Of a stretch of DNA of 50,967 nucleotides, positions 1-50,967 are shown one piece after another. How positions within the stretch are numbered: the first letter of the stretch is position 1; the number at the start of each line of letters is the position of its first letter. The DNA is from Parcubacteria group bacterium (GTDB taxonomy: Bacteria; Patescibacteriota; Minisyncoccia; Portnoybacterales; UBA2143), in contig NYYU01000041.1 of the NCBI GenBank assembly GCA_002685955.1, positions 1 to 50,967 of the forward strand. The letters run 5' to 3'. The position numbers and the translations under genes are program-made. Below the pieces are notes generated by a model. The model was not told the origin of the DNA, made no database searches, and saw nothing but the letters and a program-made list of their open reading frames with translations.

Positions 1-252
1 AAAGGTAATCCTTTTTGCCCCAAGCCCTAAATATTTCTCTGCATAGCCAGGCAAACGATGCAATCCTTTTGTCCGTAAAATCACTTCGCCATAAATAAGC
101 CCAATTAAAATACTAACTAGGCTTAAAACAAGAAAATAAAAAAGCATTACCCAAATGCCAACCCGAGCGGTGATGTAAGGCAAGCTATAAAGGCCTACCC
201 CGATAATACTTCCAACTAAAGTGGATAATGCGTAAATAAAACTTCTTTTCAT
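1..252 (-). CDS. Amino acid permease, aromatic amino acid (Trp/Tyr) permease-like; 3' end runs off the window
   Basis: Manual translation from ATG at 252 gives MKRSFIYALSTLVGSIIGVGLYSLPY...YGEVILRT...YAEKYLG; GxxIGxGxxxLP TM1 motif of APC/HAAAP permeases; not in the ORF track. Confidence 0.75.
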   Translation of the reverse strand, partial: MKRSFIYALSTLVGSIIGVGLYSLPYITARVGIWVMLFYFLVLSLVSILIGLIYGEVILRTKGLHRLPGYAEKYLGLGAKRITF

Positions 253-258
253 TGAATT

Positions 259-501
259 TTAAATAGGTAAATAGCCTTGGCCAACTAGCCAACTAGATAG
301 ATAATAGAAAATTATCCCCCAAACAACCGCAATGGCTAAAATAATTTTAGCCTCTTTTTTTAACTCTGGTTCAGTCCAAAAAGCGATTCCGATAACTAAT
401 CCAGAAAACACCGGATTAAGTAAAGCAATCACAATACCAATCCAAAGCCACTTTTTACGAGATTTTAAACTCAGCTTTTCTTGTTTTGATGAATCATCCA
501 T
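259..501 (-). CDS. Small membrane protein of unknown function
   Basis: 80-aa ORF with hydrophobic segments, in an operon with HIT/hisS. Confidence 0.7.
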   Translation of the reverse strand: MDDSSKQEKLSLKSRKKWLWIGIVIALLNPVFSGLVIGIAFWTEPELKKEAKIILAIAVVWGIIFYYLSSWLVGQGYLPI

Positions 502-832
502 CGCTTAAACCACCTCCTCCCATTAAATGTAAATGAAGATGGTCAATAATTTGACCGCCGCCTCGACCAACATTGAAAAATAAACGATAACCTTTCACAG
601 CTATGCCTTGTTTTTTAGCCAAACTTTTAGCTAAAAAAATCATTTGATTTATTAACTCTCTATCTTCTTCTTCCAAATAGTTAATCGATTCAATGTGTTT
701 TTTAGGAACAATTAAAAGATGAACTTTCGCTTGAGGATGCATATCCTTAAAAACAATTATTTGCTCATTCTCAAAAACAATATCAGTTTTTTGTTGATGA
801 TTAGCAATTTTACAAAAAATACATTCTTCCAT
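494..832 (-). CDS. HIT family nucleotide-binding protein (HinT-like)
   Basis: N-terminal CIFCKI and HLHLHL histidine triad. Confidence 0.93.
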   Translation of the reverse strand: MEECIFCKIANHQQKTDIVFENEQIIVFKDMHPQAKVHLLIVPKKHIESINYLEEEDRELINQMIFLAKSLAKKQGIAVKGYRLFFNVGRGGGQIIDHLHLHLMGGGGLSDG

Positions 833-833
833 A

Positions 834-2135
834 TTAATTATTCTTAAGTCTTTTTTTTACTTCTTTAACCACTTTAGCCAAAGGCACAACTTCCTGACTG
901 CCAGAAACCATATCTCTGATAATAATTGTTTCATCCAGCGCTTCTTTTTGTCCCAAGATTAATGCCAGCCGGGCTTGCCGCTTATTGGCTATTCTAAGCT
1001 GAGATTTGATAGTATCTCGACTAAAAGAGCTGGCTGTTTCCAATCCGGCTCGACGCAATTCTTCGAATAATCCCAATGACCTTTTTTTACTAAGCTCACC
1101 TAACTGAACTAGAAAAATAAGGGGTCGATTCTTAGAAGCAACTTTAATTTCTCTCGCCTTCATTAAATTAATCATCCTGTCCAGCCCCATGGCAAAGCCA
1201 ACCGACGGTGTATCTTTGCCGCCTAAAAGCTTAATCAAATTATCATAACGACCGCCGCCGCCCAGAGCAATCTGTCGCCCCTCTTCTTCTTCCGGCCAAA
1301 ATTCAAAAACAGTTTTAGTATAATAGTCTAATCCTCGAACTAAATATGGATTTAAAATATAGGGAATTTCTAATTCATCTAAATACTCCAAAACATTCTT
1401 AAAATGACCGTTACAATCTTCACACAAATAATCAATAGTTTGAGGCGCTTGAGCAGCTATCTGCATACATTTACTCTCCTTGCAATCCAACAACCTTAAA
1501 GGATTTTGCTGAAGACGCCTTTGGCAATCAACGCAAAGTTGTTTTTTCCTACTGCGATAAAAACTTACCACTTTTCTCCGATAAGCTGGCCGGCACCGGG
1601 AACAACCAATACTATTAATCTGAGTAATTATCTCCTTAAGACCTATTTCTTTACTAATAGAGAAAAATAGTTGGATTAACTTAGCGTCAAGGATTGGATC
1701 ATTCTCTCCAATAATCTCAAAATTAGCCTGATAAGATTGTCGATAGCGCCCCTTTTGAGCTCTTTCATAGCGAAAAATAGGACCGAGGCTGTAGAGCATT
1801 ACTGGATGCGGCAGACTAGACAAACCGTTTTCCAGATAAGCCCTCATAATGGCTGGAGTAAATTCGGGGCGTAGGGCCAATTTTTCGCCACCCTTAGTTC
1901 TTAAGGTATACATTTCTTTTTCAACAATATCAGTATAAGCGCCTATTCCCTTTACAAATAAGTCCTTATCTTCAAGAATAGGCGTATCTATCCGCTTGAA
2001 TCCATAAGTTCTGGTCAAGTTTCTAATTACTTTCCTAATCTTTTCCCAATAGGCCTGGTCTTCAGGTAAAATATCCCGCATTCCCTTAGCGGTTTGAAAT
2101 GACCTTTTAATTTTGGGCTGTGATTTAGTAGGCAT
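834..2135 (-). CDS. hisS: Histidine--tRNA ligase
   Basis: KGMRD, LRPEFT, FRYERAQKGRYRQ, RGLDYY and GGGRYD motifs. Confidence 0.97.
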   Translation of the reverse strand: MPTKSQPKIKRSFQTAKGMRDILPEDQAYWEKIRKVIRNLTRTYGFKRIDTPILEDKDLFVKGIGAYTDIVEKEMYTLRTKGGEKLALRPEFTPAIMRAYLENGLSSLPHPVMLYSLGPIFRYERAQKGRYRQSYQANFEIIGENDPILDAKLIQLFFSISKEIGLKEIITQINSIGCSRCRPAYRRKVVSFYRSRKKQLCVDCQRRLQQNPLRLLDCKESKCMQIAAQAPQTIDYLCEDCNGHFKNVLEYLDELEIPYILNPYLVRGLDYYTKTVFEFWPEEEEGRQIALGGGGRYDNLIKLLGGKDTPSVGFAMGLDRMINLMKAREIKVASKNRPLIFLVQLGELSKKRSLGLFEELRRAGLETASSFSRDTIKSQLRIANKRQARLALILGQKEALDETIIIRDMVSGSQEVVPLAKVVKEVKKRLKNN

Positions 2136-2139
2136 AGAT

Positions 2140-2676
2140 TTAATATACTGCTGCTACATCAAAAGGCCAGGCTCGCAACCATACTCGACCGATAATATTC
2201 CCCTCTGAAAGAGGACCCCATTGACGAGAATCAGAACTAGCCTGACGATTATCTCCTAAAACAAAATATTCTCCTTGAGTTAGTTCAATCTTAATTATCC
2301 CCCGAGTAGAAATATCTTGAGGCAAATAAGAAGATTCATCTAAAATCATTCCTTGAGGAAATTCCTCATTATAAATAATTACTTGTCCACCCTTAACCTC
2401 TACTGTTTCATTAGGCAAACCAACAATTCTTTTAATATAGTACTGAGATGTATCTAGGGGATATTTGAAAACAATTGTTTCTCCTCTTGCTGGTTGATTA
2501 AAACGATAGCTGATTTCATCAATGACTAAATATTGGCCACTGTTAAAATTCGGCTCCATAGAAGCGCCTCTTACAAAAAATGGCTGAATTAAATAATAGC
2601 GGATGGGAATAATAATAGCTAAAGAAATAACTACTATCTTAGTTATTTCCCAAATAAAAACGATAAGTTTTCTCAT
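2140..2676 (-). CDS. lepB: Signal peptidase I
   Basis: GASMEP (catalytic Ser), YIKRIVGLP (Lys), GDNRQASSDSR. Confidence 0.96.
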   Translation of the reverse strand: MRKLIVFIWEITKIVVISLAIIIPIRYYLIQPFFVRGASMEPNFNSGQYLVIDEISYRFNQPARGETIVFKYPLDTSQYYIKRIVGLPNETVEVKGGQVIIYNEEFPQGMILDESSYLPQDISTRGIIKIELTQGEYFVLGDNRQASSDSRQWGPLSEGNIIGRVWLRAWPFDVAAVY

Positions 2677-2731
2677 ACCATAATACTAACTAATTTCTCA
2701 AAAAAAATCAAATCTGTTATAATTATAGATA

Positions 2732-3841
2732 ATGACTCAAGATCAACAAATCAATCACCTAGTCAAAAAAGGGCTATTTGACTATCAATTAAAAAAGCAA
2801 AAGCAAAAAAAAGAGCTTATTAAATCATTAAAAATCACTGGTTTAAGCTTATTGGTCCTAGCCGGCCTTTTCCTATTTGTCCAATTATTAATCCCGGCCA
2901 GCTCTATGGAGATATCTTCAGACCCAACCCAACCCAAGAAAAAAAACATTATCAAGTCAATTCTTCCTCTTGATTTAAATAGTATAAAGAATAGTCTGGA
3001 TCAAATTAATATTCTAGCTTTAGGCAGACCCGGCCAAGGTTATTCCGGTCAAGATTTAACCGACACTATTATCCTAATTCATTTAGAGCCGAGCGGAGAA
3101 TCCGCCAAAGGCGGACCCGCCTCTGGCGGGAAAGCGGTTCTAATTTCTTTACCGCGCGATTTGCTGGTTAAAACCCCTGGTTCTGGTCGTCTGACTAAGA
3201 TTAACTCTCTCTATCATCTAGTTGGCATGGATGGCCTTAAGAAAAAAGTAGAAGAAATTACTGGCTTGCCAATAGATCATCATGTTTTAATTGACTTAGT
3301 GGTTGCTCAAGAAATCATTAAACTAGTTGATGGCCTTAATGTTTTTGTCCCTCAAGATATCCATGACCCTTATTTTCCCGGACCCAATTATTCCTATCAA
3401 ACTTTTAATCTGGTCACTGGCTGGCGTTATTTAGATGGAGAACAAGCCCTGAGATACATCCGCACTCGCTACACCTCGCCTAATGGCGACTTTGACCGTA
3501 TGGCCCGCCAACAACAAGTTATCCAGCTTCTTAAACAAAAAGTCTTAACGCTTAACCCTCTTTGGGACTTACCCACTTATTTAAAAATCTTTCATACTCT
3601 TAGAAGCAATATTGAAACTAATTTAAGTCTATTAGAGATAAGAAGGCTTTATCAAATAAGCCGGGAATTAAAAATTGATCAAATAAATAGTCTGGTTATT
3701 GATAAAAAAGAAACCGGCTTATTAACCGGCGGCATGGTGAATTTTGGCCAACAAAAAGCTTCCGTAGTCTATCCTAAAGCAGGCCAAGAAAATTATAATG
3801 AAATACAAAAATATATTAAAGACATAATTAGCAATAGATAA
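2732..3841 (+). CDS. LCP (LytR-CpsA-Psr) family protein
   Basis: N-terminal TM; LTDTIIL, SLPRDL, KINS, ALRYIRTR and DFDRMARQQQV motifs. Confidence 0.92.
   Translation: MTQDQQINHLVKKGLFDYQLKKQKQKKELIKSLKITGLSLLVLAGLFLFVQLLIPASSMEISSDPTQPKKKNIIKSILPLDLNSIKNSLDQINILALGRPGQGYSGQDLTDTIILIHLEPSGESAKGGPASGGKAVLISLPRDLLVKTPGSGRLTKINSLYHLVGMDGLKKKVEEITGLPIDHHVLIDLVVAQEIIKLVDGLNVFVPQDIHDPYFPGPNYSYQTFNLVTGWRYLDGEQALRYIRTRYTSPNGDFDRMARQQQVIQLLKQKVLTLNPLWDLPTYLKIFHTLRSNIETNLSLLEIRRLYQISRELKIDQINSLVIDKKETGLLTGGMVNFGQQKASVVYPKAGQENYNEIQKYIKDIISNR
3101..3130. repeat. Tandem pair of 15-bp GC-rich palindromes in frame in the LCP gene (encodes SAKGGPASGG)
   Basis: tccgcc-aaa-ggcgga directly followed by cccgcc-tct-ggcggg. 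Confidence 0.8.
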
Positions 3842-3860
3842 CAAAAACGAACACTCTAAA

Positions 3861-4047
3861 CTTTACGCTCCGAAAACTAAATTTTTGAAATCGCTTAGCC
3901 CTCCTCTCGCTCCGCTCGAGCAGCGCGCCCACGCCTACGATTCCAAAAACTTGTTTTCTTCGCGTAAGTATAGCGATCACTTTGAATTTTCCGAGACGCA
4001 TCGGAGCCCTTTAGGGTAAAGCGCGAGGAAAATTTAAAGTGAGAGCG
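3861..4047. other. GC-enriched intergenic element with two long stem-loops
   Basis: Inverted arms 3872-3893/3938-3958 and 3977-3992/4027-4042. Confidence 0.6.
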
Positions 4048-4058
4048 AAAACAACAAC

Positions 4059-4601
4059 ATGAAATTAATTGTCGGTCTGGGTAATCCAGGAACAAAATAT
4101 CAAAAAACTAGACATAATCTAGGATTTTTGATAATAGATGAAATCGCTGTTAATTTTCAGTTTTCAATCAATTTTCAATCAATTTTCAATGCTAAAATTT
4201 CTAAAAAAATAATTAAAAATCAAAAAATCATTTTGGCTAAACCGCAAACCCTGATGAACAACTCCGGTCAAGCAGTCCAAAAGATGGTCAAATATTACAA
4301 AATCCCGATTGAGGATATTATAATCATTCACGATGAGATTGATTTACTTCTGGGAGAGATTAAGATCCAAAAAGGCCGGGGAGCGGCCGGACACAATGGC
4401 GTCCAATCAATCATAGACCAATTAGGCGCTAAGGACTTTGTTAGAATGAGAATTGGCATTAAACCAATAGATGGCCCTAAAGAAAGAATAATAAATACTG
4501 AAAAATTTGTTTTGAAAAATTTTACATCGGAGGAAAAAGATATTATTGAACAAATAATAGAGAAAGCTGCCCAAATAATTATAACCGCCTTAAATGAATA
4601 A
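4059..4601 (+). CDS. pth: Peptidyl-tRNA hydrolase
   Basis: LIVGLGNPG, TRHNLG, KPQTLMNNSG, HDEID and GHNG motifs. Confidence 0.97.
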   Translation: MKLIVGLGNPGTKYQKTRHNLGFLIIDEIAVNFQFSINFQSIFNAKISKKIIKNQKIILAKPQTLMNNSGQAVQKMVKYYKIPIEDIIIIHDEIDLLLGEIKIQKGRGAAGHNGVQSIIDQLGAKDFVRMRIGIKPIDGPKERIINTEKFVLKNFTSEEKDIIEQIIEKAAQIIITALNE

Positions 4602-5487
4602 ATTCATTAATCCTCAATCTAAATATTTTAACGCTTTTAATTTAATTGGTTTAATCGGCCCAATTGGCTTTAAAAAACTGCTGGCTCATTTTAAGTCTTT
4701 AGAAAATGCTTGGTCAGCTGGAATAAATGAATTTAGCCAAGCTGGTTTAAACAAATCCACTATTGAGCAGATTAGAAAACAACGGCCTCAAATTAATCCT
4801 GATTGGGAAATGGAAAAGCTAGCTAAACACCAGATTAATTTAATCACCATCCAAGATAAAAATTACCCTAAATTACTTAAAGAAATTTATGCTCCACCGG
4901 CTGTCTTATATATCCGAGGCGCTCTTCAAAAAATTGACCAACCAAGCCTAAGTATTGTTGGAACCAGAAGACTTTCCAGCTATGGTCGCCAGATCACTCC
5001 TTTAATTACAACTGATTTAGTCAAAGCCGGATTAGTTATTATCAGCGGCCTGGCTAAAGGCATTGATGCTTTAGCCCATCAGGCTGCTCTTAAAGCTAAA
5101 GGACAAACTATCGCCGTCTTGGGCTCGGGCGTAGATAAATCTAGTATTTATCCTGCTGTTAATAAAAGTTTAGCTGAGCAGATTAGCCAAAACGGAGCGT
5201 TAATCAGCGAATTTCCTATGGGCACGGCTCCTTTGGCTCAAAACTTCCCTCAACGCAACCGAATTGTCGCTGGCTTAAGTCCAGGCATTCTGGTTATTGA
5301 AGCGCCAGTCAGAAGCGGCGCTTTAATTACTGCCAAGGACGCTTTAGAGCAAAATAGAGAGATTTTTGCTATTCCTGGGCACATTCTTTCTCAAAATTCA
5401 ATTGGCCCTAATAATCTTATCAAAATGGGGGCTAAATTGGTTAGCCAAGCTAATGACATCCTCCAAGAACTTAACTTAAATATATGA
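4594..5487 (+). CDS. dprA: DNA-processing protein DprA
   Basis: IVGTRR, SGLAKGID, FPQRNRIVAGL and SGALITA motifs; upstream of topA. Confidence 0.96.
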   Translation: MNKFINPQSKYFNAFNLIGLIGPIGFKKLLAHFKSLENAWSAGINEFSQAGLNKSTIEQIRKQRPQINPDWEMEKLAKHQINLITIQDKNYPKLLKEIYAPPAVLYIRGALQKIDQPSLSIVGTRRLSSYGRQITPLITTDLVKAGLVIISGLAKGIDALAHQAALKAKGQTIAVLGSGVDKSSIYPAVNKSLAEQISQNGALISEFPMGTAPLAQNFPQRNRIVAGLSPGILVIEAPVRSGALITAKDALEQNREIFAIPGHILSQNSIGPNNLIKMGAKLVSQANDILQELNLNI

Positions 5488-7541
5488 ATCTAATTATTGT
5501 TGAATCACCTACTAAATCAAAAACAATCTCAAAATTCCTAGACAAAGAATACAAAGTCTTATCCTCTTATGGCCATGTTCGAGATCTTCCTAAAAATCAA
5601 CTAGGAGTTGATCTTGATGATAATTTTAAACCTAAATACGTCATCCCGACTAAAGCCAGAAAAGCAGTTAAAGAATTAAAGGATGCGGCAAAAAAAGCTA
5701 AGTTGATCATTTTAGGCACTGACTCAGATAGAGAGGGAGAAGCAATTGCTTGGCATATTGCCCAAATTTTAAAATTAGATAAAGAAAATTCTCAACGAAT
5801 TGTTTTCCATGAAATAACAAAAAGCGCAATTGAACAAGCTTTAAAAAATCCGCGTCAGCTTGATACAAACTTGATTAATGCTCAACAAGCTCGACGCATT
5901 TTAGACAGACTGGTTGGTTACAAATTATCACCATTTCTATGGAAAAAAGTAGTCAAAGGATTATCAGCTGGTCGGGTTCAATCAGTAACGGTCAAATTAA
6001 TTGTTGACCGAGAAAGAGAAATAGAAAAATTTAAACCAGAAGAATACTGGACAATCGTCGCTTCGCTCTTCAAGAAACAAGAGTTTGATGCTAAATTGAT
6101 AAAAATAGATAACAAAAGGTTATCTAAGTTGGACATTAAAACCAAACAAGAAGCAGATAAGATCTTAACAGATTTAAAACAGGCCCAATACAAAATTTCT
6201 GATATCAAAAAAAAAGAAGTTCAAAAATATCCCAGTCCGCCCTTCACCACCAGCACCCTGCAACAAGATGCAGCCCGCAAGCTTTACTTTTCAGCTAAAC
6301 AAACCATGGTTATTGCCCAGCAGCTTTATGAAGCCGGCCTTATCACTTACCACCGGACTGATTCCTTAAATTTATCTGATCAGGCCCTAATCGCTTTGCA
6401 TCAATTTATTAAAAGCAAATTCGGCTCCGAATATAATTTGACTCAGCCAAGAATCTACAAAACAAAAAGCAAAGGGGCTCAAGAAGCTCATGAGACAATT
6501 CGACCCACTCAAATTGATGCTCAACCGGATCAGATTAAGCAACGTTTAGATCAAAGACAACGCAAATTGTATGATTTAATCTGGCGCCGGGCGATTGCCT
6601 GCCAAATGGCCCCAGCCCGCTTTGATTCCACTAGTCTTGAAATTGAAGCGAATACTTGTATTTTTAAAGCAACTGGTCAGATTCTAAAATTTGACGGCTT
6701 TTTAAAAATTTACCCAACCAAATTTCAAGAAGTCGAACTGCCTTTACTAACTAAAGGAGAAGTATTAAAATTAATCAAACTATTTTCCGAACAACATTTC
6801 ACCAAACCGCCCGCCCGCTACACTGAAGCCTCTTTAGTCAAAACTTTAGAAGAATATGGCATTGGCCGACCCTCAACTTACGCGCCGATTATCAGCACCA
6901 TTCAAGAACGCGGCTATACAGAAAAAAATGACCAAAAAAGATTTATACCCACTGAAATCGGCTTTATTGTTACTGATTTGCTTAAAGAAAACTTCCCTAA
7001 AATTGTTGATATTAAATTCACTGCTTACTTAGAAAAAGACTTAGATAAAATCGCCCAGGGCCGACAGAACTGGCTAGCGATCCTTAAAGAGTTTTATCAA
7101 CCCTTTCAGGAAAACCTTGATAAGAAATATGAGGAAGTAAAAAAGAAAAATCTTGACCAGCCAACTGACAAAAAATGTCCCAAATGCGGCAGCCCCATGG
7201 TCATTAAATTGGGACGCTTTGGTAAATTCTATGCTTGCTCTGCCTTCCCTGACTGTAGACACACTGAACCAATTATTAACTCCACTGGGACAACTTGCCC
7301 AGAATGCAATCAAGGACAAATAGCCAAAAGGAGAACAAAAAAGGGCAAAATATTCTACTCTTGCTCTCGATATCCTAAATGCAAATATGCCCTATGGGAC
7401 GAACCAATTAACGAAAAATGTCCTGAGTGTAATTCTATTCTAGTTAAAAAGGGCAACCAAATTAAATGCAGCAACAAAGAATGTAATTACAAACAATCAC
7501 ATGGAAATAAAAGAGTTTCTGGAAAAATTAAAAAAGATTAA
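5484..7541 (+). CDS. topA: DNA topoisomerase I
   Basis: IVESPTK, DSDREGE, SAGRVQS, ITYHRTDS; C-terminal C4 zinc ribbons. Confidence 0.97.
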   Translation: MNLIIVESPTKSKTISKFLDKEYKVLSSYGHVRDLPKNQLGVDLDDNFKPKYVIPTKARKAVKELKDAAKKAKLIILGTDSDREGEAIAWHIAQILKLDKENSQRIVFHEITKSAIEQALKNPRQLDTNLINAQQARRILDRLVGYKLSPFLWKKVVKGLSAGRVQSVTVKLIVDREREIEKFKPEEYWTIVASLFKKQEFDAKLIKIDNKRLSKLDIKTKQEADKILTDLKQAQYKISDIKKKEVQKYPSPPFTTSTLQQDAARKLYFSAKQTMVIAQQLYEAGLITYHRTDSLNLSDQALIALHQFIKSKFGSEYNLTQPRIYKTKSKGAQEAHETIRPTQIDAQPDQIKQRLDQRQRKLYDLIWRRAIACQMAPARFDSTSLEIEANTCIFKATGQILKFDGFLKIYPTKFQEVELPLLTKGEVLKLIKLFSEQHFTKPPARYTEASLVKTLEEYGIGRPSTYAPIISTIQERGYTEKNDQKRFIPTEIGFIVTDLLKENFPKIVDIKFTAYLEKDLDKIAQGRQNWLAILKEFYQPFQENLDKKYEEVKKKNLDQPTDKKCPKCGSPMVIKLGRFGKFYACSAFPDCRHTEPIINSTGTTCPECNQGQIAKRRTKKGKIFYSCSRYPKCKYALWDEPINEKCPECNSILVKKGNQIKCSNKECNYKQSHGNKRVSGKIKKD

Positions 7542-8976
7542 TCCAAGTTTGGACTTTGATCTTATTAAAAAGGCTTATATTTTTGCTCAAGAAAGATATC
7601 AAGGACTAATGCGTCTTTCCGGCCAAAGCTACCTTGATCATTGTCTGGAAATCGCTTTAGATCTAGCCAGAATGAAACTAGATTCAGCCAGTATCGCTAC
7701 GGCTATCCTCCACGAAATACTAGAAAGAGCTAATGTAAAAAAAGAAGAGTTTAAAAAAAACTTTGGTCAGGAAATTACCTTCTTGGTTGAAGGAGTAACC
7801 AACATTGGTAAAATAGAACATCGACAAACCGAACGCAGTTCAGAAAACCTGCGCAAACTATTTTTAGCCATGGCTCAAGACATTAGGGTTATCTTAATTA
7901 AATTAGTCAATCGTCTCCACGGGCTAAGAACTCTTTATGTCTTCCCCGAAGAAAAACAAAAAAGAATTGCTTTAGAAACTCTAGAAATTTATGCCCCTTT
8001 AGCTAATCGACTGGGCATTGGTGAAATTAAAGGACAAATAGAAGACTTAGCTTTTTCTTATGCCTACCCCAAGGAATATAATAATATTGTTAAACAGGTT
8101 AAGGACAAATATATCCAAGGAGAAAGAGATATTAAAAAGGTAATTCCTTTAGTTAAGAAAATCTTAACTAAAAAAAATATCCGGATAATTGAAATTCATG
8201 CCCGGACTAAACACTACTACAGTTTGTATAGGAAACTTCTCCGTTTTGATATGGATTGGCATAAAATTTATGACTTAGTCGCTTTACGGATTATTGTCCC
8301 GGATATTGAAAGCTGTTATGCTGCCTTAGGAGCAATCCATAAAAAATGGAAGCCTTTAATTGGCTGTATTAAAGACTATATCGCTATTCCTAAGCCCAAT
8401 GGTTATCAATCACTGCATACCACCGTATTTTGCCAAGAAGGCAAGATTGTTGAATTCCAAATTCGCACTCCAGAGATACATGAAGAAGCTGAACGAGGCA
8501 TTGCGGCTCATTGGTATTATAGCGAACACAAAGGCCTTAAAGTGTATATTAAGGAAAAAATACTAAGACAAAAACCAGCCAAAGAAAAAGAATTCAAAAA
8601 AGAACTTAATTGGGTTAAACAACTTCAAGAATGGCAAAAAGAGGAATTTTCATCCTCTAAAGAATTTGTTGACTCTTTAAAGATTGATTTTTTAAAAAAA
8701 CGCATATTTGTTTTTACTCCTAAAGGCGATATAATTGATTTGCCCGAAGGAGCAACGCCGATTGATTTCGCCTACCAAATTCACACTGACGTCGGACACC
8801 AATGCAGCGGCGCTAAGATTGACGGCAAACTTTGTTCTTTATCAGTATCATTACAAAATGGTCAAATGGTTGAAATTATGACCCAAAAAAACAAAAAGCC
8901 AAATAGAGATTGGCTTAAATTTGTTAAAACTAACCAAGCTAAATCAAGAATTAAAGCTTGGCATAAGAAAAATTAA
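7501..8976 (+). CDS. RelA/SpoT homologue (HD-synthetase-TGS), C-terminally short
   Basis: YAPLANRLG, KDYIAIPKPNGYQSLHT, EFQIRT, FVFTPKG and DFAYQIHT motifs. Confidence 0.92.
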   Translation: MEIKEFLEKLKKINPSLDFDLIKKAYIFAQERYQGLMRLSGQSYLDHCLEIALDLARMKLDSASIATAILHEILERANVKKEEFKKNFGQEITFLVEGVTNIGKIEHRQTERSSENLRKLFLAMAQDIRVILIKLVNRLHGLRTLYVFPEEKQKRIALETLEIYAPLANRLGIGEIKGQIEDLAFSYAYPKEYNNIVKQVKDKYIQGERDIKKVIPLVKKILTKKNIRIIEIHARTKHYYSLYRKLLRFDMDWHKIYDLVALRIIVPDIESCYAALGAIHKKWKPLIGCIKDYIAIPKPNGYQSLHTTVFCQEGKIVEFQIRTPEIHEEAERGIAAHWYYSEHKGLKVYIKEKILRQKPAKEKEFKKELNWVKQLQEWQKEEFSSSKEFVDSLKIDFLKKRIFVFTPKGDIIDLPEGATPIDFAYQIHTDVGHQCSGAKIDGKLCSLSVSLQNGQMVEIMTQKNKKPNRDWLKFVKTNQAKSRIKAWHKKN

Positions 8977-9890
8977 ATTTTCATCAAATATGCGGTAAGT
9001 TTCTCTAATTCTTTTTGATCAGCAAATTCGATATTAATATAATTAGTATCACCTCTTTTAAGAATGCTTACTCGCCGACCCAAGACCTTTCCCAGGTCTT
9101 TTTCTATTTTCTTCAAAAACGGGTTTTTGGGTCCATGAGAATACGCCTTGTTTTCTATAGCTACCTTTCTGGCTCTTTCTTCGGCCTGACGGATACTCAA
9201 ATTGTTCTTAATAATTGCTCGAAAAAGAGCGTCTTGAGCAGACGGCCTTGCCATTAAGACAGCCCTACCATGCCCTTCACTGATTTTACCAACCATCATT
9301 GCTTTTTGTACTTTAGCTGGCAAAGTCAAAAGTCGTATCATATTAGTTATCGTCGTTCGGCTTTTGCCTACTTTTTGACCAATTTTTTTATGAGTCAATT
9401 TAAAATTATCTTGAAGCTGTTTAAAAGCTATAGCAGTTTCCATAGGATTAAGATTTTCTCGTTGAATATTTTCAACCAAAGCTAATTCTAATTTTTCATT
9501 AGCTGAACTATCTCGAATAATTACTGGTACATGCGGCAACCCAGCCATCCGAGAGGCTCGCCATCTTCTCTCGCCAGCCACTAATTCATATTCAACATCC
9601 TGGCCTCTTTCAGTTGATTTTTCAACCTTAGTAACAATTAATGGTTGAAGAATACCATGTTCTTTGATTGACTCAGATAATTCTTTTAATCCTTTGTCAG
9701 GCAAATCACGACGAGGCTGATCAGGGTTAGGTCTAATTTTATCAATCTCTATATTAAAAATACTTTCCTTTTTTGGTTTGCCCCAACTGGATGTTTGCGA
9801 TTGACGTTTTATCAAACTTTCTATTTTAGATTCCTTCTTAGGAATTAAAGATTGAAGCCCTTTACCTAAAGATGTTTTCATATTTTTCAT
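8973..9890 (-). CDS. parB: ParB/Spo0J partitioning protein
   Basis: LGKGL, NPDQPR, AGERRWRA and ENIQRENL motifs. Confidence 0.95.
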   Translation of the reverse strand: MKNMKTSLGKGLQSLIPKKESKIESLIKRQSQTSSWGKPKKESIFNIEIDKIRPNPDQPRRDLPDKGLKELSESIKEHGILQPLIVTKVEKSTERGQDVEYELVAGERRWRASRMAGLPHVPVIIRDSSANEKLELALVENIQRENLNPMETAIAFKQLQDNFKLTHKKIGQKVGKSRTTITNMIRLLTLPAKVQKAMMVGKISEGHGRAVLMARPSAQDALFRAIIKNNLSIRQAEERARKVAIENKAYSHGPKNPFLKKIEKDLGKVLGRRVSILKRGDTNYINIEFADQKELEKLTAYLMKI

Positions 9891-10651
9891 TTATCTAAAT
9901 TAATAATTTCTTGAGCTAATTGCCGATAAGCTCTAGCTCCTTTAGAACGAGGATTATATTGAATAATTGACTGACCAAAACTAGGCGCTTCAGCTAATTT
10001 AACACAACGAGGGATAATTGTTTCAAACACATAACCAGCAAAATTTCTCTCCATTTCCTTGCGCACTTGTCTGGAAAGTCGATTACGGCGATCATACATA
10101 GTTAATAAGGCGCCTTTAACCTTTAGAGGGCTACCTAGATTTTCTTTAACTAATTCAATAGTTTTTAAAAGTTGTCCTAAGCCTTCTAAAGCATAATACT
10201 CGCATTGAACTGGAATAATTACTTCATCGGCCGCTACCAAACCATTAATAGTCAAAAGGCCTAAACTAGGCGGGCAATCAATCAGGATATAGTCATAATT
10301 AGTTCTGACTTGACGAAGCAGTTCATACAATCTAAATTCCCTATTAGATACACTAACTAATTCTATAGTTGCCCCAGCTAAATCCGAAGCGGCTGGAATA
10401 ATATCACAACCAAAAAGACCAGTTTTACGAATTACTTCTTCAGGTAAAAGACCACCAATTAAAGAATGATAAAGATTCAAAGGAACTGCCTGAGGATCAA
10501 GGCCAATACCAGAAGTAGCGTTAGCTTGTGGGTCGATATCAACCAAAAGAACATACTTGCCCATAACAGCTAAGTAAGTTGATAAATTTATTCCTGTAGT
10601 TGTCTTGGAAACCCCTCCTTTTTGATTGACTAATCCAATTATTTGAGCCAT
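9887..10651 (-). CDS. parA: ParA/Soj ATPase
   Basis: NQKGGVSKTT, DIDPQANAT, IDCPPSLG and LAEAPSFG motifs. Confidence 0.96.
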   Translation of the reverse strand: MAQIIGLVNQKGGVSKTTTGINLSTYLAVMGKYVLLVDIDPQANATSGIGLDPQAVPLNLYHSLIGGLLPEEVIRKTGLFGCDIIPAASDLAGATIELVSVSNREFRLYELLRQVRTNYDYILIDCPPSLGLLTINGLVAADEVIIPVQCEYYALEGLGQLLKTIELVKENLGSPLKVKGALLTMYDRRNRLSRQVRKEMERNFAGYVFETIIPRCVKLAEAPSFGQSIIQYNPRSKGARAYRQLAQEIINLDK

Positions 10652-10718
10652 ATATCCTTATTATACTCTAATTCCTTTTAATTGACAACAAAAGGGTTTT
10701 AAGAGAAAATAAGTATAG

Positions 10719-10805
10719 GCCGGTGTGGCGGAATTGGCAGACGCGTGCGATTCAAAATCGCATGGACTTTAGTCCTTGTGGGTTCGACTCCCACCACCGG
10801 CACCA
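10719..10805 (+). tRNA. tRNA-Leu(CAA)
   Basis: Acceptor stem gccggtg/caccggc, anticodon arm tgcga-ttCAAaa-tcgca, long variable arm, ggttcgactcc T-arm, encoded CCA. Confidence 0.96.
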
Positions 10806-10807
10806 AA

Positions 10808-11455
10808 TCAACTCAATATCTTCATTAAATCCTTACCACTGACTGGACCAACTCTAAGAATTTTAGGCTGAGAACTAGTCAGATCTAATACAGTTGAAGG
10901 AGGACTGGCTGGTAAATCACCCGCATCCAAAATTAGGTCTGGTCGAGGATAAGCTTTTTCGAAATTTTTTATCACTTCCCTTGAAGAAATTAAAGGTGGC
11001 TGACCAGAAAGATTTGCTGAAGTTACTGTAATCGGTTCAACCAAGTTTTCCATCAAAGCTTGAGTAAACTGACAATCAGGAATTCTTAAACCGATTGTCC
11101 TTTGTTTAGCTGTTAAAACTTCTGGAATAATCCGTCTTTTTTCTAAAACTACCGTTACTGGCCCAGGCCAAACTTTTTTTAAAACCGCTTCTTGTTTTTT
11201 ATTAACAAAAGCAATTTGTTTAGCCATTTCAATATCACGAATCATTATTGGTACTGGTTTAGTAGCCGGCCTTTTTTTTATTTTAAAAAGACGCTCAATG
11301 CTATCAATTCGTAGAGCATCTACGCCTAATCCATAAACCGTATCAGTCGGATAAACAAAACTACCGCCTCGCTTGATTACGCCAACTGCTATTTCAATAA
11401 TATTCTGCTCAATATCATTCCATTGCCCAGACAAATTAAACCTGATAACTTCCAT
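10808..11455 (-). CDS. tsaC: L-threonylcarbamoyladenylate synthase (TsaC/YrdC/Sua5)
   Basis: YPTDTVYGL, KKRPATKP, WPGPVT, TSANLSG and PSTVLD motifs. Confidence 0.93.
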   Translation of the reverse strand: MEVIRFNLSGQWNDIEQNIIEIAVGVIKRGGSFVYPTDTVYGLGVDALRIDSIERLFKIKKRPATKPVPIMIRDIEMAKQIAFVNKKQEAVLKKVWPGPVTVVLEKRRIIPEVLTAKQRTIGLRIPDCQFTQALMENLVEPITVTSANLSGQPPLISSREVIKNFEKAYPRPDLILDAGDLPASPPSTVLDLTSSQPKILRVGPVSGKDLMKILS

Positions 11456-11458
11456 ATT

Positions 11459-13861
11459 TTATACCACTAAATTAACCAAGCGATTAGGAATGTAGATAAT
11501 CTTTTTTGGTTTTTTGTTATTCAACCATTTCTGAACTTTTTCTTGAGCTAAGGCTAATTCTTTAACTTGTTTTTCAGAAATACCTTGTTTAACTTCTACT
11601 TTATCCCTGACCTTGCCATTAATCTGAATAATCAATTGCCAAATTTCTTGTTTGATTAGCTTTTTGTCGTATTCGGGCCATGGCTGCTTAAAAATACTTT
11701 GCTTATTGTCTAAACTGCTCCACAATTCCTCAGCTAAATGAGGCGCAAAAGGGGATAAAATAGATAGAAAAATCTGGGCGTCCTTTTTAGACAAAACTCT
11801 ATTATTCTCTGACCAGATATTAACAAACTCCATCATAGCAGCTATAGCAGTGTTAAACTTCATACTATCCAAATCCTCATCTACTTTCTTAACTACCTGA
11901 TGCAACTTAGTAATTAATCCCTTATCATTCTTTCCTGTTATCTTACTTTCATCATTAAACAAGGCTAAAACCTTGTTTAAGAATCTAAAACAACCATGAA
12001 CTCCCTCAGTACTCCAGGAAATCATCTGGTCAAACGGGCCCACAAACATTTCGTAAACTCTCAAAGTGTCAGCCCCGTACTGGTCTACAACATTTTTTGG
12101 TTTAATAACATTACCAAAACTCTTGCTCATCTTCCGACCATCTTCAGCTAAGACTACACCATGGGAATAGCGACGCTGGTAGGGTTCAATTGTGGGGACA
12201 TGACCTAAATCGTACAAAAACTTATGCCAGAATCTGGAATAGAGCAAATGGAGAGTTGTATGCTCCATACCGCCATTGTATAAATCTACAGGTAGCCAAT
12301 ACTCTAATTTTTCTGGAGCAGCAAACTTTTTATCATTTTTAGAATCAATATATCTTAAAAAATACCAAGAAGAACCAGCCCAATTAGGCATAGTATCTGT
12401 TTCTCTTTTAGCTGGACCGTTACATTCAGGACACTTAACATTAACCCATTCCTTAATATCTGCTAAAGGAGATTCGCCTGTGCCTGTTGGCTCATATTTC
12501 TTAACATAGGGAAGCTTAACTGGTAAATCCTTCTCTGGAACTGACCGAACGCCGCATTTCTGGCAATGAATAATCGGAATAGGTTCTCCCCAGTAATGCT
12601 GGCGAGAAAAAACCCAATCCCTTAATTTGTAATTAACTGTTTTTTTACCAACCTTGTTCTTGATTAACCAGACAGTAATTTTCTCAATGGCTGTTTTTGA
12701 ATCTAAACCGCTGAATTGTCCAGAATTAACCAAAGTACCATAATCAATATATGATTGTTTTGAAACATTACCGCCTGAGATAACTTCTCTAATTTCTAAA
12801 TCGTATTTCTCTGCAAACTGGTAATCTCTTTTATCATGGGCTGGTACAATCATTACTGCTCCACCGCCATAAGTAGCTACCACATAATCCGAAATCCAAA
12901 TGGGCACTTTTTCATTGTTAACTGGGTTAATACAGTAAGAACCACTAAATACTCCTGTTTTTTCTTTATCTAGCTGAGTTCTTTCAAATTCACTCTTCTT
13001 TTTAGAAGCGGCTACGTAAGCTTTAACCTTACTCTTATTCTCTTTAGTAATCAGTTTTTCTAATAGAGAATGCTCTGGAGCAATAACCATAGCGGTAATA
13101 CCAAAGGAAGTATCAGCCCGAGTGGTAAACACATTGATTACGTCTTCCGAGCCAACTACTTTAAAATCTATTTCAGTTCCATAGCTCCGGCCTATCCAAT
13201 TAATCTGCTGTCTCTTAATTTTTTCTACATAGTCAACTTTCTCCAAATCATCAATCAACCTATCCGCATAAGCTGTGATTTTTAACATCCATTGCTTTAA
13301 TGTTTTTCTACTGGTTTCTGCCCCACAACGCTCACATTTGCCGCCGATCACTTCTTCATTGGCTAAGCCGATTTTACAGCTCGGGCACCAATTAATGGGC
13401 ATCTTTGACTGGTAGGCCAAACCTTTCTTAAAAAACTGGATAAAAATCCATTGGGACCATTTGTAGTATTTAGGATCAGTTGAATCAATTTCCCTGCTCC
13501 AATCAAAGGAGAGGCCAATAGATTTCATCTGCTTCTTAAAGGTTGCGATATTATCCTTAGTTACTTTGGCCGGATGAATACCTGTTTTAATAGCATAATT
13601 CTCTGTAGGCAAACCAAAGGCATCCCAGCCCATGGGGAAAAGCACATTGAATCCTTCCATTCTTTTCTTACGGGCCAAAGCATCTAAAGAACAATAGCTG
13701 CGCAAATGACCCATATGTAAACCATCACCAGAAGGGTAAGGGAATTCTACCATTATGTATTTCTTCGGTCTTTTATCAAAGTCAACGGCTTTATACAAGT
13801 CTTGTTCTTGCCATTTCTTCTGCCACTTTTTTTCAATTTTACTAGGATTATATTTAGGCAT
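11459..13861 (-). CDS. leuS: Leucine--tRNA ligase
   Basis: FPYPSGDGLHMGH, GWDAFGLP, DWVFSRQHYWG, KMSKS. Confidence 0.97.
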   Translation of the reverse strand: MPKYNPSKIEKKWQKKWQEQDLYKAVDFDKRPKKYIMVEFPYPSGDGLHMGHLRSYCSLDALARKKRMEGFNVLFPMGWDAFGLPTENYAIKTGIHPAKVTKDNIATFKKQMKSIGLSFDWSREIDSTDPKYYKWSQWIFIQFFKKGLAYQSKMPINWCPSCKIGLANEEVIGGKCERCGAETSRKTLKQWMLKITAYADRLIDDLEKVDYVEKIKRQQINWIGRSYGTEIDFKVVGSEDVINVFTTRADTSFGITAMVIAPEHSLLEKLITKENKSKVKAYVAASKKKSEFERTQLDKEKTGVFSGSYCINPVNNEKVPIWISDYVVATYGGGAVMIVPAHDKRDYQFAEKYDLEIREVISGGNVSKQSYIDYGTLVNSGQFSGLDSKTAIEKITVWLIKNKVGKKTVNYKLRDWVFSRQHYWGEPIPIIHCQKCGVRSVPEKDLPVKLPYVKKYEPTGTGESPLADIKEWVNVKCPECNGPAKRETDTMPNWAGSSWYFLRYIDSKNDKKFAAPEKLEYWLPVDLYNGGMEHTTLHLLYSRFWHKFLYDLGHVPTIEPYQRRYSHGVVLAEDGRKMSKSFGNVIKPKNVVDQYGADTLRVYEMFVGPFDQMISWSTEGVHGCFRFLNKVLALFNDESKITGKNDKGLITKLHQVVKKVDEDLDSMKFNTAIAAMMEFVNIWSENNRVLSKKDAQIFLSILSPFAPHLAEELWSSLDNKQSIFKQPWPEYDKKLIKQEIWQLIIQINGKVRDKVEVKQGISEKQVKELALAQEKVQKWLNNKKPKKIIYIPNRLVNLVV

Positions 13862-13951
13862 ATATATTGAATATACCGAATATTGGTCATTTTTTCAAGC
13901 TTATTAAAAACAAAAAAGCGGCCTAGTTGCCACAATCACCTTGTAATGATT

Positions 13952-14212
13952 TTATTTATATAAATCTCTATGTCTGCCCAAAACAACAAAAATGCATTCC
14001 TCGGGATTAATGTATTTATAAATCGCCCTTAGATCGCCCGTAATATTGATACTCCGATAATCCAAATACTTTCCTTTAAGAGGGTGATTCTTTAAAACCG
14101 GAGTGAATGGATCTTTCAAAAATATTTTTAATCTTTCTTGAATTTTCTTCTTCTGTTTTTCCGTTAATTTCCGATACTGTTTTTTAAAATTTTTATGAAA
14201 GCGAATTAGCAT
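13952..14212 (-). CDS. Type II TA toxin, RelE/YafQ/StbE family
   Basis: 86 aa, basic; HPLKGKY, RSINITGDLRAIY, LGRHRDLY. Confidence 0.88.
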   Translation of the reverse strand: MLIRFHKNFKKQYRKLTEKQKKKIQERLKIFLKDPFTPVLKNHPLKGKYLDYRSINITGDLRAIYKYINPEECIFVVLGRHRDLYK

Positions 14213-14484
14213 AAGGAAGATAAATATTTCTTTAAATTCTTACTATCAGAAATAGAACGAGACAAATTTTTCCCTCGTTTAATATCCCCCTCAATTTTAC
14301 CCAAAATATCTTCTAATTCTTTAGACATATTGGGCGTAGAGCTAAAATAAACACTTTTATTCCTAATAAACTGCTTAAGATAGGCATTAATGACTGCGCT
14401 CAAAGATAAGCCTAAATCTTGAGCAATTTTTTTTGCCTTTATTTTAACTTCTTGATCCGCCTTGACATTAATTACTGTTTTCAT
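14206..14484 (-). CDS. Type II TA antitoxin, RelB/DinJ family
   Basis: RHH-like N-terminus (K.A..I...LGLSLSAVINAYLKQF); overlaps the toxin start. Confidence 0.88.
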   Translation of the reverse strand: MKTVINVKADQEVKIKAKKIAQDLGLSLSAVINAYLKQFIRNKSVYFSSTPNMSKELEDILGKIEGDIKRGKNLSRSISDSKNLKKYLSSLC

Positions 14485-14521
14485 ATAACTATAGTGTATA
14501 CGATAGTTATTTTGATGTCAA
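14485..14521 (-). promoter_or_regulatory. Sigma70 promoter of the relBE-like operon with an overlapping inverted-repeat operator
   Basis: TTGACA-17-TACACT, 8 nt before ATG; inverted repeat ataactat (14485-14492)/atagttat (14503-14510) brackets the -10 box. Confidence 0.75.
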
Positions 14522-14668
14522 GAAGTTTTATTTAAATAGCTAATTTTTTAATTCTAATATCTTAACCTTGAAGTTCTAAAAAATGAATGTTATGCTTTTA
14601 ATGATATAGAAGTTTTTTAACAAAATAGAGAATATATATACCAGAACAACAAACAAGGAGAATCTGTC

Positions 14669-14917
14669 ATGGATACTAAAACAAATGATGATATTATCAA
14701 TGATTTCATCAATGACCCAGAACTCACCGAAGAAGACATAAAAAAAATCAATGAAGGAGCCAAAGCCTATGAAGCAGAAATGGCCAAGATAAGACAGATT
14801 ACAAAGGATTTTATGAAACATTCAAGGGCCGAGGAAAAAAGAATGCAACAGTCAGATGAGGATTACAGACGGTACATGGACGCAGTATGGAAAAGACTGA
14901 AAGAAATAAAGAGTTAA
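14669..14917 (+). CDS. Hypothetical helical protein
   Basis: 82-aa ORF with an upstream aaggag Shine-Dalgarno. Confidence 0.6.
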   Translation: MDTKTNDDIINDFINDPELTEEDIKKINEGAKAYEAEMAKIRQITKDFMKHSRAEEKRMQQSDEDYRRYMDAVWKRLKEIKS

Positions 14918-15062
14918 AAGAAGGGAGGTCTTGTTATAACAAAAATATTCTTTCAAAAATATCTTGAAAGTTTGGGGGACACAACACCGAGTAATTACAG
15001 GATTGTAACGCTTGCCATCATTTGCCTATTTACAACATTGGCATTAATCGATGGAGTAATCT

Positions 15063-15351
15063 ATCCCGCGTTCAAAACTAATTCCGTTAGAGATAGAAGG
15101 AATTAAAAGGGCGTGGGATTTTGTGTTAAAAAAAACATAAAAGAGGAAGGGTTGCTATAGCATCTGACTTTATCAAAAAACTTCACGAAATTGGTTTTGC
15201 TTGGATATTCCCTAAAACTGGCGGAAAATTCCGCAAGATTGAAGTAGTTGTTTCAAAGTATACTCCGCCAAAATTTTATCTAATTCCGCAATTAATGGAA
15301 AGCTATTGCCAGGATACCAAGACAAGATTAAAACATTTACCAACAGGTTGA
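15063..15351 (+). pseudogene. Probable Fic-family N-terminal fragment (frameshifted, truncated)
   Basis: IPRSKLIPLEIEGIKRAWDFVLKK, frameshift in the A8 run 15128-15135, then HKRGRVAIASDFIKKLHEIGFAWIFPKTGGKFRKIEVVVSKYTPPKFYLIPQLMESYCQD; no start codon and no HPFxxGNGR motif. Confidence 0.6.
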
Positions 15352-15578
15352 TGCTCACGCGGAACATCTCTAGATATTTTGGATGCGAATTTATTCAAAA
15401 CATCACGCACCATTTTATGGGTAGTTTGAGGATTTTCCGTTTTGGTTGTACGATAAATCATCTTTTCTTCAAAGGCGCGCAAAAATTCCCGGCGTTTATT
15501 TTCCGAGCTTTTCTGGTATTTTTTCAAGGTTGTGGCAATACTTTGCTTAGTCATTTTTTGTTTATCTAATCTTAACAC
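15303..15578 (-). CDS. Hypothetical basic protein
   Basis: 91-aa ORF with an upstream TTGCCA/TATGCT promoter-like pair; tail overlaps the Fic remnant. Confidence 0.55.
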   Translation of the reverse strand: MLRLDKQKMTKQSIATTLKKYQKSSENKRREFLRAFEEKMIYRTTKTENPQTTHKMVRDVLNKFASKISRDVPREHQPVGKCFNLVLVSWQ

Positions 15579-15641
15579 GATTTAGCTTATATTTTGTAGC
15601 ATACCATATTAGAGAAATTTGGCAAGTTCGCAAATTTTTGC

Positions 15642-16490
15642 TTATATCCCAAACAACTCTTTGGCATTCTTAGTTGTTTGTTCGGCTACTTTGGCAAATT
15701 TAATTTTTTTAATTTGAGCGATTCTTTGAGCCACATATTTTACATATAAAGGTTCGTTTCTTTTACCGCGATGCGGTTCGGGCGCTAAATAGGGCGAGTC
15801 GGTTTCAATTAAAATATTCTCTAAGGGCGCCTTCTCAATAACTTTATCATAATCATGGACATAAGTTATCAATCCGGTAAAACTAAGATAAAAGTCCATA
15901 GCTAATAGCTTTTCGGCTTGAGCCCAGCGGCCAACAAAACAATGAACTACGCCTTTTAATCCAGCTGGCGCGCAAGCATGAGGGCAGCTAGCGCAGCCAG
16001 AATTAAACATCGTTAATAAACCAATTAAATCTTCATAAGCCTTACGACAATGAATCGCTACTGGTTTATTCATTTGTTGAGCTAATTCTAATTGTTCTAA
16101 AAATGCTTGCTGCTGTTTTTCTTTTTCCTGATCAGTAATTTTATCATAATAATCTAAACCGATTTCTCCTAAAGCAACTGTTTTTTTATCCTCTAATAAT
16201 TTTCTGTATTTTCCCTGATTGAATTCTTCAAATTCTCTTTTCCCGACGTCTTCAGAGTCGGGATTTTCATTGGATATTACATGACTGGGATGCAAGCCTA
16301 CGATCGCATAAACCCCTTGCTCATATTTATTGGCGTATTTAACTGCTCGGACACTGCTTGAATATTGAGCCCCAACATTAATGACCCAAACACCATGCTC
16401 CAGCGCCCGATTAATTATTTTGCCTCCATCGTCCTTATAACCATTAAAATTAATATGGGCGTGGGTATCGATTAATAGAGGTTTTTTCAT
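15642..16490 (-). CDS. tatD: TatD family hydrolase/DNase
   Basis: IDTHAH, GLHP, GEIGLDY, IHCR, VHCF and ETDSPYL motifs. Confidence 0.94.
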   Translation of the reverse strand: MKKPLLIDTHAHINFNGYKDDGGKIINRALEHGVWVINVGAQYSSSVRAVKYANKYEQGVYAIVGLHPSHVISNENPDSEDVGKREFEEFNQGKYRKLLEDKKTVALGEIGLDYYDKITDQEKEKQQQAFLEQLELAQQMNKPVAIHCRKAYEDLIGLLTMFNSGCASCPHACAPAGLKGVVHCFVGRWAQAEKLLAMDFYLSFTGLITYVHDYDKVIEKAPLENILIETDSPYLAPEPHRGKRNEPLYVKYVAQRIAQIKKIKFAKVAEQTTKNAKELFGI

Positions 16491-16554
16491 ATTTACTCAT
16501 CATAGCTTATTAAGGAGGTGTTTTCAAGTAAAGAATTGTGGTATAATATATTAA

Positions 16555-16791
16555 ATGACTTATTTAAATAATCCTTCTATTATTCCTTTAATTGCCTTTT
16601 CATTTGTGCTTGTCTTTTATTTGTGGTATACCTTTTCCACTATTTATCATTTTGTTAGATTTGGATACGGCACTAAACCCAAAACTCTAGCTCTGGTATT
16701 TTTTGTTGGCTCATTTATTTTATTTGTCATCTCTATTTATACTTATACTCAAATTGATTGGTCAAATATTCTTCCTATGACCCCTCTTTAA
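16555..16791 (+). CDS. Small two-TM membrane protein
   Basis: 78 aa, two hydrophobic helices around YHFVRFG; TATAAT 7 nt upstream. Confidence 0.7.
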   Translation: MTYLNNPSIIPLIAFSFVLVFYLWYTFSTIYHFVRFGYGTKPKTLALVFFVGSFILFVISIYTYTQIDWSNILPMTPL

Positions 16792-16793
16792 TT

Positions 16794-17297
16794 ATGTCTA
16801 TTTTTACCTTTTCAAAAAATAGTTTTGAAAACCAATTGCCAGATGAAAAAATAGTTCTTTTGACTAGAAAACACTGGTTTGTCTTATTTGTCCCCTTCCT
16901 CATTATTTCCATCCTCACCTTAGTGCCTCTCATCATCCACCCTTATTTTAATCAAGCCACCCTGCCTCTTTTTTGGTTTTTAACTTCAGTTTACTTTCTA
17001 ATCCTTTGGCATCTGCTATTCTACAGCATCATGCTTTATGCTTTAAACACTGTTATTATTACTAACAAAAGAATAGTTGAAAATCAACAAACAGGATTTT
17101 TTAGACACCGAGTAGATGAACTAGAATTACACAGAATTCAAGATATTTCCATAAAAGTTTATGGTATTATCCCAGAACTGATTGGCTTTGGCGATTTAAA
17201 AATCCAAACAGCCGGAGCTGGAAATGAATTTATTTTTACCCAGCTACCTAATCCAAAAAAAATTAAAAGCGCTATTAGGCGCGCTAATGGATTATAA
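16794..17297 (+). CDS. Membrane protein with bacterial PH domain (bPH_2-like)
   Basis: RKHW, two TMs, IITNKRIV, IQDISI, FGDLKIQTAG; ATG at 16794 preferred over the overlapping TTG at 16758. Confidence 0.8.
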   Translation: MSIFTFSKNSFENQLPDEKIVLLTRKHWFVLFVPFLIISILTLVPLIIHPYFNQATLPLFWFLTSVYFLILWHLLFYSIMLYALNTVIITNKRIVENQQTGFFRHRVDELELHRIQDISIKVYGIIPELIGFGDLKIQTAGAGNEFIFTQLPNPKKIKSAIRRANGL

Positions 17298-17328
17298 CCG
17301 AGGGAAAAGTGCCTCGGCTTTTTTGTTT
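17292..17328. repeat. 37-bp imperfect copy of the metG 3' end; also a + strand intrinsic terminator
   Basis: 33/37 identical to 18240-18276; ccgagg/cctcgg stem followed by a T-tract. Confidence 0.85.
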
Positions 17329-17368
17329 AAGAATTGCAAATTAACAACTTTTGTGGCACAATAAAGAT

Positions 17369-17596
17369 ATGGCAAAAGTAAATAAAAGGCTGTTCTGGGA
17401 CGTAGAGTTTAAAAAATTAAATTATGAAAAACATGCTGATTTTGTTATCAAGCGGGTTTTACAATATGGAGATGTAGAAGATTATAAAGCTATTAAAAAA
17501 GAGTATGGATTAAAAAAAATTAAAAAAGTAGCTCAAAAAATCAATTACTTTGATAAAAAAAGTCAAAACTTCTGGAAATTTGTTTTCGATATATAA
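17369..17596 (+). CDS. DUF6922-like small protein, putative partner of the AbiEii nucleotidyltransferase
   Basis: LFWDV...VIKRVLQYG...FW pattern; ATG at 17369 follows TTGCAA-17-CACAAT. Confidence 0.75.
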   Translation: MAKVNKRLFWDVEFKKLNYEKHADFVIKRVLQYGDVEDYKAIKKEYGLKKIKKVAQKINYFDKKSQNFWKFVFDI

Positions 17597-17599
17597 ATC

Positions 17600-18214
17600 A
17601 TGCGCCAAAAAATACTTAATCAAAAAACTAAATCCTTATTACAAGAAATATCTCCAAAAGAATTTCTTAGTGATTTTTATTTAGCCGGCGGTACTGCCCT
17701 AGCGTTACAATTAAACCACAGAAAATCAATCGACCTGGACTGGTTTAATCAAAAAGATTTTAATACTGAAAAACTTAAAAGAGAATTAAATCAACTCGGC
17801 AAGGTCATTATTGAATCAGAAGAAAAGAATAGTCTTAATTTAATTTTATCGGGGGTTAAATTGAGTTTTTTGAACTATCCATATAAATTACTTTTTCCTT
17901 TAATAGACTGGCAAAAAATTAAATTAGCTGATAAACGTGATATTGCTTGCATGAAATTAAACGCTATTTCTTCTCGTGGCAGTAAAAAGGATTTTATTGA
18001 TTTATTCTTTATCTTAAAAGAATATCCCTTAATTGAACTCTTGAAATTGTTTGATCAAAAATATCAGAATATTAAATATAATAAAATGCATATCTTTAAA
18101 AGTCTGACTTATTTTATTGAAGCGGATAACGAACCCCTACCAATTATGCTTAAAGATATAAATTGGGAAGAAATAAAAAAGCACCTCCAAGAGATAACCA
18201 AGAGAAGACTTTAA
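17600..18214 (+). CDS. AbiEii/AbiGii family nucleotidyltransferase (type IV TA-like)
   Basis: FYLAGGTALAL, HRKSIDLD, MKLNAISSRGSKKDFIDL. Confidence 0.9.
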   Translation: MRQKILNQKTKSLLQEISPKEFLSDFYLAGGTALALQLNHRKSIDLDWFNQKDFNTEKLKRELNQLGKVIIESEEKNSLNLILSGVKLSFLNYPYKLLFPLIDWQKIKLADKRDIACMKLNAISSRGSKKDFIDLFFILKEYPLIELLKLFDQKYQNIKYNKMHIFKSLTYFIEADNEPLPIMLKDINWEEIKKHLQEITKRRL

Positions 18215-18239
18215 ATATTCTATAGCCTTAAACTGTTAT

Positions 18240-19667
18240 TTACAACCGAGGAAAAAGCGCCTCGGCTTTTTTATTTCCTTTGAGCTGACTTAAGATTTTT
18301 TTTGAAGTATCAGGCATGAATGGTTCTAATAAAACGGTAATTTCTTTGATGGTGTTTAATAAACTGGAAATAACTTGGCTAAATTTCTTTTGATTATCCT
18401 TAACCAACTGCCAAGGTTTATTCTTTTCAATATATTCGTCGCAAACACCAATTAATCGCCAGATTGATTCTAATGCTTCATGAAATTTAATTTGTTTTAT
18501 GGCTTGATGATATTTGGCCTGAGTTGATTTAATTTCTGAAGACAATTCATTAGAAGATGTATTCTTTATATTTGCTTTGGCTGATAAGGTTAAGATTCGA
18601 CTAACCAGATTTCCTAAACCATTGGCCAAATCGGCATTGTATCTTTCTTCTAATCTTTTAATACTAAAATCACCATCCTGACCAAAGGCAAACTCTCGCA
18701 AAAGAAAATATCTTAACGAATCTAGGCCATACTTATCGGCTAGATGAATTGGATCAATAGCATTGCCTAAACTCTTACTCATTTTTTGACCATCAGATGT
18801 TAAAAACCCATGAACAAAAATTCTTTTAGGTGGTTTTAGTCCAACCGCTAATAATAGAGCAGGCCAGAAAATAGCATGGAACTTAACAATATCTTTAGCT
18901 ACCAAATGAAGATCAGCTGGCCAATATTGATTAAATTTTTTTTTGTTATCCTCATAACCAATAGCAGTGACATAGTTTTGCAAAGCCTCCACCCACACCC
19001 AAACATTCTGTTTTTGATCAAAAGGCAGAGGAATACCCCAAGTTACATTTTGTCGAGAAATAGAAAAGTTACCTAAATCCTGATTTATTAATGAAAGAAC
19101 TTCTTTTTTCCGCTCTTTTGGCTCAATTAATATTTTATTGTCTTTAATAAGTTTTTTTACTTGAGGCAGGAAATCAGTAAATTTGAAGAAATAATTTGTT
19201 TCTGAAATTAATTCTGGCTCTTTTTGATGATCAGGACATTTGCCATCAATTAATTCTTTTTTAGTAATAAATTTTTCACAACCGGTACAATATAGTCCTC
19301 TATATTCATCTTGGTAAATTTTATTACTTTTTTCTAATTTCAATAAGAATTTTGCTACGCCTTTTTTATGTCTTAATCCAGTAGTTCTAATAAAGTCGTC
19401 ATTAGAAATATTAAGTGTTTTCCAATTTTTTTTAAATTTTTCTACAATTCCATCAACAAACTCCTGAGGCGACTTGCCTGCCTTTTCGGCCGCACAAGCA
19501 ATCTTTTCCCCATGCTCGTCAGTACCGGTTAGAAATAAAACATCATCGCCTTTTTGCCTGTGATAACGCGCTAAAACATCGGCCGCAATGGTGGTATAAG
19601 CTGTACCAATATGAGGCGCCTGATTAGTATAATATATTGGAGTAGTGATATAGAATTTCTTTTTCAT
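18240..19667 (-). CDS. metG: Methionine--tRNA ligase (short form)
   Basis: FYITTPIYY, HIGT, GTDEHG, KMSKS; ATG at 19667 chosen. Confidence 0.96.
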   Translation of the reverse strand: MKKKFYITTPIYYTNQAPHIGTAYTTIAADVLARYHRQKGDDVLFLTGTDEHGEKIACAAEKAGKSPQEFVDGIVEKFKKNWKTLNISNDDFIRTTGLRHKKGVAKFLLKLEKSNKIYQDEYRGLYCTGCEKFITKKELIDGKCPDHQKEPELISETNYFFKFTDFLPQVKKLIKDNKILIEPKERKKEVLSLINQDLGNFSISRQNVTWGIPLPFDQKQNVWVWVEALQNYVTAIGYEDNKKKFNQYWPADLHLVAKDIVKFHAIFWPALLLAVGLKPPKRIFVHGFLTSDGQKMSKSLGNAIDPIHLADKYGLDSLRYFLLREFAFGQDGDFSIKRLEERYNADLANGLGNLVSRILTLSAKANIKNTSSNELSSEIKSTQAKYHQAIKQIKFHEALESIWRLIGVCDEYIEKNKPWQLVKDNQKKFSQVISSLLNTIKEITVLLEPFMPDTSKKILSQLKGNKKAEALFPRL

Positions 19668-19668
19668 G

Positions 19669-20343
19669 TTATTTAACCACAACGACAAATTCTCCTTTGA
19701 TTTTGTCTTTTTTTATTTGTTCAATTACTTGTTTAACATTGCCGCGATAAATAGTTTCAAATTTCTTGGTTAATTCCCGGCCAACCACAATTCGCAGCTC
19801 GTATTTCGTAGCTCGTAGCTCGTCTAATTCTTCTAGGCTCTTAATAATCCGGTGGGGTGATTCATAGAAAATAACTGGGTACTTAGAATTAATCACCCCT
19901 TGAAAAAATTTCTTCCTTTTCTTCTTATTAGGTGGAAAACCTAAAAAAGTAAATCTATCAACTGGAAATCCAGCAATACTTAAAATTGTTGCTAAAGCTG
20001 AAGGACCAGGCACAGGAATAATTTTCAAATTAGAAAGTCTTTCAATCAAATAACTAATTAACTTTGCCCCGGGATCACTAATTAAAGGTGTGCCGGCATC
20101 TGAAACCAAAGCTAATTTTTTATCTTGTTCTAATTGTCCTGAAATATATTTCAGTTTAGTTAATCGGCTATGCTGATGATAGCTAATAGTTGGTTTAGAA
20201 ATTTGATAATGATTTAATAATTTTCTAGTTACCCGCGTATCTTCACAAAGAATTAAATCTGCTTCTTTCAAAATTCTCAAAGCCCGAAACGAAATATCCT
20301 CAAGATGGCCAATCGGCGTCGCAATAACATATAGCTTAGACAT
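19669..20343 (-). CDS. rsmI: 16S rRNA C1402 2'-O-methyltransferase
   Basis: ATPIG, CEDTR, SDAGTPLISDPG, YESPHR and RELTK motifs. Confidence 0.96.
   Translation of the reverse strand: MSKLYVIATPIGHLEDISFRALRILKEADLILCEDTRVTRKLLNHYQISKPTISYHQHSRLTKLKYISGQLEQDKKLALVSDAGTPLISDPGAKLISYLIERLSNLKIIPVPGPSALATILSIAGFPVDRFTFLGFPPNKKKRKKFFQGVINSKYPVIFYESPHRIIKSLEELDELRATKYELRIVVGRELTKKFETIYRGNVKQVIEQIKKDKIKGEFVVVVK
19792..19823. repeat. Heptamer tandem repeat (tcgtagc, about 4.5 units) inside rsmI
   Basis: tcgcagc tcgtatt tcgtagc tcgtagc tcgt. Confidence 0.75.
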
Positions 20344-20358
20344 GACTTAATTGTATAC

Positions 20359-20386
20359 AAAAACCGCCCCTTTTGACAAGGACGGC
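20359..20386 (-). terminator. Intrinsic terminator after the argS to AI-2E gene run; overlaps a possible rsmI -35 box
   Basis: Minus strand gccgtcctt...aggggcggt followed by a T-run. Confidence 0.65.
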
Positions 20387-20415
20387 TAGAATTAATCTCT
20401 TGAAACTAAACTGGC

Positions 20416-21429
20416 CTAAACTGTTTGCTTTTGGAAATCTTTTAAGAATTCGGCCATTGCGGCTGCTAAAGGAACAGATAAAATAATGCCTAAAATCCCG
20501 GCTAATTTAGCTCCAATTAACATTACAATAATAATAACAATTGGATTCAAGCCCACTGTTTTTTTCATCACCTGCGGAACAATAACATAGTTTTCTAATT
20601 GTTGGATAACGATATATAAGATGAGGACTAATAGAGCTAAAAAGGGTAATTGCAAAAAAGCTAATCCAACGGCCGGTAAAGCTGCTAAAATTGGACCGAT
20701 ATAAGGGATAATTTCTAAAAGTCCGGCGATTAAAGCCAAAGTAAGAGCGTATTTAACGCCTAATAAAGAAAGGCCAAGATAGGTTAAAAGACCAATAATA
20801 AGCATAAGCATTAACTGGCCCCTTAACCAGCCTCCGATTTTAACCTGAATGCGTTCGATTAAATCAGCCAGATAACGCTGATGATCGTCTGGCGTCAAAG
20901 AAACTAAAAATCTTTTAACGCCTTTTTCTTGGACTGCTAAATAAAAAGAAATAGCTAAAACAAATAAAGATGAGAATAATCCGCCAAAAATACCGATGGT
21001 CGTTACGAAAACACTTGAAGCGGCCTGGCTTAGATTACCGCTAATTTTACCTAATAAAACCTGTAAATTATCTTCTAATTCATACCCGCCCCACCATTTT
21101 TGAACGCTTGAACTTACTTTTTCTAAAACTTGTGGAAAATTAGCAGCTAATTGTTTAGTCTGCTCTGCCAAAGGAGGGAAAACTAAGGTGATTACTGTGG
21201 CCAAAATTAGAAAAAGAGCTAGGTAAATAAATATTACTCCTAGAATACGGGGCACTTTGTGCCGCTGCAGCCAACTGACCGGCCCATTAATTGCTGAAGC
21301 GATAATAACCGCTACAAAAACAATTATTAGAATGTCTCTAACCAAATACAGAAAAACTAGGCCTAGTAAAATAAGGATGATTCGAAAAATAGTAGAAGTA
21401 GAGATATTAATAGTTTCAGCTTGATTCAT
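20416..21429 (-). CDS. AI-2E (PerM) family transporter
   Basis: Multi-TM; WLRGQL, IPYIGP, QQLENY and GLNP motifs. Confidence 0.92.
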   Translation of the reverse strand: MNQAETINISTSTIFRIILILLGLVFLYLVRDILIIVFVAVIIASAINGPVSWLQRHKVPRILGVIFIYLALFLILATVITLVFPPLAEQTKQLAANFPQVLEKVSSSVQKWWGGYELEDNLQVLLGKISGNLSQAASSVFVTTIGIFGGLFSSLFVLAISFYLAVQEKGVKRFLVSLTPDDHQRYLADLIERIQVKIGGWLRGQLMLMLIIGLLTYLGLSLLGVKYALTLALIAGLLEIIPYIGPILAALPAVGLAFLQLPFLALLVLILYIVIQQLENYVIVPQVMKKTVGLNPIVIIIVMLIGAKLAGILGIILSVPLAAAMAEFLKDFQKQTV

Positions 21430-22691
21430 ATTTTTAATATTTTCTCAAATTTTGTTTTATCTTTAAATGGCCCAATTAGAGCTAAATTAAGCTTATCTGG
21501 CCTAAAAATGTCTTGAGCCACCCGCTGAATATCATTTACGGTTACTGCTTCAATTTTAGCAAACTTCTGCTCTGGAGTCAAAATCTCGCCAGTTAGTAAC
21601 TCTTGAAATGTATAGAAAGAAGCTTGCTCATCAGATGCTTCTAATCCAATTAGGGCAGTCCCTTTAGTGTAATCTTTGGCTTTCCTTAATTCAGCTGGAC
21701 TGATTTTTTTCTGAGCAATCTTCTTGTACTCATCAAGGATTATTTTAATTGCCTTATCTACTCTCTGATTATCAACACCAGCCCGAGTAACCAAAAAACC
21801 AGCATCAGTATCAAGATCAATCCCAGTGCTAACATAATAGGCAAGACCTTGTCTTTCTCTAACAGAAATCCATAAGCGAGAACTCATATTGCCTCCTAAA
21901 ATTACTCCCAATAATCCTAAGGCATATTTGTCAGGATGAAAAATATCATAAGCTCTAGCACCTAGACAAAGATGAGTTTGATCAGTTTTTTTGTAATGAA
22001 TTAAAGATTGAGGCCTACCCTGTTTCTCTTTAACTGACAATTTATCCTTCACTTCACTGGTATTAATTGATTTAAAATATTTTTTAACTTTATTAATGAC
22101 CGGAGTATGATCAATTTTACCCGCTACGGCAATAATGGTGTTCTTAGAAGAATAATGTTCCTGAAGATATTTTACAAACTGCTGCCTTTTGACTTTTTTG
22201 AGTACGTCTTCTGTCCCAATGACAGACCAACCAGCTGGTTGATCACCGTACAAAAGACTAGTCCAAAGATCACCTACATATCTCATTGGTGTATCCAAAT
22301 ACATATTAAGTTCTTGAAGAATGGTCCCTTTTTCTCTATCAATTTCAACTTGTTCTATTTTTGAATTTAAATAAATATCAGATACCCAATCTAAAACTAA
22401 ATCTAAATGATTAGCATCAACCTTAGCCCAATAACCAGTAGCCTCTTCAGAAGTAAAAGCATTGTAATGACCGCCAACTTTATCCAAAGGCTCTATTACT
22501 TTTAAAGTATTGGGGTGCTTTTTGGTTCCTTTAAAAAACATATGCTCTAGAAAATGAGATAAACCATTAATATCTTTTGTTTCATACTTAGAACCAGTAC
22601 CAACCAAAACCAAAACAGTTACCGTTTTGGTTTCCTTGCCGGGGACGGTAATAATTCTTAATCCGTTTTTAAGCGTAGTTTTTTTATACAT
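21426..22691 (-). CDS. M16 family zinc peptidase
   Basis: HFLEHMFFKGT (HxxEH), NAFTS, SSRL...RE..GLAY. Confidence 0.94.
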   Translation of the reverse strand: MYKKTTLKNGLRIITVPGKETKTVTVLVLVGTGSKYETKDINGLSHFLEHMFFKGTKKHPNTLKVIEPLDKVGGHYNAFTSEEATGYWAKVDANHLDLVLDWVSDIYLNSKIEQVEIDREKGTILQELNMYLDTPMRYVGDLWTSLLYGDQPAGWSVIGTEDVLKKVKRQQFVKYLQEHYSSKNTIIAVAGKIDHTPVINKVKKYFKSINTSEVKDKLSVKEKQGRPQSLIHYKKTDQTHLCLGARAYDIFHPDKYALGLLGVILGGNMSSRLWISVRERQGLAYYVSTGIDLDTDAGFLVTRAGVDNQRVDKAIKIILDEYKKIAQKKISPAELRKAKDYTKGTALIGLEASDEQASFYTFQELLTGEILTPEQKFAKIEAVTVNDIQRVAQDIFRPDKLNLALIGPFKDKTKFEKILKI

Positions 22692-23995
22692 TATAATTTA
22701 TCTTTTAAATAATCAGCTAATTCTTTAATTTTAACCCTTGTTTGCTTCATACTATCTCTGTCTCTAACCGTAACATCGTCTTTTTCTAAAGAATCAAAGT
22801 CCACCGTAACACAATAAGGAGTGCCGATTTCGTCCTGGCGGCGGTAACGTTTACCGATATTGCCATGATCATCAAACTCAGTCATAAATTCACGTTTTAG
22901 TTTATCATAGGCCTCTCGAGCCTTTTTGACTAACTCTGGTTTATTCCTTAACAATGGGAAAACAGCAACTTTATAGGGCGCCATATCAGGATGAAGTTTC
23001 AAAACAACTCTTTTCTCTCCCTTAACTTCTTCTTCCTGATAAGCCTCAACTAAAACTGCTAAAAGAGTGCGATCAAAGCCGAAGGTTGGCTCAATCACAT
23101 GAGGAATATATTTTTTACCTGTCTTTGCATCAGTGTATTCCATACTTTGGCCTGAGGCTTTTTGGTGGCTGGACAAATCATGATCAGTTCGATAGGCAAC
23201 TGCCCATAATTCATCTTTGCCAAAAGGATACTCGTAGTACATATCAATTGTTCTTTTAGAATAATGGGCCAAATCTTCTTTGGGAATCTCAACATCATGA
23301 AGTTTTCTATCATCAAGGCCAATTATTTCTGTAAATTTATGTATATAATTACGCCATTCCTCAAAAATATTTTTCCAGCTATCATTAGGTGAAATAAAAT
23401 ACTCCAATTCCATTATTTCAAATTCAATAGTCCGGAAAATAAAATTACCAGTAGTGATTTCGTTTCGAAAGGACTTACCCATTTGCCCGATCCCGAACGG
23501 GATTTTAACAACTGTAGAATTTAACACATTTTTAAAATTAACAAAAATATTTTGGGCGGTTTCAGGTCTTAAATATGTCATTACTCCTTCTTCCTCAACT
23601 GGACCAATGGTCGTTTTAAATAGTCCGCTAAAAAGCTTTTCCTCAGTAAATACCCCTCCACACTCAGGACATTTTGTTTCACTCTCCAATTTGTCCGGTC
23701 TAAATCTCTTATGACATTTCTTACACTCCACTAAAGGATCTTTAAAATTTTTAACATGGCCACTGGCATTCCAAACATCTTCTTTTAATATTACTCCTCC
23801 ATCAATACCGACCATATCCTCTCTGCCCTGAACAAAATACTTCCACCAAGCTGCCTTAATGTTATTCTTTAATTCAGCTCCTAATGGGCCGTAATCATAA
23901 GTATTAGCCAGACCACCATAAATCTCCGAACCTGGATAAATAAATCCACGCCGCTTACAAAGAGAGATAATTTTTTGCATTAAGTCTTGGGGCAT
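22691..23995 (-). CDS. glyQS: Glycine--tRNA ligase, alpha2 type
   Basis: YDYGPLG, YLRPETAQ, FRNEITT, HVIEP and GKRYRRQDEIGTP motifs. Confidence 0.95.
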   Translation of the reverse strand: MPQDLMQKIISLCKRRGFIYPGSEIYGGLANTYDYGPLGAELKNNIKAAWWKYFVQGREDMVGIDGGVILKEDVWNASGHVKNFKDPLVECKKCHKRFRPDKLESETKCPECGGVFTEEKLFSGLFKTTIGPVEEEGVMTYLRPETAQNIFVNFKNVLNSTVVKIPFGIGQMGKSFRNEITTGNFIFRTIEFEIMELEYFISPNDSWKNIFEEWRNYIHKFTEIIGLDDRKLHDVEIPKEDLAHYSKRTIDMYYEYPFGKDELWAVAYRTDHDLSSHQKASGQSMEYTDAKTGKKYIPHVIEPTFGFDRTLLAVLVEAYQEEEVKGEKRVVLKLHPDMAPYKVAVFPLLRNKPELVKKAREAYDKLKREFMTEFDDHGNIGKRYRRQDEIGTPYCVTVDFDSLEKDDVTVRDRDSMKQTRVKIKELADYLKDKL

Positions 23996-23998
23996 AAT

Positions 23999-25876
23999 TT
24001 AATCAACAATAATGCTGTCTTCGCTAATAATGGCTGGGTCATCGGGTAAATCTGTATCAATTGGCTCGTCTGTATCAATTAACTCTAAATCAACAAAATT
24101 ATCTAATCCAGTTACTTTAGATTGCCCGATTAATTCTACTAGATTGCCTAAATCAGCTAAGCTAGGCGTTATTGATATTTGAAAAGCTATTTGTTTAACC
24201 GGTAAAAGTACGCCCGTAGCAGACGATAAATCTCCAACTTGCCAGATTAATTGACCGGTCTGAAAATTGTATTTCAAATTACCACTGCTAGGGCTAATTT
24301 GATTAAGCCACTTAACATGAGGCGGTAAAAAGGCAACCACTCTTACCTTGCTTAAATCATTAGCTGTATTAACTAAACGCCACTTTATCGTATAAGTAGT
24401 CGTTTGTCCAACCTTAGGCGGGATGGCCCCGCTGTTTAAAAAAGTGTCGTCGTTATAGTAGCCCTGAGCCTGAAGAGTTAATTGGCTAGCTAACTTAGTG
24501 ATTGACTGACTCTGGCCGCCAATTTGGATTCTTTCTAAAGAAAGAGGTATTTCTGAAGAATCTATTTTAACTGTATTAATTATTTTAAAATTCTTATCTG
24601 AGTAATTGCTTATGGGCAAAAGATCCTTAATTTTAATTGAAAAATTAAGCTGACCTTTTTGTCGCGCTCCAAGAAATTCTAAGGCCGGTAAATTACTAGC
24701 TTTCCAGGTAATAGTTTGAGTTAAACCATCAAAAGAACCGCTCTCTGATTCCAGGCTGGCGAAATCAAGTACAGCTCCTTCCAGCTTTGAAGTGATGACT
24801 ACATTTTTAATACCAATATCAGTAGTATTTTCAAAATTAATTTGGTAATCTAGCTGCTGGCCAGTTTCAGCTATATAGTCAGTTGACTCATTGACTGTCT
24901 GAACAACAGACAAAGGTGAAAGGGAAATCTGAAGCGCCTTAACCGTTTCAGCATAAGGAATAAATTGATCATCATCAACAAGACCTATTTGGGCTTTAAA
25001 TAGCTTTACTTCGCCTCGCTCGCCCTCAATATTACCCCGAATAAAAATTTTATCCTCCTGGCCAGCCATTAAACTGTCAATGGACCAAGCGCCGTCTCGT
25101 TCTGAAAGAGACGATTCGCTTGATTGAAGATTAAAACCGGTTGGATAATCAATCCGAATTTCAAGGTCATCAAAAGAAACTTCTGCTTGATTAAGATATT
25201 TTAAAGAGAAGTCAAAAGACTGACCATCAACTAATTTCTCAGGCAGATCAAAATCAAGCAATAAAGGAACGGAAATTATATTACTGGAAAATTCGGCTTG
25301 ATTAGTGTAGCGAGAACTTAAATTGCCCGGTTGATAACTTAATTCCAGCCAAGCTTCTTTTTCCTCTCCTTTCAACCCAATAATTCTAGCTGATAGTTCA
25401 ACCTGATTTTCCTGATCTGGCTCAATATCTGGCAGATCCATGGCCTGGACTAAATCATTATCGTCAAATGGAATTGATCCTTCTGGATAATGAAAAACTA
25501 ACTGAAGATTATTCAAGGCCAACCTAGTATTATTCTTATACTTAACTATATATTTTATCTCTTCGCCGCTGACTACCCTTTCTGGCCATGCAATTTCTAA
25601 TCTAACTTTATCTTTATCAAAAGAAGTAAAACCACGCCACGTAAAAATAACAATGATGATTAAAAAAATAACTCCGGCTATAAAACCGATACTTTTTAAA
25701 GTTTTTTTCTCTCTGACCGTCAAAAGTCTGAACCTTCTTTTTTTACTGCCAGACCATTCCTCTGACAAAACTTTTTTCCTCTTTCGTTCCGGTTGAAAAA
25801 CTTCTGGTTTTTCCAATCTTTCTTCAAATTCAGTTTCAGGTTTATATAGTTTTTCTTTAAGTTTTTTTAGTTTCAT
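23999..25876 (-). CDS. Membrane-anchored beta-rich surface protein (DUF11/Ig-like repeats)
   Basis: Single N-terminal TM, then repeated G...Y.I.Y.N and ...W.I..L..G modules. Confidence 0.65.
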   Translation of the reverse strand: MKLKKLKEKLYKPETEFEERLEKPEVFQPERKRKKVLSEEWSGSKKRRFRLLTVREKKTLKSIGFIAGVIFLIIIVIFTWRGFTSFDKDKVRLEIAWPERVVSGEEIKYIVKYKNNTRLALNNLQLVFHYPEGSIPFDDNDLVQAMDLPDIEPDQENQVELSARIIGLKGEEKEAWLELSYQPGNLSSRYTNQAEFSSNIISVPLLLDFDLPEKLVDGQSFDFSLKYLNQAEVSFDDLEIRIDYPTGFNLQSSESSLSERDGAWSIDSLMAGQEDKIFIRGNIEGERGEVKLFKAQIGLVDDDQFIPYAETVKALQISLSPLSVVQTVNESTDYIAETGQQLDYQINFENTTDIGIKNVVITSKLEGAVLDFASLESESGSFDGLTQTITWKASNLPALEFLGARQKGQLNFSIKIKDLLPISNYSDKNFKIINTVKIDSSEIPLSLERIQIGGQSQSITKLASQLTLQAQGYYNDDTFLNSGAIPPKVGQTTTYTIKWRLVNTANDLSKVRVVAFLPPHVKWLNQISPSSGNLKYNFQTGQLIWQVGDLSSATGVLLPVKQIAFQISITPSLADLGNLVELIGQSKVTGLDNFVDLELIDTDEPIDTDLPDDPAIISEDSIIVD

Positions 25877-25899
25877 ATAATTTCTAACGGGGCATAGTT

Positions 25900-26439
25900 C
25901 TATTTTACCAGATGATTAACTCTTTGTAAAAAATATTTTGAATTTAATTCTTCTTTTAGAAAAGATTCAATAAAACAAACTGGATCTTTTTGCTCACAAC
26001 CATAGCCTAAGAATTCTAACAATCTGTTTTCAAAATTGTTAATAATAGTCTTGATCGGCTGGTTGGGCCGGTTAAATTCTTGAAGGCTATTTAACAATAA
26101 CGGCCAAATATTAATATCTTTTTCTGAATCAGAAATTAATTTATCAATTAATTCAGATAAATAATAGCTGGCCGCTAATGAAGATAAATCTTGATGAAGA
26201 TAAGAAAATCCTTCAATGGTTTCGGCGCCAGTGATAATATCCAACCCCCGACCAGGCGCAATCATTAAATGATTATGAAGAAAAAGTTCAAGATGTCCTT
26301 TAAGTTTAGCTTGGTTTTTTCTAACTGATTTAGCTTTTACTAAAATTTTACCGAAATCTTCGGTGTAGATAGTCAGCAAGCGATCAGCTTCGCCTAAGTT
26401 TGCTTTTTTGATAATAATACCTTGAGTTTTTAAAAGCAT
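25900..26439 (-). CDS. recO: DNA repair protein RecO (short form)
   Basis: GEADRLLTIYT..FGKI..KAKSVRK...KL.GHLE. Confidence 0.92.
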   Translation of the reverse strand: MLLKTQGIIIKKANLGEADRLLTIYTEDFGKILVKAKSVRKNQAKLKGHLELFLHNHLMIAPGRGLDIITGAETIEGFSYLHQDLSSLAASYYLSELIDKLISDSEKDINIWPLLLNSLQEFNRPNQPIKTIINNFENRLLEFLGYGCEQKDPVCFIESFLKEELNSKYFLQRVNHLVK

Positions 26440-26442
26440 ACT

Positions 26443-29280
26443 TTATTCAATCCCCAACCAAATCTTATTCTTATCTAAATCAATTTCTTTTTCAATCAAA
26501 TATTTTTGGCTGGTTTTCGGCTTTAATGCTAGTTTTTGGCTCTTAGTTTCAGATTTAATTTCCTGCATTTGATCTTTAATTATTTTACCTAAATCAGTAT
26601 TAGTTTGGTAATAAAGAATAATTGGCTGGCCTGGTTTTAAGCCAGCTTGTTTTCTTAATCCTTGAATAGAACGAATCAAGTCTCTAACTAATCCTTCTTG
26701 TTTTAATTCTTTGGTAAGTTTGGTATTTAATTTAATACTTTTACCAAAAACAACTTTTTTAACATTAATTTCATCTTTAACTAATTCAATCAAATCCTTA
26801 TCTTTAATTAATTGTTTATTATTTATAGCTAGTTCAGAAAGCGGCTGTCTAACCTTGATACCGGCTTGAGCTCTTTTAGCTAGAGCCGAGGCAACAATCT
26901 TCCTAATATTCTCCATTTTAGATTCAAGGGCTTTATCAATTAATTTTTTGTTTGGTTTTGGATAATCACAAAGATGAACTGATTGAGTATCCTTATTCGT
27001 CCTTAATCCTCGATAAATTTCTTCACTAATAAAAGGGGTGAAAGGAGCAATTAGTTTAGATAGATTAAATAGGATTTGGTAAAAGGTTTGAGATGCTTCT
27101 TGGAATCTCCTTCTTGAACGACGGATATACCAATTTGAAAAATCATCAACAAAATCTTCGATTAAACGAGCGGCTGAAACAACATCGTATTTTTCTAAAT
27201 TATTAATTACTGCATCGTTTAAAGAATGGTATCGGGAAACGATCCATTTATCCAAAAGATGATTTGGTTTTGATAGCTTATATTTAAAGTCTTTATTCTG
27301 ATAAGTTTGAAAAAAAACAAAAGAATTAAATAAAGTTCCAAAAAACCTTCTATTTTTATCAGCCACATCTTTGACATCAAACTTCTTTGGCTCACCAGCC
27401 TGATTGACTGTATAAAGATACCAACGCAAAGTATCAGCCCCGAACTTATCGCACATTTCCCAAGGATTAACTACATTACCCAAGGATTTTGACATTTTCT
27501 TTCCTTTTTTATCTAAAACATGACCTAAACAAATTACATTATCAAAACAATGACCTTGTTTAATTTCACCCAGATACTCCATTAAAGTGGCGATGGCTAA
27601 AAGTGAATAAAACCAACCTCTAGTTTGATCAACTGCTTCACAGATATAATCAGCTGGATAATGTTCTTTAAATTTCTTCTTACTATTAGCTCCAAAAGGG
27701 TAATGCCATTGAGCAAGAAACATTGCCCCTGAGTCAAACCAACAATCAATAACACTTTTATCCCGGATCATCTGACCACCGCACTTACATTTAAATTTAA
27801 CCTCATCAATGTATGGACGGTGTAAGTCTTCTATTTTTTTACCTAATTCTTTAACACTGCCGATACATTTAAACTGACCGCATTTTTGACATTGCCAGAT
27901 AGGCAAAGGCGTCCCCCAATATCTTTCTCGAGACAAAGCCCAATCTCGAGCTTCTTTAATAAATTCTCCAAATCTTCCTTTTTTAATGTGAGCTGGTTCC
28001 CAAAATATTTTTTGATTATTATCCACCAAATTCTTACGAAGTTTTGACATTTTAATAAACCAAGAATCTTTAGCGTAATAGAGTAAAGGGGTATCACAAC
28101 GCCAGCAAAAGGGATAATCATGCTCATATTCCTCTTGTTTAAATAACAAATTATTCTTTTTTAAATAAGCAATAATCCTATTCTCTGCTTCTTTGCCTTT
28201 AACGAATTTATCCAATAAATTATATTTAGCTAAATCTTTTGTAAAAAATCCTTTTTCAGTAACCGTATGAACCATGGGCAAATCCAATTTTTTACCTAAT
28301 TCATAATCTTCTTCGCCATACATAACAGCTGTATGGACGATTCCAGTTCCATCTTCAGCACTGACAAAATCTGCTGGAGTAACATAGTAAGATTTTTTAC
28401 CACTTTTTTGAACTGATTCAACTTCAAACAAAGGTTGATACTCCACACCCATTAAATCTTTGCCTTCGAATTCGGACTCTATCTTATAGTTTCCATCAAT
28501 TATTTCTAATCTGCTTTTGGCTAAAATATATTTTTTGTCTTGATACCTTATTTTTACATAATCGATTTTTTCACCCACAGCCAAAGCAACATTGCCAGGT
28601 AAAGTCCAAGGTGTAGTTGTCCAAGCTAAAATATTATCGTTTTTCTTAACCTTGTTGTTCCCTTTAGTAACCTTAAAGCTTAGATAAACAGAATTATCTT
28701 TAACTTTTTTATACCCTTGAGATACTTCATGAGCTGAAAGCCCAGTCTCGCACCGAGGGCAATAATGAATCACCTTAAACCCTTTATAAAGTAATCCCCG
28801 ATCCCAAACTTTTTTAAGAATATACCAAACACTCTCAATGTACTGATCTTCATAGGTAATATAAGGGTCTTTCAAATCAAGCCAAAAAGCAATTCTATCA
28901 GTTAGTTTTTCCCATTCGTCTTTATATTTCCAAACGCTTTGTTTGCATTTTTGATTAAATTTAGCAATACCATATTTTTCGATATCTTCTTTGTTTTTAA
29001 AACCAAGCTGTTTTTCCACCTCCAGTTCAACTGGCAAACCGTGAGTATCCCAGCCAGCTTTGCGGTCAACAAAAAAACCGCTCATCGTCTTATAGCGCGG
29101 GATAATATCTTTAAAAGCCCTAGATTCGACATGATGTATGCCTGGTCGACCATTAGCCGTAGGTGGCCCCTCAAAAAAAACAAAACTCTTCTTGTTTTTG
29201 TTCTTTTTCAAGCTTTGTTCAAAAATCTTATTCTTCTTCCAAAATTTTAATATTTTCTCTTCGTTTTTAGCTAAATCCAT
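26443..29280 (-). CDS. ileS: Isoleucine--tRNA ligase (IleRS2-type)
   Basis: EGPPTANG.PGIHH, GWDTHGLPVE, WTTTPWTLP, DWALSRERYWGTP, KMSKS; ATG at 29280 chosen. Confidence 0.96.
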   Translation of the reverse strand: MDLAKNEEKILKFWKKNKIFEQSLKKNKNKKSFVFFEGPPTANGRPGIHHVESRAFKDIIPRYKTMSGFFVDRKAGWDTHGLPVELEVEKQLGFKNKEDIEKYGIAKFNQKCKQSVWKYKDEWEKLTDRIAFWLDLKDPYITYEDQYIESVWYILKKVWDRGLLYKGFKVIHYCPRCETGLSAHEVSQGYKKVKDNSVYLSFKVTKGNNKVKKNDNILAWTTTPWTLPGNVALAVGEKIDYVKIRYQDKKYILAKSRLEIIDGNYKIESEFEGKDLMGVEYQPLFEVESVQKSGKKSYYVTPADFVSAEDGTGIVHTAVMYGEEDYELGKKLDLPMVHTVTEKGFFTKDLAKYNLLDKFVKGKEAENRIIAYLKKNNLLFKQEEYEHDYPFCWRCDTPLLYYAKDSWFIKMSKLRKNLVDNNQKIFWEPAHIKKGRFGEFIKEARDWALSRERYWGTPLPIWQCQKCGQFKCIGSVKELGKKIEDLHRPYIDEVKFKCKCGGQMIRDKSVIDCWFDSGAMFLAQWHYPFGANSKKKFKEHYPADYICEAVDQTRGWFYSLLAIATLMEYLGEIKQGHCFDNVICLGHVLDKKGKKMSKSLGNVVNPWEMCDKFGADTLRWYLYTVNQAGEPKKFDVKDVADKNRRFFGTLFNSFVFFQTYQNKDFKYKLSKPNHLLDKWIVSRYHSLNDAVINNLEKYDVVSAARLIEDFVDDFSNWYIRRSRRRFQEASQTFYQILFNLSKLIAPFTPFISEEIYRGLRTNKDTQSVHLCDYPKPNKKLIDKALESKMENIRKIVASALAKRAQAGIKVRQPLSELAINNKQLIKDKDLIELVKDEINVKKVVFGKSIKLNTKLTKELKQEGLVRDLIRSIQGLRKQAGLKPGQPIILYYQTNTDLGKIIKDQMQEIKSETKSQKLALKPKTSQKYLIEKEIDLDKNKIWLGIE

Positions 29281-29281
29281 A

Positions 29282-30835
29282 TTACATTTTCTCTGGGGCA
29301 TTAATGCCCATTAACCCTAAAGTGTTTTTTAAAATAATTTGAGTAGTTTTAACTAAATTAATTCTAGCTTGAGCTATTTTTTTATCTTTATCCAAAACTC
29401 GACACTGTTCATAAAACTTATGAAAACTATGAGCCAGTTCTAAAGAATAATAGGGCAAACGCTGAACTTGATAATCCCTAGCGATATCCTCTATCATTTC
29501 TGGAAATTTAATTAACTGACGGATAAGATTTAATTCGGTTGGATGATTTAATGAATCTAAATCTTTGTTGTTACCTTTCAACTCTGCCTTTCGTAGAATA
29601 CTACAAATTCGGGCATGAGCATATTGGATATAATAGACTGGATTTTTAGCTGATTGCTCTTGGGCTAAAGCTAAATCAAAATTCAAATGAGTATCAGCTG
29701 ATTTTTGTAAAAAGAAAAATCTGACTGCGTCCGGACCAACCTTATCAAGTAATTCATCCATTTCTACATAAAGCCCGGCTCTTTTAGACATTTTTTGTTT
29801 TTCACCTTTGTCTAAAATAGTTACAAACTGTAAAAGAATAACTTTTAATTTATCCTTATGGCCAATTGCCTCTACGCCAGCCATTAAGCCTGGGACATCT
29901 CCATGATGATCAGCTCCCCAAATATTAATCACTTGATCAAATTTTTTATCCTCAAACTTATACCGATGCAAAGCAATATCACCGGCTAAGTATGTATTAT
30001 TCCCATCCTTCTTAATCATGACCCTATCTCGTTCATCTCCAAACTGTTTTGACTTAAACCATTCAGCCTCATCTTTCTCATAGATTAAACCTTTTTTCTT
30101 TAAAAAACTCAAGGCTTGATCAACTTTTTTTAATTGGTGCAAATCTGATTCAAAAATCCATTCGTCATATTTAACCCCTAGTTTATCAGTAGTTTTCTGG
30201 ATTAAGTCTTTAATAATATGTTTAGCGGCTAATTGGCCCGCTTTAAATGGGTCTTTTTCTTTGATTTTTTTATTTAATTGATCAATATATTCACCCTGAT
30301 ATTTTGCTTGATCATCTTTTAAAACAGAATGGCCCAGAGTCAAAATCTGCATACCAGCATCATTAACATAAAAAGCTTTTTCACATTTAAAACCTGCTTT
30401 ATTCAAAATATTAGCTAAAACATCACCAAGGGGTCCGCCTCGGGCGTTACCCACGGTTAAAGGACCAGTCGGATTAGCTGAAATAAATTCAACTTGGACT
30501 TTTTTATCCTGACCAACATCTAAACTCCCATAATCATCTCGTTTGCTTAAAATCTCAGAAACTTCTTCAGTTAAAGCATTTTTAGATAAAAAGAAGTTTA
30601 TAAAGCCCTGCCCGCTACGCTTCGCGTAGCGATGCGGGCGGGCGGGACCGACAACTTCTATCTTTTCAAATAGTTGATTATCTTTTAATTTACTGATAAT
30701 CTTTTGAGGATCAATCTTAGTTTGCATGGCCACATTAGTTGAAAAATCGCCAAATTCAAGATTAGCCGGATGCTCTAAATGAACATCTTTTTTAACAATG
30801 TCTTTAATTAATTTTTCTATTTCCCCACGAAGCAT
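29282..30835 (-). CDS. argS: Arginine--tRNA ligase
   Basis: EFISANPTGPL, YVNDAG, GADHHG, KMSKR and YIQYAHAR motifs. Confidence 0.96.
   Translation of the reverse strand: MLRGEIEKLIKDIVKKDVHLEHPANLEFGDFSTNVAMQTKIDPQKIISKLKDNQLFEKIEVVGPARPHRYAKRSGQGFINFFLSKNALTEEVSEILSKRDDYGSLDVGQDKKVQVEFISANPTGPLTVGNARGGPLGDVLANILNKAGFKCEKAFYVNDAGMQILTLGHSVLKDDQAKYQGEYIDQLNKKIKEKDPFKAGQLAAKHIIKDLIQKTTDKLGVKYDEWIFESDLHQLKKVDQALSFLKKKGLIYEKDEAEWFKSKQFGDERDRVMIKKDGNNTYLAGDIALHRYKFEDKKFDQVINIWGADHHGDVPGLMAGVEAIGHKDKLKVILLQFVTILDKGEKQKMSKRAGLYVEMDELLDKVGPDAVRFFFLQKSADTHLNFDLALAQEQSAKNPVYYIQYAHARICSILRKAELKGNNKDLDSLNHPTELNLIRQLIKFPEMIEDIARDYQVQRLPYYSLELAHSFHKFYEQCRVLDKDKKIAQARINLVKTTQIILKNTLGLMGINAPEKM
30608..30643. 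repeat. 36-bp GC-rich palindromic in-frame insertion in argS
   Basis: Core cgctacgc-ttc-gcgtagcg; splits GP|GFINF with ARPHRYAKRSGQ. Confidence 0.8.
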
Positions 30836-30947
30836 GCTTTTATTCTAGCTTATTTACTCATTTCCCTCAAGTATAAAATTATGCTTGTTGATAATCGCTT
30901 TTTTATGGTAAAATTAAATTAATTAATAATTATGAAAGGATACCATT

Positions 30948-32837
30948 ATGGCAAATAAATTTGAACAACCAAATCAAGAAACAAAAGAAGAACCTTTAAT
31001 TAAGGTTGTTAGTCCTGTAGGGGCTGAAGGGAGGAAAATAAGTGAAAAAACAATAGATAATGCCCAGAGGACAATTGATGAATTAAAATTTGAAAAAGAT
31101 ATAAAGAAAAAACAAAAAGAAGGAGTTTTACTCTCTAAAGAAGAAACAGCTAAATTAAGAGAATTAGAAAAAGAAGCAGAAAAACATGAGGATTTAGAAA
31201 AAAAGAAAGAATTAATTTTAGACGATGTTAGAAAAGAGTATGCTAAAATAGATTTAAACGCAGAAAAATACATTAAAGAAAATAAAGGAAAACTTAAGAA
31301 TGACTTTGAAGGCTATGAAGAAGCGAAATCAGCTTATTTAGAAGCATTGAAAAATCAACGGGTGAAAATGTATGAAAAAGCACTTAAAGAAGTGAAAGGA
31401 TTATCTCTTCCAGAATCAAAGAAAGAAGAAAAAAATAAAAAAATGAAAGAAAAAATGGAAGAGATTGTTAAAGAGACGATTATCAAAGAAGCCAATAAAT
31501 TGTATGATCAAAAAATGGATTTGAAATTAGAAGCTAAGGGAGAATTAGGAAAATTAGAAAAAATAAAGAATTTTACTGGCAAGATAGTTGAAAAATATAG
31601 GAGAATGCCTTTATATAAAAAGCTTTTAATTTCTGGTGGGTTAATAGCTGGCGGAATAGCAGCTGGCGCTGCTGGAGGAGCTACTGCAGCTGCTTTAGCT
31701 ACTGGGATGGTAACTGGTAGGTGGGCTCAAAGAGCTTTAGGTGGTGCAGCTACAGCAGTTGGCTTAGAAGCGTTAATTAAAAGGAGTCAAGAGAAAAAAG
31801 AAGGTAAAGAAGTATTAGCTGAGTTGGCCAATGAGTTACAAAAAAGCATTAAAGATAATGATAAAAAATTAGATAAAAAATTATTTGAATTAGAAGGAAG
31901 TAAGAAAGGACAAAAAACCCGACGATATATTATAGCTGGCGCAGCAGGAACATTAGTTGGTTCTGGCTTAGTTGGTAAAGCATTAAACGGTGTAGTTGGA
32001 GGTATTTGGGGTGGTGAAGGAGCAGAAAAAGTAACTGAAAAAGTAGTTGAACAAGTGCAAACAGAAGGATTTACTGAAACAGCTGGAAAAGGTGATTCAG
32101 TATGGAAAATGGCAGAAGATCAATTAGAAAAATATTATGGAGGAAAGTTTTCTGGATTAGATAAAGCCACTCAAACTCATCTTATTGACGCAGTCAAAGA
32201 TAAAGTTGCTGAAAATTCTGAAAAATTTGGTTTAGAAGATGTTGATAAATTAAAAGTTGGTCAGAAAGTTGATTTTTCAAGTATTTTTGAAGATTCAGCG
32301 CAAATGGATGAAATGTCGAAAGAAGCAAGCAGTTTAGTAGATAGCGAAAAAACAAATATTTTAAATAATAATAATAAGATTGAAGAATGGATGAGTGAAC
32401 ATCCTAAAGAAGAATTAACTTCTGAAAAAGTTGATGAGATTTTATCAGGAAAAACAGAAATTTCAGATACAGAAGTTGACGTAGCTGCAGAAGAAAGAAT
32501 TGCTTCTGAAATGAGCAACCAAGCAAATATTGAAATACAAATAGATGAAGCTGAAAATAAATTAGTTGAATCACTTGGATTTACTCCAGATGAATATAGT
32601 GCTATTGAATCTGTAAAAGTAGATTATTTATTAGAGCAATTACCTTCAAAATTTGAGGCATGGGAAATGTGGCATAATACGCCAACAAATATAGATTTGC
32701 CTCATGATGGAATTTATGGTTTTGGCGAATTTGGCCGACATATTGAATTAGCAGAATATATTCGTTCTCTTAATCCTAATGAAGGCGCAAAACAAATGAC
32801 AATTAGTCAATTTATGAGAGTTGCAGCTAGTAAATAA
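30948..32837 (+). CDS. Large coiled-coil protein with Gly/Ala-rich hydrophobic segments and a LysM-like region; candidate secreted protein
   Basis: K/E-rich N-half; LISGGLIAGGIAAGAAGGATAAAL and IIAGAAGTLVGSGLVG; KGDSVWKMA...LKVGQKV. Confidence 0.6.
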   Translation: MANKFEQPNQETKEEPLIKVVSPVGAEGRKISEKTIDNAQRTIDELKFEKDIKKKQKEGVLLSKEETAKLRELEKEAEKHEDLEKKKELILDDVRKEYAKIDLNAEKYIKENKGKLKNDFEGYEEAKSAYLEALKNQRVKMYEKALKEVKGLSLPESKKEEKNKKMKEKMEEIVKETIIKEANKLYDQKMDLKLEAKGELGKLEKIKNFTGKIVEKYRRMPLYKKLLISGGLIAGGIAAGAAGGATAAALATGMVTGRWAQRALGGAATAVGLEALIKRSQEKKEGKEVLAELANELQKSIKDNDKKLDKKLFELEGSKKGQKTRRYIIAGAAGTLVGSGLVGKALNGVVGGIWGGEGAEKVTEKVVEQVQTEGFTETAGKGDSVWKMAEDQLEKYYGGKFSGLDKATQTHLIDAVKDKVAENSEKFGLEDVDKLKVGQKVDFSSIFEDSAQMDEMSKEASSLVDSEKTNILNNNNKIEEWMSEHPKEELTSEKVDEILSGKTEISDTEVDVAAEERIASEMSNQANIEIQIDEAENKLVESLGFTPDEYSAIESVKVDYLLEQLPSKFEAWEMWHNTPTNIDLPHDGIYGFGEFGRHIELAEYIRSLNPNEGAKQMTISQFMRVAASK

Positions 32838-32881
32838 ATAATTTAATATTAATAATTAATAAAAAAATAACTAAAACAATT

Positions 32882-33202
32882 ATGAACAAGAAAAATATTC
32901 AACAAAACATTATTAAAGAACTTGGTTTAGAAGGTTTGCCAGAAGATAAACAAATAGAACTTTTAACTACCATGACTGAGTCAGTTTTAAAAAGAATAAC
33001 TATTAAAGTATTAGAACTATTATCTGAAGAAGATAAAAAAGAATTTGATCAAGTTCGAGAAACAAATGATCCAGATAAAATTAGTGAATTTTTAAAAGAT
33101 AAAATTAATAATTACGATGAAATAGTTGAAGACGTAATTAAAGAATTTAAGGAAGAGATGAAAAGCACAATGGCAAGTTTAGAAGAAGGTTTAGAAAAAT
33201 AA
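32882..33202 (+). CDS. Small acidic helical protein (DUF5663-like)
   Basis: IIKELGLEGLPEDKQ.ELL....E.V..RI.......LSEED..EF pattern. Confidence 0.65.
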   Translation: MNKKNIQQNIIKELGLEGLPEDKQIELLTTMTESVLKRITIKVLELLSEEDKKEFDQVRETNDPDKISEFLKDKINNYDEIVEDVIKEFKEEMKSTMASLEEGLEK

Positions 33203-33208
33203 TTTTTT

Positions 33209-33685
33209 ATGTCTGAAATAAGAGATAAATATCAGGAGCCACTTGAAGGCGATCCATCTGCTTTCAGCGAAAAAGTTGAATTAAAAAAGGAGGATTTTTC
33301 AAAAAAACCTTCTTTGCCAGATGAATCTGTTTCAAAAGAACAGGAAGTTTTAGAATTAGAAAAAAAATTGGCAGAGAAAAAGATGGAGTTAAATAAAGAA
33401 GTTGTGTCTAAAAAAAATGAAGAATCAGAGCCAGAAAAAGAAACTACCCCAAGACCAAATATACCGCCAGGCAAGGTTCAACAACGAGTTAAACAATTAA
33501 AAGATACCAGTAAAGAAAATCAAGTTAAAGCGCTTTGTGATCTAGCCTTTCAAAAGGGCCTTGATTTTGCTGTTGAAACAGCTAAAAATCTAGATAATGC
33601 TTATGTTTTAGATGAATTCCACGATACTCTAGTTGATGAATTGCGTGAAAAGCTAATTCAAAAAGGAGAGTTAAAAAAACTATAA
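33209..33685 (+). CDS. Hypothetical protein directly upstream of the coupling-protein-like ATPase
   Basis: Low-complexity N-half; structured C-terminus LAFQKGLDFAV..A..LDNAYVLDEFHD.L. Confidence 0.75.
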   Translation: MSEIRDKYQEPLEGDPSAFSEKVELKKEDFSKKPSLPDESVSKEQEVLELEKKLAEKKMELNKEVVSKKNEESEPEKETTPRPNIPPGKVQQRVKQLKDTSKENQVKALCDLAFQKGLDFAVETAKNLDNAYVLDEFHDTLVDELREKLIQKGELKKL

Positions 33686-33689
33686 TTTC

Positions 33690-36182
33690 GTGAGTATCAA
33701 TCAAATATTTTTATCTACAATTTCTCTCCTGATTCTGTCTATTATCATTATAGGCAGTCTCCTTTTTGTCCATCGCCTTAAAAACAAAGGGCAAACAAGA
33801 CGGGCTTTAAATATGAGCCTGTTTTTAATTACTCTGCCTAAAAAAACTAAAAATCAAGAACAATCGCCCAAGAACGAAAAAGAAATCATTTCAGTTATGG
33901 AACAGGTCTACAGTAGTTTAAGTAATATTCAGGCCAAGGAAAATACCTTTATTTACGGCCAGCCTCATTTAGTTTTTGAAATAGCTACCCCACAAATTGG
34001 TGAAGAAATTGCCTTTTATCTGGCCGTACCTAAAAATTACGAAGAAATTGTTGAAAAACAGATTCATGGGTTTTATCCTGAAGCTTCCATTGAACCAACT
34101 GAAGATTATAATATTTTCAATCCTCAAGGTGGAGTAGCTGGTAGTTATTTAAAATTAACTAAAAGCTATATTCTTCCTTTTAAAACATACCAACATTTAG
34201 AAACTGACCCACTTAACGAAATCACTAATACTTTAAGTAAATTAGAAGAAGATGGCGAAGGAGGAGCAGTTCAAATTATCTTCAGACCTACTAAAGTAAG
34301 GTGGCAAGCCCTAAGCCGAGGAATTGCCCAAGAAATGCAAAAAGGAAAAAGTTTTTCTCAAGCGAAATCAGCCAAAGGCAGTAATGAATTAGTTAAATTA
34401 ATTAAAGGATTTCAAGAAGATGTTAAATCTCCTAAAAAAGAAAAAACAACAGAAGAAGAAAAACCAACTATTACTTCTGGCCAAGAAGAAATTATCAAAG
34501 CCTTAGAAGGAAAATCAGCTAAAAAGGGCTTTGATGTAAATATCAAGTTATTGGTTTCAGCTAAAGACAAAGACAGGGCTGAGGAATTACTAAATCATCT
34601 AGAAGCAGCTTTTGTTCAATTTGAAGCGCCTGATCTAAATCAATTAAAACCAATCAAACTCAAAAATAGATCTTTAAAAAAACTAATCTATAATTTTTCT
34701 TTTCGGCTTTTTAATAAAAAACAAACAATGCTTTTAAATACTGAAGAATTAACTAGCGTTTTTCATTTTCCTACGGCTAGTACTGAAACGCCTAAAGTTA
34801 AATTCCTTAAATCAGAACAAGCGGCTCCACCTGCTAATATGCCTAAGCAAGGTCTCATTTTAGGAAAAAATGATTATCGTGGTGTAGAAACAGTTATTCG
34901 TATGCAAGAAGATGACAGGCGTCGTCATTTATATGTTATTGGACAAACTGGAGTAGGTAAATCTAATTTCTTAAAAAATATAATTCTTCAGGATATTAAA
35001 GAAGGCAAAGGAGTTTGCTTTATAGACCCTCATGGAAGTGATTTAGAATCAGTTATGGGTCAAATACCTAAGGAAAGAGCTGAAGATGTTATTTTAATAG
35101 ATCCAGCTGATATGGAAAGACCTTTAGGTTTAAACATGGTGGATTATAATGCAAAGTATCCAGAACAAAAAACTTTTGTTGTTAATGAATTAATGAGTAT
35201 TTTTGAAAAATTATACGATATGAAAGCATCAGGTGGGCCGGTATTTGAACAATATACCCGTAACGCTCTTTTATTACTAATGGATGATCCAAGCGAGAAA
35301 TTTACATTAATGGAAGTTCCTAAAGTTATGTCTGATAAAGAATTTCGTACTCGTTTGTTAGTAAAATGTAAGAATATAGTGGTTAAGGATTTTTGGGAAA
35401 AAGAAGCAGAAAAAACAGGTGGTGAATCTTCTTTACAAAATATGGTTCCATATATTACCTCTAAATTTAATGTATTTATTGCTAATGACTATATGAGACC
35501 AATAATAGGGCAATCAGAAAGTTCTATTGATTTTAGACAACTTATGGATGAACAAAAGATTCTTTTGGTTAATTTAAGTAAAGGCCGATTGGGAGATATT
35601 AATAGTCATTTATTAGGTTTAATTATTGTAGGTAAGTTATTAATGGCTGCTTTTTCAAGAGTTGATATTCCTGAGGAAGAGCGCAAGGATTTTTATCTAT
35701 ATATGGATGAGTTTCAAAACTTTTCAACTGATAGTATTGCTACAATTCTTTCTGAAGCAAGGAAGTATAAGCTTTGTTTAACTATGGCGCATCAATTTAT
35801 TGGACAATTGCCTGAAGAAATTAGTAAAGCTGTTTTTGGCAATGTTGGCTCAATGGTTGCCTTTAGAATTGGCGCTGAAGATGCAGAGTTTTTAGTCAAA
35901 CAATTTGAACCAATCTTTGACACTAATGATTTAATTAATATTGATAACTTTAATGCATATGTTAAACTAATGATTAACAACGAAACTTCTGAACCGTTTA
36001 ATCTTTCGGTCTATCCGCCAGCCAAAGATAATCCAGAAATCGCCCAAAAAATCAAAGAGCTTTCCAAAATTAAATATGGCAAGGATAAAAACGTAGTCGA
36101 AAAAGAAATTACTAATCGCTGGCAAGACACAGCTGTCACCGAAAGCCAGCCTCCATCAAACTCAGATATGGAAATTAGATAA
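33690..36182 (+). CDS. VirD4/TraD/TrwB-like type IV secretion coupling ATPase (HerA/FtsK superfamily)
   Basis: N-terminal TM; HLYVIGQTGVGKS (Walker A), IDPHG, YMDEFQNF (Walker B), LSEARKY, AHQ and GNVG motifs. Confidence 0.88.
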   Translation: MSINQIFLSTISLLILSIIIIGSLLFVHRLKNKGQTRRALNMSLFLITLPKKTKNQEQSPKNEKEIISVMEQVYSSLSNIQAKENTFIYGQPHLVFEIATPQIGEEIAFYLAVPKNYEEIVEKQIHGFYPEASIEPTEDYNIFNPQGGVAGSYLKLTKSYILPFKTYQHLETDPLNEITNTLSKLEEDGEGGAVQIIFRPTKVRWQALSRGIAQEMQKGKSFSQAKSAKGSNELVKLIKGFQEDVKSPKKEKTTEEEKPTITSGQEEIIKALEGKSAKKGFDVNIKLLVSAKDKDRAEELLNHLEAAFVQFEAPDLNQLKPIKLKNRSLKKLIYNFSFRLFNKKQTMLLNTEELTSVFHFPTASTETPKVKFLKSEQAAPPANMPKQGLILGKNDYRGVETVIRMQEDDRRRHLYVIGQTGVGKSNFLKNIILQDIKEGKGVCFIDPHGSDLESVMGQIPKERAEDVILIDPADMERPLGLNMVDYNAKYPEQKTFVVNELMSIFEKLYDMKASGGPVFEQYTRNALLLLMDDPSEKFTLMEVPKVMSDKEFRTRLLVKCKNIVVKDFWEKEAEKTGGESSLQNMVPYITSKFNVFIANDYMRPIIGQSESSIDFRQLMDEQKILLVNLSKGRLGDINSHLLGLIIVGKLLMAAFSRVDIPEEERKDFYLYMDEFQNFSTDSIATILSEARKYKLCLTMAHQFIGQLPEEISKAVFGNVGSMVAFRIGAEDAEFLVKQFEPIFDTNDLINIDNFNAYVKLMINNETSEPFNLSVYPPAKDNPEIAQKIKELSKIKYGKDKNVVEKEITNRWQDTAVTESQPPSNSDMEIR

Positions 36183-36205
36183 TCATTTTATAAGAATATA
36201 AAACT

Positions 36206-36799
36206 ATGAATAAATTAGAAATGGGTATTGAAAATATTCCTCAGGAATTAAATCAGGATAATTCTGAAAAACCAAACATTGAACAAGAGACAGAATCTGA
36301 TTTGGATGGAATGGCCGATCAAGAAAAAAGTATCTTAGAAAAATTTAGAGGCAAGGCTAAAAAAGTAGCTCTTGTTATGACTGTGGCCACCTCTCTGGCT
36401 GTTATAGGCTGCAAAGCGGAAAAAGCCCAAGACAATGTTTCTGGAAAAAATCAAGAGAGCGCGACGCATGAAGTCCAGGAATTAACCGAAGGAGAAAAAA
36501 ATGCGTTGGATCTAGTCAATGGGCTGAAACAAATACCCGAAAAATTACAAGAAGCTATAAAACAAGGAAAAGTAGAATCAGTTGGTCCTGCCCAAGATAA
36601 TGCTAGAGAGAGACAAGCCACTATGGATAGCATCCAAGCTTACTTTGACTCAGCAAAGAATAAAAGGGCTGCAATTGAAAACCTGGAATCAGCCTTGGGA
36701 AGCTTAGGTTTAGGCTCGCTTGATAAAGATGTTCAAAGAGGCTTGCTTAAAAAATTCGTTAATTACAAAAAAGCGCTTGACCGAACGGAAAAAAAATAA
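36206..36799 (+). CDS. Hypothetical protein with an acidic leader and an internal lipoprotein-type signal (cargo A)
   Basis: RGKAKKVALVMTVATSLAVIGC with lipobox Cys at residue 69. Confidence 0.75.
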   Translation: MNKLEMGIENIPQELNQDNSEKPNIEQETESDLDGMADQEKSILEKFRGKAKKVALVMTVATSLAVIGCKAEKAQDNVSGKNQESATHEVQELTEGEKNALDLVNGLKQIPEKLQEAIKQGKVESVGPAQDNARERQATMDSIQAYFDSAKNKRAAIENLESALGSLGLGSLDKDVQRGLLKKFVNYKKALDRTEKK

Positions 36800-36809
36800 A
36801 TTAATTAAT

Positions 36810-37076
36810 ATGAATAGTCTTGAAAAACTTAAACAAATATTAGAAGGTTCAAAGCTGTCGAGCCGAGACCAAAAAGCGCTTGTTGATCTTTTCTCGTCAG
36901 CAAAAGACGAAGAGCTGGAACCTGTGATTAAATTATTTTCTGAAAATCCGGAATGGATTGAAAAAATCAGCCATAACCACAAAATAAAACAAGAAGCATT
37001 GAAAAAGAGTGATGCAAATTTATGGCAGAAAATTATTCAAGAAGAAGAATCTCAACTCAGAGAATTAGAAAAATAA
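36810..37076 (+). CDS. 88-aa helical protein (partner A), paralogue of 37148..37420
   Basis: ATG at 36810 (MNSLEKL) removes the overlap and aligns without gaps to partner B. Confidence 0.75.
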   Translation: MNSLEKLKQILEGSKLSSRDQKALVDLFSSAKDEELEPVIKLFSENPEWIEKISHNHKIKQEALKKSDANLWQKIIQEEESQLRELEK

Positions 37077-37100
37077 CCCAAAACCAATGGCATAATTAAA

Positions 37101-37151
37101 ACCGTCTGCCTGAGGCAGACGGTCTTGTCTTTATTAATCCCTAAAAATCAG
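37101..37151. repeat. Direct repeat copy 1, containing a terminator-like hairpin
   Basis: accgtctgcc-tga-ggcagacggt then cttgtctttattaatccctaaaaatcag; near-identical copy at 38881-38932. Confidence 0.85.
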
Positions 37152-37420
37152 ATAGATTTATCAATTTCATCTAAAAATTCTTTTTCTTCTTTTAATATCT
37201 CGCTAAAATCAGCCTGTTTATTCCCCATAAAAATATTTTGTTTTTTCTTATAATTATTATAAACCCATGTTACCCATTTTTTATCTTCTTTGAACAATTC
37301 AAGAATTATAGAAAGATTATTCATAGGAGAATATCCAATAATATTATAAAGCTCATCCTGTTCTTGTTGTTTAAGATTAGATGATGATATTAATTTCCTT
37401 ATTTGTAATAATGTCTCCAT
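37148..37420 (-). CDS. 90-aa helical protein (partner B)
   Basis: 21/88 ungapped identities with partner A, including LFxE...W...NxKxKQ...IxxEExxxLxE. Confidence 0.75.
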   Translation of the reverse strand: METLLQIRKLISSSNLKQQEQDELYNIIGYSPMNNLSIILELFKEDKKWVTWVYNNYKKKQNIFMGNKQADFSEILKEEKEFLDEIDKSI

Positions 37421-37424
37421 GATA

Positions 37425-38045
37425 TTAAAAATCTGACGGTTTCATATATTCGTTCCCTTTTGTTATGGTCACTGAAGGATCTTGCTTTTTATTTTTATCC
37501 TCTATCTCATCATCTTCCACGCTATCTACAGGCGATCTTTTAATTTTACGCGCTTTTTCAACGCTTTCTCTCTCATCATCAGTTAATAAATCTAAAGGCA
37601 CATTATGTTCATTAATATGAGTTGGCACGAATCCTTCTAATTTAATTGAAGGATTATTGGAATCAAAATCAATTCCCATTTTTCCAGCAAGCTCTGATGC
37701 CCTTTTAATCCATCTTTCTCTTTCTTCTTGCTTTTGTTTCTTTTTCTTTAACACTTGTTCTATTCGCCTTTGCATACGCTCATCACCAGAATATTTATTC
37801 TGGTCAGCACCTTTTTGCTTCTCACTTATGGTATGTCTTTTTATCTCATCACCTGCTTCTGCTTTAGATAAACTAACAGTACCAGCAAGTAAAGTGCACA
37901 AGACCATTGTTTTAGCTACTAATTTTGACTTACCGCGCAATCCCTCTATAAATCCTTTTTCTTGAATTGCAAGCTTATCCAAATCAATATGTGGTTCTTT
38001 CTCGTTAGTATTATTAATATTTTCTGGAAACTTTTCTAAATTCAT
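37425..38045 (-). CDS. Hypothetical protein with an acidic leader and an internal Sec-type signal (cargo B)
   Basis: RGKSKLVAKTMVLCTLLAGTVSLSKAEA with AxA ending at residue 64; leader homologous to cargo A. Confidence 0.75.
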   Translation of the reverse strand: MNLEKFPENINNTNEKEPHIDLDKLAIQEKGFIEGLRGKSKLVAKTMVLCTLLAGTVSLSKAEAGDEIKRHTISEKQKGADQNKYSGDERMQRRIEQVLKKKKQKQEERERWIKRASELAGKMGIDFDSNNPSIKLEGFVPTHINEHNVPLDLLTDDERESVEKARKIKRSPVDSVEDDEIEDKNKKQDPSVTITKGNEYMKPSDF

Positions 38046-38182
38046 ATAGTTCTATTATATCATTTATGTTATTTTTATCAAGTATATATCTGTCGATTAT
38101 AACTTTTTTGTGATAAGATGATAGAGAAATTCGAAAATAATAAATTTATACAAAATTTGTTGTTAAAAGTAAACAATTTTTC

Positions 38183-38848
38183 ATGAAACCAACATATTTT
38201 CAATTTAATTGTAAAGAAATTGATAAATTAGACTTACATCAAGCCAATGCAGTTTTGAAACATAAACCAGATATAATAGTTCTTGAATATCCGAACAATA
38301 ATAAAACACCCGATCTACCATTTAATCAGTACTCACCTTTAAAAAAACCGAAGGGTATGATAAAAAGTCGTCTTAAAAAATTCCCAGATAAAGTTTTGAA
38401 AATTCATCCATGGGTTAAAGCAGATACTATAATGTGGAAGAATATTGCAAGTCTTTGGAAGAAAAATCATCAAATTTTAATTTACCCGGTAGATGCTCCA
38501 AGTGAGCTGACAAAAGAATGGATAGAAGTATGGAATCACACTTATCCCTGCGTAAAGAAAAACTGGGCTTGGTGGGTAAAAATATATTTACGCGAAAAGA
38601 TTATGGCTAAAAATATTCAATGGATACTAGATAATTATAAAAAAAAGAAAAAACCTAAAGTTTTGATATTTTTACAAAGTTTCCACTGGAATCATGTAAA
38701 ATTTCTTCTAGATAATCCGACTAAAAATGAAATCTGGAAATATTATTTTGGAAACTTTCCCGAAATAGATAAACAAAATATCAGAGGCAAAATAAGAAAT
38801 CTAAATAATACATTCTACAAATATTGGAATAAAATATCAGACTTCTAG
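38183..38848 (+). CDS. Hypothetical protein, possibly TraB/ChaN(TIKI)-like fold
   Basis: KPDIIVLE...REKIMAKNI...KVLIFLQSFH spacing resembles TraB/ChaN motifs; weak. Confidence 0.55.
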   Translation: MKPTYFQFNCKEIDKLDLHQANAVLKHKPDIIVLEYPNNNKTPDLPFNQYSPLKKPKGMIKSRLKKFPDKVLKIHPWVKADTIMWKNIASLWKKNHQILIYPVDAPSELTKEWIEVWNHTYPCVKKNWAWWVKIYLREKIMAKNIQWILDNYKKKKKPKVLIFLQSFHWNHVKFLLDNPTKNEIWKYYFGNFPEIDKQNIRGKIRNLNNTFYKYWNKISDF

Positions 38849-38880
38849 TTTTTACAACATCACACATCACTAGACATTTG

Positions 38881-38932
38881 ACCGTCTGCCTGGGACAGAT
38901 GGTTTTTGTCTTTATTAATCCCTAAAAATCAG
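38881..38932. repeat. Direct repeat copy 2
   Basis: accgtctgcctgggacagatggtttttgtctttattaatccctaaaaatcag. Confidence 0.85.
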
Positions 38933-38945
38933 CTACTATTTATAT

Positions 38946-39359
38946 ATGAAGCAATATAAAACTAAAGTTAGGATACTGACTGGCAAAAACTATCCTGATT
39001 TATATAAAAAGGCCTTTAGTCTTTATCGACAGATTAAACGAAAGACAAAACGTAAACCATACATAAGGTCATTCTATTTTAGAAAAGATAAAATATTCTT
39101 GGATTTATTCTGGCAACATCTTCATCAGAAAAACTGGCGGGATAGAAAAAGACGCATACGATATTATCCTTGCGCCATAGAGCTTATCAGATATTCGCGC
39201 CTTGACCCAGCATCAACAGATAATCCTAATAATCCATCAGAAATTTTGCATAAATTTAGCGGCATTGCGCCTGATGGAAGTGTTTTTTATGTTCAAATTA
39301 AAGAGAACAAACGGAATAACCAAAAATATTTAATGTCCGTATTCCCAGAGCAAAAATAA
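38946..39359 (+). CDS. Very basic hypothetical protein, putative RNase (RelE/BECR-like C-terminus)
   Basis: 137 aa, K/R-rich; ends ILHKFSG...FYVQIKE......YLMSVFP; fold assignment is inference. Confidence 0.65.
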   Translation: MKQYKTKVRILTGKNYPDLYKKAFSLYRQIKRKTKRKPYIRSFYFRKDKIFLDLFWQHLHQKNWRDRKRRIRYYPCAIELIRYSRLDPASTDNPNNPSEILHKFSGIAPDGSVFYVQIKENKRNNQKYLMSVFPEQK

Positions 39360-39360
39360 A

Positions 39361-39421
39361 CAAAACAAAAAGGCCTTCTGTCAGGTGTAGTATAGAAACT
39401 ACGACTAAAAGCCTTTTATGC
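39361..39421 (-). ncRNA. Putative ~60-nt hairpin sRNA convergent with 38946..39359
   Basis: Minus strand aaaaggc/gcctttt, gtc/gac and gtagt/actac stems, then a U-tract; dedicated promoter upstream. Confidence 0.5.
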
Positions 39422-39425
39422 TATA

Positions 39426-39453
39426 AGTATAGCAAACTAATATAATCTGTCAA
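39426..39453 (-). promoter_or_regulatory. Sigma70 promoter with extended -10, with no CDS downstream
   Basis: TTGACA (39453-39448), 16-nt spacer ending TGC, TATACT (39431-39426). Confidence 0.7.
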
Positions 39454-39491
39454 GCCTAATATTGTGAATAACCAAAAAGGTCAAATTAACT

Positions 39492-39941
39492 ATGCCTACA
39501 CTAGCCACTAATCGCCAAGCTAGATTTAATTACAAAATTCTGGAAACCTATGAAGCCGGCATAGTTTTAGCCGGCCATGAAGTTAAATCAGTTAAAAATG
39601 GCCATATTAGCTTAAAAGGTTCCTATGTTACTATTAAAAACCAAGAAGCTTGGCTAGTTAATGCCCAAATCTCTCCTTATCAACCCAAAAATATGCCTAA
39701 GGATTATGAACCAACTAATTCTAGAAAATTACTCCTTCATAAAGATGAAATCAAGGCTTTAGTTGGGAAAACCAAACAAAAAGGCTTGACTTTAGTGCCT
39801 TTGCGGGTCTATACTAAGCACAGTATTGTTAAGCTAGAATTTGGCTTAGGCCAAGGCAAAAGAAAAACAGATAAACGAGAAACAATTAAAAAAAGAGAAG
39901 CTGAGAAAAGAATTGGCCGAGCTTTAAGACAAAGGGGATGA
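39492..39941 (+). CDS. smpB: SsrA-binding protein
   Basis: NRQARFNY, EAGIVL.G.EVKS, RKLLLHK, LTLVPL and DKRETIK motifs. Confidence 0.97.
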   Translation: MPTLATNRQARFNYKILETYEAGIVLAGHEVKSVKNGHISLKGSYVTIKNQEAWLVNAQISPYQPKNMPKDYEPTNSRKLLLHKDEIKALVGKTKQKGLTLVPLRVYTKHSIVKLEFGLGQGKRKTDKRETIKKREAEKRIGRALRQRG

Positions 39942-40275
39942 CAGGTATCGATGAGAGTTCATTTTTTGATAAGCAAGTCGAGCTTAAAATCTCGTAAAAC
40001 TTTTAAACCTAACAACTGCTAAACCTAATTTAGCTTTTGCTACTGCTTAAGTTCGGTAGCCATCCAATCTCTTGATTTCTGATAGGGAGTCTCGGGTGTC
40101 AATTTTTCAGAATAGGCAATTAAATTATCTCGCTTTTTTGCCAAAACTTTAGAGATAAGGGTTAAGAATTTTTTGCTTGATTTTTCAGTTCTTAATTCCT
40201 CAAATTAAATCGAGCTAAGCTTGTAGAATTGTTAAACAATGACTTTTAGACGGGGGTTCGATCCCCCCATCTCCA
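39934..40275 (+). ncRNA. ssrA: tmRNA; tag (A)AKPNLAFATA*
   Basis: GGGGAUG/CAUCUCC-A acceptor stem with G3:U70, gggggttcgatccccc T-arm, tag ORF at 40018-40050; adjacent to smpB. Confidence 0.93.
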
Positions 40276-40297
40276 CTAATAAAATAAAAGGAAATCT

Positions 40298-40834
40298 ATT
40301 TACAAGAAAAGGTTTTTCAAAAAAAAATTCGTTCCTAGAACCCGTATCAACCACTGGATTAAAGTCAGCCCTATCCGATTAATTGATGAAAAAAACAATA
40401 ATTTAGGCATTGTTGAAACTAGTCAAGCAATTAAAATGGCTAATGAAAAAGGGCTTGATTTGATAGAAATAGCTCCTCAGGCGCGACCACCAGTCTGTCG
40501 AATTATGGACCATGGCAAATATCAGTATCAGAAATCAAAAGAAGAAAAAACCCAAAGATCTAAACAGAAAAGAACAGAAACTAAAGGTGTCAGAATCAGC
40601 TTCCGCATTGGACAACACGATTTAGAATTTAAGGCTAAACAAGCAGAAAAATTCCTAGAACAAGGACACAAAGTTAAAATAGAATTAATTCTACGCGGTC
40701 GAGAAAAAGGATTAATTCAAGTTGCTAAAGAAAAGTTAATCCAGTTTATTGAATTAATTCCTTTAGAAACAAAAATTGAACAAGAGATTAAAAAACAGCA
40801 CAGAGGATTAGGCGTAGTAATAACAAAACAATGA
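40298..40834 (+). CDS. infC: Translation initiation factor IF-3 (ATT start)
   Basis: Frame is open upstream of the called ATG with RINHWI...IRLIDE; ATT at 40298 follows aaagga; in-frame stop at 40280. Confidence 0.92.
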   Translation: MYKKRFFKKKFVPRTRINHWIKVSPIRLIDEKNNNLGIVETSQAIKMANEKGLDLIEIAPQARPPVCRIMDHGKYQYQKSKEEKTQRSKQKRTETKGVRISFRIGQHDLEFKAKQAEKFLEQGHKVKIELILRGREKGLIQVAKEKLIQFIELIPLETKIEQEIKKQHRGLGVVITKQ

Positions 40835-41028
40835 CCAAACTTAAAACAAGAAAAGCATTATTAAAAAGAATTAAAATTACAAAAAGAAAAAAGATAATCC
40901 ACCGGCCTGTTCATCAAGGCCATTTTAATGCTAAAGAATCAGGCAGCAAAACCAGGGCAAAAAGGAAAGGAAGCCAATTAGCCTCAGTTAATAGAAAAAG
41001 AATTAAAAAAATATTACCACATCTTTAA
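40831..41028 (+). CDS. rpmI: 50S ribosomal protein L35
   Basis: KLKTRKA..KRIKIT; lies between infC and rplT. Confidence 0.92.
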
Positions 41029-41029
41029 T

Positions 41030-41383
41030 ATGACTAGAGTTAAACGAGGTACTACCGCTCACAAACGAAGAAAAAAAATCATTAAACAAGCTAAGGGATT
41101 CAAATGGGGGCGTAAATCTAAATATCGCCTAGCTAAAGATGCCCTTAAACATGCTTGGACTTATGCTTATCGAGACCGTAAAACAAAAAAGCGGAATTTT
41201 CGTCGACTCTGGAACATTAAAATCAATGCCGCCTCTAGAATGCACGGCTTAACTTATAGTCAGTTTATTAATAAATTAAAAAAAGCTAATATTGAAATAG
41301 ATAGAAAAATATTAGCTCTATTAGCTGAAAAACATCCAGAAATATTTGAACAAATAGTTAAACAAGTTGGTAAAACAAAATAA
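41030..41383 (+). CDS. rplT: 50S ribosomal protein L20
   Basis: [32 protein letters not shown]. Confidence 0.97.
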
Positions 41384-41387
41384 CAAT

Positions 41388-42332
41388 CTATATTTCTGCT
41401 ATTAATAAATCTAACGCAGTCGGGCCATCTATCTGGCCTGTTTTTAATTCCCAGTCAATCTTCATCAAATATTGATAAATCCTTTTTAATTGGTCCAAAC
41501 TAAAGTTTTTTAATTGCTGAGCGCTTTTTCTAACCACAAAAGGATGGAGCCCGCTTTGTTTGGCTAAATTATAAAAAGGAGTTCCTTTTTCTGTTAAATC
41601 TTTTAATCTAAGTAATGTTCGTAATTGATAAATAAACATAGAAAGCAAATAGATTTCGTTATCACCCTGACTAAGATGCTCATGTAAAAGACGAAAAGCA
41701 GTTTTTTTATCCCGTTGAGCCAAAGCATCAATCGCTTTAAAAATATTTGTATCTATTTTAGCTTTAACTAATAAATCTATATCTTGTTCATCAATCAATT
41801 GACCTTTCTTATAATCAATCAGCTTATTTAATTCATTACTAATTTGCCATAAATCATTACCTGTATAAATAATTAACTTCCTAATTGCTCCTTGGCTGAT
41901 ACTCACTTTATTCTTGTCCACCTCTTTTTTAACCCACCTAGCTAAAGCAAGATTGTCCAAAGGAGAAAATTCTTCGGACATGCTTACTCGTCGCTTAAAA
42001 TCAGCTTGAGGCAATTTGCCTGATTGATAGATAACTACCAATATATCTTGATTATCTTTGAGTTTGCTTTTTTTAAGATACTCAAAAAAATCTTCTTGGA
42101 AATCCTTTTTATTAAAAAGATTTTCTAGAACAATAAGTTTTTTTTCATCAAACATAGAAACTACTTCAACTTTTTGCCTAAATTTATCAAAGTTTAAATC
42201 CTCTTCTCTAAAACGCATCAAATCAAGACCACTCTGATGTTTGGCCTGATACTGTTCAATAATTTCATTTAATTTTTCTCGCTGGCGAAAAGTATCTTCA
42301 CCATAAAGTAAAATAATCATAATTATTCCCAA
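41388..42332 (-). CDS. holA: DNA polymerase III delta subunit
   Basis: LLYGED, SMF..KKLIV, NELNKL, HPFVV and D..LKTG motifs. Confidence 0.9.
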   Translation of the reverse strand: MGIIMIILLYGEDTFRQREKLNEIIEQYQAKHQSGLDLMRFREEDLNFDKFRQKVEVVSMFDEKKLIVLENLFNKKDFQEDFFEYLKKSKLKDNQDILVVIYQSGKLPQADFKRRVSMSEEFSPLDNLALARWVKKEVDKNKVSISQGAIRKLIIYTGNDLWQISNELNKLIDYKKGQLIDEQDIDLLVKAKIDTNIFKAIDALAQRDKKTAFRLLHEHLSQGDNEIYLLSMFIYQLRTLLRLKDLTEKGTPFYNLAKQSGLHPFVVRKSAQQLKNFSLDQLKRIYQYLMKIDWELKTGQIDGPTALDLLIAEI

Positions 42333-43408
42333 GTTACTTCTTGGTTCGGCTCAACTATTTCTATCCAAGTTTGGCCAACCACAAAAGGTATTTCCTTGTT
42401 TGTATCCTTATTTAAAAATTTAAGTTTACTGGCTGGATTTTTTTCGCTTTTCTGCCACAAACAGGGAATCACCTGCCCATTTTGATAAATCTGGCAGAGG
42501 CCACTGCCTTCTAAATCTAAATCATTGTAATAAGGACCTTCAATTTGTTTTGAAAAAACTCTCATCACTACAATATTCTTTGCCTCAATCTGCTGATTAT
42601 TGTTCCGGTCTATTTCTTTTAAATTAGTTCGATAGCGTAAATATGAATTAGTGGCCGGCTCATACTGATATGATATATTGTATGGATAACTATAGCCAAT
42701 TCTCAAAACTCGACTTGTCTGTTCCTGGTTAAGCTCTTCTTGAATATGACCATAACCTTCAAATTGATTAACTAATCGATAACCTAGCTTTTGGGCAGCC
42801 TTGAGTAGTCTTTCCATTGTAGTAAATCCATTATGAGGCTGAGGAATAGTATTTTTCTGATAAAAAGCATTATAGGGATTTTTTAAGGCGTCAATATTAT
42901 CAATGATGCCGGCATCTAATTGATCAAGAATAAAATGAGAGCCTCCCCAATGGACAAAAATGGCATCAAATCCTAAAGCCAAGGGGACAAAATCATGACG
43001 AGCGCTGCGCAAGGAGCCAATTTCCTCCGGAGACTGGCAAATATAGAAAGCAATCATTCTGGTAATACTCCCGGTGATCACCGGCATCTCTATGACTAAA
43101 TCAGCCTGGCTCAATCCAGCCAGAGGACGAGCCACTGGGTCACTAGCCAAGACCACGGCTAAAGGACGTCTTTGATGATTTTGACAAGCCATCCCGCTTA
43201 AAGGATTAGCTTGCCCTAAGACCGGCTGATTAACTTGTTCAATTGATTGATTATTTATTTCAGTTATCCGTTCAGACTGATGCCAAACAAAAATTAGCCC
43301 TAAGGCTAAGAGCAAACAGCTAAAGATTAGCATAAGCTTGGTTTTTGGACTGAACATTTTAGAGATCTTTTTTATCCAGGACTTGTTTAATTTTTTGAAT
43401 AATTTCAT
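42323..43408 (-). CDS. DUF3048 (YerB-like) membrane-anchored protein
   Basis: PLSG, RPLAV, ARP.AGL..AD, ITR, IGSLRSAR, HWGGS, PHN and GQTWIE motifs. Confidence 0.85.
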   Translation of the reverse strand: MKLFKKLNKSWIKKISKMFSPKTKLMLIFSCLLLALGLIFVWHQSERITEINNQSIEQVNQPVLGQANPLSGMACQNHQRRPLAVVLASDPVARPLAGLSQADLVIEMPVITGSITRMIAFYICQSPEEIGSLRSARHDFVPLALGFDAIFVHWGGSHFILDQLDAGIIDNIDALKNPYNAFYQKNTIPQPHNGFTTMERLLKAAQKLGYRLVNQFEGYGHIQEELNQEQTSRVLRIGYSYPYNISYQYEPATNSYLRYRTNLKEIDRNNNQQIEAKNIVVMRVFSKQIEGPYYNDLDLEGSGLCQIYQNGQVIPCLWQKSEKNPASKLKFLNKDTNKEIPFVVGQTWIEIVEPNQEVTWE

Positions 43409-43769
43409 CAGGTGTAAAATGAGCTTTGATTAAATATCCACTTGCCCCCAATTGGATACCTTTTTCTACCTCTCTTTCCTCTCCTATGTTGCTTAAAATG
43501 ATTACTGGAATTTTACTAATCTGAGGATCTATTCTAATCTGTTCCAGAACTTCAAAACCACCCATACCAGGCAAGATCAAATCCAATAAAATCAGTTGAG
43601 GCCGGTCTTTTTTAGCCTTGGCCAAAGCTTCTTGTCCAGTAACGGCGATTGATAGCTTAAACCCCTCGTCTTTTATTTTACGAACTAAAAGCTCTCGCAG
43701 AAACTTGTCGTCTTCAACTATCAAAATCAATTCGTTTTTCTTATGGCTGCTTTTTAGTTCACTAATCAT
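43359..43769 (-). CDS. Single-domain response regulator (receiver)
   Basis: IVEDD, LLDLILPGMGG, IILSN, YLIK. Confidence 0.93.
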   Translation of the reverse strand: MISELKSSHKKNELILIVEDDKFLRELLVRKIKDEGFKLSIAVTGQEALAKAKKDRPQLILLDLILPGMGGFEVLEQIRIDPQISKIPVIILSNIGEEREVEKGIQLGASGYLIKAHFTPDEIIQKIKQVLDKKDL

Positions 43770-43842
43770 ATACTTTATTAATTATTTCTGCATTCATTTT
43801 ATCACATTCAATAGAAACTGTCACCTAGCTGCTTGAAATTGG

Positions 43843-44709
43843 CTATTGCAGTATAGACAATCTTTGGATTAAGCTTTTAAATTCCAATTTCCCCAATAAT
43901 TTATTCACTTGAGAACGGTCAAATTTGCCCCAATAAGATTGTTTTAACTTAAATTCAATCGGTACATCTTTTTTAATAGTTACTAAATACTGACTGAAAA
44001 AAGCTTCTTTTTTATACTCCAATAATCTAGCTTTTAGTTTAGGGTTTAAATTGCTGGTTCCTAAAGACTGATAAAGATTTTCTAAACTGCTAAACTTCCT
44101 TATTAACTCAGCAGCTGTTTTTTCGCCAACACCGGGCACACCAGGGATATTATCAGAAGGATCGCCTTTAAGTCCTTTAAAATCAATTAATTGTTCTGGC
44201 CTCAAGCCATAACGTTTCTTAACTGCAACTCGGTCATAGATAGTTGACCCCTTAACGCCTTTTGAAATATGGACTTCTGTCTTTTTATTAACCAATTGAA
44301 GAGTGTCTAAATCACCGGTGATAATAATACTTTTAATTTTTTGTTTAGCTACCTTGCCCACAATCGTGCCAATAAAATCATCTGCTTCAAATCCTTTTTT
44401 TTGATAAATAGGGATATCCATAGCTTTAACTATTTCTTTGATTAACGGAATCTGATCGTATAATTCCTGGGGCGGCTTAACCCGCTTAGCCTTGTAATCT
44501 TGATACTCTACATGGCGAAATGTCGGTCCGGCTAAATCAAAAGTAGCCACTAAATAGTCTGGCTTTAAATCCTGAATTACTTTAAAAAGAATGGAAGTAA
44601 ATCCATAAACGGCATTAACTAATTGACCTTGCTTAGTTCTAAAAGGCGGCAAAGCATGATACGCCCGATGGATTAAAGCATTACCGTCAATAATAACTAA
44701 AGTTTTCAT
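43843..44709 (-). CDS. Stand-alone 5'-3' exonuclease (PolA N-terminal/FEN-like)
   Basis: IDGNALIHRAYHA, YKAKR, FEADD, TGDLD, GDPSDNIPGVPGVGEKTA; stops at 288 aa. Confidence 0.92.
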   Translation of the reverse strand: MKTLVIIDGNALIHRAYHALPPFRTKQGQLVNAVYGFTSILFKVIQDLKPDYLVATFDLAGPTFRHVEYQDYKAKRVKPPQELYDQIPLIKEIVKAMDIPIYQKKGFEADDFIGTIVGKVAKQKIKSIIITGDLDTLQLVNKKTEVHISKGVKGSTIYDRVAVKKRYGLRPEQLIDFKGLKGDPSDNIPGVPGVGEKTAAELIRKFSSLENLYQSLGTSNLNPKLKARLLEYKKEAFFSQYLVTIKKDVPIEFKLKQSYWGKFDRSQVNKLLGKLEFKSLIQRLSILQ

Positions 44710-45170
44710 AAAGTAATCTTTCTTTCGTTTAAATTTAGATACTCAAATTTAATCCAAAGCGTGTCTTGGGGTAAAATCTTTTTAACTCGCTCGGCCCATT
44801 CTATGATAATCACATTTTTTGGCTGTTTAATAATTTCTTTAAAATCTAAATCTAATAAATCTCTTGATTTAATCCGATAACAATCAATATGATAAAAGTT
44901 CGTAGCTCGTATCTTGTAGCTCGTAGTTCGCAGTTTGTATTTTTTCATAATTACGAAAGTGGGGCTGGTAAGCTTATCTTTGATTCCCAGGCCTTTCGCC
45001 AATCCTTGGACAAAAGTTGTTTTGCCGCTGCCCAATTCACCCTCTAATCCAATGACCAAAGCCTCTTTTCTTTGTTCGGATTGATTAAGTATTTCTTGAG
45101 CTAAAACCTTGGCCGCTTTTTGCGTTTGTTCAGTATTTTTTGTAATAATTTCTAACAATTCAGATTTCAT
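44706..45170 (-). CDS. tsaE: tRNA t6A biosynthesis ATPase
   Basis: GELGSGKTT, SPTF, HIDCYR and IEWAE motifs; ATG at 45170 chosen. Confidence 0.94.
   Translation of the reverse strand: MKSELLEIITKNTEQTQKAAKVLAQEILNQSEQRKEALVIGLEGELGSGKTTFVQGLAKGLGIKDKLTSPTFVIMKKYKLRTTSYKIRATNFYHIDCYRIKSRDLLDLDFKEIIKQPKNVIIIEWAERVKKILPQDTLWIKFEYLNLNERKITL
44900..44941. repeat. Heptamer tandem repeat (tcgtagc-like, 6 units) inside tsaE
   Basis: tcgtagc tcgtatc ttgtagc tcgtagt tcgcagt ttgtatt. Confidence 0.8.
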
Positions 45171-45240
45171 ATGCTTTGGCAATTTTTATAAAAGATTCCT
45201 TAATGCTTTTTATTCATTTCCCCTGTTGATAAATTAGCTA

Positions 45241-45268
45241 TTGACAATAAATAATAATCTGATAGACT
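45241..45268 (+). promoter_or_regulatory. Sigma70 promoter with extended -10, with no credible CDS downstream
   Basis: TTGACA (45241-45246), 16-nt spacer ending TGA, TAGACT (45263-45268). Confidence 0.7.
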
Positions 45269-45274
45269 TTTAAT

Positions 45275-45316
45275 ATAAAGAGCGTGTCCCAGGTGTGGGT
45301 GCCCGCTTTTTTGTTT
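45275..45316 (+). ncRNA. Putative small hairpin RNA convergent with the DUF3800 gene
   Basis: aaagagcg/cgcttttt outer stem, ccca-ggtg-tggg inner stem, U-tract. Confidence 0.5.
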
Positions 45317-45318
45317 AT

Positions 45319-45986
45319 TCAAAAAATCTTTACCAACAAACGCTTATTTATAACTTTCTTTAGATCTATATTCCTTTTCGTAAAATACTCCTTAATCGCT
45401 CCACTTATCAAATCTGACATTTGCATCGCATTAACATATTCCGAGTTTACATGTGTAACATGTTTGATTCTTTGTATTGTTTTTGTGTTCACTCTTTTTT
45501 TTAAATAATTATCACAGTTCTCAAAATTGCCGTCCAATAATCTCCTATCCGCCCTATCAATCACAACTTCCACATCAAGAAAATTTGATTTCCTTACTGC
45601 CAAATTAACAAGTTTTACCAAATTATATTCATCAAAAACATTATGGTTTTTTCTACCAGGCGCCGCAAATTTCCCTTTATACTTTTTCTTATCAATGAGA
45701 CGATAATAAACTTGATATCAAGTTTATTAATAATATTTAGGAGCGCTTTGTATAAACTCAAAGAAACATCAGTACTTTTAATTTCTTTTTTATAGCCAAA
45801 TTTGTTTTTTATTTCCATTACCATGTTTTCTAACAAAAACAACTGGCGAGAATTAATACAAACAGCAGAAAGTATGTAATATAAGCTCGCGCCCGTTGCA
45901 ACCCTTTTTCCGCCAGAATTAATTTTAAATAGTTTTCCTGGATCGCCTGATTCATCAACAAAAATATAATTATAAGATTTATTCAT
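45319..45986 (-). pseudogene. DUF3800 family (RNase H-like) gene split by a 1-nt deletion near 45712
   Basis: IFVDESGDPG in the first ORF, MQMSDLISGAI in the second; one added base after LDI gives a continuous 222-aa frame via VYYRLIDKKKY. Confidence 0.8.
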
Positions 45987-46144
45987 CGTCTTTTTTATTT
46001 ATCAATCAACATTTTAATAACTTCTAAAGTTTTAGATTCCATATCTCATCCCCTACATTCTAATCATACTACATCCAATCTAACAAGACAAAACATATTA
46101 TCTTGTTTGACCTTGGGATTAAAATAGCATACAATTAAATTAAG

Positions 46145-49141
46145 ATGCCTTTAGTTAACCCCAAAGTTAAAACTAAAAAACTTGAAGAAAAGTTAACCTT
46201 AATCAAACGCCAAGAAGAAGAAACGTCTGCTAAGCGATTAGCTCAAGAGCTTGATTTGCCCTATATTAATTTAGCTATGACCGCGATTGACTCTGATAGC
46301 CTGGCCATCTTGCCCAAAGAAACTGCTCAAAAAGGAGAAGCATTAATCATTAGAAAATATGGCAAAATATTACGTTTAGCCGTCAGGAATCCTGACAATC
46401 CTCAGACAGTTGAAATTATTGAACAACTCGAGCGTCAAGGTTTTGAATGCAAATTCTTTATTGTCTCTTTAACAAGTTTAGAAATAGGTTGGCAGCGCTA
46501 CGAATTAACCGCCCCTAAATCTAGCTCGATTAGGGGCATTTTAACTATTCAGAAAGAAGAATTAGAAGAATTTGAAAAATCTCTTAAAACCATTCAAGAT
46601 CTTAAAAAGACCATTAGCAATTTATCAACTACCGGTCTTCTTTCTATTATTGTAGCCGGAGCAATTAAAATGAAGGCTTCGGATATTCATTTTGAACCGG
46701 GCAAAAAAGGCATTAAAATGCGCTACCGAATTGATGGATTACTTCAAGAGATAACTATTTTCCCAACAAAATCATATCGTTTCCTGCTTTCCAGGGTTAA
46801 AACCCTGTCAGACATGATTATTAATGTTCATGATATTAGTCAAGATGGCCGTTTTACTATTAGAATTTTAGGCGATAAAAAATCTCAGGATATTGACATG
46901 AGGGTTTCAGTTCTGCCTACGGGCTATGGAGAAAGTATTGTGATACGTCTTTTAGGATTGGGCATAGTTGAATTAAATCTGCCTGACTTAGGCATTAGAC
47001 CCGAATTATTTGAACTGGCTAAAATGCAAATCACCCGGCCCAATGGCATGGTTTTAACCACCGGACCAACCGGCTCAGGTAAAACCACTACTCTCTATGC
47101 TTGTTTAGAATATGTTAATAAACCGGAGAATAAAATTATTACAGTTGAAGATCCAATTGAGTATAGATTAAAAGGAATTACTCAAACCCAAATTAACAAA
47201 CGCAAAGGACAAACCTTTGCCAAGGTTTTAAAAACAGTTGTTCGTCAAGATCCTGATACTTTAATGGTCGGCGAAATTAGAGACAAAGAAAGCGCTGATA
47301 TCGCCGTTCATTCTGCCTTAACCGGCCATATAGTTTTCTCTACTCTTCACGCCAATGACGCGGCTAGTGCCGTACCGCGTTTAATCGACATTGGGGTTAA
47401 GCCGGCTTTTATTCCTCAAACGCTTAATTTAGTTATTGCTCAAAGATTAGTTAGAAGGCTTTGTCCCTATTGCAAAAAACCCTATAATCCTTCTGATCAG
47501 ATGATCAAAGATACTAAAAAGATTTTTTCTTTGATCTCGCCTAAAACAGGTATTGATATTCCTAGAAAAATATCTACTTTTTACAAACCTCAGGGATGTC
47601 CTAAGTGCCATGGCTTAGGCTATCAGGGCCGAATTGGTATTTTTGAATTTTTTACTGTTAGTCAGGCAATTGAAAAGATGATTCTTGAAAAAGGCACTTC
47701 ATTTGAACTCCGGGCTAAAGCGATGCAACAAGGCATGATGACTCTCATGCAGGACGCCATGTTAAGAATAGTTGAAGGAACCACTTCTATGGAAGAATTA
47801 CAAAGAGTCATTGGCTCTCCTCAATACATTGAACAACTTTACGGCCAATCAATTATGTCCATGCTTACTCGAGCCTTGATCATAACTGATAGAATGATTA
47901 CCTGGGCTAAATCTATAGTGCTGGGTGACAAGAAAACCCAGAAAAAACTTGATAAAGTTAAAATGGAAGATTTGGTTGAATGGCTTGCTGTAGCCGCCCT
48001 GCATATGAAAGCAACTGATATTCATTTAGAAGCAGAAGAAAATATTTTCAAAATTAGATTAAGGATAGATAGCGCCCTTGAAGAAATAGCTCAAATTCCT
48101 AAAGAATTATTCTTGTCCGTTGTGGCCAAGATTAAAGAATTAGCTGGTATGGATATTGAAGTCCATCAAAGAACCCAAGATGGTCGCTTTAAGATAGATT
48201 ATCCTGATGGGAAATCATATGATACGCGAATATCGGTTATCCCTAGCGGCTATGGCGAATCGGTCATTATCCGATTGCTCCGGTCAGATATTGGAATATT
48301 AACTTTAGAAGAATTAGGTTTGCGAAAAGAATCATTAAAAATTATCCAAAAAGCGATTAAATCGCCTAATGGCATTATTTTTGTTACGGGGCCGACCAGC
48401 GCTGGAAAAACAACCACTCTTTACTCAATCCTTAACCAACTTAATCGCCCTGAAGTTAAAATCTTTACGATTGAAGATCCGATTGAATACCGTCTTAAAG
48501 GAATCATCCAGACTCAGATAAACAAAGAAGAAGGCTATACCTTTCTTGAAGCTCTTAGAGCCCTGCTCCGACAGAATCCTAACATTATCATGCTCGGTGA
48601 AGTTAGAGACGCAGAAACCGCTCAAGCAGCTATTCAGGCATCTTTAACCGGCCACTTGGTTTTAACCACCCTTCACACTAATAGCGCCGTAGAAGCAATC
48701 CAAAGATTAAATACTTTGGGCATTAAGGCCGATGATATTAGTTCTTCTTTACGGGCAATTGTTGCCCAAAGATTAGTCAGAAAACTCTGTCAAAAATGTA
48801 AAAAAGAAATAAAAATACCTGCAGAAACTCTAGCTCAAATCAAAAAAGAACTTAAAAAAATCCCTGCTTCTTATAAACAAGGAATTAAACAAATTAAACT
48901 TTATCAACCAGGTAAGTGCAAAGAATGTAATCAAAGAGGATATCAAGGTCAAATGGCTATCTTTGAGATTCTAACAGCTGATGACGAGATAAAACAAAAA
49001 ATTCGAGATTCAATTAACCCAACTGAACTAGAAAAATTAGCTAAAGAAAAAGGAATGGTTGCTCTATACCAAGATGGCTTGCTTAACGCTTTAAAGGGTA
49101 TAACCAGCCTAGATGAAGTAGAAAGAGTAACTACTGGTTGA
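46145..49141 (+). CDS. GspE/PilB family ATPase with two tandem ATPase modules
   Basis: SDIHFEP/TDIHLEA, QDGRF twice, GPTGSGKTT/GPTSAGKTT, EDPIEY twice, GEIRD/GEVRD, AQRLVR-CxxC twice. Confidence 0.93.
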   Translation: MPLVNPKVKTKKLEEKLTLIKRQEEETSAKRLAQELDLPYINLAMTAIDSDSLAILPKETAQKGEALIIRKYGKILRLAVRNPDNPQTVEIIEQLERQGFECKFFIVSLTSLEIGWQRYELTAPKSSSIRGILTIQKEELEEFEKSLKTIQDLKKTISNLSTTGLLSIIVAGAIKMKASDIHFEPGKKGIKMRYRIDGLLQEITIFPTKSYRFLLSRVKTLSDMIINVHDISQDGRFTIRILGDKKSQDIDMRVSVLPTGYGESIVIRLLGLGIVELNLPDLGIRPELFELAKMQITRPNGMVLTTGPTGSGKTTTLYACLEYVNKPENKIITVEDPIEYRLKGITQTQINKRKGQTFAKVLKTVVRQDPDTLMVGEIRDKESADIAVHSALTGHIVFSTLHANDAASAVPRLIDIGVKPAFIPQTLNLVIAQRLVRRLCPYCKKPYNPSDQMIKDTKKIFSLISPKTGIDIPRKISTFYKPQGCPKCHGLGYQGRIGIFEFFTVSQAIEKMILEKGTSFELRAKAMQQGMMTLMQDAMLRIVEGTTSMEELQRVIGSPQYIEQLYGQSIMSMLTRALIITDRMITWAKSIVLGDKKTQKKLDKVKMEDLVEWLAVAALHMKATDIHLEAEENIFKIRLRIDSALEEIAQIPKELFLSVVAKIKELAGMDIEVHQRTQDGRFKIDYPDGKSYDTRISVIPSGYGESVIIRLLRSDIGILTLEELGLRKESLKIIQKAIKSPNGIIFVTGPTSAGKTTTLYSILNQLNRPEVKIFTIEDPIEYRLKGIIQTQINKEEGYTFLEALRALLRQNPNIIMLGEVRDAETAQAAIQASLTGHLVLTTLHTNSAVEAIQRLNTLGIKADDISSSLRAIVAQRLVRKLCQKCKKEIKIPAETLAQIKKELKKIPASYKQGIKQIKLYQPGKCKECNQRGYQGQMAIFEILTADDEIKQKIRDSINPTELEKLAKEKGMVALYQDGLLNALKGITSLDEVERVTTG

Positions 49142-49326
49142 TACACCATAGCCCTGATTAACCTGTAGGCAACGACTCTCTGCCTGAGAACAGAGAGAAA
49201 AGGTCTTTCCGAGGAATATTCCAGTCGGAACCAAAATATCCAAAAACTAAGAGAAAACCCCCATCGAACTCTATTTATAAAAAACGAGTCCTTATTGCCT
49301 ACAGATTAGTAAGGGCTATGGTGTAT
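49141..49326 (-). ncRNA. ssrS: Probable 6S RNA (rod-shaped, 186 nt)
   Basis: 32-bp terminal inverted arms plus gacuc/gaguc, A/U-rich central bubble, inner G-U-rich stems closing a UCCG loop on the minus strand; promoter upstream. Confidence 0.6.
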
Positions 49327-49358
49327 TTAAAAGCTGCCTTAAAAACAGCTTTATTCAA

Positions 49359-49387
49359 ATAATAGCAAAATATTATAAAAATGTCAA
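49359..49387 (-). promoter_or_regulatory. Sigma70 promoter for the 6S-like RNA, overlapping the ruvB start
   Basis: TTGACA (49387-49382), 17-nt spacer ending TGC, TATTAT (49364-49359). Confidence 0.65.
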
Positions 49388-50400
49388 GTAATTTATCAAA
49401 CCCCGAACAATTGAATGAAGATCGCTATTTAGATTCAACTCTTCGTCCCCGCTCTTTTGATGAATACATGGGCCAGCAAAAAATCAAAGAAAATCTTAAA
49501 ATTTTGATTGAAGCGGCCAAAAAAAGGAATGAAGGCATTGAGCATGTGCTTTTACATGGCAGCAGTGGGCTAGGTAAGACAAGTTTAGCCCATATTATTG
49601 CCAAAGAGATGAATGCTAATATTAAAATAACTTCAGGACCCGCTATTGAAAAAGTGGGTGATTTGGCTTCTATTCTAACTAATCTCCAACCCGGAGATAT
49701 TTTATTCTGCGATGAATGTCATCGATTAAATAAAACTATTGAAGAAACTCTTTATCCAGCCATGGAAGACTTTATTCTGGATATTATCATTGGCAAAGGA
49801 CCTTCAGCTCGGACCTTACAATTAGAATTGCCCCGCTTTACCTTTATTGGAGCGACTACTCGAACTGGATTAATTTCCTCGCCTTTAAGAAGCCGATTTG
49901 GCGCTACTTATTGTCTTGATTTTTACAATCAGGAAGATATTGAAAAAATTATTGCCCGTTCAGCTGAAATTTTAAAAATCAGCATAGACCAGAATGAAGC
50001 CTTAAAAACTATTGCTCAATCAGCCCGCCGAACACCCCGGGTAGCCAATCGCCTCCTCAAAAGAGTTCGAGATTACAGCCAAGTCAGAGCTGATGGGGTT
50101 ATTAGCCAACAAACAGCCCAAGAAGCCCTAAAAATGCTGGAAATTGACCAATATGGACTAGAGCCATCTGACCGCCGTTTGCTTAAAATCATTATTGAAA
50201 AATTTAGTGGTGGACCAGTTGGTTTACAGGCCTTGGCGGCCGCCACTCTGGAAGAAACTGAAACAATTGCTGATGTTTATGAGCCCTATCTTTTGCAAAT
50301 GGGTTTTCTTGACCGGACGCCGCGCGGCCGAACCGCCACCAAACTAGCCTACGCTCACCTTGGAATTCCCTACCCAGAAAACCAAGATAAGTTGTTGTAA
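49381..50400 (+). CDS. ruvB: Holliday junction branch migration helicase
   Basis: [41 protein letters not shown] and GGPVG motifs. Confidence 0.97.
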
Positions 50401-50428
50401 TACCCCCAACCATCCCGGCAGAGTTTGA

Positions 50429-50698
50429 TTATTGATAAATCCGATGAGTGCCAATTAAATAAAAACGGACTGTATTTTTATCTGTAAATCTAAAAACAAT
50501 CCGATATTTATAACCAATAGAAAAAGACCAGTATTTTTCTATCTTTCCTTTAAATTTTCCGTGAAGTTTGTGTGTTTTTAATTCAGGACTAAATGGATTT
50601 TGGCGAAAAACTTTTTCTTTTTTTTCAGCTAATTTTTTAGCTTCATCTGGTAACTTTTTATAACCTCTAATAAACTTAGAAGAATATAAAATTTTCAT
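50429..50698 (-). CDS. Type II TA toxin, RelE/ParE family
   Basis: F...YKKL, NPF...LKTHKLHG, WSFSI...YRIVF, IGTHRIY. Confidence 0.88.
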   Translation of the reverse strand: MKILYSSKFIRGYKKLPDEAKKLAEKKEKVFRQNPFSPELKTHKLHGKFKGKIEKYWSFSIGYKYRIVFRFTDKNTVRFYLIGTHRIYQ

Positions 50699-50724
50699 AA
50701 AATTATCCTCTTTAATTTCTTAAT

Positions 50725-50943
50725 TTATCTCAAATCTTTTAAAGAATTCAGAATTTTGCCCTTACCAGTATCAAACTCTTTATCAATTGCTTCCAATTCA
50801 GCTAATAATTTACCTTCTTCTTCATAATTACGTAAAAGAGCGCGGAAAAATTCGCTGACGCTGACATACTTATTCTTTTTTACCTCCTGCTTAATCATTT
50901 TAACCATTTCAGCAGGAAGAGAAATATTAACGATATTACGCAT
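50725..50943 (-). CDS. Ribbon-helix-helix antitoxin (CopG/ParD-like)
   Basis: VNISLP...Y.SVSEFFRALLR; upstream of the RelE toxin. Confidence 0.85.
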   Translation of the reverse strand: MRNIVNISLPAEMVKMIKQEVKKNKYVSVSEFFRALLRNYEEEGKLLAELEAIDKEFDTGKGKILNSLKDLR

Positions 50944-50967
50944 GGTTTTGTTTAATTATTTATTAGT

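Follow-up and report, generated by a model that had tools for sequence, protein, structure and literature searches.

A recurrent gene pair of Patescibacteria couples variable proteins with N-terminally extended export signals to a small helical protein, a candidate signal-peptide chaperone

Two convergent gene pairs and their N-terminal extensions

The window, by which we mean the whole stretch of 50,967 nucleotides that was analysed, comes from an ultra-small marine bacterium and carries two convergent gene pairs, A and B, each made of a cargo gene and a smaller partner gene (Table 1). The preliminary description of this DNA had given the coordinates of both pairs together with the counts of identical residues, and all of them hold. 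Thus, the two cargoes share an ungapped block of 34 residues, starting at D32 in cargo A and at D21 in cargo B, in which 18 positions are identical when counted on the BLASTP alignment. Each cargo gene is adjoined by a gene for a helical protein of about 89 residues, and these two partners align without gaps at 21 of 88 identical positions (E 5e-10). Pair A was also correctly placed on the same strand as a VirD4/TraD-like ATPase gene and 23 nt behind it. A longer ORF starting with TTG (36720-37076) is listed over partner A, whose true ATG lies at 36810.

Table 1. Coordinates of the genes and sequence features in the window
Feature	Position	Strand	Remarks
S26 signal peptidase I	2167-2652	-	within the window
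VirD4/TraD-like membrane ATPase	33690..36182	+	830 aa; ends 23 nt before cargo A
Cargo A	36206..36799	+	197 aa; translated ORF
Cargo A leader block and signal core	36299..36412	+	residues 32-69; predicted partner A contact stretch
Partner A	36810..37076	+	88 aa; ATG 10 nt past the cargo A stop
G+C-rich hairpin, 10-bp stem	37101..37123	.	between the convergent pairs; consensus match
Partner B	37148..37420	-	90 aa; 4 nt past the cargo B stop; paralogue of partner A
Cargo B	37425..38045	-	206 aa; translated ORF
Cargo B leader block and signal core	37854..37985	-	residues 21-64
Promoter-like TTGATA-16-TATAAT	38054..38081	-	11/12 matches, TG before the -10; consensus match only

In cargo A, an acidic tail rich in N, Q and E (residues 1-31) is followed by a conserved amphipathic block that ends in the basic cluster RGKAKK (residues 32-53), by a hydrophobic, uncharged segment that runs up to the lipobox VIGC with C69 (residues 54-69), and by a charged, probably helical mature part (residues 70-197). 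Cargo B is built in the same order, with a tail of 20 residues, a leader block at residues 21-46 carrying the pre-core sequence RGKSKL, a hydrophobic segment at residues 47-64 that ends in KAEA/G (A64), and a charged mature part. The export signals therefore lie far from the N-terminus and behind a translated leader, as had been proposed. The similarity between the cargoes (25/60 identical, E 3e-11) is restricted by BLASTP to the N-terminal 60 or so residues, in agreement with the earlier view that they are unrelated beyond this region, and within it even the acidic tails can still be aligned. The extension, the block and the Cys are all present in two orthologues of cargo A, of 79% and 72% identity, in which VIGC reads MGC or ISC. 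Neither cargo matches a Pfam or NCBIfam family over cut-off, and word-index searches for homologues of cargo A, made with the whole protein and with residues 18-75, led to one or two close orthologues besides cargo A and to nothing else. Modelled alone with AF2, cargo A gave a poor model (pLDDT 45.9), which was left out of the fold search owing to this low value. Across the contigs of four DNA runs, cargo A has a single substitution and the intergenic spacer has two, which is not enough to measure selection.

The extensions could be annotation artefacts, with translation starting at an internal codon near the hydrophobic segment and producing ordinary signal peptides, and a start at Met36 of cargo A would indeed leave a signal of 34 aa. 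We regard this possibility, which the preliminary description had named as one that would undo its proposal, as barely credible on the evidence at hand. After M1, cargo B has no further Met before residue 47; with a probability of 0.0675 that any random codon is a stop, 68 codons would stay open by chance with p of about 0.009, and 22 proteins of this type (see below) have 35-155 open codons in this region; the stretch upstream of any internal start is conserved among A, B and four other genomes; and residues 32-33 are among the predicted partner contacts. The open-codon odds, the aligned tails, the lack of an early Met in cargo B and the promoter-like site upstream of it led us to read the extension as coding. 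The -10 element of this site ends 8 nt upstream of the cargo B ATG and would give a leaderless or nearly leaderless mRNA from M1, although such sites are not above chance in the region (9 in total vs 9.7 in shuffles). Similarly, the hairpin between the pairs is likely to be a terminator for both, with one hairpin found vs 1.0 expected in shuffles.

Recurrence of the pairing in other genomes

Partner A, an acidic protein without a hydrophobic segment, is predicted to fold as a five-helix bundle (AF2 pLDDT 96, pTM 0.81). The search with a partner profile that the preliminary description had suggested revealed a large Patescibacteria family, with 1218 clusters (50% identity) at E<=1e-3. This family has no Pfam, NCBIfam or PDB match: Pfam found nothing on 13 partners, and Foldseek with partner A against the PDB found nothing at E<=0.001. 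When fused partner forms and further cargoes were scanned with Pfam, DUF2100 scored over cut-off on the partner part of one protein (L016) and no other family did so; the cargo of genome G047 has a weak SprT-like match (E 0.0062). The Protein Atlas gave only unnamed Minisyncoccota and Falkowiibacteriota clusters, with scores of 0.83-0.85, which are below the meaningful level. A relationship between the partner and a neighbouring DUF5663 protein was considered and rejected (hhalign probability 1.9%).

To describe the genetic context of the family, we used 38 non-redundant partner loci, all from other genomes, and defined as cargo-like a protein with an acidic N-terminal stretch of 35-155 aa, a basic cluster, a short hydrophobic segment and an AxA site or lipobox. 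A strict automatic rule found an adjacent cargo-like protein on the same strand in 20 of the 38 loci, and re-inspection with longer flanks added 10, for a total of about 30; leader and partner genes thus do occur together elsewhere, which the preliminary description had made a requirement of its proposal. In the window's own genome, 5 ORFs out of 777 satisfied this strict rule, cargoes A and B among them, and so did 3 of 118 non-adjacent ORFs of the same loci. The cargo and partner genes are found in either order. In eight loci no cargo-like neighbour was seen, one of them lying at a contig end and some being fused forms. Clustering of all the neighbours in 13 partner contexts uncovered no further conserved gene, and a search for related loci with a narrow alignment of six rows returned two loci only. 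The partner is present in 46 of 400 other genomes of the class (~12%). Together, the pairwise E-values and the recurrence as a pair in other genomes place the pairing above chance. Our data confirm that it exists in many related genomes and that it belongs to no described family.

Cargo A, cargo B and 20 cargoes from other genomes were used to define the architecture of these proteins. The N-terminal extension has a median length of 68.5 aa (range 35-155) and the uncharged segment one of 17.5 aa (range 11-22); the last 12 residues ahead of the core are net positive in 22/22, and the far N-terminal part is net negative in 20/22. An AxA-type site or lipobox is present in all 22, but this was a selection criterion and is not independent evidence. 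In contrast to this shared layout, the mature parts are mutually unrelated by BLASTP except among close kin, so the idea of a conserved partner with a variable cargo stands. The leader subfamily of A and B, 'QEK..LEKFRGKAK', occurs in five genomes of different families, in front of mature parts of roughly 110 to 470 aa, and when partners A and B are compared with the 38 partners by BLASTP, their best matches are those encoded beside leaders of this same type. On sequence grounds, leader and partner subfamilies are thus shown to co-vary. The leader profile asked for in the preliminary description (8 seeds) recovered its own subfamily and, weakly, one further locus (L077), but no single leader family spanning all cargoes.

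Export signals and a predicted partner-leader complex

By our own heuristic, the cargoes have the features of Sec-type signals: a positive n-region (22/22), a core of 11-22 aa and an AxA-type site. What departs from this class is the position, as the core starts at residue 54 in cargo A and 47 in cargo B rather than near the N-terminus. The cleavage calls rest on the same heuristic, and the sites are hence predicted ones. A signal peptidase I is encoded in the window and Lgt in the genome. LspA was not found in this genome, which is 84% complete, and only 2 of 30 relatives gave a match to it. The putative lipoprotein signal of cargo A has its VIGC motif and Lgt, with LspA not found. TatC (PF00902) was not found in the window's genome either, and a twin arginine occurs in one of nine pre-core sequences inspected (L011) and in none of the 22 leaders.

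The predicted complex of full-length cargo A with partner A reached a median score of 0.71 (runs of 0.68, 0.71 and 0.73), and the best of three control complexes scored 0.00. Of 80 solved complexes, 58 attained such a mark, as did 2 of 110 mismatched pairs. At least 79% of the contacts agree between runs, with a partner pLDDT of at least 81. In the model, cargo A residues 32-72 face partner A residues 27-87, through residues 32-33, 36, 39-40, 43-44, 47-51, 53-58, 60-62, 64-69 and 72. The best-supported contacts are those of residues 54-65, and E79 of the partner, invariant in the family, would sit in the interface beside the basic cluster of the cargo. A hydrophobic helix docks easily into any helical bundle, yet the three controls gave 0.00. 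The partner is therefore predicted to bind the leader block plus the hydrophobic core and not the mature part; binding to the mature cargo, which the preliminary description had set against its own proposal, is not what the model indicates.

These contacts bear on three other ways of explaining the pairs. The cargoes may stay uncleaved in the membrane as bitopic proteins (N-in, C-out), with the hydrophobic segment as a signal anchor and the partner as an adaptor or regulator acting on the cytoplasmic juxtamembrane helix and tail, as in an anti-sigma or sensor pair. Only one hydrophobic segment, preceded by positive charges, and a cytosolic, conserved partner are what such proteins would show, and interface residues 32-53 of the model would remain cytoplasmic. 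We nonetheless judge this arrangement unlikely, as uncharged segments with a median of 17.5 aa and a minimum of 11 would make rather short membrane spans, the best-supported contacts at residues 54-65 would be buried in the membrane, and nothing DNA-binding or sigma-like matched the partner fold. The small-x-small or lipobox site also argues against it, though this site was part of the selection rule.

Immunity proteins go with the toxin domain. A pair of the toxin-immunity or toxin-antitoxin type, with the small protein countering an exported or membrane-active protein that does harm, would agree with a small adjacent gene pair of patchy distribution (46/400 genomes) and with the variability of the larger protein. 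In these pairs, however, it is the leader that the conserved partner follows, the mature parts being unrelated; the contacts in the model stay clear of the mature part; and no toxin or immunity family scores over cut-off, the Tli4_N match on cargo B remaining below threshold (15.6 bits vs a cut-off of 26.5). We consider such a pair highly improbable. The preference for a leader-binding chaperone over an immunity protein, already expressed in the preliminary description, is upheld to the extent that the partner tracks the leader and that the modelled interface consists of leader and core; the binding itself is a prediction.

The third explanation, also put forward in the preliminary description, is a nested signal: the leader would be masked in the producer and the cargo routed through the VirD4-like ATPase into a host cell, whose Sec, Lgt and Lsp would place it in the envelope. 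The ATPase scores over the Pfam cut-offs for T4SS-DNA_transf (30.7 vs 20.1 bits) and TrwB_AAD_bind (26.2 vs 20.5), with FtsK_SpoIIIE below threshold (15.7 bits vs a cut-off of 24) and all NCBIfam matches far below theirs. The masking of the signal core in the complex model would suit this idea, as would the position of cargo and partner genes immediately behind the ATPase gene in two genera of the family (the window's genome and G047), and the kept lipobox Cys in spite of an LspA found neither in the window's genome nor in 28 of 30 relatives. There are also precedents in the chaperones that cover hydrophobic segments of injected effectors, as described for T6SS (PMC7773334) and T3SS (PMC6110835). 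Against it, the ATPase is a near-universal core gene of the class, carried by 395 of the 400 other genomes vs 46 of 400 for the partner, and in this it does not resemble a mobile conjugation gene. Of 13 other loci, one has the ATPase within 10 kb of the partner; no other neighbour is conserved in 13 partner contexts; different genes are found 3' of it in five other genomes of the order examined; and the flanking genes scanned, for a 629-aa protein, the DUF5663 protein and a 158-aa protein, included no recognised VirB or other type IV secretion component. The producer's own Sec and signal peptidase are moreover a simpler account of a cleavable signal. Our observations do not support membership of the ATPase in the pair system, nor the routing proposed for it, and delivery into a host is speculative. 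We hold the nested signal to be very unlikely, with a correspondingly slim chance that the pairs serve an episymbiotic ultra-small bacterium as contact-dependent effectors, their fully functional Sec or lipoprotein signal being hidden by the partner until it is unmasked in the host. If it were true, the signal would be addressed to the export machinery of another cell, which would account for a lipobox kept where LspA is mostly not detectable.

Known systems and a proposed role for the partner

Dedicated signal-peptide chaperones are known to us from the Tat pathway, and chaperones for hydrophobic segments from injection systems; a binder of Sec-type signals that is specific to one substrate and genetically linked to it is not known to us. 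Full-text literature searches likewise brought up no description of such a module and no gene-linked binder of a Sec signal. Among the closest relatives in function may be the Tat REMPs TorD, DmsD and NapD, small cytosolic and gene-linked proteins that bind the N-terminal signal peptide of their substrate (PMC13673990). The partner is also small and gene-linked, and is predicted to sit on the N-terminal signal of its substrate. In contrast to Tat, the twin arginine is nearly absent, TatC was not found and the partner has no TorD- or NapD-type Pfam match; the cargoes are without a recognised cofactor domain, and their leader has a long acidic tail.

Accessory-Sec glycoproteins have a signal of ~90 aa and Asp chaperones, and to our knowledge Patescibacteria have no outer membrane. 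A conserved N-terminal extension ahead of a Sec-type signal is described for the ESPR of autotransporters and for accessory-Sec substrates (PMC2805444, PMC7948813). The cargoes share with them an extension in front of a Sec-type signal, but their extensions are longer, acidic and of variable length, each substrate has its own adjacent partner gene, and neither ESPR nor KxYKxGKxW matched cargo A or B (Pfam E<=1; NCBIfam E<=0.01). The cognate secretion chaperones of T6SS and T3SS, according to PMC7773334 and PMC6110835, cover an N-terminal hydrophobic helix by mimicking helix packing. As in the Eag and T3SS cases, a small cognate protein is encoded beside the substrate here; unlike Eag (DUF1795) and T3SS class I chaperones, it is predicted to be an all-helical 88-aa bundle without a family or PDB fold match, and the segment it would shield resembles a cleavable Sec signal and not a target-cell membrane domain. 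No T6SS or T3SS was found among the genes scanned. Type VII proteins of the WXG100 type gave no match, and the partner has five predicted helices rather than a hairpin. SecB and the SRP M-domain keep Sec substrates export-competent or recognise the hydrophobic core, and are general factors, one per cell. The partner differs from them in being encoded once per substrate gene, in occurring in ~12% of genomes and in having no sequence or fold match to them.

We would put slightly better than even chances on the partner being a dedicated cytosolic chaperone for extended Sec-type signal peptides. Each pair would then consist of an exported protein and a small cytosolic five-helix binder. The signal of the former would comprise a basic n-region, an uncharged core of 11-22 aa and an AxA site or lipobox, preceded by an extension with a disordered acidic tail and an amphipathic helix, and the partner is modelled to bind this helix together with the hydrophobic core. 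As a signal-peptide chaperone or holdase, it would clasp and shield the signal in the cytoplasm, which may keep a short and highly charged preprotein soluble and time or target its export. Once released, the signal would engage Sec and be processed by signal peptidase I in cargo B or lipid-modified at C69 in cargo A, so that a variable surface or secreted protein would be freed (B) or anchored (A). Sec export, cleavage and the role in holding or timing are what we infer from these features. A shielded Sec signal would block export unless released, which speaks against a chaperone, and we know of no release factor or trigger for it. The eight loci in which no cargo-like neighbour was seen, the scarcity of LspA and the restriction of the leader profile to one subfamily also weigh against this reading.

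If the binding is real, the pairs represent a widespread uncharacterised module of 1218 clusters, whose partner would add a confidently modelled five-helix fold without a solved relative. The cargoes also suggest a sequence rule for exported proteins, namely an acidic tail, an amphipathic helix, a basic cluster, a short core and AxA, and such proteins would, we expect, often be overlooked or cut short by standard signal predictors and start-codon callers. Finally, if our reading is true, the module would control the release of variable small charged surface or secreted proteins by ultra-small host-dependent bacteria, and these are the molecules expected to mediate contact with the host.

Two convergent cargo-partner units

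Two convergent two-gene units occupy 36206-38045 of the window, each made up of a larger N-extended protein (cargo) and an adjoining small helical protein (partner). The preliminary description had reported two gene pairs with a common N-terminal block, paralogous partners and a nearby ATPase, and every detail was borne out. By BLASTP, the two cargo proteins are related at their N-termini only (25/60 identical, E 3e-11; 18/34 within the 34-residue block originally noticed), and partner A and partner B can be aligned over their whole length with no gap (21/88 identical, E 5e-10). The membrane ATPase ends 23 nt before unit A. None of the four cargo and partner proteins passes the cut-off of a Pfam or NCBIfam family, and the genome's own assembly (919 kb, 58 contigs, 84% complete) holds no further copies of either type.

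Features of the window and of one related locus
Feature	Position	Strand	Remarks
Signal peptidase I	2167-2652
AbiEii-type nucleotidyltransferase toxin	17600-18214		PF08843, E 1.6e-13
VirD4/TraD-like ATPase	33690-36182		830 aa
Cargo A	36206-36799	+	197 aa, unit A
Partner A	36810-37076	+	88 aa, unit A; 10 nt after cargo A
Hairpin	37101-37123		G+C-rich, 10-bp, between units A and B
Partner B	37148-37420	-	90 aa, unit B; 4 nt after cargo B
Cargo B	37425-38045	-	206 aa, unit B
Two basic proteins	38183-39359		221 and 137 aa, no family match
smpB	39492-39941		overlaps start of tmRNA gene
tmRNA	39934-40276		tag AKPNLAFATA
Locus L041 (G047, contig C8)	8801-11858		related-genus genome

Contigs of two seawater metagenome runs carry T for C at 36387, changing Ala61 in the hydrophobic core of cargo A to Val; the locus is otherwise near-identical in sequencing runs from three studies. 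The two basic proteins, which separate pair B from smpB and the tmRNA gene just downstream of the pairs, were absent from the neighbourhood of the ATPase when six other genomes of the order were compared. Elsewhere in the window, the AbiEii-type toxin gene lies amid housekeeping tRNA-synthetase genes.

Judged by profile similarity, the small partner belongs to a large family without a name. A 13-row profile searched against 1.84 billion representative proteins returned 1218 matches at E<=1e-3, of which 407 reach E<=1e-10; each of the top 150 measures 75-114 aa, and the few named members are each a 'hypothetical protein' of Parcubacteria or Minisyncoccota. The partner profile has matches in 6/58 other genomes of the order and in 17/400 genomes of a phylum-wide sample (E<=1e-3), while a richer 80-row profile detects the partner in 46/400 other genomes of the class (E<=1e-5), at one to three copies per genome. 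Modelled by AlphaFold2 from the 13-row alignment, the partner is predicted with high confidence to fold into a five-helix bundle (pLDDT 96, pTM 0.81), for which Foldseek found no solved structure at E<=0.001 (top match E 1.6). In four genomes (L016, L064, L055 and L010) the partner domain forms the C-terminal half of a 156-199-aa protein; the other half matches no family.

Recurrence of the pairing and anatomy of the leader

To score a protein as N-extended and signal-like, our strict rule demanded a first hydrophobic 11-mer beginning at residue 36 or later with hydrophilic sequence before it, at least two K/R in the ten residues preceding the 11-mer, an AxA or lipobox after it and no hydrophobic span further on. 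Only 5 of the 777 ORFs of at least 100 aa in the window's own genome pass, and cargo A and B are two of them. In other genomes, 20 of the 38 non-redundant partner loci have such a protein as the immediate same-strand neighbour (upstream of the partner in 11, downstream in 9); among the non-adjacent ORFs of those loci, 3/118 pass. A second look, for two loci with extended flanks, raised the count to about 30/38 by adding ten that had missed the rule by a threshold, edge or gap criterion: L051 and L059 (cargo truncated by the locus edge), L058 (overlapping start codons), L068 (a 325-nt gap), L010 (a 459-aa N-extended protein ahead of a fused partner), L072, L077, L011, L012 and L018. The remaining eight comprise a contig end (L015), two fused forms (L016, L064), three loci with no N-extended neighbour (L008, L063, L076) and two doubtful cases counted with the latter (L021, L074). 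No other gene was found to be kept beside the partner in 13 contexts. The cargo-partner module is real, and many related genomes have it.

The leader, an acidic tail followed by a conserved block (from D32 in cargo A and D21 in cargo B), precedes the hydrophobic core. Across 22 cargo proteins, the median length of the extension ahead of the uncharged segment is 68.5 aa (range 35-155); the extension's distal part is net negative in 20/22 and its final 12 residues are net positive in all 22. The uncharged segment (median 17.5 aa, range 11-22) leads into GEARA|D, SEAYA|Q, KAEA|Q, KAHA|G and similar sites, or into a lipobox (VIGC, VAAC); AxA/lipobox was a selection criterion, hence its presence in 22/22 is not independent evidence. 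These segments, short for membrane spans, resemble the h- and c-regions of cleaved Sec signals, and the alternative that the cargo is an uncleaved bitopic membrane protein, with the partner as its cytoplasmic adaptor, strikes us as improbable.

Several observations indicate that the N-extensions are translated. All 22 are open, and 68 open codons would arise by chance with p about 0.009 (random stop frequency in this genome, 0.0675 per codon); the tails of cargo A and B still align; two cargo A orthologues have kept extension, block and lipobox Cys alike; cargo B lacks internal Met codons ahead of residue 47; and its ATG is preceded by a near-consensus promoter (11/12 matches plus TG, ending 8 nt from the ATG), which is a consensus match only. 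Mis-called starts are scarcely credible as an explanation.

Predicted contact and co-inheritance of leader and partner

When full-length cargo A (4-row alignment) was modelled with partner A (13-row alignment), the complex scored 0.71 (runs 0.68, 0.71, 0.73) and the best of three controls 0.00; in the calibration of the method, that mark is attained by 58/80 solved complexes and 2/110 mismatched pairs. Contacts agreed by at least 79% between runs, with a partner pLDDT of at least 81. Partner A is predicted to hold residues 32-72 of cargo A, that is, the conserved block and the hydrophobic core with no mature part, through its residues 27-87, including the family-invariant E79 beside the cargo's basic cluster; the score expresses model confidence and is not a measurement. 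No similar solved complex was found, as far as fold and family searches reach. The earlier suggestion that the partner may bind the leader draws backing from both gene context and complex prediction.

The mature parts, which are small, charged and probably helical, show no BLASTP relation to one another save among three closely related loci, and cargo A modelled alone is poor (pLDDT 45.9). A leader subfamily, '..PEKL..QEK..LEKFRGKAK' and then the core, unites cargo A and cargo B with proteins of four other genomes from different taxonomic families, their mature parts ranging from roughly 110 to 470 aa. Among the 38 partners, those closest to partners A and B adjoin leaders of this subfamily: the four such partners outside this genome are all among the top five matches of partner A, and the top five of partner B are these four and partner A. 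As far as these similarities go, this shows leader and partner to be co-inherited and the cargo not; it is co-inheritance rather than proof of contact, because kinship of the modules can explain the partner similarity. A toxin-immunity pair is, in our estimation, most unlikely.

We lean towards reading the partner as a cytosolic chaperone that is encoded beside its substrate and dedicated to extended Sec-type signal peptides. It would clasp its cognate preprotein at the amphipathic helix and the hydrophobic core, keep this short charged protein soluble and time or target its export, after which the signal would be cleaved in cargo B and cargo A would be lipid-anchored.

The neighbouring ATPase, export machinery and known chaperones

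The neighbouring ATPase exceeds the Pfam cut-offs of type IV coupling-protein models, and the preliminary description had suggested that the cargo could be routed through it, possibly into a host cell. This VirD4-like protein is a core, non-mobile 'coupling protein', present in 395/400 other genomes of the class (E<=1e-20, mostly 50-73% identity) against the 46 with a partner, and it lies near a partner in 1/13 other loci (flanks up to 10 kb, some contigs short). That locus belongs to G047, a genome of the same family, where an N-extended protein and then a partner-domain protein directly follow the ATPase. Five other genomes of the order have different genes after it: four carry a membrane protein of 115 aa, another of ~860 aa and a GtrA-like protein, and the fifth has just the GtrA-like protein. 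As the ATPase is nearly universal, its co-occurrence with the partner would be compatible with a functional link, for which specific support is confined to adjacency in two related genomes. The routing claim is not supported, and nested-signal delivery into a host seems very unlikely.

In four other genomes of the family (L078, L079, L081, L082) the ~115-aa and ~860-aa membrane proteins and the GtrA-like protein are the usual downstream neighbours of the ATPase, and the cargo-partner pairs of the window sit where these genes lie. The ATPase itself consists of an N-terminal membrane segment, a ~350-aa domain without family and the ATPase domain. Together with its upstream neighbours it spans 30948-36182. 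Three upstream genes, for a membrane protein of 629 aa rich in Gly and Ala, a DUF5663 protein and a protein of 158 aa, are shared with the G047 counterpart. After that counterpart, at L041, come an N-extended protein of 459 aa, which carries an HExxH motif and has a weak SprT-like match (E 0.0062), then a 187-aa protein with the partner domain as its C-terminal half, and finally a very acidic protein of 346 aa.

Signal peptidase I is encoded in the window and Lgt (PF01790) elsewhere in the genome, in whose 84% complete assembly neither TatC nor LspA (PF01252) was found; LspA was found in only 2/30 relatives of the order. Proteins with a lipobox, cargo A among them, exist despite this. The LspA of these genomes may have diverged beyond the reach of the model, or they may treat lipoprotein signals in another way.

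The closest functional likenesses to the module are Tat signal-peptide chaperones, or REMPs (PMC13673990), chaperones covering the hydrophobic segments of T6SS (PMC7773334) and T3SS (PMC6110835) effectors, and extended Sec signals such as those of autotransporters (PMC2805444). The module belongs to none of these groups: no twin arginine was seen in the 22 leaders and TatC was not found, the partner has no family or fold match, and neither the ESPR nor the KxYKxGKxW model matches. Full-text searches of the literature found no description of the module. If the chaperone reading is true, the partner would be a further form of a type already known, the substrate-specific signal-peptide chaperones.
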